Source: Eledone cirrhosa
Lineage: Eukaryota
Reading direction: 5' to 3'
Assembly (NCBI GenBank): GCA_964016885.1
Contig: OZ024740.1
Coordinates: 326,988,001-327,052,000, forward strand
Length of the DNA: 64,000 nucleotides
The stretch's first letter is position 1; every line of letters starts with the position of its first letter. The position numbers and the translations under genes were made by a program. Under the pieces are notes generated by a model, which saw only the letters and a program-made list of their open reading frames with translations, searched no databases and was not told where the DNA came from. Positions 1 to 64,000 of the stretch are shown here, in pieces.

Positions 1-37
1 AATTTTAATCATTAGACTTTTATTTAACTTTATTTTA
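1..37 (+). mobile_element. 3' end of hammerhead-bearing PLE-type terminal repeat (family of 22187-22919 and 32927-33238)
   Basis: aattttaatcattagacttttatttaactttatttta nearly matches 22883-22919; followed by (TA)n. Confidence 0.75.
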
Positions 38-56
38 TATATATATATATATATAT

Positions 57-135
57 TTATTTTATTAAGACTAAATAGTGAAGATTCTTACACTGGAGTT
101 TCGCCTGCTTCTCACAAGGTCATCAGACAAGAACG
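57..135 (-). ncRNA. Degenerate type I hammerhead in PLE-type terminal repeat fragment (family of 27241-27370)
   Basis: Minus strand cttgt CTGATGA ccttgtgagaagcaggc GAAA ctccagtg TA agaat, then aataaa; stems I and III imperfect. Confidence 0.55.
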
Positions 136-159
136 GATGTATCTCCCCCCCTCTCTCTC

Positions 160-258
<99 letters not shown>

Positions 259-1779
259 GTGTCTATGCACATTTTTCAGAAGCTCAAGCAGATTCATTTT
301 CACCTGTTTTCCAAGTTATCAGGATCTTGATAATTTTGGCCACTGACCCCAGAGAAACTCTTTTGCCAAGCATCGAGTGTCTGTTGCCGTTGATCAATGG
401 GTGACTCTTTCGCCAAGTTTTCTCATTCGTTATGCTGCTTCATGTGGCTTCACATGTGAGCCTGTGCTGCGAGGCAGTTGGGTGTAATGTCTCACTAAAG
501 GAAAGTCAGTATTTTGTTCCAGGACGGTTCATTTCCACATTCGCTACTAATCCCTACATTCAGAGGCGGTTAATCCACTATCCGCCACTTAGGGAACCCA
601 CCGTATAGGAGCTATCCTTCTTGATTCTACCGCTTTGCATGTAAAAGACCACAGGTGATGATGATGATGATATATCATATATACATTTATGTAAGGAAAC
701 GGAATTCAGATGTCATGACGTTCAATATATTAACAGCGTAAATGAAGTGAAATATTTTCAATGAAAAATTGAAATCAGAATACAGATTCAGGTAATCGGG
801 AGCTTATGCTTTACTGTACAGTGGCTACCCATTACGCGAGACTGCATTAATATATTATATAACGTAACCATTGAATGGTGTTCTCTGATGTTCTGTCTGC
901 TACTTAAATGCATTAGTGAGTCACCAAAAAATTACTCCTTTATAGTAAACAGTTATGAATATATTTTGTTTCATTTTCTTCCTGTTTTATATCTATTTTG
1001 TTTCGGTTCTACATTACCATACTTAAATTTGTATTCAACCCACTTCAACAAAAACAGCATTACATCAAATAAAGAATTTTCCAATTAAATATTGTCCCTC
1101 TGTAAAGAGAAACCTTATTTCCCTTATCATTTTGATAATATATTTTACCATTATGGCTTTCTCTGAACATTATGCAATCTTTTCATAACCTGAATTGTAA
1201 TATAAATCCAACCAATTTCGATATAAAATTCGCGATCAACAAGAAATTATATTTTCAGTTTTCTCATTACAGTTAGTTGTCTAACCTAGGCAATCATCAA
1301 TGACAAAAATAAGATAAAATAAAAAGAAGAAAATAATTCCAATATAATTAGCATTGATATCCTATTTATAATACAGCTGGCTTTCTCCAATGTAGATTTT
1401 AATTCTCTGAAGAATAAAAAGCTACAAATTTCTTATGCATTTTTCATTTAGTTCATCTGATGTTTAATCAAAATGTCAATTATTCATACGCCAGACAAAA
1501 TATTCGTTCCTGTTAGCATTTCATTTTTGATTTTTTTTTTGTTTTATATAGTCGGAAAAGCAAAAACCTGGAATGGATAGCAGCATTAAGAATATATCAA
1601 TTTTAACACTTTAAAGGCAAGCTATAAATGATAAAAAGAGTTGCCATCCACCCCAGGCACATGCAAATATTTATCACGTAAAGTTGCCATTACACCCGTT
1701 GTTTTAAAAAAAGGAAGATTAGAGTCGATGCATTATGCTTTGAAATACAACAATATGTATACATGATCCATTAAAATAT

Positions 1780-2800
1780 TTAAGCAATCCTTATTAACCA
1801 ACATTCGTTTACCTCTTAAGATTTCCATATATAGGCTTCTATGGAGGATTAAGATTTAAAAGGTTCATCTCAAAAGTGTTCTGACTTTCAACATTTTATA
1901 TCTATAGGGACAGTAACTATACCCATGCCTATATGAGCATTTGTTTGTGTTTTTTGAAGTGCTATATGAGACATTTCTAATTCCTACACTTATATGTAAG
2001 GATGGTCTGAATTAATGCGAGAATTGAATTGTAAATTTGAGGATGAAATTATTTCAGTAAACTTTAATTCTATTTTACCGTTCTTCCGTATCCATCACAA
2101 TGAATATATGATCACATGTTTCGTATATATGGTATGTTAATGTTTTGGAATGACATTGTTTTCAATGCAAGCTACGTAGAATACCACATATGTGGCCACT
2201 CTATTCCTCTACGGCTATAGTTTGCCTTCTGAGCAATGGAAAAGAACTACGGTTGCGCAGGCAAGCATATACTGTTTAAAGAGCTTTCTAGGCATATTTT
2301 GGGCTTATTGTGTACAGCGAGTATGCACCTTGCATAATATTATGTCTCTAGTTTCCAATGTAGGAAGATTGGTAAAGAGGCTTTCTACATCCTCAGTAGA
2401 AATGTGGTCACCTTTGTCGGTTTCTCGTAAAATACGTTATATTTGGTATATTGTTTTATGATTCCATCTAGTTGTTTAGTGATTCTGTGAGTTGGCCTGT
2501 TTATTTGGCAGATTGCAGGCCAGACACGTTTATTGTATTTGTGAATCATAATGGTGCTATAGCTCATATCTAGTGGAAAAGAATAGATCTTATTTTTGCA
2601 TTGGAAGCAACAATTAATCAGTGTCAGATATAGCTGTGCAGTGTTGTATTGCTTCTTTTGACAAATATGTTGTCATATATATATATTTGATGTTTGTAAT
2701 GTATTCGTCGATGATCATGATTCAAAAATCTGATTAATCTTATCACTTTTACAAATTACATTTCTATCGCTGTTTTTCGATCCTACAAAGTTAGTTCAAG
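1780..2800 (-). pseudogene. Decayed Penelope-like reverse transcriptase
   Basis: Minus-strand translation across stops and frameshifts gives ICQINRPTHRITKQLDGII, EDVESLFTNLPTLETRDII, FYVACIEN and a degenerate YVDD region, resembling PLE RT motifs. Confidence 0.65.
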
Positions 2801-4192
2801 ATTATTATTAAATGTCGTTTTGTTCTTGTTTCTATATTTATGTTTACTTTCTTCACAAGTCTCACAGCTTGACGTCAATTTTTATTATACTTTTATCACT
2901 TAGAATAACAAGAGACAGATTAAGTATTTGAGTTCAACCATCTGCCTGCTTCTGATCGTATTTTCATTTCAGTTGAAAGTTTGTGTCAAAAATTCTTGAT
3001 TATCATTTGATCTGAGCTAAGTGTGAGTAGTAAGAGGTTGAACAATGTGTCTTCTAGTGAAGGCAATAATATTTTGCCGTTATAAAGATTACTAGACTTG
3101 TATGCTAGCGATTTCATTACAATAAAAATAAACAGAGTCGGGTTGAATTTGATGATTAGGAAGAAATATTAGTGATTAGCTGACAACCATTTAAGCAAGG
3201 AATGTAACTTTGAATGCTTATAGTTTCTTAGTCGCCGGCAGTAGAAGTGTAATCTTCGTTATTGCTAGCTGGTCTTTAGTAAATAGATAGTTATATAAAA
3301 TTATTTGTAAAAAACAAAACCGAATAAATAGATAAATAGATAAAACGAAACTAACAAACAAGAAAAAACATCAGGTAGCTATGAGAAATGAGTTTCATTG
3401 ATGATTAAATTATAAATAGCGACTGACTGTATATTTATGTAATGCAATGTTGCGTTTAATTATTTTCAGTATCAGAAGTAAGCATAGAACTGTAAAATAC
3501 AGTGATAGAGAAAACTATTAGGTTTAGTTTACGTTATTTCATTTTCCAAACAGAATAGAATTATCTAATTGTATTTCGGTTTTGCTAGTATCATTGATTT
3601 AAGTGTTTTCGTAACAGATAACGTGTTAGAACAGTTGACTGATCTACATCTACTTCCTAGCTGTTGTCTCTTTCGTCACGCGCAACAACAACTCGCAGGT
3701 AATCGTGATCGGAATGTCATACGCATTTAGCTTCCACGCTGCTTTGGCTAATAAAAAATAATCCAAGGTTTAATCGTGACGAATTTCATTGTTCTTTTGT
3801 AGTAACCTTATCACACAACAGCGATGGCGACGATAATAACAACAAATACACCAATATCAACATCACTAGTACCGCCAACGCCAACAACATCAGCAATGAA
3901 AATAATTATAATAAACAACGACAGAAAAGTGTGTTGTGAAACAAAATTCGTTTCCTTACATCAGTGATATTTCCAAGGCCAAACTGAAGAGGTAAACACC
4001 AGTTCTCAGTGCCATAAAAATATTCCATATCAACGTTGAATGAATAAAACACAAAACAAGCAATTACGCCTTTCGTTCCTTTTGTTTTTATATAGTTCAT
4101 TTTAGAATTTTTCTAGAACAGTCTGAATATATATACAGAAAGATTCCTGCTGTATCATTGAACTGTTCCAGAAACTTCACGACCAAACACAT

Positions 4193-4690
4193 TCTTCTTC
4201 TTCTTCTTCTTCTTCTTCTTCTTCTTCTTCTTCTTCTTCTTCTTCTTCTTCTTCTTCTTCTTCTTCTTCTTCTTCTTCTTCTTCTTCTTGAGAGGGTCGT
4301 GGGGGAAGAGTCCTCAAACACTCCTTCTAGCAGGGCCTGTCAGAAGCAACCGTCTCCAACTGATCCGTCTGGTTCCCTAAGCGAGACATGCCAAGCCCAT
4401 GGATGTTATCCAGCCATCTTGCTCCTGCTCAGGGTCTACCCCTGTTGGTTTGGTTTTGTCCGTGAAATCTGTCTAGCGATTCTTTCCTGAGACATTCTAA
4501 CCATATACCCATAGTAGCGGAGCTATGATTTCTCAATTCGGAGAAGTAACTCTACCTGGAGTGGTTCTCTGATCTCCGAGTTATGCATTCAATCGAGCAA
4601 CATTACTCCAAAGAGTCCGCAGATGAACACCATTTCTATTGCTTGTATTTGCAATCGTATTCTTTCAGTCATTAACTAAACACCATTGTT
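4193..4690 (-). mobile_element. RTE-clade LINE 3' fragment with (AAG)n tail
   Basis: Minus strand reads IQAIEMVFI..MHNSEIREPLQVELLLRIEKS*LRYYGYMVRMSQERIARQI; ends cccccacgaccctctc followed by (aag)n at 4193-4289. Confidence 0.75.
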
Positions 4691-4826
4691 ATTGTAAATT
4701 GTCTTCAGCTAACATACACAATTTACTCATACTTAGTTATTGAGTCCTTTCTATTGTGTCCGTAAAGTTAATTTGCAAGACGAAATATTTGCTGATACAA
4801 TCCTGTGAGCATCTCTCACACATACA

Positions 4827-4928
<102 letters not shown>

Positions 4929-5049
4929 GAGAGAGAGAAAGAGAGAGAAAAAGAAAGAAAGAGATAGAAAAAGGAGGAGAGAGAGAGAGGAGAGAATGCT
5001 GTAGTTTGCTGGAAACATTGTGGAATATCAGATACAAATACGACTAGGA

Positions 5050-5575
5050 AATATGTTAGCTTATTTGGAAGCTCGACAACATATTTTGCTGCATATAGTT
5101 ATGACCCTTTACGTTCTGAGTTCAAATCCCCCTAAGGTTAGCTTTCCCTTTTATCCTTACGCGGTCGATAACATACAGTATTGGGGTCGAAATAATCAAA
5201 TTTCCTCTCCCCCCCAAAAGTTGTTAGCTTTGTGTCTAAATCAGAAACCATTATATGTCTGCTCGACGTCCCTTTATGATCTGGGTTCAAATCCCGCTGA
5301 GGTTAGCTTTGCCTTTCATCCTTTCGGGGTCGATAAAATAAAGCACCAGTAATGCACCGGGGTCGATTTAATCGACTTTCCCATCCCCCAAAATTACTGG
5401 CCTTGTGCCTATAGTAGAAATCATTATATGTCTGATCGTTCAAATCCTGCTGAAGTCAATTTTGCCTGACATCCTTCTAGAGTTAATGAAATATAGTACC
5501 AGTCACTTACTGGGGCCAATGTAATTGACTTCCCCTCTCCCTGGGTTGCTCGCATTATGCCTAAATTAGAAACGA
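5050..5575 (+). mobile_element. Cluster of three decayed copies of the dominant tRNA-derived SINE
   Basis: Repeated B-box gttcaaatcc plus tttgcctttcatcctt..ggggtcgataaaataaag..ccag and ggccttgtgcc..agtagaaa at about 5050-5250, 5270-5425 and 5437-5575. Confidence 0.8.
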
Positions 5576-5787
5576 ATATATTTATGCTCAATCAAGGTTT
5601 ATCGGGAACTAAACATCGACAACAAGCTTCACTTGGGTTCATCTTTTAATTGGAAGAGCCTTTTGTTATGATCACGAAGCGTCCATTATTTCATACCTTC
5701 ATTCCAGAGTTTTAGTTAATATCACAGCATTGTGAATACGATCGACCACAATTGTTTGTTTGTTTGTTACTTTCTTTCTTTCTTTCA

Positions 5788-5954
<167 letters not shown>

Positions 5955-6139
5955 GATACATCTACCAAAATATACGGTAGTGTCCAATCCATATGAAGAA
6001 CTCAATGTAATCCGAATATCATGAAAAGAGAAGATGCATTCAAACATTTTCGATGAAATTCATAGGAAAACGGAGTCAAGATAAATTAATAAAACAATGA
6101 AATAAAAACAAAGAACAAGTTCCTTATATTAAAAGATTC

Positions 6140-6269
6140 ATCATTTTACGATCGTTTCTAGGATGTATATGTGTGTTGGTATGTATATCATAGATCTATG
6201 TAAAAATATTACAAATTATCAGAGGAAATATACATACCTTCACATAGACATGCTGTCTTCAGAAATGAT
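6140..6269 (-). ncRNA. Type I hammerhead, mirror copy of 6270-6403
   Basis: tcttcag at 6256-62, tttc at 6155-58, atcattt-ta-cgatcg at 6140-54. Confidence 0.72.
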
Positions 6270-6403
6270 CATCATTTCTGAAGACAGCATATATATGGGA
6301 AGGTATGTATATTTCCTCTGATAATTTGTAATATTTTTACATAGATCTATATGATATACATACCAACACACATATACATCCTAGAAACGATCGTAAAATG
6401 ATG
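6270..6403 (+). ncRNA. Type I hammerhead ribozyme with 99-nt stem II extension
   Basis: catcattt CTGAAGA(6278-84) [6285-6383] GAAA(6384-87) cgatcg TA aaatgatg; stem I 8-9 bp; palindromic stem III ACGATCGT. Confidence 0.75.
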
Positions 6404-6480
6404 AATCTTTTAATATAAGGAACTTGTTCTTTGTTTTTATTTCATTGTTTTTATTAATTTATATATATATATATATATAT

Positions 6481-6541
6481 AGTGCTTCCAATCTACTGTA
6501 AAACTCATTCTTTGATGTACTCATTGAATCTTGTTTACCTC

Positions 6542-6546
<5 letters not shown>
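6481..6546 (+). repeat. Solo 3' tail of the hammerhead element family at 52498-52705
   Basis: gtgcttccaatctactgtaaaactcattctttgatg.. matches 52641-52705; flanked by (TA)n on both sides. Confidence 0.7.
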
Positions 6547-6601
<55 letters not shown>

Positions 6602-6647
6602 AGGAAAAGCGAAGTAGTTTCAGATGTTTAAGTCCTTTAATAATAAT

Positions 6648-6721
6648 ACTGTGATATCTATTTCAATGACGACACTGGCCACACTGTTCTGCGTGCGAGT
6701 GTCGTGTCATCATCAGACAGC
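6648..6721 (-). ncRNA. Type I hammerhead ribozyme
   Basis: gctgt CTGATGA tgacacgacact..agtgtcgtcatt GAAA tagata TC acagt. Confidence 0.75.
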
Positions 6722-7958
6722 TTGTTACATAATAAGGTTATGTTTCCGAGGCAATCCAAATTGAATCGACATGGGAACGGATGAAGTTCGTGCTTTTGGG
6801 TTTTTTATCCGTTCCCTTGTGAGTACCAATTCATCCCCACCGGTCTGCGCAAGCGCATGTCCGAAGGAAGTTGACCATTAGCCACCGCAGATTTCACCGA
6901 AATTCGCTGCCAGTTCACCCTCTCAACCAAAACAATGGCCCACCTGTGCCCTACCAAAGTTTACTGCTACCCATCACGACTGTGGCAGTCAGCCGAAAGC
7001 CAGAGGGGGTGGGAGGGTGTTAGTTTTTATAGGTCATAATACTACCTTTCACTAAGCGTTGACAGCAAGACTGACCATCAACTCATAAGGGAAAATAAAC
7101 TTAATTCTAGGTACCATGGTTTTACATTGGAAGTTAAGAGTGAGAGTTGGAAATAAAAATTAAAAATTAAAATCCTAAATCAAATATCAGAGATTATAAA
7201 TTAAACAATTAAAAAATTAAAAAATTAAAAAATTCGAAATTCAAAAATGTTTCAAGTGATAATTCGGATTGAGTAAAAATATAGATTGAAGTGAGTAAAT
7301 AATATGGAGAGAGATGTTTAAGTAATAAGTTCTGAGAGGGATTCTAGTGTCACAGTTACTCTATCCACATATTGAACGACAGTGCCGTACATTATAACGG
7401 AGGGCAAACTACAGGGTTCAAGGCATTACTCAATCTGGTACAGTCATAATTTCCATCACATGGTACAAGATCAAAGAAAAACAGACATAAAGTACACAAA
7501 AGAAAAGAAAAGAACAGAACCAATAGTGAATAAATGCAAAAACACAGAGTACATATATGCAAAATGATCCATATGATTGTCCATCTGTCCATGTATAGAT
7601 TGAATTGAGGGGGCTTCTGTTCAAATGCGATTTGGTGCAGGAAAATAGGGGTTTATCTTATTTTTTGTTTCCGCGTATTTATCCTGCCGAAAGTTACTAT
7701 TATGCCCGTCCAGTGTCAGGGGTTTTCATCCCCATGGTAGAGGGAATTTCCGGGGTAGCTCTTGGTTGGTTCCTCTCTTCTCCACCATATCGGTTACATC
7801 ATAGAGCGCTCAACTAATTGGAGCTAAATTATTAGGGTAAACATTGATGCAATTCAATTCAAGCACTCAACGTACTTTTTCCACATAGGAGTGACGGAGT
7901 AAATATCGAATAAGGAAAAGCGAAGTAGTTTCAGATGTTCAAGTCCTTTAATAATAAT

Positions 7959-8032
7959 GCTGTGATATATATTTCAATGACGACACTGGCCACACTGTTC
8001 TGTGTGCGAGTATCGTGTCATCATCAGACAGC
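7959..8032 (-). ncRNA. Type I hammerhead ribozyme
   Basis: gctgt CTGATGA tgacacgatact..agtgtcgtcatt GAAA tatata TC acagc; perfect 5-bp stem I, palindromic stem III. Confidence 0.82.
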
Positions 8033-8165
8033 TTGTTACATAATAAGGTTATGTTTCCGAGGCAATCCAAATTGAATCGACATGGGAACGGATTAAGTTC
8101 GTGCTTTTGGGTTTTTCATCCGTTCCCTTGTGAGTACCAATTCACCCTGTATATATATATATATA

Positions 8166-8362
8166 CAGGGTGGGCCAGAATTCAAAACTCGCTTGTTAGT
8201 TATATTTCTTAACATGCTTATTTTATTGTATTGTTTTAATTTATTATTTTACTCTTAATATGCTTAGCAGGTTTCTTAATTTATGTTTCTATTTCTTAAT
8301 ATGCCTCACAGGTTTTTTACTTATTTTTTCTAAATTTGATTTTCTAAATCTGGCCCACCCTG
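8166..8362. mobile_element. Tc1/mariner-type MITE
   Basis: TIRs cagggtgggccaga / tctggcccaccctg with TA on both sides. Confidence 0.8.
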
Positions 8363-8574
8363 TATATATATATCTTTTTTTTTTGTACAAGCTAGTTTCA
8401 GTAAAGTCAGTGTTTGTAAAATCTTTTCAGTCTCATTAAAGGCAACATAGTGAATATTTGCATTGATGATACATCGTAGCTATGTTGTAAAAAGAATAAT
8501 ATATAAACTTGTATATTGATTGACATTAACTTATCCTTCCTTTGTGAACTACTAAGATCACTAGATATATAGCC

Positions 8575-8664
<90 letters not shown>

Positions 8665-8671
8665 ATATATA

Positions 8672-8775
8672 TAATTGTTTCTACTTTTGGCACAAGGCCA
8701 GCAATTACCCAGTACATTACTGGTATTTTATTTTATCGACCCCGTAAGGATGAAAGGCAAAGTTAACCTCGGCGG
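8672..8775 (-). mobile_element. tRNA-derived SINE, 3' part
   Basis: Reverse complement of the SINE body at 38513-38702. Confidence 0.85.
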
Positions 8776-9867
8776 GAAGAACAAAAACAAAAGAAAACAA
8801 ACATTCATTTTACCTTCCATCCTTCCGGAAAAATATCAGTAGTGAGGTGAATATCATCCACTCTTCGGTCCCAGAAATTTTTGATACATTACCTAGATTC
8901 GAAATCAATTTTAGTCAATCACAAAGGCTCACGGAAGCCAGGAATCCTATGTACTGGTTTTACGATTACTTTTGTACCGACACTACAAAAATTAGCATTG
9001 CAGCAACCATATTTATTCTTCTTACTTTCTAAATTTTAAAATTAATGGTATTTATTTTTGCATGGAAAAACCTGCAGTAATTTTCTTTTATTTTTGTTTT
9101 AGAAACCTGCTGTCTTAAAGTCCATTACATTAATGAAGAACTTTCTCCTTAGTCAAGTTTCGTGATTTCGCTCCAAGAATGCATACACTGATTATTTACT
9201 CAGATTCTTCATTGCCTATTCATACATCATGCACAGTTTGTCTTTCTCTTCTTTTGCAATAAATTCTAGTTTAACTTCCTTTATTGTCTTCATTTGCCGT
9301 GTTGTTCCTACTCGACTTTTTTAATTACACCGCTAGACCATAGCATTGACTAGATATTTGTCTTATACTCACAATTCAGCTAGTTACTATATACTTCTGT
9401 GTGGGAGTGCGTATGTCCCTTGTGTATCTATGTGTATCTATGTGTATTTTCTTCTAATTTCTTTTTAACAAGATTTATACGAGGAAAGCAATAAACAAAT
9501 AAATAAATAAATATATAAATAAAAAGAAAGTGAGGACAAAAGGAGAGATAGGAGAGATAGGAATACAGAAAAAGATGATAAATGAATAAAAAAAGGAAAA
9601 TAAAAAAAAATATTTTCAGATATCTTGCTTAAGAAACATAGGTATTTTTTTTATGTAACTGTAGTTATGGCGCCTGATTGCTACATAGTATCGACAAGTT
9701 GCCACTGAAAATTAGACCTAAATTTGATTGTCGTTGTTGTTGTTTATCCCCAATCAGCTCGGATCATGAACGATAATTAAGGATGTTCAGGTAGTGACTA
9801 TTCCATTTTATATTGAGACAACCCATTTAAGTCTACTAAGTGTGAAATGTGGCTTGATTTTTTAAAG

Positions 9868-9919
<52 letters not shown>

Positions 9920-10712
9920 TCCTTGCATCGGACACAATGTCATTTAAAGCTAATAAACTTGGTGTCATTGACTCTTACAGAAATTTTGTGGCTGTTGAGG
10001 TTCAAACCCTGATCCACCCTTAAGCGCCAGAAGCACCAAGAAGATTCGTTCAAGATCTTCAGTTATCATGAATCTTTTACTCGAAGAAGCCCGAGAGACA
10101 ACACCAGTCGATTAAACTGATCTCAGTAAACAGCTACATTAATTCTATCAACCTTGACTTTAGAGCATAAAAGTTCGAAGCGAAATATTTCAAGGAATTT
10201 TATTCGACACCTTGAACGATCCTATCTATCAAAAGCAGCAGAGTGTCATTCAAGGGATTTCTTATGTTATTTCTAGCAGGCCGTGTGACTCCATAGAAAC
10301 TCTTCTGTTGGTCCATTTGCATACCTTGTTACTATTCCTGATAAGTATTTCACTTCCCTCACACCCATAATGTAGTCAAAGGAATCATAAAAGACAGAAC
10401 TACTACTTCCCGAGGTTAATGTTATTACTCATTGATTGACCATCGTTCTAACCAGTTTTGATGTTTCAGATAGAGACCCTCTTCTCTAATGAAAGGTCCT
10501 GACTGAAAATAATAATTTTCCCCTTCACCTCGTAGCACAATAATATAAGCATATTTAGTTTTTATTTCGAAACTGCTTTTTTTTCTCCGATCCATCCATC
10601 ACTGTCTATCAATTCTGGTAGATGTATTTCTGTAAATTCTCACCTAGGCCCAGTTTTACATACTTATCCTGGGCCCGAGTATTAAAAATTTGCTTGCCTG
10701 TGTCTTTTCGAA

Positions 10713-10751
<39 letters not shown>

Positions 10752-11916
10752 CATAAGTAAATAATTAAATAAGTAAGTAACGCTTAAGAAATGGATAAGT
10801 TAAATAACTTAGTTTCAATATGGCGTCGAAGCCGTTTCACGGAGTTAGTTGATTACGATGCTGCTCTAAAACATTCATTACTGATATAGCGATAAGACAA
10901 GAACATGAAAAAAAAACAAAAAAAAAAAACACACACACCAAAAAAAAAAAATCTTTAAACAAGTAGAGTCAAGACATATTAATCACATTACTCTCTTGTG
11001 TGTATATTAATAACTTCATTTAAAAGAATTATTCGTGTTTTCTAGATTTCAATATGTCTAAACCTGTGAAATATTTCTAAAAGAAAGCTTTCGTAAATTT
11101 TTCTTTTTTTTAATCAGACACAAAAGAAAAAATAGAAATTAAAACAAAATACTCATTTGTCACGAACTGGAAGAATAACAAAATAATATGCTAAAAATAA
11201 TTTCCACTAAGTGAGAATGCAGATTTTAATGAAAGTAGTCAAAACAACATAAAACACAAGTGATATAGTACAAAATATTTAAAGTCATGAAATTTTTCAT
11301 TATTATGTACAGTTTCTTCGGTTACTCCACCAAGTCTTCGTTTTCAAAATATTTCATGTGTTTATTTTATATTTACTTTACAAGAACAAATAAATAACTT
11401 GTGAAAACACACAGGAGGAAATTAGAAGAAAAATGGTGATATTCGTGTGTGTGTAGTGTATGGGATGTGTTTGTGTGTTTGTGTGTGTGTGGTGTGTATG
11501 TTTATGTCTGTGTGTATTTATTTATGTATGTGTATGTGTGTGTGTAGGCGCGCACACATTATATATATAAAAATATATACATGTGTGTAAGTGTTATATA
11601 TATTTATAGCATTAACATATTATAAATGTGTGTGTGTATATATATATATGTGTGTGTATGTTGATATATATATATATATATATATAAGACCTACCTATCT
11701 AACTATCTATCTATTTATCTATCTATTTATCTATCTATAATTCTATCTAATAACGTCTCAAATTAAATATTGGTCCAACGCACACGCTGACAGTGATGGA
11801 CAAAAACACTCAAAGTGTTCCACCTCCATTGATGCTATCATTTCTCTTTCACCTCCTTCTGTCTGTTTATCAGTCTGTCTGTCTGTTACTCTCTCTCTCA
11901 CTGTAACCCCTCTCTC

Positions 11917-11986
<70 letters not shown>

Positions 11987-12011
11987 TCATATATATATAT
12001 ATAGAGAGAGA

Positions 12012-12660
12012 GGGTACATTTTTGCGTATTTTCACCTTCAAATCCTATCTCATTGAGTGCATATTGAGAGCGACCGGGGACATAATGACTATAATTCATA
12101 TTTGCTTCGTTAACCTATATATCTATACTATTCTCCCAGTTAATAGGACAGCAATGGATTTAGATAGAAGATGAAACTTTTTTAAATTCCCTCTGTTTTA
12201 TTATTTTTTCTTCACTGGTTGAGATCTCCATGGCTATGAATTCAAATTTTGTTTTGAAATTCCCACCAACTAACGTTCCTTGCTGGCTGTCTGTGCTTTC
12301 AGTATAATAGTAATTCTTAACTTGGTGAATGCAGTAAACACCAGGGAGAAATCATGCATAAGAAAGACTATCCCCCCGATAAAGCGATACAGAATTGGTT
12401 TGTACACTTTATGTGCGGTAAAACCTCTGTGAAGAACAAGTGCAGATGCAAGTCTCAGATCAGTCTATACCTGCAGAAACCTAAGATCTTGGTCTAAATT
12501 GGTCTAAATTTATCATATTCCTCGTGCAGTCACCCCCATTATGAATAACCTATAGTGTAGACACTGGGTACAGTTTTCGGTGTTCCCATGTTCAAATCCT
12601 ATCTCACTGATTGCATAATAAGAGCAGTTGGGACATAATGATTCTAATGGCTTCGGTAAT
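12012..12660. repeat. Element with diverged ~95 bp direct repeats between microsatellites
   Basis: gggtaca..ttcaaatcctatctca.tga.tgcata.t.agagc...gggacataatga at 12012-12115 and 12567-12660. Confidence 0.55.
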
Positions 12661-12671
12661 TTCTCCCCCCC

Positions 12672-12717
<46 letters not shown>

Positions 12718-12783
12718 ATTTGGGAAAAGTATACAAGATAAGAGAGAATTTTTCATCTATTAACTTCGATATAATTATATATA

Positions 12784-12826
<43 letters not shown>

Positions 12827-12827
<1 letters not shown>

Positions 12828-12962
12828 GGAAAATGTATGAACCCCGACGGCAGAGCTCAAGCCGTTTCGACGGCTATTTCTGGACTAGTCCACTCTACTA
12901 CCCTAAGTATTGAGTACTCTGGTGCGTTATGGCCCATCTGGTTCCTTACCACAACTCCTTCG

Positions 12963-12965
<3 letters not shown>
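12827..12965. mobile_element. Short foldback/tail fragment (family of 52754-52947)
   Basis: 12827-12887 is co-linear with 52837-52893; 12890-12965 is the reverse complement of 52754-52829; (TA)n flanks. Confidence 0.75.
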
Positions 12966-13023
<58 letters not shown>

Positions 13024-13053
13024 CACGGGTGTGTATGATTCTGTATAGAAGAT

Positions 13054-13323
13054 TATATTAATAAGAGGAATTCCAACTTTGTCTGATTTACTCGTTTTAT
13101 TTACAATCCTTTAAAATTTATAATGGTATTTCAACTGTTGAAAATTGCAAACTTGACTGTCACCAGACATTACGAACCTGAAGATTGCGAAAGCATGAAA
13201 GTTCTTGTTCAATTAACACTTAACATTTAATATTCTATCATACTATTTCATTATAATACCATTATAAATTTTAAAGGATTGTAAATAAAACGAGTAAATC
13301 AGACAAAGTTGGAATTCCTCTTA

Positions 13324-13331
<8 letters not shown>
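13054..13331. mobile_element. Inverted-repeat element (77 bp arms) with internal hammerhead
   Basis: Arms 13054-13130 and 13255-13331 are reverse complements; right end in (TA)n. Confidence 0.85.
13174..13210 (+). ncRNA. Minimal type I hammerhead
   Basis: gaac CTGAAGA t-tgc-gaaa-gca-t GAAA gttc TT gttc. Confidence 0.7.
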
Positions 13332-13380
<49 letters not shown>

Positions 13381-13410
13381 GAGTTAACGTTTAGTTAGTT
13401 TTTAATTAAT

Positions 13411-13440
13411 ACTAGACCACCCGTGACCCGGGTGACGTTC
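13411..13440 (-). mobile_element. Helitron-like 3' terminus
   Basis: Minus strand cccg-ggtca-cggg hairpin, then tggt, then CTAG followed by T. Confidence 0.45.
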
Positions 13441-13597
13441 ACTTCAAAATATTAAAAAAAATCATGTTCACTTAAAAATAATTTTTAAATAATTAAAATA
13501 TACACAGACATGTATATAATATGAAATGAAACTGGAAGGCCCATATACATACGCGTATGTATGAATCCGGTGATATCATCAGGTGATATATATATAT

Positions 13598-13757
<160 letters not shown>

Positions 13758-13950
13758 ATAAACCTTTCAAGGATTTACACAAATCCAGCCTCCTGTCATT
13801 TCATTATAATATTTAACCCCGTAATAGCACCACCAACTACAAAAACAAAGACGGTTGAACTGCTTTACGTTGAGTACTCTCTATATTATTACATTGCGAT
13901 TGACCATACGGAATTGACCAGCTCTATCCAGTGGTGAACCTCAAACCTGA

Positions 13951-13994
<44 letters not shown>

Positions 13995-14292
13995 TTGTAT
14001 ACATATATATGTATGTGTATGTGTATATATATATGTGGGTGTATGTGGTCTATATACACTTGTCATAGACACACACACATATATACACACACATATATAT
14101 ATATACACACACTCACATATATATATACACAACAATACCATCAGCTCTCTCTCTCTTCCACTCTCCTTCTCTGTCTCCTCTCCCTCTCTCTATATCCCTC
14201 TTTCAATCTACTCTCTTACAACCACTATCTCTTTCTCTCTATCCTTGTCTCTCTCTCTCTATATATATCTCTCTCTGTCTCTCTCTTTGTTA

Positions 14293-14487
14293 TGAAGGTA
14301 CCCGGAAAACCCCCATATCTCGGAAACCCGTGTTCCGATTTACGCGAAACTTGTTTTATTCCATTTCTATTCCCATTTCAGGGGCAACTTCCTTTCAAAG
14401 TATATTCCCATTATACGCCCTTTTGGCTGTATTGCATTACAGAGAAACAAGCAAGCAAGAAAGCAATAACAGAGTTTTAGTAGTATA
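14293..14487 (-). mobile_element. Possible Helitron-like non-autonomous fragment
   Basis: Minus strand starts tatactactaaaact then ttgc repeats; contains atatctcggaaacccgtgttccgattt..aaact motif similar to 53700-53735. Confidence 0.35.
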
Positions 14488-15187
14488 TTAAGAAAAAGAC
14501 AGAATATATTATATTTGTAATTATGTTATCAACTGCAGTAGAATAAACTCGAATATAGGTTGCGATTGAAAAGAACCTAAATATGAAAGGTACGATATCC
14601 CTTTTATATTGTTTGATGAACAAATGATCGTCAGTATGACTGTAGCTATTATACATCCATCCTTAATGCAATTAAATAGGATCGATGTATCTTTTTCTGT
14701 ATTTTATAATAGAACTCGTGAGATGACTACTTAACCACATATAGTAACTAGGAAGACTGGTTGTTATTTGTTTCAACTGAGTGATCTTATAAACCATGTT
14801 CGATATATGCTTGAAAGTAGATCAATCAAACGTTTGCACTGAAGTCAAGAAGCACAGATGATTGAAATTGCTTGGAATATATATTGTAAGAATTTGAAGT
14901 GGTAGCATTTTGAAAACTACCCTGAGATTGACAACAGTTGTGAAAATAGAAATAAATGTGGATAATTGAAAACAAATCAGCTTGAGAGGTGGTCGATGAT
15001 CATTAAATAACTACAAGATGAATGGATGTCATGGAGAGTAACAGTGACTCAGGCTAGAAAATAATAATTGTAAAGGAAAAAGTGTAGAAGCTTCATAAAT
15101 TGTTTTCAAATGGCGAGTACACACACACCGTCAATTATACATTATATTTATATAAGCATAAAGCATACATTATATATATATATATGT

Positions 15188-15380
15188 AGGGCAGTGAATT
15201 GGCAGTATCGGTAGAGGGTTGGACGCCATGCTTTGATGTATAGAGTTACGGCCCTTGCCATTCTCAGTTCAAATCCCGCCTAGGTTAACTTTGCCTTTCA
15301 CCCTTACGGGGTCGATAGAATAAAGTACCAGTAATGCACTGGGATAATTGCTGGCCTTGTGCCAAAAGTAGAAACAATTA
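15188..15380 (+). mobile_element. Full-length tRNA-derived SINE
   Basis: A-box tggcagtatcggtag, B-box gttcaaatcc, body matches 38513-38702. Confidence 0.88.
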
Positions 15381-15395
15381 TATATATATGTATAT

Positions 15396-15454
<59 letters not shown>

Positions 15455-16898
15455 GGGCGGGAGAGAGAGAGAAGGAGAAAATAGGAGTGATAGAGATAGC
15501 ACGTGTATGGAGTGAAGTGGGCAGGGAGTATTAGTTGTTGATACTGGACAGCTGGGGTTTAAGAAAAAGGTAGAGACAGAGAGTAGGGCCAAAAATCAAG
15601 GAATCAAGGCATCTATTTGCAGTGAAAGCAAGGAAGTGTCTAGATTAAAGAGGAGGAGTGTTTATTTGTGAGAGGCGATTTTAGCAGAGATGTAGGAAAG
15701 TAAAACGCCAGGTTAAGGATGTGTTCATAGAAACGGTCATCTAGACAAACTCCAGTTTCTCCCAAGTATAGAGGCTTTCAGAGTTTTCATGCGATAGAGT
15801 TAGTCATATTTAGCCTTAAGTCAAATTTGCTCTAAGTAACCTATGATCAAAGATGACTATCCTCTTTTTGTGTAGATCAGGAATTACAGTGTTCAATATA
15901 TCCTCTATTTAAAACATTAGGATGTAATATGGGAGACATTTGACTGCTATTCTTAACAGTTTGAGTGACCTCAAATATGTCACGGTAAATTTGGATGTTG
16001 AAGATACAAAGTAGCCGGGAACTTAGATTTCGACATGGTAGCCAGTTATGAGAGCACTGTTGGAGATGAATAAAAAAGCATGTAATCATGAGCGAGAGCA
16101 CATTGAAGTGCTGTATTGTGTACTACAGGGTTTTAGTAGAACACATTTGAAACAAGATATGGAGCAGAAAATCTTAAAACTTGTAACCAACCAATCAAAA
16201 TATATCTTTCTTGAATATTTGACTCCTGACATTCATTTATCAATTCTCGGTCAACGAATGTCTGATATGCTAAATATTGTAATGGTATTTCAAAATGTAA
16301 TTCACATTCACCCTGGGGATACAAAGCTTGATGAGATTGTTACAATGAATAAAAATAAAAATGAGAATACCATTAATGGAAATTATATCTTCTTTCTCGA
16401 ACAACTAAAATCGTAAATTCAAAACAACCGCCATACATCAATGGCGACATTCACCGTTGTACCTATCTATCCTCACTATCCTATGAAGTGAACAACTGTA
16501 AGTAAATTCAATAGTGTTTGTATCTCGAATCTGAGTCGTAATGTTGACATTCGGCTTCATTTCTTGATTTTACATTCTAAAAAAATATAATGATAAAATG
16601 CATAATAATTTCAATGTCGTCTGTCACCATATCTTGTTTCAAACTGCTTTTACTATATAAAATAAAGGGAAAAATATACTAAATGGCATACATATCAGTA
16701 ATGTATTTTTATCCTGTCTTCGGAAAGAAGATTTGACTGGACTAACCTATTAGAACATACAGACAGACACAGAAAAATAGTATATATATATATATATATA
16801 TATATACACGCACATCGTGAGGAGATAGAGATGATAGAAGGTGTGAGAGAATACGTACATATATATGTATGTATGTATGTATGTATTCTCTCTCCCCC

Positions 16899-16968
<70 letters not shown>

Positions 16969-18014
16969 TATATATATATATATATAAACATGTATACATA
17001 TGGGGAAGAGAAAGAGGGAAACTATATATGAACTAGACCAAATGTTTTCATCTTATATAATCATCAAAAATGTTGGATCAATGTTAAATATTTTTGATTT
17101 CAGACAATCATTATTTTTTCAATTGGAGATTTCTCGAATAATAGAATATTGATTTGATATTGAGACATAAAGAGACGTTAATAGGAAATGGGCCAATCAG
17201 ATTGTATTTTTAGCCATATTCTTTTCAATGGTATTAGTGACGAAAATGAAGGGAATTGACTGCATTAATGATTCGAAACCGGGTGACTGTGAGGTCACCT
17301 AATGCTCTGCTGCAATCATTATCCCAAATAAGGAAATAAATTATATAATATTAAAACATGATTTGTTTCTCGTGAATTGTCATAGTTTCGTTGCGAATTT
17401 AAAACAATGGAATATAATAACACTATATGGTACAAAGGGCGGGAAATATGAATGGTTTTGAAACTCATACTTTTCTTAAATTCATTAGTTGCACAAGTAA
17501 AAGGAGATAGCTACAAAGAATCTAAACAGTCACATATTTATCTCCCCGGGAGATGCTAAACCTCATTGCTAACGTAATAGAACAGACCAAATCTGCAAAT
17601 TCAATAAATGTAGAGAATGCTGAGATGAGTGGACAGATGCATAGAAAGCTGTATTGTGAAATGAATCCATCCGGAACATTATTTGAACTGGTGTTATGGA
17701 ACATAGAAAGTACACACGTATCGAAAGCTCTCCCAGCTTTCGATATTCTTTACCAAACTCCACTACATTACACTTAACACACACACACACACACACACAC
17801 ATATAGACATATATATATAGAGATACATACACATATATGTATATATACATGCGCAAGAAATCTCTCTCCCGCCCCCTCTCTCTCTATATATATACATATA
17901 TATGTCTAGCCACACATCTGTCCGTGTTTGTTTATAAGCACATGATAGTCTAATTGAAAACAATCTTATATATAGTGTGCAGCATCGTAGTATTGGAAGT
18001 CTTTCTGTGTTATA

Positions 18015-18210
18015 GTTGTTGATGTTTAGCTCTAAGTTTTGTTCTGAGCAAGCAGATTCAGGTCTAAGGCATTCGAGCTGTGATCATGTCGTTTAGTTTC
18101 TAGAGATTGCGTCTAGAACTTAAAACTTTACTATTCAATGATCTTTCCTATCGCTTTTAAAATAGACATTCGTAAGGTATTTGGGGGAGATTTGGCTGCT
18201 ATTTCTAGCA
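18015..18210 (-). mobile_element. Second SINE family with (AAC)n tail, decayed
   Basis: ggagatttggctgctatttctagca and ttgttgatgtttagc ends; related copies near 9735, 15810, 23360, 26480, 35860, 39090, 44290, 63650 and 63945. Confidence 0.6.
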
Positions 18211-19378
18211 TGATATTTCATTGATTCGTTTTCGGAAATTTGAATTGGAAATTAATGTCCACAATTGTGTTTTAATGTCCACAATGGTGTTTTATTGTTT
18301 TATTAATTATGAACAGTTATATTTTCTCACATTAGCAGAATTTTAGGGAAGGATTTATTGTCTTCCAGTACTTGACAAATACTTTATTGGTCGTGGAAGT
18401 ATGAAAAAAGAAGTCGATCTCGGTGTGATTTGAAACAAAAAACGCAAAGGGACTTGACTAAATATCTCAATAATTACTGTTACTATCTCTACACCGATCT
18501 GTTGAATTGTTAACATAATACAGCTTAGAGAAACCGACTAGAAAAATATTAAAATGTTCCTAAAACAGAGAGCAAATAATTAATATCGAAGAAGGCAAGA
18601 AGAAAAAAGGGAGATGAGAAGAAATGACGGAGAGAATAGAGAGAAAAATAAGAAAGATACATTTTGAATAAAGACTGAAAGTAGGAGGAAAAGTTATAAA
18701 AGGAGTTAGAAATGAATAAAAACATTTTATTTTTTACTTTCTCAAAACAACAAAAAACGATAGAAAAATAAAGAAGAAAAAAGGAGAGAAGTCAATTGAG
18801 AGAAATATAGAAATGAAGGCTAGAAGAAGAGAAGGGAAAGGGTAAGTGAAAAGAAAGAATAATTGAAAAAAAGAAGACAGGAAGAAAATAGAAATAGAGA
18901 AATATGATGCATAAAAATTGAATACATTAATGAAAAAATAATAAAGTATATGAAAGATAAGAGATAACATTTTACAAATGACTATTAAAAACAGATTGAG
19001 TAGCAAGGGGAAAAAAGTCGTAATTTTTCGTTTTATATGAAAAGAAAATATTATAGTGAAAAAGCGCAAGGAAGCAGCTTGAAAAGAATTAAAAATCTGT
19101 GGTAAAAGGAATTAATCGAAGAGAGTGAGGAAGAAAAAACAACAAATAAAACAAAAAACAACGACAAAAAACAACAAAAAAACACATACACACATCTCTA
19201 TTAGATGCGATGTACGTTTGTTCTTTTGGATAGCCTGGTTAATATAATCTCTGGCAACATTTCAGCTTCCCTTATTATCTTTGACTTTTTACCCACCACA
19301 TATCATTGAGAGTTAAAGAAAAAAAAATAGGGTTTCCGATCAAATACACACATTGCATTGACGTTGACTCTTTTCTAA

Positions 19379-19434
<56 letters not shown>

Positions 19435-19453
19435 AACATATGTATGTGTGTAT

Positions 19454-19503
<50 letters not shown>

Positions 19504-20177
19504 ATATATGTGTATGTGTGTGTATGCGTATACACACACACACGCACACACACACATATATGTATATATACATGCAGCATATATACGTATGTATATATAT
19601 ATATATATTCCTTTTATGTGCTTTCCCGTAATATTCGTTTGATCCTTTCCAGAATTTTTATGGAATAGCTTGTAATATTTATCCGGATACGACAAAAAAA
19701 CTATTATAACTCTCCAAACATATGAGTTACCGTAAAAAATATTGTCTCAAACAATATCAGTTCTATTATAAAAGGCACAAACTAAAAATATAATGTTACT
19801 TGTATCGGACAGAAACTTATTGTTTATCTTTCTTGAATATTTTGTCAGTTTCTTGAATATTTTGTTCTGAGGAACACTGGAGTGTTTTCTAGATTGGGAA
19901 TTGTGAATTCATTCGACAACACTCTCAGTTTGAATGGTACAACTGTTTTGGGCTAATATTTACTGAGTAGGGCCACGTATTGGGAGAAATATTAGAACGT
20001 CGAACAAATTACTTTTCGATGTTTAGTTATAACTATTTACGTTCTGATTTGATTTTTGTCTTTCTCAGTTCGATAAACGAAGGACCAGTCAAGTATTAAG
20101 GGATGGTGTGTAGTCAATAAAATTGACTATGTCCATCTCCCATATTTGAACCTGTTTCTGTTATCAATATTTCCTGA

Positions 20178-20370
20178 GAGCGTCGGACAACATGTTTTAT
20201 GACATAGAGTTACGGCCCTTTACTATCTGAGTTCAAATCCTGCCAAGGTTAACTTTGCCTTTCATCCTTACGGGGTCGATAAAATATAGTACCAGTAATG
20301 TATTGAGGTCGATTTAATCGACTTTTCCCTTCCCTAAAATTGTTGGCCTTATGCCTAAATCAGCAGCCAA
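20178..20370 (+). mobile_element. tRNA-derived SINE
   Basis: gagttcaaatcctgccaaggttaactttgcctttcatccttacggggtcgataaa. Confidence 0.85.
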
Positions 20371-20962
20371 TATTTACTGAGAATATACGGTCTGAGAAAT
20401 TCAAGGAATTCAAGTGGGTGCAATTCTATGTCAAAATATTTGTGATGAAAAATATGATATGGGGTGTACACCCCCACTCTTTCTCTATTATTTAACAATG
20501 TTTCTCTAAATGTAACCAAAGTCCATGTAGATCTAACGAGTGTATTTTCTTAATATAATTCAGTAATTTCTGGCAAAGATATGTGCAAACATATGCAACA
20601 TCGAGAATAGATCTATCACAAACATGTACACCGATTTCTATAATTGGCAGAATATTGTACTATAGGGCACAACTCAGCAGCTGGGCGTGTACTATGACGT
20701 ATAAATGAATACATAGTCTTATAGTGTCAAACATCGTTCAGTAATATATCGCATTAGTACATAAGCCCGTACATATCAGTACATAGTCCTGTAATATCAG
20801 GAATAGTTCAATACTTAGGCATGTACTATTAAGCATAGTTCAGAAACGCAAAGCATAGGTATTCAAATACGGTGATACATATTGCCTTTAAACCTAGATC
20901 CCTGTAGTAAACTATTTCATCTTTAAACAGGGAAATCAGGATTTATATACAACTTATCAATA

Positions 20963-21330
20963 TGTATCTTCTGCTTTCAGCAGGTTGGAAATCATGAATC
21001 GCCATCTTGGTCTTTCTTCTGTTGTTCTTATACATCCACAGTATTTAAAGCTAGTCCAGATCTTGACATTATCAATCCACGCAATTCTTGGTTTTCGTCT
21101 TCTCTTCTCATTCAATTTGCTTTTTATTATCAGTCTCTGTAAATAGACTTTTATTTTCTAATTAAATGTCGAAAATATTTCAGATTTTTCTCTTTGATAA
21201 TGTCTAATAAAACTTTGATAGTCTTTGACATTTTTAGTACTTCATCTTTTGTTTTATGTTCTCTTCGTGGTATTCTCAAAAGTTTTCTGTATATCTTCAC
21301 CTCAAATGTTTTTAATCTATTTCATAGTAT
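20963..21330 (-). mobile_element. RTE-clade LINE 3' remnant
   Basis: Minus strand NRLKTFEVKIYRKLLRIP..KTKDEVLK..LLDIIKEKNLKYFRHLIRK..RRRKPRIAWIDNVKIWT..RPRWRFMISNL. Confidence 0.75.
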
Positions 21331-21751
21331 ATTCGATAAGCGACGTAAGAGAATTGAAATATGTTCAATCGAAAATAGAAACCATGTAACGGATTTGATT
21401 CAAAAGAAGAGATGTTCACCCATAAATATTGGACGTTCATTGCATAGTGATCTATAACAGTATCTATATCAATCTATGACTGTCTATACCGATGTATATA
21501 AACAATATGATCGAATCAATTATAAATTGGAACCCTGGTTTGTAAGGAGACAGGAGAATAGTCAAAAGACACGACACTTTGTAATTAAGTCAATTCTTTT
21601 ATCGACCTCAGAGATGCACTAAGAATGAGATTTGGACAGATAGAATAAAAATAAAAATAGAACCCAGAAAACTAGTCCGGTTCTAGAAACAATTAAACCA
21701 GCTCTGACACAGACAAATTAAAAACTAATCATAGACATATAATTAGTTTAT

Positions 21752-21816
<65 letters not shown>

Positions 21817-21989
21817 CAGTACTGGATTTACCATTGTGTTTAGGTGTGCTTAAGCACAGGGTCCCGTTGACCCGGGTGGGCCATCTTCCTGCCCAAGAAA
21901 TGTTTTACCGGGCCTACTTCCTCGAGGGCCCAAATAAGGGGCCTCATATCAACCAGAACAGGGCCTGATTAGTCCTAAACCCGGCACTT
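21817..21989. mobile_element. hAT-like MITE in (TA)n
   Basis: Imperfect TIRs cagtactggattta / taaacccggcactt with GC-rich gggcc interior. Confidence 0.55.
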
Positions 21990-22001
21990 TATATATACAT
22001 A

Positions 22002-22069
<68 letters not shown>

Positions 22070-22237
22070 CATATATATATATATAGAGAGATTTTGAGTT
22101 TATGTTGGTTGTATACCAACACCTCAGTATGCAGGCTGGAACACTCGACGAAGTGCGCAGGTTGGTTTGGTTACTCCGGAGTAGTGTAAAATAAAGTTAA
22201 ATAAAAGTCAAAGGATTAAAATTTAGCTTCGTTTATT

Positions 22238-22292
22238 ACTGCTATATATATTTCAGTGACAGCCATCTTTGGCTGTGACCTCTTCAGGCAGT
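22238..22292 (-). ncRNA. Type I hammerhead
   Basis: actgc CTGAAGA ggtc-acagcca-aaga-tggctgt-cact GAAA tatata TA gcagt. Confidence 0.85.
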
Positions 22293-22813
22293 TTGAATTA
22301 GTATGGTATAGACAAGTACATATGTTGTTTAGGTGTATATACTTCTAAATTGTTAGCAGCAGCAAGATATAAGCTGACCACAACACCAACAACACTACCA
22401 AAATAATGGTAGAGGTCAAATGTACTGAACAATAGCAAGCAAAAACACTACAGGGAGCCTCACCCCAGAAAGAATTCTATAGACTTCTGACTGAGGAATG
22501 CTCTCAGAACTAACCAATGGGAAGTTTGACACTTTCTTTGTTATTTTGTCCCTTTAACACCTTGTCCCTTCTACCATTTTATCAATTTTTTAAGCTAACT
22601 CCAACAATAACAACACTTATAATGAGGAATGTTCTAATAACTGACCAATGAGAGGAGAAGAGGACCTTTGACACTGAAATTCGTTTGTTTGAATTCATAT
22701 GACTCCAGTTCCTCAGTGAAATAACAACCCAACAAGGAACTGGGCATATCAGAGTATTGACAATATTATACACCTAAACAACATATGTACTTGTCTATAC
22801 CATACTAATTCAA

Positions 22814-22868
22814 ACTTCCTGAAGAGGTCACAGCCAAAGATGGCTGTCACTGAAATATATATAGCAGT
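22814..22868 (+). ncRNA. Type I hammerhead (one stem I mismatch)
   Basis: acttc CTGAAGA ggtcacagccaaagatggctgtcact GAAA tatata TA gcagt. Confidence 0.78.
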
Positions 22869-22925
22869 AATAAACGAAGGTAAATTTTAATCATTTGACT
22901 TTTATTTAACTTTATTTTATATATA

Positions 22926-22987
<62 letters not shown>

Positions 22988-24336
22988 TTTTAATTTGGCT
23001 TATTCCCCTTCTATATAAATTGTGGAGCTAAGATTGCATGGTGTTCAAACTTTGTTAAATGGTATTCGAGGCGGAATTAATATAAATTCGCTCTAACTGG
23101 AAAATGAAACTGATTCACAGAACTGTTCACAGGGAGCTTGGCGTCCTTTTATCCAGAGTGCCCTCACCCAACTTCCTGTAATAGATCGTAAGGTTCAATT
23201 CTGGATACAAAGTAAGAATTACCATGATCGGTTTGATAATTCTTGCTCACTAATTTAAGAAGTTTGATTAAAAACTACTAGCGTCTGATGAAGCAAACAA
23301 ATTAAAAATCACACAAAAAACACAATAAACAAAGATCAATACAGTAAATGAAGGTGTAACTATGTGGTCAGGGAACCTACTAGAAATAGAATCCAAATCG
23401 CTCTAAAATCACATAGCTTCGTTTCAAATAAGTAAAATTTATACGAGATAATCTAATTCTATATATCCTTAAAAAGGCAGAAACTTCGACGCTGAAATGT
23501 TTTGATCTTAGTCCAACTCAACCAGAGTAGTTTTGGGGTTAAATAACAATTACAACAATAACATGGATATTCAACACTCAACTAGATATGTCAGACATCA
23601 CTACTTCTGAAGGTACACACATGTTTTCTCATTGAGGTAATATAGTAAAATAAAAACTAAATCCATTCGTGATGACGAAAACACAATTATTGTGAATGAT
23701 TTTGATTTTACTAAACAATTTAAAATCCGTTAAATGTTTCAGCATTTCTGTTTTAAACATCAATAAAAATCTGAAACACTTTAAATAGATACGAAACATA
23801 GTATGTGTTTCCAAAATGTAAAGAAGTCAACCAATGCAGTAGCTTTAATTAATTTCACAAGGTAACATCATATTACTATGTTTGAAACTGAACAGGTTTC
23901 TAATGAGTGTATCGATCTTTTGATGAGGTGCAAAGCTCTAATTTGATTCTTGACGCACCAATGAATACATTCAATTAATTAGATTCAGAAGCAAAGTCAC
24001 AATTTTAAAACGAGACATAAAACTTCAAGTGATGTCCAATTAAACAATTATATTTATCAAATGCCATTCCTGCCATAATATAAGATACAAATTATTTATA
24101 GCTTCTGAGTAAAATTATGAGAGCGACAAATTGTCTGACAGAGGATATCATAGGAAGCATTGGTGGTTTCTACTATGTTCGTAGCAAGGTCATTTCATTT
24201 TCAAATGTCCAAATTCTGCTTCTTCTAAAAGGTTACCAGTAGTGAATTGTAGAATTCACCGTTGTAAGCAGTGACAACACTATTGTAAGCAGCGAGTGTT
24301 TCATTAGTATATATTTCTACTTTAGATTTAGATTAG

Positions 24337-24515
24337 CAGACCTGTCAACTCTCTCCGTCCGACGGGGAGATCTCCCACCCCTTTTGAGGTGGGTGAGAGA
24401 TGTCTTTTCTAGTGAAAATAGGTATAGCTTTCATTATGTAAAATCTCCCCATCTTGTCTCATTTTCCCCATGTTTCATAGTACTCCTCGTTTGGACTTTT
24501 AGAGGTTGGCAGGTT
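24337..24515. mobile_element. hAT-like MITE with 8-bp TSD
   Basis: TIRs acctgtcaactct / agaggttggcaggt; tagattag at 24329-36 and 24516-23. Confidence 0.7.
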
Positions 24516-25430
24516 TAGATTAGGGATGTAGGGATGTGTGGACTCAATCAGGATGACTTGTCTTAGCTACTCAGGAAGAACGTAAATTTTCAATAGTGAT
24601 TGTATCAGTTAATTAATCTGGGACGAATCTGATAATATCTGAAATAAAACCTAAATTTCTTCCCAGAATATATTTTATCATATCTTTATGACGCAAATAA
24701 AACTGTTGTTATTGTACGTTCAGATTTCCATTTTAAAATTAATGCGCCTGAGATATTGTGATATTCAAAATGATTGTGTCTGGCATGTGATGATATTTAT
24801 GTAAAGGGTATAGGTGATGCAAGAGGTGTGAAACATTTCTAAAACAGAACTAAAAACGCATGAGGCACTAAAATTGCGGATACAAGAGCTTAACAGGCTG
24901 TACAGCATTTGTATTTTATAAATAGAACGATTTTGAACGTGAGTATATGTACTTATATCTCAAGGGAACGCGAAAACTGAACTTATAACGTTCATGTCTT
25001 AGCAAGGAAAATTAATTATGTAAGTTACATCCTAGGGTCCAAACCGAGCTGTGGACACGGTTCACTGAAAGCTTATCGTTACTCTGTGGTACAAATCTTT
25101 GCCAAGAAAATAACATCGATATTTTGGTTAGGAATGGTATCAATTTTGTTGGGTAGACACATCGACGAGTGAATCGATTCTAATATGTTATATGTATTGT
25201 ACATGTTCCATAGAACCTAGAGGTGTGAGATGTAACAACCACATAAACAGGATTTGAATTCAAAGCCAATCTGGGATGAAACAACTCACGGAAAAACATC
25301 TATTCCAGCGATCTAATGTTTCTGCCAAAGTGGTGGCATTGCCAAGTAATTTTTATCAGGAAACATGCATGATCGTTGTAAATGTATAAATATTTCCAGA
25401 ATATTCTGCAGTAACTATGTGCTAATGTAT

Positions 25431-25563
<133 letters not shown>

Positions 25564-27073
25564 AAGTTATTTATGTGTCTCTAATTTAGTCAGACATCTT
25601 AATGAAAGGATAAAATATCAACTCAGAGAAACATTTAAACATATTTAACGTAAGCCAAAATCTTGAATGGACTGGGTGGTGGCATCATATGAGTGAAACT
25701 GACTTATTTTAGTTTGTCTAACTTATATCCCCCCAATCGAGTAAAGAAGAGAGAGAATGATAGAGAGCAAATGAGGAAGAAACATAAAAGATGAATCGAT
25801 TACGATAAAAAGAAATGTACTGGACTAGTACATTTATTTTTATCGTAATCGAAAGGACGAAAGGCAAAGCTGAAATCGGTGGGATTTGAACTCACAGCAC
25901 AAAGAGCCGGAACGTATACCACGAAGCATTCTATCTAACGCTCTAACTCTGTAAATTCGTTGCCTAAATATATATATATTTGGCCATTTGCCCAAAGGTA
26001 ATTATATGTTTCTATCTGTCACATTTCAGACACTATCTATCCCACCTTTGTTTTCATATACAGTATATTTAGAATCACAGTATCCAATTGATGTCACAGT
26101 ATCCAATTGATGTTTCCTTTTTTAAGTTGGTATAATTTCAGATCTGGTTTACTTTTAGGTGCTCGTGTGTCTTTAAGTGTTTCTAATGTGATACTCCAGA
26201 AGCCCTTTTAACTACAACATTGTCAGCTTTCAGAATTTCTCATAACTTCAAATATATTTAGTAGACAATGTAGGTCTATATTACTAAAATGGAGTTCGTG
26301 ACTTCGATAATTTGAGGCAAAAATGCTGAACTGATTTGTTTGCTTTCTATCGGGTGAATGATTCCGCTTGTCACTCACGGCATACAGTTTTATCTAAATT
26401 AATCAACTTCCCTGTATAATCATTACAACTTTCTCTCCAGCTGAATATTTAATACAGTTGGGTCCTCCGGGTAGGAGGTCAACCAACTCGCTAACAGGTT
26501 AACAGTGTTGCTCGATATCAAAAAACCACATACTCTTAAAAATAAACAAACAAACATTAAACGACTGTGGTAAGTTACAACGAGAATACATTTTGATCAT
26601 CAGCTTGCTAGCTCAGAGCTAACCAGAGGGTAAACAACAAAAGCAGCAATAACAACATTCATTATCGTCTCAAACCTATATAATTTTCGGCATATAACAA
26701 TCGCATCTCATTTTCATACAAGAAAAACGCTATGAGCAGTTTAGCGTTCATATCAATCTTCTATAGATATCTTCTCTATATGACTTAAAGTGTTGTCTGG
26801 AATCTTACAAGGGGTAAGGGGGGATTAAATCAATACTAAAATCATTTGATTGTCTTGATTAGTACAAAAATAAACAAGAAAAAAAGCGTATATACTTTTT
26901 CCTTCCAGTCTTTTGTTTGTAACAAAATTTCAACTCAAGAATTAAGGTCAATTAGAATTTTCAAAAGTTTGTTTTCTCAGTTCTTACTCTATAAAAACGG
27001 CTTCGAAAAAACATGTTAAAAATTGAATTTGCTTCCAGCCAACTGATTATCATTAACGTTCTCTCTCCCCCTA

Positions 27074-27130
<57 letters not shown>

Positions 27131-27131
27131 T

Positions 27132-27188
<57 letters not shown>

Positions 27189-27240
27189 GTATATATATAT
27201 ATATATGTATGTTTGTTTATATATATATATAGAGATATTA

Positions 27241-27370
27241 ATTTTATTAAGGTCGAATAGAGAGTCTTGTTACTCTGAAGTTTCACATGCTTCTTATAGG
27301 GTCATCAGACAAGTTCTTGCCTGATGACCCTGTGAGAAACAAGACTCGTTACTTACCCATAATAAAATGA
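27241..27370. mobile_element. Foldback pair of hammerhead repeats, one with full core and one internally deleted
   Basis: Centre gtcatcagacaag-tt-cttgcctgatgac; both arms run out to aataaaat. Confidence 0.7.
27266..27313 (-). ncRNA. Type I hammerhead
   Basis: cttgt CTGATGA ccctataagaagcatgt GAAA ct-tcag-ag TA acaag; stem II weak. Confidence 0.65.
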
Positions 27371-27392
27371 ATTTTTAAACTCTACTTCGGTA

Positions 27393-27620
27393 TTGAGGTT
27401 AGCTGGACATGCTCACCGACATCCAGAGTTGACATTGCACTCAGTGCTCCTGTGGGAGCCTCTACATGGATACGGTGGAAGAGGAAGACCAAGATTAACG
27501 TATGTTGATGCCCTAAGGACAGATACTGGTCTGTTGGAGACGCAGGACATGGCAGCGATAATGAAGGACAGAGACCGCTGGAGAGAACTCGTCCATGGAT
27601 CTCTGGAATTTTACCCGCCC
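27393..27620 (+). mobile_element. RTE/RTE-X LINE C-terminal fragment
   Basis: RLAGHAHRHPE..VLLWEPLHG.GGRGRPRLTYVDALRTDTG..MKDRDRWR. Confidence 0.85.
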
Positions 27621-27824
27621 TATATATATATATATATTGTTATACTTGGGAGGGTCATATTGTTGTAATAATATTGCCAGAAATAATTACAGAACACACT
27701 CACTGTTTGGTTGGTTTTCGCTTCTGTATCTTTTATATCTCCATAGTTAACTTATTTGGCAATCAATGTTTACCATTGATTGACCAACGGTTAAAAATAC
27801 AGATATAAATATATATATGTAGTC

Positions 27825-27868
27825 TATCAAAGTTCTTTCGTTGCACATCTGCAGCATCATCAGTGGTA
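27825..27868 (-). ncRNA. Minimal hammerhead downstream of the GIY-YIG ORF
   Basis: tacca CTGATGA tgc-tgca-gatg-tgca-ac GAAA gaac TT tgata; one mismatch each in stems I and II. Confidence 0.6.
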
Positions 27869-28108
27869 CTATTATTATGTTCCCTGCTATTGTATTGTAT
27901 TGTAATGTCTACGCCATTTTCATCTTATTTATTTATTTCTTCTTGTCTCCATCTCTGCGCATATGTGTGTCTGTATAATGTTTGGTGTGTGTGTTCGCGT
28001 TTGAGTGTATGTGTTTTGGTTTTTGTATTCTATCTTTGTTTACTAGTGTGTGTTTATATGTTTGTTGTTACTGTACTTATGTATATATTTATTTATTTAT
28101 TTATTCAT

Positions 28109-28615
28109 TTATATTTCCCTTAAGTCAGTATTGTTTGATTGGGTATGGTTGTTGTTGTTATTCCATTCATTTTTTCTGTTTAACTTTGGTTTTATAAGCT
28201 CAATCGCAGTAGCTTCTCTGATTTGCCTACCTGTTGAGTCATTTCTATGTTTTGATATTATTTTAATTTCTATGTTGTCAATATTACCGTCATGTCTTTA
28301 TCTGGCGTGTTCGTATAGTACTGAACCGTTTTTTTTGTCCTTTTAGTTCCCCCCTAGTGTTGGTCTATTCTTTCTCCTATACATCGAGCTGTCTCACCTA
28401 TGTATGTCGTTGTCATGTTTCTGCAAGTACCCTCTGTACATCCTATGCTATAGTCTACATTTCTATTTTTACAGTTTATCTGGGGCTTCATTTTACATAT
28501 AACACATTTTTTATTAGTACGGTGGGTTTTCTTAAAAGGGTATGTTTTGTTGATCAGGGATTTTATGGTAGTTCCTGGCTTTTTTACCACTTTAATCTTA
28601 AAGTGGGTCTTTCTT
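28109..28615 (-). pseudogene. Penelope GIY-YIG endonuclease remnant
   Basis: CVICK..NCKNRNVDYSIGC..TC..YIGETARCIGERIDQH*..SVLYEHAR*RH..RQIREATAIELIKPKLNRKNEW; two in-frame stops. Confidence 0.9.
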
Positions 28616-29006
28616 AGGGCCTTTCTACATTGGTTAGCTAATTGGATATGAAAGGAATTTTCCCATTAACCAGGAGCAAATCATGGAATAGCTTAGATAG
28701 GACTAAACATAAGATAGGGAAAGCCACTTCATAGTACGACAACAAGAGACACCAGAGTGTCATGTTCGTGGATGCTACCTTTGGGGGGAAATTAATGATA
28801 AACAATGATAAACATTGGTCAATCAATGATAAACATTGATTGTCAAATAAATTAACTATGGAGATATAAAAGATACAGAAGCGAAAACCAACCAAACAGT
28901 GAGTGTGTTCTGTAATTATTTCTGGCAATATTATTACAACAATATGACCCTCCCCAAGTATAACAATATTTGTTTCGACACACGATTTCATATAAAAACC
29001 TTGCAA

Positions 29007-29070
<64 letters not shown>

Positions 29071-29316
29071 CATATATATACATATATACATATATATATA
29101 TATACGTATGTACGTGTGTATGCCAGCTTGAAAGGAACGGGCACGATTCATTAGATCAATCAAGGGAAGCATATTTACTTTGCAGGTTGACATGACTTAG
29201 GGGCTATACAGGGTATCTCTTGGACTTCAACTCCTAAAAGTTTCGAAATTGTGAGGATAGGCTCGATTTTGGGAGTCTTTTCCTCCCTCACCATATTCTG
29301 ACAAGACTATTTGCGC

Positions 29317-29460
<144 letters not shown>

Positions 29461-30812
29461 ATGTGTGTGTCCGTGTGTGTATATATATGTTTCAATATTT
29501 ACCCTTTCATTAGTAACTCCCGGTAGGGTTTGAATCGAACAACGGGTTTGCCCCAAGCGTCCCGGGGATATCTAATGAATCCGCCCTTTATGACGCGAGC
29601 TGCCTCCCATACTTTTCATAAACGCACAACGACTTCCTGCGTTCATATTTAGTCAACCATTGGCAGTTACTAATGAGAAGGTAAATATTGAAATTGTGGA
29701 ATATGAATTGTGCTGCAAATGTGATAAATTATAAAACCACATTAAAGGCAAAGTGCGACAGTTGATATTGACTTTCAGCCGACCCAGGAAGGGTTATATC
29801 CGACTGTGGAAAGATTACAACCTCCAGATTCAGTAATCTACATGAAAACCACATGGTGGACATATAAACAACATTGTTGTCATTGACAGTTCTAGCCGTG
29901 AGTTTACTATATATTCTGTAGTACTTGTACACACCATAAATTTACACTTATTCTAATAAGCCCGCCTATTAATCTAACCATACTGCTTTTCCTTCACTCT
30001 GCCCTAGGTAATTCCATAGGCGGAGTTTTCTATATACGCTTACTGTCTACGAGACTAACTAGCCATTACCAATAGCATTTACTGTGGTATATTTACATAC
30101 GGTATGGCACCTTAGCCCGATGCAGACTAGGCCATACTGTGTATTTCACGTGGGACGTTGGGTTGCGTAACCGAAAGTGAAGACTGTGAGAGATAGCAGA
30201 TATTGTGGACCTGTTTTATTTCCACTTCCTTCATTGGAGTGCCAGCAGTGCATGTACTCTACTTTACCTCACTTCATTGTATTCTATTTTGGATTTAAGT
30301 TGTTTGTTGCTGACTGCCTCTGTGGAGAGATCCTCTATGCGTGTATTTGGAAATACTTGGAACTGGAACCAATGGATAGAGGGTGGTGACCGGATATGGA
30401 GAAATCGACCTGTTACAAGGCGATATTACTGGAGTGCACCATCTTTCCTATAAACAATCCTGCCTGTAAAGCTGCATCACAGCTAACCAACTTTTCTGTT
30501 TACTGACTCCTGCTTACAAGCTTTCATACTCTGCCTGTAAATCATGTACTTGCACTGCTTGTGAATTGATGTATCTATGCTTGGTTTGTTTTTTGGATCA
30601 TGCTGAGTAACACCCTCATTCATTTCTTGCTCTCCTCTCTCAACCTTATGATCTATTGCCCATTTATGAGATAAACTTTTGATGTAATTTTTAATGATGT
30701 TTTATGACATTATATGTATCATGTATTGTGTGCCCCCCTACATGTCCTTCTTCCTTGTTCTGGTGACTAGGCTCGATGGAGCCTACAACCTTTGATATAC
30801 TTTTGTTTATAG

Positions 30813-30857
30813 GCTCCGATGATTCCTGCCCTATAGTATGGATGAAACACTGTTGGC
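30813..30857 (+). ncRNA. Variant or degenerate hammerhead (CCGATGA)
   Basis: gct CCGATGA t-tcc..gga-t GAAA cactg TT ggc, then aaataaaa. Confidence 0.45.
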
Positions 30858-31316
30858 AAATAAAACAATGTATTTCTAAGCACCCTTTGGTTAATCCTAA
30901 ACTTATAACGGCTCTGTGGTATAATAGTTATCCTACATTGAGCTAAAACCACACTGTCATACCAAGGACAATATATCTGTGTGTATGTGCACATTAGTAT
31001 AATTGTCAACGAAACTATACATATGTATATGTAGCTCCTGATGGAGTCGTAGGACCGACGTATCGGAATACGGCATTACTTGGGCATTTTAAGCCTAGTG
31101 ATGCCCATCTCTATCCAGGTCTAAACACAGCAGATAGAAAGTAGATAAAGTGAGAAAGAGATATGTAGGAAACATCTATCCAATGAACGGCAAAGTTGAC
31201 CTCAGCGGAGAGCAGAGTGCAGAGCCAGAACGAATAGCGCAAACCATTCAATCTGACGTTCTAACGACTCTCTCACTTCGCTTATATACATTCATACATG
31301 CATATATCCATACATC

Positions 31317-31392
<76 letters not shown>

Positions 31393-31404
31393 TATATATA
31401 TATA

Positions 31405-31555
31405 AAACTGGCAATCCGTCGGTTACGAGACGAGTGTCCCATTTGATACGATGAACGGAAAAGCCTGCTCGTTAAATTAATGTACAAGTAGGTGAGCCTT
31501 CCATAGACGAGCGTACCTTTAACGTAGTTCTCAGGGAGATTCAGCGTGGACAGGA
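31405..31555 (-). mobile_element. Cephalopod-type SINE 3' portion
   Basis: agcctgctcgttaaattaatgtacaagt..cttaacgtagttctcagggagattcagcgtg resembles an abundant octopus SINE (recalled, not searched). Confidence 0.5.
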
Positions 31556-31591
31556 GCAAAGTGAAATAAAAATAGTGTCCTGCTGAAACCC

Positions 31592-31657
<66 letters not shown>

Positions 31658-31659
31658 TA

Positions 31660-31856
31660 ATGTCAGGTCGCTCTCGAGTAGTACTGGTAACATGTAACCC
31701 AGTACAACCTGTCTCATTGTCGGGTGGTCGGCGACTAAACCGGCAACCCCACCAAGCTAGCTTGTGAGGCGGGTGATACTTGGACACCCTGCAGGATGAA
31801 ATACAAGATTCGGCAAAGGGCAGAGGAACTCAGCAGAGTCAATGGCCATCCAAATA
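31660..31856 (+). mobile_element. 5' part of non-coding, probably RTE-related element
   Basis: cccagtacaacctgtctca..ggcgactaaac.ggcaac.ccaccaag..gagtcaatggccatccaaa matches reverse complement of 47253-47410. Confidence 0.7.
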
Positions 31857-32072
31857 GTATTTTTTTCTTTGAGGGCTGTCGTATTTTCCGTGGCAAACGT
31901 TTGCTCCGAAGATATATGTCGTCAGTTCCAAAAACTGTGGTCGGTCCTACACAAGCCTTCACCACTTAAAGCAAAACTTTGTGTGGGTAGTTCAGCATCA
32001 GTTCACTTTCTCACATTTAACTTCTGTATATATGAGGGACTCTCCCGTCGGATATCGACGGGAGAGTCCATC

Positions 32073-32203
<131 letters not shown>

Positions 32204-32422
32204 TAAATCAAGAAAGAAGAGTGACATGGTTTGCTATACAATAAGGGCTTTATTCACATTGCATTATAATAAATGTTGGGTAAACCCATACGTACATATG
32301 TATATGTGTGCATGTATGTATGTATATACATACTACTGTACGTCTGTATACATATATGTATGTACATACTTATATTTAAGTACCAGCCGAACTAAGAGTG
32401 AGAAATGAAATTTCATTTTTCC

Positions 32423-32480
<58 letters not shown>

Positions 32481-32592
32481 ATAAAAGGTAAAGGTAAAGA
32501 GATATAACAAAGCAAACGACACAGTACATTGATTGAAGAAATATATTAGTTTAACGCTTGCAATAGCAGGAAAAGAGTTTTAACGAAATATA

Positions 32593-32690
<98 letters not shown>

Positions 32691-32859
32691 ATACTTTGGG
32701 AGGGTCATGTTGCCAATAAGAAACACACGCACCAGTGCTTTCACTCCAATTTTTTATAAATTTAAACATTTTTTCAAAAAAATTTTTTATTTATTATTTA
32801 TATTTTTAAATTTATAAATTTCCGGTTGGTTGGTTGGTTGGTTCCACAACCGGACGGTT

Positions 32860-33333
<474 letters not shown>

Positions 33334-33365
33334 TATATATATGAGTTCGATTTATATATATATAT

Positions 33366-33530
33366 GAGTTCGATTCCTGGACCAGGCGATGCGTTATGTC
33401 CTTGGGCAAGACACTTTATTTCACGTTGCTCCTTCTACCTGGAGTTGCGACCGATAGATAGTATTAGCAATTGGAAAGACCAACGGAAACATTGATCCCT
33501 CGGTCCGATTTGACGAAAGTCGATCGTCTT
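33366..33530 (+). mobile_element. CORE-like SINE fragment
   Basis: gagttcgattcct B-box plus gtccttgggcaagacactttatttcacgttgctcc; related copy at 35495-35765. Confidence 0.6.
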
Positions 33531-33572
33531 CCTATATATATATAGTGGTAGAACACTCGAAGATGTCCATTA

Positions 33573-33610
33573 CGAGCTGAGGATCCGCTAAGGTGAAACA
33601 ATTGTTCTCG
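33573..33610 (+). ncRNA. Minimal type I hammerhead in ~100 bp insert within (TA)n
   Basis: cgag CTGAGGA t-cc-gctaa-gg-t GAAA caattg TT ctcg; palindromic stem III ACAATTGT. Confidence 0.75.
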
Positions 33611-33642
33611 ATATGGCGAACTAACTGTTGTGTATCCATTTC

Positions 33643-33685
<43 letters not shown>

Positions 33686-34256
33686 CTGTGTGTCTGTGTG
33701 TGCGTCTACATATAGATAGATAGACAGATAAATATACAGATCGAATATATATATATATATAGATCGATAGATAGATGGTCCCTGGCCAGTTTCCAATGTA
33801 AGGGAACGGACTTAATTAATTCTATATATGGTATATTGGGTAGATTGGGATATATTTAATCAGCTGTCACCATTTGAATTCAGTGGAGAAATTTGAGGTG
33901 AAAGTTTAGGTAAATGTGAGAATTTAGTGACATTATTAACCCTTCATCTTTCTATAGTTCTCTATTAATCTTTTTGTTTTTATATCAAAGATGGAGAAAT
34001 CAACAATATATCCTCCTTAAATGTAGTTTGATGTATCTAACTTAAGTTAAAACATTAATACCACACCACCTTATTTTTTTCGTATTTTCCAAATCTCGCT
34101 ACACTTCGTATTACGTATGAGGATGATTGCCAAACTTAGTGAAGCAATTAAGTCTCCCATCACATCAGATAAAAGATGTTTTTCATACTATCTATGTATC
34201 GATCTACCACCCTACGTATCAACCACCATCCCTCTCTCCCTCACTATCGACCTACC

Positions 34257-34296
<40 letters not shown>

Positions 34297-34604
34297 GTAT
34301 GTATATGTATATATATATGTATATATATATATGTATATGTATATATATATACATATACATATATATATATATTACAAGTTGTAAACTAGTCTTACGTTTA
34401 TAATTGGCATCTTACTTGAAATCTCTGTTGAAAAATGATTCTGTCTGTTACCGTGCCACCCTCTCCTCCTCATTATTCATTTCACACTTTTTCTTCTTTC
34501 AGTTTAGGTTTCTAACACATTGCCAAATGGACATAGGTAAACATACATTTCGTAATTAGTGTGTATTTTTGTGTGTTGTTAGTGTGAATTTGAGTACGAA
34601 CGCT

Positions 34605-34754
<150 letters not shown>

Positions 34755-34878
34755 CTTGCCTTTTGTTTTTCAACTATAAGAAATACTAGATACTTCTCCT
34801 AATCTGCCATGGCTTACTATCTCTATACGTACGTCAAATTGATTGAGTATATATATATGTGAGTGTGTGTGTGTGTAT

Positions 34879-34965
<87 letters not shown>

Positions 34966-35767
34966 TGCATGAGTATACATATATACATAAAAAAAACAGT
35001 CGTCACTAGCAATCAAGTATGATTACATAGTATATCATATACTTTTGGGATATATATTAGCCTGGGCTGAGTAATTTCTTTATCGACACTGAAAAGATGA
35101 AAGACAATGTGGACCTCAGTGGAATTCTTGACTCAGATCGCAAAGACCCCAAAACAAATATCAAACGCTCCACTGACTCGACCGCAAATATATATAAATA
35201 TATATATGTTTATACGTCACAGCCATGCTATTGCTGATATGTATGTACACATACAGCCACCCCACCACATATATATTAACTATGTATAGGAACCATATAG
35301 ATTACACACAGGTCACTCTTCTTTCTGTTATCACATCCTTAATGTTCTACTGGATCAAAAGTGTGTATCTTTTACTGCCTACATGAGCAACTAAAACCCC
35401 TAACGAAAGCATGCCATATACTAATATATATATATATATATAGAGATAGATATGTATATGTACTTGAGGGCTCATGACATGGTCGTTAGACGAGATCTGG
35501 CGATGTGGTGTGTCCTTGAGCAAGAAACCTTATTTCACGTTGCTCCAGTTCACTTAATTGGAAAAAATGAGTTGCAACGTCACAGATGCCTAGCTATTTC
35601 ACCCTTTGTCACTCACTGGGATGATATCGGTGGCATAGAGATGGGAGGCTGTTATGCATTGGCTACGTCTGGTCTTTCACAAACAATTTTGCCCGAGCTT
35701 GCGTTGCAGAGAATTTTCTCGGTGTGAATCTCATGATCAATCGTGACTGACGAGGGGGGGGGGTCTT

Positions 35768-35807
<40 letters not shown>

Positions 35808-36585
35808 ATTGCTCTCATACATCCTCACTTCCATATTACAATTGTGCAAATTTAGTAGTTTTTCTTTATCACATATCAGCCTTGATTAAGAAAACTTATG
35901 ATCAAAGGCGTTCAAGATTTGACCACACAAACTTAACATTATCTTGTTCTATTTTAAGTCGGCAATGTGTGATTGGATTTGAGTGCTATTTCTGGTAGAT
36001 CGAGCTAGACAGCTCATGCAGGATTAGTAGTTCCAAGAAGCAGGAATCATTTCAATAACAGATTTTATAGTTGTTTTTTAATCTCCAGGTCAACCTTGGT
36101 TCAGCACACCTATTATAAAACGAGTTTCATCAGACTAGTTATTATGTTTTTTTTTTTACACCAACGACTATATTGTCTGACGTGTTTGTGTTTCATATAT
36201 ATATATATATCTGTGTGTGTGTGTGTGATCTCTTTGTGTGTATGTGTGCTTGCCTGATCGATCAACCGATTTTGCATATGTAAGTTTAGTTGTTTATGAG
36301 AAGAGAGTGTGCAATGTTATAAAGGTTTTCCACCTTTTGGGTTGTGACTGTGTCGTGATACTGTTAAGAGAAATTAGTTCATCATTTAAAATGTTTATAA
36401 CGTCCTTGTTCGAAGTCTTAAAGAAAAGCTATATATCAAACATACATAAAGGTGATTTGCTAAATGGAAGAACAGCTAGCTAGTTGATATAGAAAATGAA
36501 GAACGAGAGGGATGTAATCGAATTATGAGACATCTCAGAGTTAGTAGAATGAGTGTTGTAGATAGAGATAGAATGAGTGTTGGAA

Positions 36586-36620
<35 letters not shown>

Positions 36621-36879
36621 GAAAGTGGTCTGAAAAGTATTCTGGCTTGACCAGAGATAAAGAGAAGCTAGTGGTGAGTATATTTGTATATTTTCCTGAG
36701 TGTTCTTCTACTAGACACTATTGAAGATTTTATTTATGTCATTAGTAACAATAGTGATTTTACTGAAGTTTTATAAGACCGAAAGAACCGCACCACCAGT
36801 CTTTTACATAAAGATGTAAGAAAACGTACTGATTTTCACTGAGAAAGGGGATGAAGATAAAAGAGCCGGTCGTTTATGA

Positions 36880-37800
36880 CTATTTCCTTATCATTCCAGA
36901 TATCGGAAGCGAGAGCAATAGACCAATAATGAGCAGGATCTTAAGAAGATGGCGTTCTTTAGGAATGGGACACTGTCGCGTTTCCATAGGCTGTAGTAGA
37001 TCCCCATCGAGAGGAGAAAGGTTGAAGTGTTTGATGAGGACAAGAACCAAAGACTTTCACTTTTCTCTCTCGACGTTAGGCTGGCATGATCAGAGAGGTT
37101 TCTGAGAAGTCTGATGATAGTATGTAAGTTTGTGTGGCTGGTAATCTCGAGAGAGGATCAGTTCGAAAAGAGTTTTGTGTATCTAGAATGAATTTTAAAA
37201 AGCAAATATAGTTTACTGAATCATGTAGAGGAGAGGTAGAATTCTGAAAGGTTGTAGAAATCCTGATAGCAAGGGAGAAATCCTGATAGCAATGGACCAG
37301 AAAGTCGGCCAGCTATTCGGAAGCGAAAGCTTGTTTGACGTGAAATGCACGACAAGGCGCTCCTTTTCAGAAAGCCGTCTGGTATTATATGCTATACAGA
37401 AAGCCGTCTGGTTATATATGCTATACAGAGTTTTATTTGCTATGGTGCAAATGCGAATAAACGACTTAGTTATTTTGAGATTGTGGGTTTTAGCCATATG
37501 TAGAATATTAGGAGGCATATGTTATCTCTAAGCACAACTTTAGCAAAAACAGACAGCATGGAACTGACAGAGCTCTGACGAATTAGCCGACTTAAAACAC
37601 CAGAAGATACCGGAGTCAAAGGATGTGTGAAAGTTTCATGTGGTGCGGCATGCTTTGATTTGTCGGACTATTGTGTAAGGTCAGAGAAAGTGAAAACAGG
37701 TTGGTTTAGAGCAAAATGGATTCCGATGAACATCAGTGTTCCGCGAAATAAGGTACCTTAACCCTTTAGGGCAGTATCTGGCTAGAATTCTCTCATCTCT
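36880..37800 (-). mobile_element. CR1/L2-like LINE remnant
   Basis: Minus strand LVLVLIKHFNLS.. and WKRDSVP.. resemble the LxxLFNxS..WKxAxVxPIPK motif upstream of RT; heavily decayed. Confidence 0.4.
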
Positions 37801-38512
37801 TTCTGTTCAAACAGGCTATAACCGGCTGCTTATACTGATTGTTCTCAAAATAAATGAAATCAAAATCTTATAGATTCGATATTATATGAGATAATTATGT
37901 AAGATAACACTAAATTTAGAATAATGTAAATAAATGCTAAAGGGTTAAAATTTAATAAAATAAAAAAAAAATATTTGTTATATGAATAAAGTCTCTCTCC
38001 AGAAAGGTATTAAAATGTCTTATTAAAAATTAGAATGGAGAAGATTATCCCGAAAAAATAGTTAGGAGTTCACTGATTTTTTAAAGTTCTGCGGGAAAAG
38101 TTTTTTAACTACTAGTTTATAGGTTTAAAATAAATGAAAACTGTTTGGGGAGTCAGTCAGCGTGAGATATGAAAAGGTGGAGAGATTAGTTAGTTTATAG
38201 CTTATGGTTTCATAACTCCTTATGGAGTCGTAGGCGTGCCGTAGTGGCACGCATTCTCTAGGGAATTTTTCAAGCCTGGTGGAACTTAACTGTCTTCAGG
38301 TATTAATACAGCATATTTCTCCCAGAGAAGGATAGAGGGGGAGAGTGGGGAAATAAGAATGAGATATTGAGGAAGAATGAAGCCCAGTACTAGACTGATA
38401 CTTTTTTATCGACCTCGAATAGAAGATGGCAAAGTTGACCTCAGCGAGATTTGAACTGAGAGAGCAGAGAGCCGAAACAAATACCACAAAACATTATTTC
38501 AACATAGTAACT

Positions 38513-38702
38513 AGGGCGGTGGATTGGCAGTATCGGTAGAGAGTCGGACGCCATGCTTCCCAGCATAGTTACGTCCCTTTACGGTCTGAGTTCAAATCCC
38601 GCCGAGGTTAATTTTGCCTTTCACCCTTACGGGGTCGATAAAATAAAGTACCAGTAATGTACTGGGTATTTGCTGGCCTTGTGCCAAAAGTAGAAACAAT
38701 TA
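38513..38702 (+). mobile_element. Full-length young tRNA-derived SINE with 19-bp TSD
   Basis: TSD attatttcaacatagtaac at 38493-38511 and 38699-38717; A and B boxes intact. Confidence 0.92.
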
Positions 38703-39955
38703 TTTCAACATAGTAACGACTCTGCAAATTCGCCAGCTGGCAGTTGAAGATTAAAATCATTTCGGCCTCTATGATAGCAGTGTCAGTATATGAAAGTTGA
38801 GATCTAGAAGAGTTATATATATTGAAGTGACCAAAGCGATGATTTCAGCGAAAGGGAAAATAAGCTTTTTCAAAGGAAAACGTGTGACATCCGAACAGCT
38901 GTGAAAACTGTAAAATTTCGAAAATCAGCTGATAGTTAATGAACGAAATAGATAAGGGAAGAGAAATATTTACAAAAGAAAAATAAAAAGATAAGAGAAG
39001 GAAAAATAGCGAATTCCTTATAATTTCGACACCATTTTAATGGAATGAAATGGAATATATAGTGTTGCTTGAACAATAGACATGGGTTAGAAATAAAAGA
39101 TGAACAATTTGTGGTTAAGCAAATCTGTTTTGTAAAGTTGGTCGTCGTAGTTCCCTTTATTGTTTACCCGCAGGCCAATCCTGATCTTGTAGTCGATGAT
39201 TAAAGACATTCCAAATGTGACTATCCAATTTTTGTGGATATCTATGGTTATGATATGTAATGTTTCCTTCATTTTTTAAAAGAGATTAGAGTGTGAATTT
39301 AGAAATACGTGACTCCATTTCTTAACAGATCAATAGAGGTTTACCGATCATTCATCTTCGACAGGGTTGTAAGTAAGGCGAATGCTTGGTGGAGGATTGT
39401 AGGACGAAATTAAGGCTCAAGATTTTGGACTAAGTCCTCTCTGGATATGTATGAGTATCCAAACTTGAAACTAGAGACAGAGAAACAATCGAATTCTAAT
39501 GCTAGCCGATGAGGAGCAAACATTTCGGGAGAAGAAGATACAAGATTATGTAGTAGTTGACAAGGAAGCCTTTTAACTCGGACATGATATAATATTCGGC
39601 GTTGAGGCTTTTCTGGAAAGTAGTTTTCATTGATATACTCTGATAATTTGTGGTAATACACAAGAAAAGGTGAAGTTCAAGAGAAGTCGTTTAGAAAGTG
39701 GGTTATTATCTAGCCTTAGGCTTCCTAACTCCAAGTTGTTATCTTAAAGAACTTATCTTTCTCGCACTCTCCTCCATTCCTCTCGCCCTCTCTCGCTCTC
39801 TGAGTCTTCTCACTTCTATTTTTTCCTTCCTCACCATCCTATCAACTTCTCTTTTATACTTTATTTCACCTCCTTTCTCTCATTTGCTCCGACTATTCTA
39901 TTTCTTGTATGTTTACACACACACACATGCAAACACACACATACGCGCACACACA

Positions 39956-40055
<100 letters not shown>

Positions 40056-40165
40056 ACACACACACACACACATATATATATATCTTTAAGTCGTTCTTAT
40101 ATATTTGATATATATTTATCCTTATCGAGCCCTCTTTGGATTTTAGTCTTCAAATTTATTATTAT

Positions 40166-40220
<55 letters not shown>

Positions 40221-40489
40221 CATTGTCGAGGCTTCCAAACGACTTAAAGATATTTACTTATTGTTCCACAATGCTTCAAGCAAACTTCAATACTCTCATA
40301 TATATATATATATATATATAAGACTGTCGATTTATATTTATCTGACTATTAACCAATCCATCTATGTGTGCTCTCTCTCCCACCTTTTCTATCTATGTCT
40401 CGATATTAGCATACAGAAGACAAATACGTTAGCTGTAAGTTAGTGACTTCGCGTTAATACACACACGCGCACGCGCGCACGCACACACA

Positions 40490-40578
<89 letters not shown>

Positions 40579-40796
40579 GTCCTTCCCTATGAGCAGATTT
40601 TATCCTCAAACACAGAAATATATATTTATACCAGAGATTAAATGAATGCACATCTGCTTTGTATAATATATTCGAGATTCCTTTCTTCTTCCTTAAAAAA
40701 GGTACCAAATGTACCACTGTCATAGCCCCTTGAATTTACATGAGTTGAAATGTGTATTGTAAAAGGTTTATGATTGTTATACACAATTAGACTCTC

Positions 40797-40862
<66 letters not shown>

Positions 40863-41424
40863 ACACATATATATGAATTAAGGGAAATAATTAGAATTCA
40901 ATGCTAATTTGCATATTACTGCATCTTACCTATTAATGATTGGATAACCCATTTACGTTACAACTGGTAATTTCGTCAAAATAGGCTCTTCAGGCAATGT
41001 TTGGTAAGATCCATTGTTTCACCTGCTAATATTGATTCTTAAGATAATAATGGAAACAATTCTTTGTGTTATTACTACGGAGGTTTGTTCGATATTGCAC
41101 CGTGCCTTTACATTGGTTTTTGTAATTGTCGGATTCCTGTGTTATTGTGTTCCATGACATCCGGTGACAACATCTGCTTCCTATTACGGGCGAAATTTTC
41201 ATATTGAACCATAAAACATCTGTGATTATTCTCTAAGACACGGCTAGAGTTACAGAAAGACTTGCAGAGGGATTAAGAGTTATCGTTGCCAGGAATTTTG
41301 CATAGCGAAATCAAAGACCTAATCTTTGATGAAGTGACAGCAAATATAAGGATGTCTTACATAGCCACAATGTCGTAAATTTTGTAGAAGTGTATAGTCT
41401 CTTAGATATATCCTAGTACATATC

Positions 41425-41540
41425 TTGCGATGGACTGGTGTCCTGTCCAGTGGAGAGTCTAGTACTCTCTGTCGCTTCATGCCACGAAACCGAGATATGC
41501 ACCGACCTGATGAGCCTCCGGGCTTGAGACAGACTTTAGA
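41425..41540 (+). mobile_element. Ancient SINE 3' tail fragment
   Basis: tgcgatggactggtgtcctgtccag..gtcgcttcatgc.acgaaaccgagat..cctgatgagcc resembles tails of widely distributed metazoan SINEs (recalled). Confidence 0.5.
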
Positions 41541-44500
41541 CTTAGAAAGAGACAGTACATATCTAGTATTACTAAAGTTGACATTGGTAGGGTTTAACCT
41601 CAATATACTGAGGTTGAAAAATAAATAGCCCAATAAATATAAATTGTGGCACTACTATTGCAGCCACAATAATGATAAGAACACAATTTAAGTGACATGG
41701 CTTTAAACAGAAAGTGAAATGAACAATTTCCTAAGAATGATCAAACCACTGTTTTCTCTGTTATTTGTGATAAATATATGTGCATGATAAAAAACGCATA
41801 GTTTGATACTAGCCTGGTCTAGTTATCAACTGCTTTCCCAGAGAAACAAATTAGATAGCCTGGATGCAATGGCACGCATATTCATTATTTCAGCTACACT
41901 ATCTACTACGATTGTACAATCTCATAAACTACACATGAATCAGCCTATATTTGAATAGACTTCAACAATTTATAGTAAAAATTGCTGTCTCCAACATTCA
42001 TCGTATGAAGTAAATCCAATCAAACAGCACTGGCGGATAGATTAGACACAGTCATTTCTTTCGAGGCAATATTTAAATAATATATAATTCACATACTGTG
42101 TAGTTTTCTAGCTTCATGAAATTTCCTTTCAAAATCTATGCTGCGAGATATAACGACAATTCTCTCGCTTTTAAGACTACAGAGCTTGGCAATTCTGACT
42201 ATACAAACAACCCTGAACGCGCGTAAACTCTATTTCATGTCTGTTTCAATAACTACTTCACTGAGGATCAAAGGCAGTAAGTGCTTGGCTGATCTTTTTA
42301 ATGTGATAATCTAAGAATGAACGAATGACGTTATTAAACTACTTAGTTCATTTGGTAATAAAGGAATAATACTTTGCCAGCGGAAAAAGAGATTCAAAAA
42401 TAATAAACAGAAATCATAACATAAAAATTAAACGCGAAATTAAATGCCTCAGAAATTTAAACCGTGATTATATTTGAAGTTAAATTAACGTTAAAAAATA
42501 TTCATTTAATCCAAAATATTAGAAGCAATAATATTTTGAACCAAAAGATAGAAGAATCTCGATCCTTTAATTATGTGTAGTCTTGGATTAAAATGTTATG
42601 ATGCTTATAAAGTAATTAAAAATGAAATAAGATGAAATCGTTTTGAAAATTTGCTCACAACCGTGGGAAAAAATCTTTGGTGTTTTCTGAATGTCAAACT
42701 AGATTTGAATTACCGTAAATGGATGGGAATTGTATTAAGAATACTCGAGAATTATATTAGTTCAGAGACTTTAAAATCTCTACACATTAAATGTAAGGTG
42801 ACGTCGACAATCAATAAAAATTAGTTGTCTGCGAACGGCATAAAAGAAAATTTAAATTAAAGATAGATTTCCAGAGATCAAGTAAAAGAAAAAAAAAAAA
42901 CTTTCCCTAAGATTTTAAATATTTTTCTGTAAATTTAAAAAAAGTTGTTTGGATATTTTGTATTTATTTATTGCTTATTTTTGCCCTTTTAAAATGTTTT
43001 TACATTCCGGTAATATATACATTAAACAAATAAAGCTGAATTCTATTTAATGGCTCAGTTCTTGCTGCTTGTTTTCACCATCGATATAGTTATTTAAATG
43101 ATTATTTTACGCTTTCTTATTTTGGAGATCTCAGTATTTAGAAATTACTTCCTTCGCCACATTACTATTAAGTTGTAGCTGTTTCTTTGTATATAGAGAA
43201 ATGTGAGATCTAGAATTGTGACAATCAGTGATTGCTTCCTTTATGTTATTACCAAGGACATTAGTTTCATCAGAGACTTGAAACCAGGACACAAATTCTT
43301 AAATCTACTACAAAATCCTAGTCTTTTTCTACAACATAAACACAAATCACGACAGTTTAGCTATTGGGGCAAAATGAATAAGTGTTAACAGCCACCAAAT
43401 AAAATGAATTAGAAAGAAATTACAGTTACCGAGATATAAATGGTCTATTGGTTGGTAACAATATGTCAATTATTACATTGTAAGTATACAGTGGTATAAC
43501 TTGATGTTAAACAGAGGCTCTATATAAGAATAGATGAATATAAGAGCGTTGTACTCTTGCTGACAAATTTCAAAATTACTCTTCACAAAGACTAAATATG
43601 TCATAATCATGCACTTACAGAATTAGTTTTCCTGGCGTATGATGTCTTACGCAATTTGAAATTCATGGGTGACAATAGATTTTAGACTATACGGAAATAT
43701 ATTCTGAACAGATTGTTTGCTAATAAATAATAGTGCATTTCATAAGCACCAGTTTGAGACAAAGTAAATATTTGTTTACTGCTATTCATAGCAGTTACCC
43801 TATTTCATATTTTGCTTTACAGAAGTTTCAAATAAACTGTACGAAACCTAATAGAATCAACTGCCTGAAACGTCAGTTTCGTTGCCAGCGTATATCTGCA
43901 GAGAATGTTGGTTCATAAATTCAAAATCACTCTAAAGCAAGTCTAAATATATTTTCATTTGCTGAAGTAATTAGTTTTCTTGCTATATCGTGTTTCACGT
44001 ACGCATTTAATTTTCTTAACTCTGTGTACTTCTAGAAGAATTAGTCTATTAACGGAAATTAGTGTCTGTTTCATTCAAATAACGGACATAGAAACATCAT
44101 TTTCTCAGGTAGAGGACATATGAACTCATTGCTGTAGAGGTAAACAAGGAAACAAAATAGAAAAATGGCGGGACTGATTGAGAAAAATATATTGATTTCT
44201 ACAGACAGGCCAAGACCTATTTTTGTAGACGTTGTGCGTAGTCGATCGCCTAAACCCTGGTATATTATTTATGAAAGAACCTCTAGGTGGTTGCCCTACA
44301 AGTAATAGCATCCAAAGCATCCTTTAAATGACGCTCTGTCGTCATAAGGAAGAAATGATACATTGAATAATGTAGTTTTAGGTATATTATGTCTACAAAA
44401 TAAATAAAAAATAATGAAATGGTCACGACTCAAATGTCTTTCATCAACGGTCTGTTTGATCAGAGCTGCATGGGGTTAACAACAACAACAACAACAACAA

Positions 44501-44641
44501 CGACGACTTGTTATTATGTAATCGAACTCGAAGCTATGAAAAGATAAGAAAATATAGTTATGACGAGATTTAAACTCCAAACTAAACCGTGGACAGAGGA
44601 GCTTTTAAATACTATGTATAGATACGACACACACACACACA

Positions 44642-44682
<41 letters not shown>

Positions 44683-44771
44683 CCTGACTGGTATATATAT
44701 ATATATATAACTTGACTGCCAATACGGGAATTGAATAATCAAGACCGTAGCGGTATGTCATATATCAAATC

Positions 44772-44843
44772 ATATATTTTGTCTGATGAGGACGTACTGA
44801 AAAAACAGCACAGTACCTTTGAAATATATATAATAAAGTATAT
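44772..44843 (+). ncRNA. Type I hammerhead (family of 52498-52564)
   Basis: atatattttgt CTGATGA ggac-gtactg..cagtac-cttt GAAA tatata TA ataaagtatat; in ~180 bp insert within (TA)n. Confidence 0.75.
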
Positions 44844-44888
44844 ATTTTTATTATGCGAATATTTTTTCATTTGTTAACATTTTGAATA

Positions 44889-44921
<33 letters not shown>

Positions 44922-44977
44922 CCCCACACATATATATATATATGTGTGTGTCGAAAATATTCTTACTATATATATAT

Positions 44978-45822
44978 AGTGGGTCCGGGTATGCTTTTTA
45001 CATTCGTTTCATTTGTTGATTTATTGATAATTTATCTGAGTGTCCCGAATCTTCCATATCGAAATTTTTCGGTTATTTGGTTGATTGTAGACATATTCTA
45101 CGTGTGACGGTATTTTAACGATAGTTATAGCTCTGATTTATTTGAATTATGGAGCCCTCTGCCGCTCATCTCGAATTTTGTTTATCGTGAACTCGTGCGC
45201 CGATTTTTCGATACTCGATTATTCTCTAGACCTAGCTATTGACCAGTTAATTTTATTGTTCATTTTTTGTCGATTCTATTAAATGATGAATAGCTCCTGT
45301 TTATTTTAACATGTCTATTGAGCACTCTTATTCGATATGTGTTATTCCACATTTTCACGAATATTTTTTGCGGATATAAAGGTTATCTCCCTTGCTGAAA
45401 TCCATGTGCGTATTTTCAACCTGGGTTTTGCCTTTTCATCCGTTTGGACTAAGGCTCGTTGAAGAAGTAGCTCCAGTCCCCCGTTGTCTGTAAGTCTTAT
45501 ATTTTTGTGTGAGCTGATAGAGGACGGTTTAAGGAGTTACAGAAACCCAAGAAGCTAGATATACCATCTCTCTAGTGGGTCCGGGTATGCTTTTTACATT
45601 CATTTCATTTATTGATTTATTGATAATTTATCTGAGTGTCCCGAATCTTCCATATCGAAATTTTTCGGTTATTTGGTTGATTGTAGACATATTCTACGTG
45701 TGACGGTATTTTAACGATAGTTATAGCTCTGATTTATTTGAATTATGGAGCCCTCTGCCGCTCATCTCGAATTTTGTTTATCGTGAACTCGTGCGCCGAT
45801 TTTTCGATACTCGATTATTCTT
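44978..45822. repeat. A-B-A element with ~248 bp near-identical direct repeats in (TA)n
   Basis: 44978-45225 repeated at 45574-45822 (period 596). Confidence 0.85.
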
Positions 45823-46176
45823 CTATATATATATATATATATATATATATTGCACTACTAAAGCTGGAACTCACACTACAAACGAAGAGAACTGGTAATT
45901 ATGTGAACATGGCCTTGAGAAAAAACACCAACTAAATGAGTCATTCAATTAAAAGGATTGTTGTTTTTGACGTTGTTTAGTCAGAAGTCCATGACTGAAT
46001 AGACATATGGCACGTAGCTATGCAGACATAACGATGAGGTATAATCCACAGTTCCATTACTTCTGGATAGGTCATGCCTCCATTAATTGAAGCTTTGATT
46101 GTGTAATCTGAGAGTCAGTCCTATATGTCTATTGGTTCTTGCGGTTGCTACAGTTGAGAGAGGTGGTGGTAGTAGA

Positions 46177-46235
<59 letters not shown>

Positions 46236-46864
46236 CAGCAGTAGTAGTAGTATTTAAATTGATATTAGCTGTAGTAATGATGGTCTCGGAAGCTATACTA
46301 GCTATAGTAATAGTATCAATTGGTAATTTGTGATGATGATGATAATGAGAATATGATGATGATGAGGATGATGATGATGATGATGGTTACGATGTTAATC
46401 CAATAAAAATATTAGAGAAAGGAGTACAACACTTTGTTGATGTAACAAATATTTAATGAACCAGTCTGAGACTTGTTTAGAAGACGTAAATCTCTGAAAG
46501 TATTTAGAGTTCCTTTTAATATAAGTAAGCGTTTAGAAATACACACCCACACGCACACACACGTACACATACACACAGGCACACCCACACACACAGACGC
46601 ACTCACACACACATACACACACATATACGTATATGTTTGTCTGCCTGTCTGTATGTATATCTGAGTGTGGTTAAACATACATACAGGTACGTGCATACAC
46701 ACATACATACATACATTTATATATACACACCCACACACTCACATATATGCATACATACATAAATACATATATACATACATAAACACATATACACATACAT
46801 ACATAAACACATATATGCATACATACTCAAATATATATATATATACATACATATATATGGTGGC

Positions 46865-47430
46865 TGCCAGCTCGTTTTCGAGTACGGCCACTACTTTATA
46901 TCCATGTAGGAGAACCCCTACTGATGCGCTGAACGAGTGTAACTTTTTAGTCCAGCCAGCGACATGAAAACTCTGGTACAAACACTACACTTGTGACAAT
47001 TACTGACACATAGTGACGACAAGTGCAGAGAGATCTCCAGATATAAAGCAATGCCTGTGCCGTGAAACTTTTATAGTGAGCAAAGGCACTGCACAAAGCC
47101 AGTCCCACTCTCTTAACCAAGATGATATTTACCAAAAAGAAGAACAAGTCAACATCATTGGATACCATCAGGGTTGCAGGTGTTATATCAGAGTTTTCCT
47201 TCTCCTAGAATTATGCCCTGACAAAGGCTAAGGGGTCATCTCTCCCGGTGATTTTGGATGGCCATTGACTCTTAAGAGATCCTTTGCCCTTCGACAGGTT
47301 TTGTTTTTAGTCCTGTAGGATGTCCAAAGTCACCCTCCTCACCAAGAAACCTTGGTGGAGTTGCCAGTTTAGTCGCCAACGACCCGACCATGAGACAGGT
47401 TGTACTGGGATACAGGTTGTACTGGGATAC
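46865..47430 (-). mobile_element. Non-coding, probably RTE-related element
   Basis: Homologous to 31660-31856 (5' part) and 49817-50135 (3' part); gagttttccttctcctag..tgccctgacaaaggcta motif. Confidence 0.65.
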
Positions 47431-47493
47431 ATATATATAAATACATACGTACATACATAAATAGATATATACATACATACGTACATACATACA

Positions 47494-49525
47494 TTCTGTT
47501 CCCTACTCTTGGATGACAGAAGCCCTCCGACTTGCTAAAGTCCCAGACATCATTATCAGAGCCATAGAGAAGCTGTCTTCTTCTTGGGATATTATCCTAA
47601 AGTTAAAGACAGAGAAGGAGGTCTCTATTTTCACTGATAAAATAAAATATCGCAGGGGTATATTTCAGGGAGACAGTCTCTCTGTGATACTATTCATCCT
47701 ATCGTTAAACTCCTTGTACTTTCTGCTCAAGAAATGTGAAGGATAGATCATTGGCTCACAGGAGGACAGAAATACGAACCTAACACATAATTTATTTGTG
47801 GTTGATCTGAAACTCATGGATGGGATGAAGAAAAATCTTGACCTGGTTACAGCATTCTCAAAGGATATAGGAATGGAGTTTGGCCAAGATAAATGCTCAT
47901 ATATTACTGTAAAGCGGGGGAAAACAACAACCAATCTAGCAACATTTGTATCAATGGCCTAACTGTTTCACCAATATCTGATGAGGACTGCTACAGATAC
48001 CTGGGGATAGATGAGAACATATCCTATAATGGTATCTGTAATAAGGAACGCGTAACCAGGGAATACTACACCCGATTAAGAAAGATCTGGTCATCGGAAC
48101 TCTCTGCGCAAAATAAAACAGTGGCTCACAATGTGTTTGCTGTGCCTGTCCTAACACTAACTTTTGGAATCCTCAATTGGACGATAGACGAAATCCGAGC
48201 GATTTATGTTAGAACTCGAAAAATACTAAACAAGACCGCCTTTACTTGAAACGTAAGCAGAGAGGCAGAGGCCTAACATCAGTCCAGACAGCATTTGAAT
48301 GTCGCATCATATCCCTCCGACAACATCTACGAACCTCGAAGCGTAGGAGCCCGTCTCTCGAGCAAGTCTATCTGCATGAAACAGATAAGATCATGAGAGT
48401 TGGGAAGGAACTCCTCGTGAGGTATTCCCTGTGTGATAATCAAAAACTCACACCCAGGGAAGTTGCTCAGCAGTATCGCAGTGAATCCATGGATGAAAAA
48501 CTACATGCTTATCAGCAAAAAATCATGCATGAATATGTTGCCAGGAAGCTCCAGAGTGAGAGTAATATAGATAAAGAAAGTAGTCTATCTTGGACCAACA
48601 ACCGCTATATTGGCTCCCACTTTGAAGGATACGCTTTTGCAATCCAAGAACAGGAAATCAACACGAAATACCTGATTCACAAAAGAGCTAGGGATGCAGG
48701 CAAACACCTAGATGTGATAACAAGTGCAGACTTTGCAGAATTAACATCGAAGATGTCACCCATGTCATCAGCAGCTGTCCAAAGATGTCATCGCAGTACT
48801 ATCTACCTATGAGGCATGATATAGTGACCAAAACACTGTACAATGCAATCCGTAGAAAAGATAGCCCCGATGCATTAAAAGCTACAGCAATGTGGAAGAC
48901 ATATATAATATGGAAAAGTACTGGTGGAATGTCCCAGTAAAAACCCTAATAAAAGGCAGGCATAACAGACCAGATATTATGATATGGGACAGGGAAAAGA
49001 AAGCATGCACAGTAGTGGAAATTAGCTGCCCATCATATGCCAATATAATATCAAAGATTAGCGAAAACGAGAATATTTATACAGAACTGATGAGAAATCT
49101 GCAGATACTGCACCCTGATTATACCTTCAGATTTATGCCTATGATTATTGGGGCACTGGGATATGTTAGTAACTGCCTCAATACAAATCTTGAGAAGCTG
49201 GGCTTCACAGGAAGAGAAACAACATAACTAGTTAGGAAATTACAAGTACAATCCATTAATGGAACAGTAAAAATATGTAAAACATTCCAAAAATTTTGCA
49301 TCTAATAACTGCATATACACATGTACAGATACAAAGCATATTCACATACAACTCAAAACATCCACATCCACACATACAATAACATCCATATCTATACAGG
49401 CATGCATGCAGACATATCTACCTAGTTGATGTTGTGTAAATTCCAATGAGAGAGTCTTGTGTCTATGTTAGAAACCGACTCTCTCTCTATTGGCAAAAAT
49501 TTGTGAAATTATAAAACCAGAAGAA
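47494..49525 (+). mobile_element. 5'-truncated R4/Dong-type non-LTR retrotransposon (RT plus restriction-like endonuclease), pseudogenised
   Basis: SVPYSW, RRGIFQGDSLS..LFIL, HNLFVVDLKL, YRYLGI, AIQEQEINTK, CRLC..EDVTHVISSC..RHD, RPDIMIWD..VVEISCP; stops and frameshifts; ACAT repeats on both flanks. Confidence 0.9.
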
Positions 49526-49816
49526 CATACATAAATACATACAAACACAAACATCAATTTGTAGGAGAGTAAAAGATTGTAAAACATTCCAAAGATTCTC
49601 AATTTCCGATTACTGGAATAAGAATTTGCACACACTCACATTATGTGTGGATGGCATAAACGCTCTCGTAAATAAAACTGTAACCATACATACCCATGTA
49701 CCAAAGACACATGTACGTCTATTATATGACTGTTCATACATACATACATATATATATACATACATATATAAATGCATACAGACATATATAAATAAATACA
49801 TACATACATATATACA

Positions 49817-50135
49817 TGATGATGATGCCTGCCCCCTCGTTATCGAGTATGGCCATTGCACGATATGCCACTATCAATAATTATTAATGAATTCCATCGT
49901 GCAATGCCTCTGCGTGAAGATATTTTTTAAAGTGAGGAAAGACTGTGCACTGAGCCAATCCCACTCTCTGAGCGACAGTAGCTATAACCCTAAAAGAAGA
50001 AAAGATCAACATCATCGGTAACTACTGAGCCGCAGGTTTTGTGTCGCAGTTATCGCAGTTTCCTGAGTTGCCTTCTTCTAGAAGAATGCCCTGACAAATG
50101 CTAGCGGTCCTTCACTTCCAGCGGTTTAACCGCGT
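49817..50135 (-). mobile_element. 3' part of the same non-coding family as 46865-47430, with (CAT)n tail
   Basis: ctcgttatcgagtatggcca, gcaatgcct, cccactctct, tcaacatcat and tgccctgacaaa blocks are shared. Confidence 0.65.
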
Positions 50136-50169
50136 GATCGAGTATCCAGCCCGATTATTTCCATGTCCC

Positions 50170-50238
<69 letters not shown>

Positions 50239-50310
50239 ACTTAGAGTTTACACTCAATGGGGTCATTTACAATTTTTTCAGCTCTAAGAATCGCTTCTGA
50301 GCAGTATAAA

Positions 50311-50450
50311 TTAATATATGATAAACATTTACATGTTTTAGTTGCAATCGACTAATAAAATAGTTAGAATGAAATATCTTAATTAAGATATTTCATTCTA
50401 ACTATTTTATTAGTTAATTGCAACTAAAACATGTAAATGTTTATCATATA

Positions 50451-50454
<4 letters not shown>
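50311..50454. repeat. Near-perfect palindrome (~72 bp arms) with one-sided tail, in (TA)n
   Basis: Centre gaaatatcttaattaagatatttc; unique tail 50235-50310. Confidence 0.85.
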
Positions 50455-50504
<50 letters not shown>

Positions 50505-50684
50505 CACATGCAAACAAGCATATACATATATATATATACATATACATATGTACAAAACTTCCATGCTTCCCGAAATTCGCCTACATTACACCTGATATTC
50601 CTTCTCCATACACACGTACTCATATGTGTGTGTGCCTGTGTGTATATCATGAATCATACACTTTTTAATTTCCTGACATTTGTA

Positions 50685-50862
50685 CGGCAGTATCGGTAGA
50701 GGGTCGGACGCCATGCTTTCCAGCAGAGTTACGTCCCTTTACGATCTGAGTTCAAATCCCGCCGAGGTTGACTTTGCCTTTCATCCTTACGGGGTCGATA
50801 AAATAAAGTACCATTAATGTACTGGGTGATTGCTGACCTTGTGCCAAAAGTAGAAACAATTA
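50685..50862 (+). mobile_element. tRNA-derived SINE
   Basis: Matches 38513-38702. Confidence 0.88.
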
Positions 50863-51116
50863 TTATATGTACTATACATGCACTTTAGATGAGGTGTAGT
50901 GCACCTGAGCACTGTACACAACAATGTTCATTATTATTTTATTATAAGAATGAGGCAGGTCACTCTGTCGAGGAATCCAACCCATGATCTCATGACCGTG
51001 AGTCCAACAGATTAACCACTATGCTATATGTAGGTGTGTATAATGCGAGGTTCTCTTAGTATGTATACACTTGATGCACACCTTCCCCTCTGGCAGTTTT
51101 GCCTCTATTCTTTGTG

Positions 51117-51177
<61 letters not shown>

Positions 51178-51456
51178 ATGTGTGTGTGTGTGTGTGTGTG
51201 TGCGTGTGTGTGTGCGTGTGTGTGTGTGTAATTGTGTTGTGTGTGTATGTGTATTCATGATTTAACACTACAGCACTATGACAATTTCAAATTTTAACAC
51301 CTCATTGGATGTCGACATATAGGAGGCGTTTATATATTTATACATACACACACCAACTCTCTCTCTCACACACACACAGAGACACAGACACGCACGCACA
51401 TACATATATATATATATATATACATATATATATGTGTGTGCGTGTGCGTGTATGTA

Positions 51457-51492
<36 letters not shown>

Positions 51493-51581
51493 GCGAAAAC
51501 CAACCAAACAGTGTGTTCTGTTATTAATTCTGGCAATATTATTACACAAATATGACCCTCCTCAAGTATAACAATATATAT

Positions 51582-51679
<98 letters not shown>

Positions 51680-51719
51680 AAAAAGAACAGAATGATGCAG
51701 TAAAAGAGATTTATTCGAT

Positions 51720-51839
51720 TCTTACGTACGTTTCAATAGACATCAATTTGCCTAGATCTCGCTATATCTATAATATTATATATTTAGTAGAGCATTCGAT
51801 ATCCAATGCGCAATCGATCCCATATCATCAGAGATTATG
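51720..51839 (-). ncRNA. Type I hammerhead, mirror copy of 51842-51961
   Basis: tcatcag at 51825-31; tct-ta-cgtacg-tttc at 51720-34. Confidence 0.7.
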
Positions 51840-51841
51840 AA

Positions 51842-51961
51842 CATAATCTCTGATGATATGGGATCGATTGCGCATTGGATATCGAATGCTCTACTAAATA
51901 TATAATATTATAGATATAGCGAGATCTAGGCAAATTGATGTCTATTGAAACGTACGTAAGA
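51842..51961 (+). ncRNA. Type I hammerhead with 90-nt stem II extension
   Basis: tct CTGATGA(51850-56) [51857-51946] GAAA(51947-50) cgtacg TA aga; palindromic stem III ACGTACGT. Confidence 0.7.
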
Positions 51962-52497
51962 ACCGAATAAATCTCTTTTACTGCATCTTTCTGTTCTTTT
52001 TAATTCTCTATACACGCCCCGGAATATAGCTAAACTGGAATATACACCTTTTTTCTGCATTTCGTTGAGCACCACTCTGTTGTAAGCAACACGGTACATA
52101 AAATAAAATATTTTGAATATTAACGGTCAACCAGATATGTTTAGATATATATTGTATATATGGATAATTGTCTAAAGACTTGAACATAAGTTTATTCCTC
52201 TTTATCTTTCTCTCTGTAATCAACTCTTTTGCTTTTCTAGGCCCCTACTAACTATGTTATCCCCTCATCTGTCTCTTCCTCTATGCTTTTCTTTTCTTTC
52301 CTCTTTCTTCAATAATTTAAATTATTTAACAGTTATATTAATGCCAAGTATTTGTTAAGGTGTCTCACACGCACCCTCTCTATTGTATGTATTATATATT
52401 TTTCTCATGTTTCTCAATATTAAGGTATATAAATATTGAGTTTTATCATATCTTACTCACTACCATGACTGAATCTTAACCATCTACTATGTCATCT

Positions 52498-52564
52498 TAT
52501 TTTATCTGATGAGGACGTACAGTTGAAGTTAACTCAGTACCTCTGAAATATGTATAATAAAATA
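52498..52564 (+). ncRNA. Type I hammerhead
   Basis: tattttat CTGATGA ggac-gtac..gtac-ctct GAAA tatgta TA ataaaata; 8-bp stem I. Confidence 0.78.
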
Positions 52565-52701
52565 TACTTGATCACAAAAATATCTATTTTGTTAATATTT
52601 TGAATTAATATTAATAACTCTGGAAAACCAAAACTGTTGAGTGCTTCCAATCTATTGTAAAACTCATTCTTTGATTTATTCATTGAACCTTGTTTAACTT
52701 T

Positions 52702-52753
<52 letters not shown>

Positions 52754-52756
<3 letters not shown>

Positions 52757-52947
52757 CGAAGGAGGTGTGGTAAGGAACCAGGTGGACCATAACGCACCAG
52801 AGTACTCAATACTTAGGGTAGTAGAGTGGGTAACAGGAAAATGTTTAACCCCGACGGCAGAGCTCAAGCCGTTTCGTGGGCTATTTCTGGACTCAAATAG
52901 CCGTCGAAACGGCTAGAGCTCTGCCCTCGGGGTTAAACATTTGCCTT
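52754..52947. mobile_element. Foldback plus tail element in (TA)n with truncated hammerhead-like core
   Basis: Arms aaatgtttaaccccga..gccgtttcg and cgaaacggc..ggggttaaacattt; minus strand TGA gtcc..GAAA cggc but no upstream CTGA. Confidence 0.7.
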
Positions 52948-52949
52948 TA

Positions 52950-53015
<66 letters not shown>

Positions 53016-53032
53016 CATACATACATACATAC

Positions 53033-53121
<89 letters not shown>

Positions 53122-53545
53122 ATACTCGGCCATGGATGCGTGCGTGTAATTGGTCGAGTATTATAATAGTCTTAACCGACTTGCTAGAGATGTGACAAAG
53201 TAGCCTAGGATAGCTTGAATTGACGGCAAAATGTCTGAAACAAGTTAAGCAATAAGAACAGCAGCTAGACTCATTAAGAAAGAGAAGTTCACTTGTTAAT
53301 GTTTCAGCCGGTTTGATTAGATAAGTCAATTTATGTCTGTCTGAAGGCGTAAAATGTCAATATTGGTTTAATTAGGTAGCGCAACTGTCGACTTAGGCAA
53401 CAGTTCGAATTTAGAAATGGTGAGAAACCGACATATCCATACACATACACACACACACTCACATACCTTCACATACACGCATACACACGCATACACACAC
53501 ACGCACACTCACACACGCTTGTGTGTATGTATGCATGTATGTACG

Positions 53546-53621
<76 letters not shown>

Positions 53622-53638
53622 TATATATATATATATAA

Positions 53639-54085
53639 TCTATATATATAAAACTGAGGATGTCTGTGTGTGTGTGTGTTTGTGAGTTTGAATCCGTAAA
53701 ACTCGAGAAGTACCCAACCAATTTTTTTCAAACTTTACATGTGTATTACTTATGTTTCAGGGAGTGTTATGCATTCAACTTTTTGATCCCCTAGGGCCTG
53801 CATTAGGTGAAAAACTGCGTTTTTTTTTCAGCTTTTTAGGGGGTTTTTGAGGCTTTACGTCAGACCGATTTCCTTGAAATTGTAACTATGTATCTTCATC
53901 ATAACGTGAGCAAAGAAAATCCAACTTTTTTATTGCCTAGCATTAGGTGAAAAACTTTATGTTTTTCAGCTTTTTAGAGCTTTTTTGAGGCGTTACGTCT
54001 AACCGATTTTCTCGAAATTTCAAGGCATATTATGCACATTAAAAAAATTCATTTCTTGATCCCCTTAGGTGAAAACCTGCATTTT
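53639..54085 (+). mobile_element. Non-autonomous Helitron-like element 5' portion with ~125 bp internal repeats
   Basis: Starts TCTATATATATAAAACT, then (GT)n and aactcgagaagtacccaaccaattt..aaact; repeated ttaggtgaaaaact..ccgattt..gaaatt units. Confidence 0.55.
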
Positions 54086-54451
54086 TCCTGCTTCATCGAA
54101 GAAAATCTTAAAGTATTCGTTTTTTTCGGTAAATATATACCCCCCACACACTCTCAAGCGTGAAACTAAAAACCATATCATTTGTACTGCCTCTCTAGGA
54201 AAAACAATTATAGAAATACGCAAGTGCAGAAGTAATTACTTCCCAAAGTCGAGTCAACTACTGTTTGATCGACGCGGAGGAAGCAACTGTGAAAACTCAG
54301 AATATAATAGATTATTCATATTATTAAGTCAAGTGATTACGTCTGGTAGTCAGTGTGAGGCTTTGAAATTACGTAATAGGTATTTCGAAACATGTGGACA
54401 ACGCGAGTAAAATTCATTTGTTGTATTTAGATAAGCGCTAATCGCGATTCC

Positions 54452-55112
54452 TCAGGATATTGATTCTTTCTTCAATGCATAGCCGATAACACGGATTCCT
54501 ATTTCCGTGTGGCTTTGATTTAGTAATAACTTACCATTGAATGGAGTAATGCGCACCTGCGTCCTTGAGGGATCACATGTAGCTTGCGCGCTTTGTGGAC
54601 GATCGTTTGTCCGGGTGTCTGAATGTCGACAATGATTCAGGAAGCGTTCTTTAGACCGGCCCTCTGCCATACCTACAAATATTTGACCTCTTGTTGATTT
54701 GGTCGGTTAGAAGTGACTACAGCTTCGTAAATTACAGCGGGTGTGTTGCACTGTTGTTGAAGGAGACAAGTTCAGGCCTTCGGCAAGAGCATCCTGGTGA
54801 GGTTCTGCTCTTAGGGTTGTTGGTGACGTGTACTTCATATTCTTAGCACAGAAGTATCCTAGTTTCACCCTGTGTCTGTTAAAGATGGAGCGTTATTTAT
54901 GACCTATGGGGAAATGCCTATCTAAGAGACCTACATTAGTTTTAACGTAGAGTGAGAAGGGGGGGGGGGGGAGTAGAACGAAATTATTTTTCTGCTAGCA
55001 CGATTTCTTTCTCTATTGCTGTTGGCGTTAAGTGGGGTGTTAGCAATTGATTGTGAGAAGCCGCTATTAGCTAACGACGCGCTGTAATAGGGTGCCGCTC
55101 TGTCAACGATGT
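54452..55112 (-). pseudogene. Penelope-like C-terminal (thumb/linker plus GIY-YIG) remnant, second PLE lineage
   Basis: AAPYYSASLANSGF, RKIISFYSPP..FSLYVKTNVG, LLDRHFP.GHK..SIFNRHRVKLGYFCAKNM, CSCRRP..QCNTPAVIYEA, FVGMAEGRSKERFLNH. Confidence 0.8.
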
Positions 55113-55174
55113 ATATATATAATAATGATTTCTTTATTTCATTATTTATTTATTTATTATATATATATATAATA

Positions 55175-55428
55175 ATGGTTTCTTATATAGGCACAAGGCC
55201 AGCAATTTTGGGAGAGGGGAAAGTCAATTAAGTCGACCCCAATGCGTGGCTGGTACTATATTCTATGGACCCCGTAAGGATGGAAGGCAAAGTTAACCTC
55301 GGTGGGATTTGAACTCAGTTCATAAAGGGCCGTAACTCTATGCTGCAAAGCATGGTCTCTGACGTTCTACCGATACTGCCAATGACCCTACTACTACTAC
55401 TACTACTACTACTAATAATAATAATATT

Positions 55429-55467
<39 letters not shown>

Positions 55468-55898
55468 TGTTTCTACTTTTGGCACAAGGCCAGCAATTAC
55501 CCAGTGCATTGCTGGTACTTTATTTTATCGACCCCGTAAGGATGAAAGGCAAAGTCAACCTCGGCGGGATTTGAACTCAGATCGTAAAGGGACGTAACTA
55601 TGCTGGAAAGCATGGTGTCAGACCCTCTACCGATACTGCCAATCCACCGCAATTATAATGGTTTCATTTATTGGCCAATATTTATAATAATTATTAATAA
55701 AAACAATAATTGTTTCTACTTTTGGCACAAGGTCAGCAATTACTCCAGTACATTACTGGTATTTTATGTTATCGACCCCGTAAGGATGAAAGGCAAAGCT
55801 AATCTCGGCGGGATTTGAACTCAGAACGTAAAGGGCCGTAACTCAATTCCTCGAAGCATGGTGTCTGACGCTCTACCAATACTGCCAATCAACCGCCG
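55175..55898 (-). mobile_element. Three head-to-tail tRNA-derived SINE copies
   Basis: About 55175-55383, 55463-55650 and 55708-55898, each the reverse complement of the dominant SINE, separated by (AAT)n-rich spacers. Confidence 0.88.
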
Positions 55899-56569
55899 AT
55901 AATAATAATAATAATGATGATAATAATAATAATAACAATAATAATAATTGTTATTGTTATTATTTTTGTATAAATAAATGAATAAATAAATAAATGTAAA
56001 AGAAATATGTACAGAGTGGGTTTCGTGTAATAAGATTTTTTTTTTATCGATTTCAGATAATACCAATATGGAAAGTAGAAATACGACGCACACACACACA
56101 CGCACATCTACACAAACAAACAAATAAACACGCTCACACTCATCTACACATACGCACACATAAACACACACATTCACACATATCTACACACAGACACAAA
56201 TATATAAATAAATATATATATATATATATATACATAAATACACAAACACATATATACACAAACACACATACATACTTAAGCAGATAATAAATAGGCACAC
56301 ACACACACACATACTTATACAATAAACATTACACATGTACATACGTATGTATGAAATAAACACATGCATACATCCAGTTATGCAGGCAATAAATATAACC
56401 ATATACACCTTTATGCCTACAATAAATGCACATACATGCATCATTGTGCACACAACACATTTATAAACACACACAAACCCACATATTTATACACACATAC
56501 AAACACAAATATTCATACACACATATAAACAAACACACATTTTAATATACATATACAATCAAACATATC

Positions 56570-58040
56570 TATACATACAAACACTTATATTCATACATAC
56601 ATACAAACACTTATATTCATACACACACACATACAAACACACATATTCATACATACAAACACTTATATTCATACATACAAACAAACATATTCATACACAC
56701 ACACATACAAACAAATTCATACATACATACAAACACTTATATTCATACATACATACAAACAAACATATTCATACACACATACAAACAAACATATTCATAC
56801 ATACATACAAACACTTATATTCATACATACATACAAACAAACATATTCATACACACATACAAACAAACATATTCATACATACAAACAAACATATTCATAC
56901 ACACATACAAACAAACATATTCATACACACATACAAACAATCATATTCATACATACATACAAACACTTATATTCATACATACAAACAAACATATTCATAC
57001 ACACATACAAACAAACATATTCATACATACATACAAACAAACATATTCATACATACAAACAAACAAACATATTCATACACACACACATACAAACATATTC
57101 ATACATACATACAAACAATCATATTCATACACACATACAAACACTTATATTCATACATACATACAAACAAACATATTTATACACACATACAAACAAACAT
57201 ATTCATACACACATACAAACAATCATATTCATACACACACACATACAAACATATTCATACATACATACAAACAATCATATTCATACACACATACAAACAC
57301 TTATATTCATACATACATACAAACAAACATATTCATACACACATACAAACAAACATATTCATACACACATACAAACAATCATATTCATACACACATACAA
57401 ACACTTATATTCATACATACATACAAACAAACATATTCATACACACATACAAACAAACATATTCATACACACATACAAACAATCATATTCATACACACAT
57501 ACAAACACTTATATTCATACATACATACAAACAAACATATTCATACACACATACAAACAAACATATTCATACATACATACAAACACTTATATTCATACAT
57601 ACATACAAACAAACATATTCATACACACATACAAACACTTATATTCATACATACATACAGACAAACATATTCATACATACATACAAACAAACATATTCAT
57701 ACACACATACAAACAAACATATTCATACACACATACAAACAAACATATTCATACATACAAACAAACATATTCATACACACATACAAACAAACATATTCAT
57801 ACACACATACAAACAAACATATTCATACATACAAACAAACATATTCATACACACATACAAACAAACATATTCATACACACATACAAACAAACATATTCAT
57901 ACACACATACAAACACTTATATTCATACACACATACATACAAACATATTCATACATACATACAAACACTTATATTCATACACACATACAAACACTTATAT
58001 TCATACACACATACATACAAACATATTCATACATACATAC
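56570..58040. repeat. Minisatellite, ~22-28 bp unit (ACAAACAAACATATTCATACACAC-like)
   Basis: Dozens of tandem variant units. Confidence 0.92.
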
Positions 58041-58286
58041 ATTGACATATTCCCCAACTCAGACAGACATTTACAAGTACACACATACACTGACTCATTC
58101 ATAAACACACACACACATAAATATACACACATATATATATAACTATGCATAAAACACAAAAGAAAACCCTGTATTCGCCATCCCCACCATCACCCCTCCC
58201 CCCAAACAATCAAACAAGAATGAAATGTTATAAAAAAAAAACCTTATCGAGGCAAAAAGACAGTCATATATTAAGTCGCCATATAG

Positions 58287-58324
58287 CATCATCATTATCA
58301 TCATCATCATCATCATTGTCGTCG

Positions 58325-58367
<43 letters not shown>

Positions 58368-58636
58368 TATCACTGTCATCGACATTCTTATCGTCATCCT
58401 CCTCCTCATCACCAACCCCAAAGTCGTCGTCGTCATTCGGAGTGTCATTGTCATTGTCATTGGTATCATGGGCATCATGATCGTCATCATCATCATCATC
58501 ATCATCATCATCGTCATTGTCATCATCATCATCATCGTCATCGTCATCATCATCGTCAGCGTCATCGTCATCATCATCATCATCATCATCGTCGTCGTCG
58601 TCGTCGTCATCATTTTCATCATCATTGTCATCGTCG

Positions 58637-58674
<38 letters not shown>

Positions 58675-58750
58675 GTAATTCTCATCATCATCATCATCCC
58701 TTCATCATCATTGTTGTTGTCGTCATCATCATCATCATCATCATCATCGT
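58287..58750. repeat. Imperfect (CAT)n/(CGT)n trinucleotide repeat
   Basis: Visible directly; produces poly-M/I/S pseudo-ORFs. Confidence 0.95.
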
Positions 58751-60673
58751 AATCAACATCATTCTCCCCTTTCGTCGTCGTTATTATCAGTGTCATATTC
58801 TTCGCCATCACTACCATCGTCTTCCAAAAAGAAAAGATGACATATTGATTAATGTCGTTCCATATACAATACGTTATAAAAATGGAATCGTCGCGGCTGG
58901 AATGCATCTCGTTATAGGACTACTTGGTTAGAATTAATCAGAGCTGAATAACAATCAGGTTATAGACAACAGTCGTTTCTTACAAGAGAAACCTTGATAA
59001 AAATGTCTGCCTTTGTGTTGTATCTATTACTGATTGACTGGGTAAGAAGTTTATAGGTAAAACTCTCGATAATCGTATGCCTATAGAAAAATCTTTTTAA
59101 ATATCGCTTTTTCAAACCAGATATACTTCAGGCCTAAGTTATCTTATATTCTATATTCTCTTCACCAAGTAGTTATCTATTAACCATCGCTCAACCTTCA
59201 ACATTATACACGTGTCCATCACCGCCAGCACATATATTTCCTCGCTCAACTTTAAATCCTTCCGGTAACCATCCCCAAACGAGCTCTTTAAATGCTCTTG
59301 CAATTAAGACCTGATAATTTAATGTTTCACCCGTACTAAAATGCAGACTTCACGTAGTCAAATAAAATAGATTCACACCACTATTTCTTTTCTCAGAGCT
59401 AAAGCCAACATTATTTAATAATGTTAAACCAAACATCATTTCCAAACAAAAATGGTGTCAAACATTTTGGGTTTGAATCTTTAGAACTAAGAAAGCTTTT
59501 TCAACAAGATTGTCAGATGCACTCAGCATTAAAGCATTGCTCATAAATTTACGATGATGACTTTCGTATGCAGCCCTCACCTCAACACATGCATTCTAAA
59601 TAGTACCAGAGAAAAATTTAGGAACCAGTTTTGGTGAAAATTTTATTGACTAATTCTATCCAATAATTCACCTGTCTATTCTTTCTGTATTTTCCACTAT
59701 AGTCAGCGATCTTTTAGTTGTTAAAGATGAATATCAAACAATGTAAACATCTGTAATTTACAGACACCATCCACATGAAAAACAATCGTTAAGCTTGTGT
59801 AAATATCTTGAATACATAAAGTTTTAAACAGCCAACTAGATATAAATAAGAAGAGAAAAAGCAATATTTTTCAGCAAGTTTAGAAAATCTCAGAGGGGTT
59901 TCAGTTTTGCTCCATAGACTTCTGCATGTAAGAGCACGGCTATGTTACGAAGATTAGGCCAGAATAAGACAAAAATATATCTTAATATATCTTCCATATT
60001 TGGCAGAAAATAACAAAAACTAAAATTAGACGTTGACAAATAGATGTTTTTCTGTCATCAGACATTCATTTCTAGTTAGATTTTTGTTAGTCCATGCATT
60101 AACTACATTAACGTTAATTTACCTGGGGTAATACATAATTCAACTCTGGAAATTTGCTATGAAATGATTATAATTTCTTTTCGTGCTTTTAGAGTAACTT
60201 ATAGCTACTAATGATTTCTGTAAGGAAACCACATCTTGAGGTCGGACGGACATATTGCCAAAGGGCGAACTCTAAATGTTCTGCAACTGAGGCAGAATGC
60301 AATTATGGTCGAAATCAATGACTTACGGTTGACTGATATTTCTGTCGCTAAATTCAGCCATTAACCTAAACTTATATCAGTATATTATATATGTTGTTTA
60401 CGAGGTACGATAAGAGGTAGAAACAGAATACGTAATTATTTAGTTAGATTTCTTTACGTTCAAATTCTAGTCTAGTCCAAGAGGATTTCTATTTTCTAGC
60501 AATCCAGCAGGGATTTATTCAGTTTATCATATAATTGGTTCTAGCGAGTGGGCTATCACCACGCTTGAGAGCCACGCACGTACCACACACACATCACACG
60601 CATACACAGAAACAGAGACACCCCCTCTCTCTATATATATATAGGTATGTATGCACAAACACACACACACACA

Positions 60674-61993
<1,320 letters not shown>

Positions 61994-62299
61994 CGCATAC
62001 AACTTATGTATATATCGTAAATACACAAATATACATGCTATTTCGCGAGAAGTACACTCCTAGTTTAGGTGTGATTTCTGTTTAGTTTCTCAAGACAGTA
62101 ACAAAATGCTAGTTTTCTAAACATTACTTCTTCTTGTATGCACTTAGTGGAGCCATGTCAGATCGATCCATCATTATGTTCAATTGTTCCTGGTTTTGTT
62201 ACTATAATTAATATTATTTGTATTTGATTTGTTTCTAATTATTTCTAATTATTATTATTATTATTATTTTCATACAGCAGTATGCATACATAACCATAC

Positions 62300-62845
<546 letters not shown>

Positions 62846-63414
62846 ATGTGTGAGAAAAAACAAAAGGATAGAAAGAAGTGGTAGATGTGTGTGTGTGTTT
62901 GTGTGAGAGTGTGTTAGTAAGGTGTGTGTGTTTGTGTGAGAGTGTGTTAGTAAGGTGTGTAACTACAGGAATGGATTTTTTCCGAAAACCTCCTCGAAAG
63001 CCAGACAAGGCAAGTCAAGATTCCAGAATTTTTATTAACGTTATTGTGCTGGAAATAATACGACCAATAACAATACAATATATATATAATAAAGAAGTCA
63101 ATCTAACGCAACACGACAAACTACTTAATTCCTCCACAAAATTGTTAATGTTGCTTGAAAATCTACTTTCTTCTTTCATTTTATATAGGCTTTGTTAATT
63201 ATTTTCGTTTCATTTTCTGAGGAGAGAGACCATTATGTATGTTCCGTCCAGTGAATATTGTACAAGTACAGCTTTGAAAAAGGAGTGGTTGAAGAATTGT
63301 GAATATATATAGAATGCACAAATACTATGTATATTTATTGCATGTATTCTGTGTTATGTAGAATCAATGGAAGCTTTTTTAATTCTTCATAACATTTACT
63401 TAATGAGTCTCATA

Positions 63415-63615
63415 ATATTGGCACAGGGCCAGCAATTTGGAGGAAGGAGAAAGTCGATTATATCAACCCCAGTACTTAACTGGTACTTTATTTTATCAAA
63501 ACCGGAAGGATGAAAGGCAAATTTGACCTCAGCGGGATTTGAACTCAGAACGTAGAAATTGTAACTAAATATAGCAAAGCATTTTATGCGACACTCTACC
63601 GATACTGCCAATTTA
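63415..63615 (-). mobile_element. tRNA-derived SINE
   Basis: Reverse complement of the dominant SINE. Confidence 0.82.
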
Positions 63616-63649
63616 CCATCCTCATATTTACTAAATAATAACGGGCCAA

Positions 63650-63885
63650 TGAGAGAGTCTTTGTTTGGTCGCTTGGCCTGCTAAGGTTGGCAGCCATATT
63701 TTCCTCAAACTGTACTTTAATATCTGAAATAAAGCAAGGATGCATTGCATAATGTGGGTCAGCTATATTGTTCTTTTAGAAAAAAGAAACAAAATATATA
63801 GATTGAATGGTCATGGTTTGAATGGCTTTAATCATCAGCCTGCTCAATTAGGGTCAACTTAGAGTTAAATAACAACAGCAACAAT
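63650..63885 (+). mobile_element. Second SINE family with (AAC)n tail
   Basis: ggtcgcttggcctgcta..gcagcca..tggtcatggtttgaatg..taacaacagcaac. Confidence 0.6.
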
Positions 63886-64000
63886 TTACTTAATAGCAAA
63901 GCCATTAAGTTCTAACTGTTGTGGTATCATGTCGGATGTAGTATTTGTTTTTGTTTAATCTCACCCTGGACCTGATCAAGCAGAACTATGATCAAAGACG

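Follow-up and report, generated by a model that had tools for sequence, protein, structure and literature searches.

A long inverted repeat of Eledone cirrhosa that carries a hammerhead ribozyme motif on each strand raises the question of how such a structure arises and whether the two ribozymes serve a purpose together. It lies in the window, the stretch of 64,000 nucleotides analysed here (contig OZ024740.1, positions 326,988,001 to 327,052,000). From its sequence it is an insertion of about 514 bp (about nt 5950–6463), in which two 5′-truncated pLTR copies of a Hydra-clade Penelope-like element (PLE) stand head to head within a (TA)n microsatellite. The palindrome is a dead, protein-less by-product, and nothing sets the locus apart within its family; the finding resides in the family's ribozyme and junction statistics, rather than in a single locus.

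Alignment of nt 6271–6463 with the reverse complement of nt 6081–6269 gives three substitutions and two small indels, which bears out the near-perfect arms of about 190 bp recognised in a preliminary description made from the sequence alone. That description placed the symmetry axis 8 nt upstream of the core, and rightly so, since the axis base is C6270 and the core starts at nt 6278. Its limits, nt 6081–6462, hold for the arms and overlook the tail of about 130 nt by which the left arm extends to about nt 5950, so that the insertion is asymmetric. The core and insert that it saw on both strands are present, with an insert of 99 nt, as described, on the plus strand and of 97 nt, not 99, on the minus strand. 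The features are collected in Table 1.

Table 1. Features of the head-to-head insertion and its flanks (window coordinates; hammerheads and cuts are predicted).
Feature	Position	Strand	Basis or detail
(TA)n target microsatellite, left flank	5919–5951	none	Sequence; (TA)n is the target of most family copies seen
PLE tail, about 130 nt, left arm only	5950–6080	−	Matches L031 3830–4160 (96%) and L082 (84%)
Left arm, 3′ part of pLTR starting at the −7 A (6269)	6081–6269	−	Arm comparison
Left hammerhead motif, predicted	6138–6269	−	Core 6262–6256; 97-nt stem II 6255–6159; G12 6158; A17 6147, predicted cut after 6147; stem I 3′ strand 6146–6138
Axis base C6270	6270–6270	none	Ambiguous: either a minus-strand G that may derive from a cap, or the native C(−8) of the plus strand
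Right arm, 3′ part of pLTR from the −7 A (6271) to the usual element 3′ end (start site A)	6271–6463	+	
Right hammerhead motif, predicted	6269–6404	+	Stem I 6269–6277 with 6396–6404 (9 bp); core CTGAAGA 6278–6284; GAAA 6384–6387; 2-bp palindromic stem III 6387–6394; predicted cut after A6395; 6384–6395 reads GAAACGATCGTA
Stem II hairpin, 99 nt	6285–6383	+	Folding and family covariation
(TA)n target microsatellite, right flank	6462–6481	none	Sequence

The tail would be the stretch between two start sites of reverse transcription, A and B, and in full elements runs on into the 5′ UTR. That the palindrome arose in assembly is unlikely: the arms differ, the tail is one-sided, the assembly holds 941 such junctions with varied fillers, and two raw reads of another sample contain a sister subfamily's junction in head-to-head arrangement.

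Elsewhere in the window, a direct repeat of 248 nt (nt 6589–6836 and 7900–8147, 96% identical) adjoins (TA)n and is probably the end of another mobile element. Open frames at nt 48213–49227 and 60569–61654 resemble, by eye, protein fragments of non-LTR retrotransposons, and nt 56467–58931 hold about 1.6 kb of a CATA-type repeat followed by 0.7 kb of an ATC repeat, with extreme strand skew.

The family to which the arms belong is young and abundant. A search of the 3.0-Gb assembly with the right arm gave 1,545 candidate matches, of which the 40 that were scored are 95–98% identical to it, and the 3′ half of the core occurs 14,874 times. Four near-identical copies with identical flanks, about 27–28 kb apart (L010–L013; G000:C4:352.18–352.27 Mb), reflect either the tandem duplication of a larger segment or a repeat in the assembly. 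Copies of the pLTR were located at the 3′ end of a retroelement open reading frame. Locus L082 is a natural intact copy, with a frame of 817 amino acids and a sense hammerhead in both pLTRs. Its protein carries RWR, SDKTG (DKT), YRDD, CxCX5C (CNCRNKANC), CxxC (CRLC) and CxH (CNH), and its C-terminal GIY-YIG-type region, with a YIGAT..R motif, agrees by eye with the blocks of the published Hydra alignment. Pfam detected GIY-YIG weakly (E 0.014) on a fragment and gave zero matches on the whole L082 frame. Residues of about 480–590, following the RT thumb, form a low-complexity stretch rich in N, K and T that varies between copies and recalls the N-rich inserts reported for rotifer PLEs (PMC3846280).

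On motifs, target and hammerheads, the parent is assigned to the Hydra-clade PLEs. With that clade (PMC8557442) it shares a single frame that couples RT to an endonuclease of GIY-YIG type at its C-terminus, DKT in place of DKG, RWK (here as the RWR variant), the CxCX5C linker, CxxC and CxH around the E and N, and insertion into (TA)n. It also shares the sense pLTR hammerhead, the mismatch at the base of stem II seen in many members, the inverted 5′-truncated copy and the tail. The family differs in its length, about 4.6 kb between the L082 hammerheads against less than 3 kb, which is a tendency of the clade and non-diagnostic, and in its tail, about 130 nt against 30–40 nt (PMC8557442). Two other assignments were rejected. 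Hydra-1_Obim has a clearly different protein, judged by eye, and a short hammerhead; non-LTR retrozymes are head-to-tail tandems of non-coding units, each with a hammerhead, whereas the pair here stands head to head and comes from an autonomous PLE. No relative emerged from a scan of metagenomes. Four runs bearing the labels of other organisms yielded contigs with pieces of the family, among them a head-to-head loose end; these pieces are short and of uncertain source and were left out of the evidence.

The hammerhead was then considered as a motif of the family. Units were collected by a search that took only inserts of about 85–130 nt with a core-like pattern, and within that range all 207 distinct units, from five subfamilies, have a stem II insert of 90–126 nt. 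They show the type I core CUGANGA, GAAA and NUH (A or U at H17), and the 3–8 pair is kept in 207 of 207, as C-G in 179, U-A in 27 and U-G in one. Within each subfamily 96–100% of the cells of stem I and 85–100% of those of proximal stem II are paired. Sliding the register by 1–3 lowers the pairing of both stems, and repeats hold some slid registers at 0.8–0.9. Between subfamilies, both sides changed in three columns of stem I and in eight of stem II, one by way of C-G, U-G and U-A; the stem II figure refers to end-anchored columns, some of which are paired indels, among five subfamilies that are related to one another. Stem I and proximal stem II covary, covariation in stem II having been proposed as a check in the preliminary description. 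In subfamily C (2,841 candidate matches; loci L136, L154 and L169–L198) the C3-G8 core is replaced by U3-A8 and stem I is fully re-paired. Stem III, with 2 palindromic and nearly invariant base pairs, is uninformative for covariation.

The 99-nt stem II opens with a C-A mismatch, followed by 2 bp, a C-C mismatch, about 11 bp, an internal loop, about 12 bp and an apical branch. The self-pairing of the insert, claimed earlier, is supported by folding: both inserts form long hairpins (z −3.4 and −4.3), and none of 200 shuffles was equally stable. The best explanation, from comparison of the copies, treats the hammerhead as a regular cis element of the family, with a stem II of about 100 nt that selection has kept. 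In published Hydra-clade motifs stem and loop together take about 11–24 nt, and the longest tabulated stem II, about 52 nt in PLE-X1_sMoe, is flagged as deviant (PMC8557442). Metazoan PLE minimal type I hammerheads (PMC4209133) share with the present motif the core, a short palindromic stem III implying dimer action and the U3-A8 variant, which is also known from Schistosoma PLEs. Their "larger than usual" helix II has 7–8 bp and a conserved G10.1-C11.1, whereas here a multi-segment hairpin of about 100 nt opens with C-A. This C-A occupies 10.1–11.1, in place of the usual G10.1-C11.1, in 206 of 207 units; U-U is common there among published Hydra motifs (PMC8557442). Standard searches miss the motif, as had been anticipated: Rfam gave zero matches at gathering thresholds and, with the limit relaxed to E 10, zero hammerheads and only generic hairpin models that fell far short of their cut-offs, and the published core descriptor has a spacer of 7–17 nt (PMC8557442).

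Activity is predicted to be weak, with cutting only as a dimer or with the help of a protein. This expectation follows from the C-A at 10.1–11.1, the C-C two pairs on, the 2-bp palindromic stem III and the low activity measured for motifs of this kind. For the motif alone, the free fold is predicted to be better than the hammerhead fold by 1.7 kcal/mol. With one sense hammerhead on each strand and a 2-bp palindromic stem III, the dimer fold thought to be necessary would be impossible in cis. The idea that a read-through RNA forms a rod hiding the ribozyme gains support as a prediction: the whole palindrome RNA folds into a rod of −275.5 kcal/mol against −133.6 kcal/mol with the hammerhead enforced, a gap of 142 kcal/mol, and the rod would silence the hammerhead within the palindrome.

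Whether the pair itself is of use has to be weighed here. A selected ambisense ribozyme cassette, or a hairpin-RNA gene, could be imagined at this locus, since the full core stands on both strands and a read-through RNA would be a duplex of about 190 bp that might feed small-RNA silencing. We give this next to no credence. The locus is one among at least 941 equivalent junctions, private changes break stem II pairs in both window arms, the promoter-like upstream part is not retained, and each strand holds a single sense motif. A special role for ribozymes on both strands is not supported, the ambisense pair being a by-product of head-to-head cDNA joining seen at 941 loci.

The position of the axis, for which the preliminary description offered no explanation, is the most informative feature of the locus. 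Genome-wide, 941 head-to-head junctions lie at −7, the base 7 nt before the core, and the reversed-pattern control gave 0. Of the control sites, whose patterns span different sets of subfamilies, the cleavage site gave 20 junctions, the CCAAT box 5 and the interior of stem II 3. The stop keeps its position in 25 junctions of subfamily C, whose sequence differs. Single copies give a similar picture. Among the first 100 core matches on C1, the 5′ end falls between −20 and 0 in 42 (mode −7), at or beyond −400 in 31, between these in 13 and inside in 14; boundaries were called only approximately where flanks are AT-rich, and poorly in subfamily C. In six of the 42, native sequence continues beyond a SINE-like insertion, which leaves 36. 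All 7 representatives, drawn from subfamilies A, AB, B, C and D, have a CCAAT box in reverse orientation at −64 to −92 and an AATAAA at −19 to −21. In some subfamilies, CCAAT-to-core repeats recur in the 3′ UTR and are probably relics of partial tandems; decayed upstream examples at L082:2230–2420 (minus strand) and L087:5980–6090 end in a tiny hairpin.

Three causes of the stop were rejected. The ribozyme cleavage site is not the main truncation point (20 against 941 junctions, and 9 against 101 solo copies), and copies starting near it are in small excess only. A splice acceptor is not indicated, since there is no native AG at −7. Stalling of reverse transcriptase on the hairpin is rejected by reasoning, as all helices have already been passed at −7.

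The bases joined to the stop bear on its nature. Among solos that are flanked by (TA)n and joined out of phase with it (100 of 101 listed), −8 is G in 42, A in 25, C in 19 and T in 14, as read by eye; G occurs at −9 in 2 and at −10 in 5 of the same 100 (Fisher p 1e-16). At least 106 of 107 copies natively have a base other than G at −8. Solos starting at the cleavage site carry the G in 0 of 9, a small control. The pattern used selects out-of-phase junctions, and a further 276 (TA)n-flanked solos join in phase without an extra base, so that most such solos lack the G (276 in phase against 42 with G). In subfamily C it is found in 1 of 4 solos. Palindrome arms carry G in 269 cases and another base in 532; by our own count about half of the G-bearing arms listed (47 of 100), that of the window among them, may instead reflect the native C of the partner arm. 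Both arms bear G at 8 of 92 listed loci. In raw reads of another sample the loose-end consensus likewise reads (TA)n-G. An untemplated G at the 5′ junction of full-length L1 and SVA insertions has been attributed to the cap (PMC3287187), and the G at −8 is likely the same known trace of a reverse-transcribed cap.

If −7 were instead a site at which DNA is broken or nicked, by the element's own or another endonuclease, the cDNAs would have been cut there and no RNA end need be assumed. A PLE protein prefers ATT in its own pLTR (PMC11167929). The 3′ end of a SINE-like repeat is joined precisely to the −7 base of the pLTR at up to 576 sites (for instance L199–L218, L087:6326–6400 and L118); the first 100 joins listed are all at −7, and none falls at a look-alike 11-mer with 908 occurrences. 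We nevertheless regard a nick as very unlikely, because a cut does not produce an untemplated G, subfamily C uses the same position despite its different sequence, and open chromatin at a start site would presumably attract insertions as well.

The SINE-like insertions deserve mention in their own right. At 20 fetched loci the duplications measure 3–18 nt and the 5′ ends mostly differ, so that the events are mostly independent; double insertions are present, and sometimes the two pLTRs of one element carry different insertions. The combination of the SINE-like 3′ end with a following ATTATTT is very frequent. Ordinary hot-spot insertion fits these joins, as does template switching from a stopped cDNA. 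In the window, nt 5120–5590 hold three decayed SINE-like copies in tandem that are akin by eye to the inserter at −7.

The fixed stop, the excess of untemplated G and the reverse CCAAT box at −64 to −92 together argue for the start of a capped RNA. We consider it probable that both ends of a (TA)n cut were primed on uncleaved, capped sense RNA and that the two cDNAs reached its 5′ end and were joined. The RNA would start, capped, at the −7 A within the upstream pLTR. The element's protein would nick both strands of (TA)n and prime at the internal sites A and B, each cDNA would run to the capped 5′ end, and the two ends would be joined by microhomology or filler; one-sided events would yield solos. 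In L1, twin priming produces an inversion through two priming events joined by microhomology. Whereas the outcome there is an inversion with deletion, here both cDNAs would copy one 5′-terminal region and give a palindrome.

Two priming sites are supported by complete palindromes, of which 23 of 24 combine an arm that stops at site A with one whose tail reaches site B; four further rows are incomplete calls, among them the window's, where the tail was established separately. Arm similarity gives additional support: in 19 of 22 palindromes no other sampled copy is nearer to an arm than the partner arm is. The window's palindrome is among the three exceptions: its arms differ by 4 changes from each other and by 2–3 from other copies, which counts against this origin. 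At L038, L096 and L100 the junctions hold repeated short fillers, two or three re-copied pieces of 12–14 nt from the 5′-terminal sequence, which resemble templated end-joining insertions or repeated jumps of the reverse transcriptase. The in vitro work on the Poseidon PLE PAc fits well, since the purified protein cuts and extends both strands, uses uncleaved RNA and initiates at two internal positions that delimit the tail (PMC11167929). Poseidon belongs to another clade, and the excerpted text of that paper mentions neither a genomic head-to-head stop site nor a cap signature. In D. virilis, Penelope has an internal promoter with a start well upstream of the hammerhead (PMC2377424), and this counts against a capped start at −7.

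Two other routes to a palindrome compete with double priming. Alternatively, a single cDNA primed at B may reach the RNA 5′ end, snap back and copy itself, with the endonuclease trimming the second arm at A. Such a fold-back would suit the identical arms of 9 of 22 palindromes and the rare variants common to both arms, and the tail has been ascribed to endonuclease resolution (PMC8557442). Many junctions, on the other hand, are loopless or have a spacer of 1 nt, G on both arms is not readily given by it, solos in (TA)n with the same start do not need it, and in vitro both strands are extended (PMC11167929); we judge it unlikely. The published proposal for head-to-head PLE junctions is self-priming by antisense RNA, given as the best reading of rotifer palindromes (PMC3846280), and antisense RNA could come from palindromic copies. 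Since it predicts neither a fixed stop at −7, nor an untemplated G of the sense strand, nor solos starting at −7, we find it highly improbable for this family.

Priming from both ends on capped sense RNA does not account for long copies, because sequence upstream of −7 is kept: 10 of 10 ORF-bearing copies with an upstream hammerhead retain native sequence 5′ of it. These would need another template, that is, a circle, a read-through RNA or strand transfer. Tentatively, and with doubt prevailing, the family may replicate in an LTR-like manner not described before, in which target-primed synthesis would begin near the capped 5′ end, and the resulting short strong-stop cDNA over the giant hammerhead would jump to the RNA 3′ end and regenerate the pLTR. 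The conserved AATAAA at −21 would put that 3′ end a few bases past −7. Jumps that failed or were diverted would then have left the palindromes, the solos and the SINE captures at −7, and the stem II of 100 nt might be a protein-binding handle that gates cleavage.

Head-to-head pLTRs of PLEs, tails, opposite-strand hammerhead pairs (reported 100–700 bp apart in PMC4209133) and the U3-A8 core are already known (PMC8557442, PMC4209133, PMC3846280). The hammerhead with a stem II of 90–126 nt and the fixed stop at −7 with an untemplated G look new; within a partial coverage of the literature, no prior report of a stem II of about 100 nt or a cap-marked stop in PLEs was found. The formation of inverted junctions and the rebuilding of the pLTR have been stated as open questions for PLEs (PMC3846280, PMC2377424). 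A family of about 14,900 copies with a base-exact stop and a cap-like G offers a sharp test between twin priming on a sense template and antisense self-priming. The covariation of a stem II of about 100 nt also implies that searches by descriptor and by Rfam undercount PLE ribozymes, and some elements credited with half a core may hide one.
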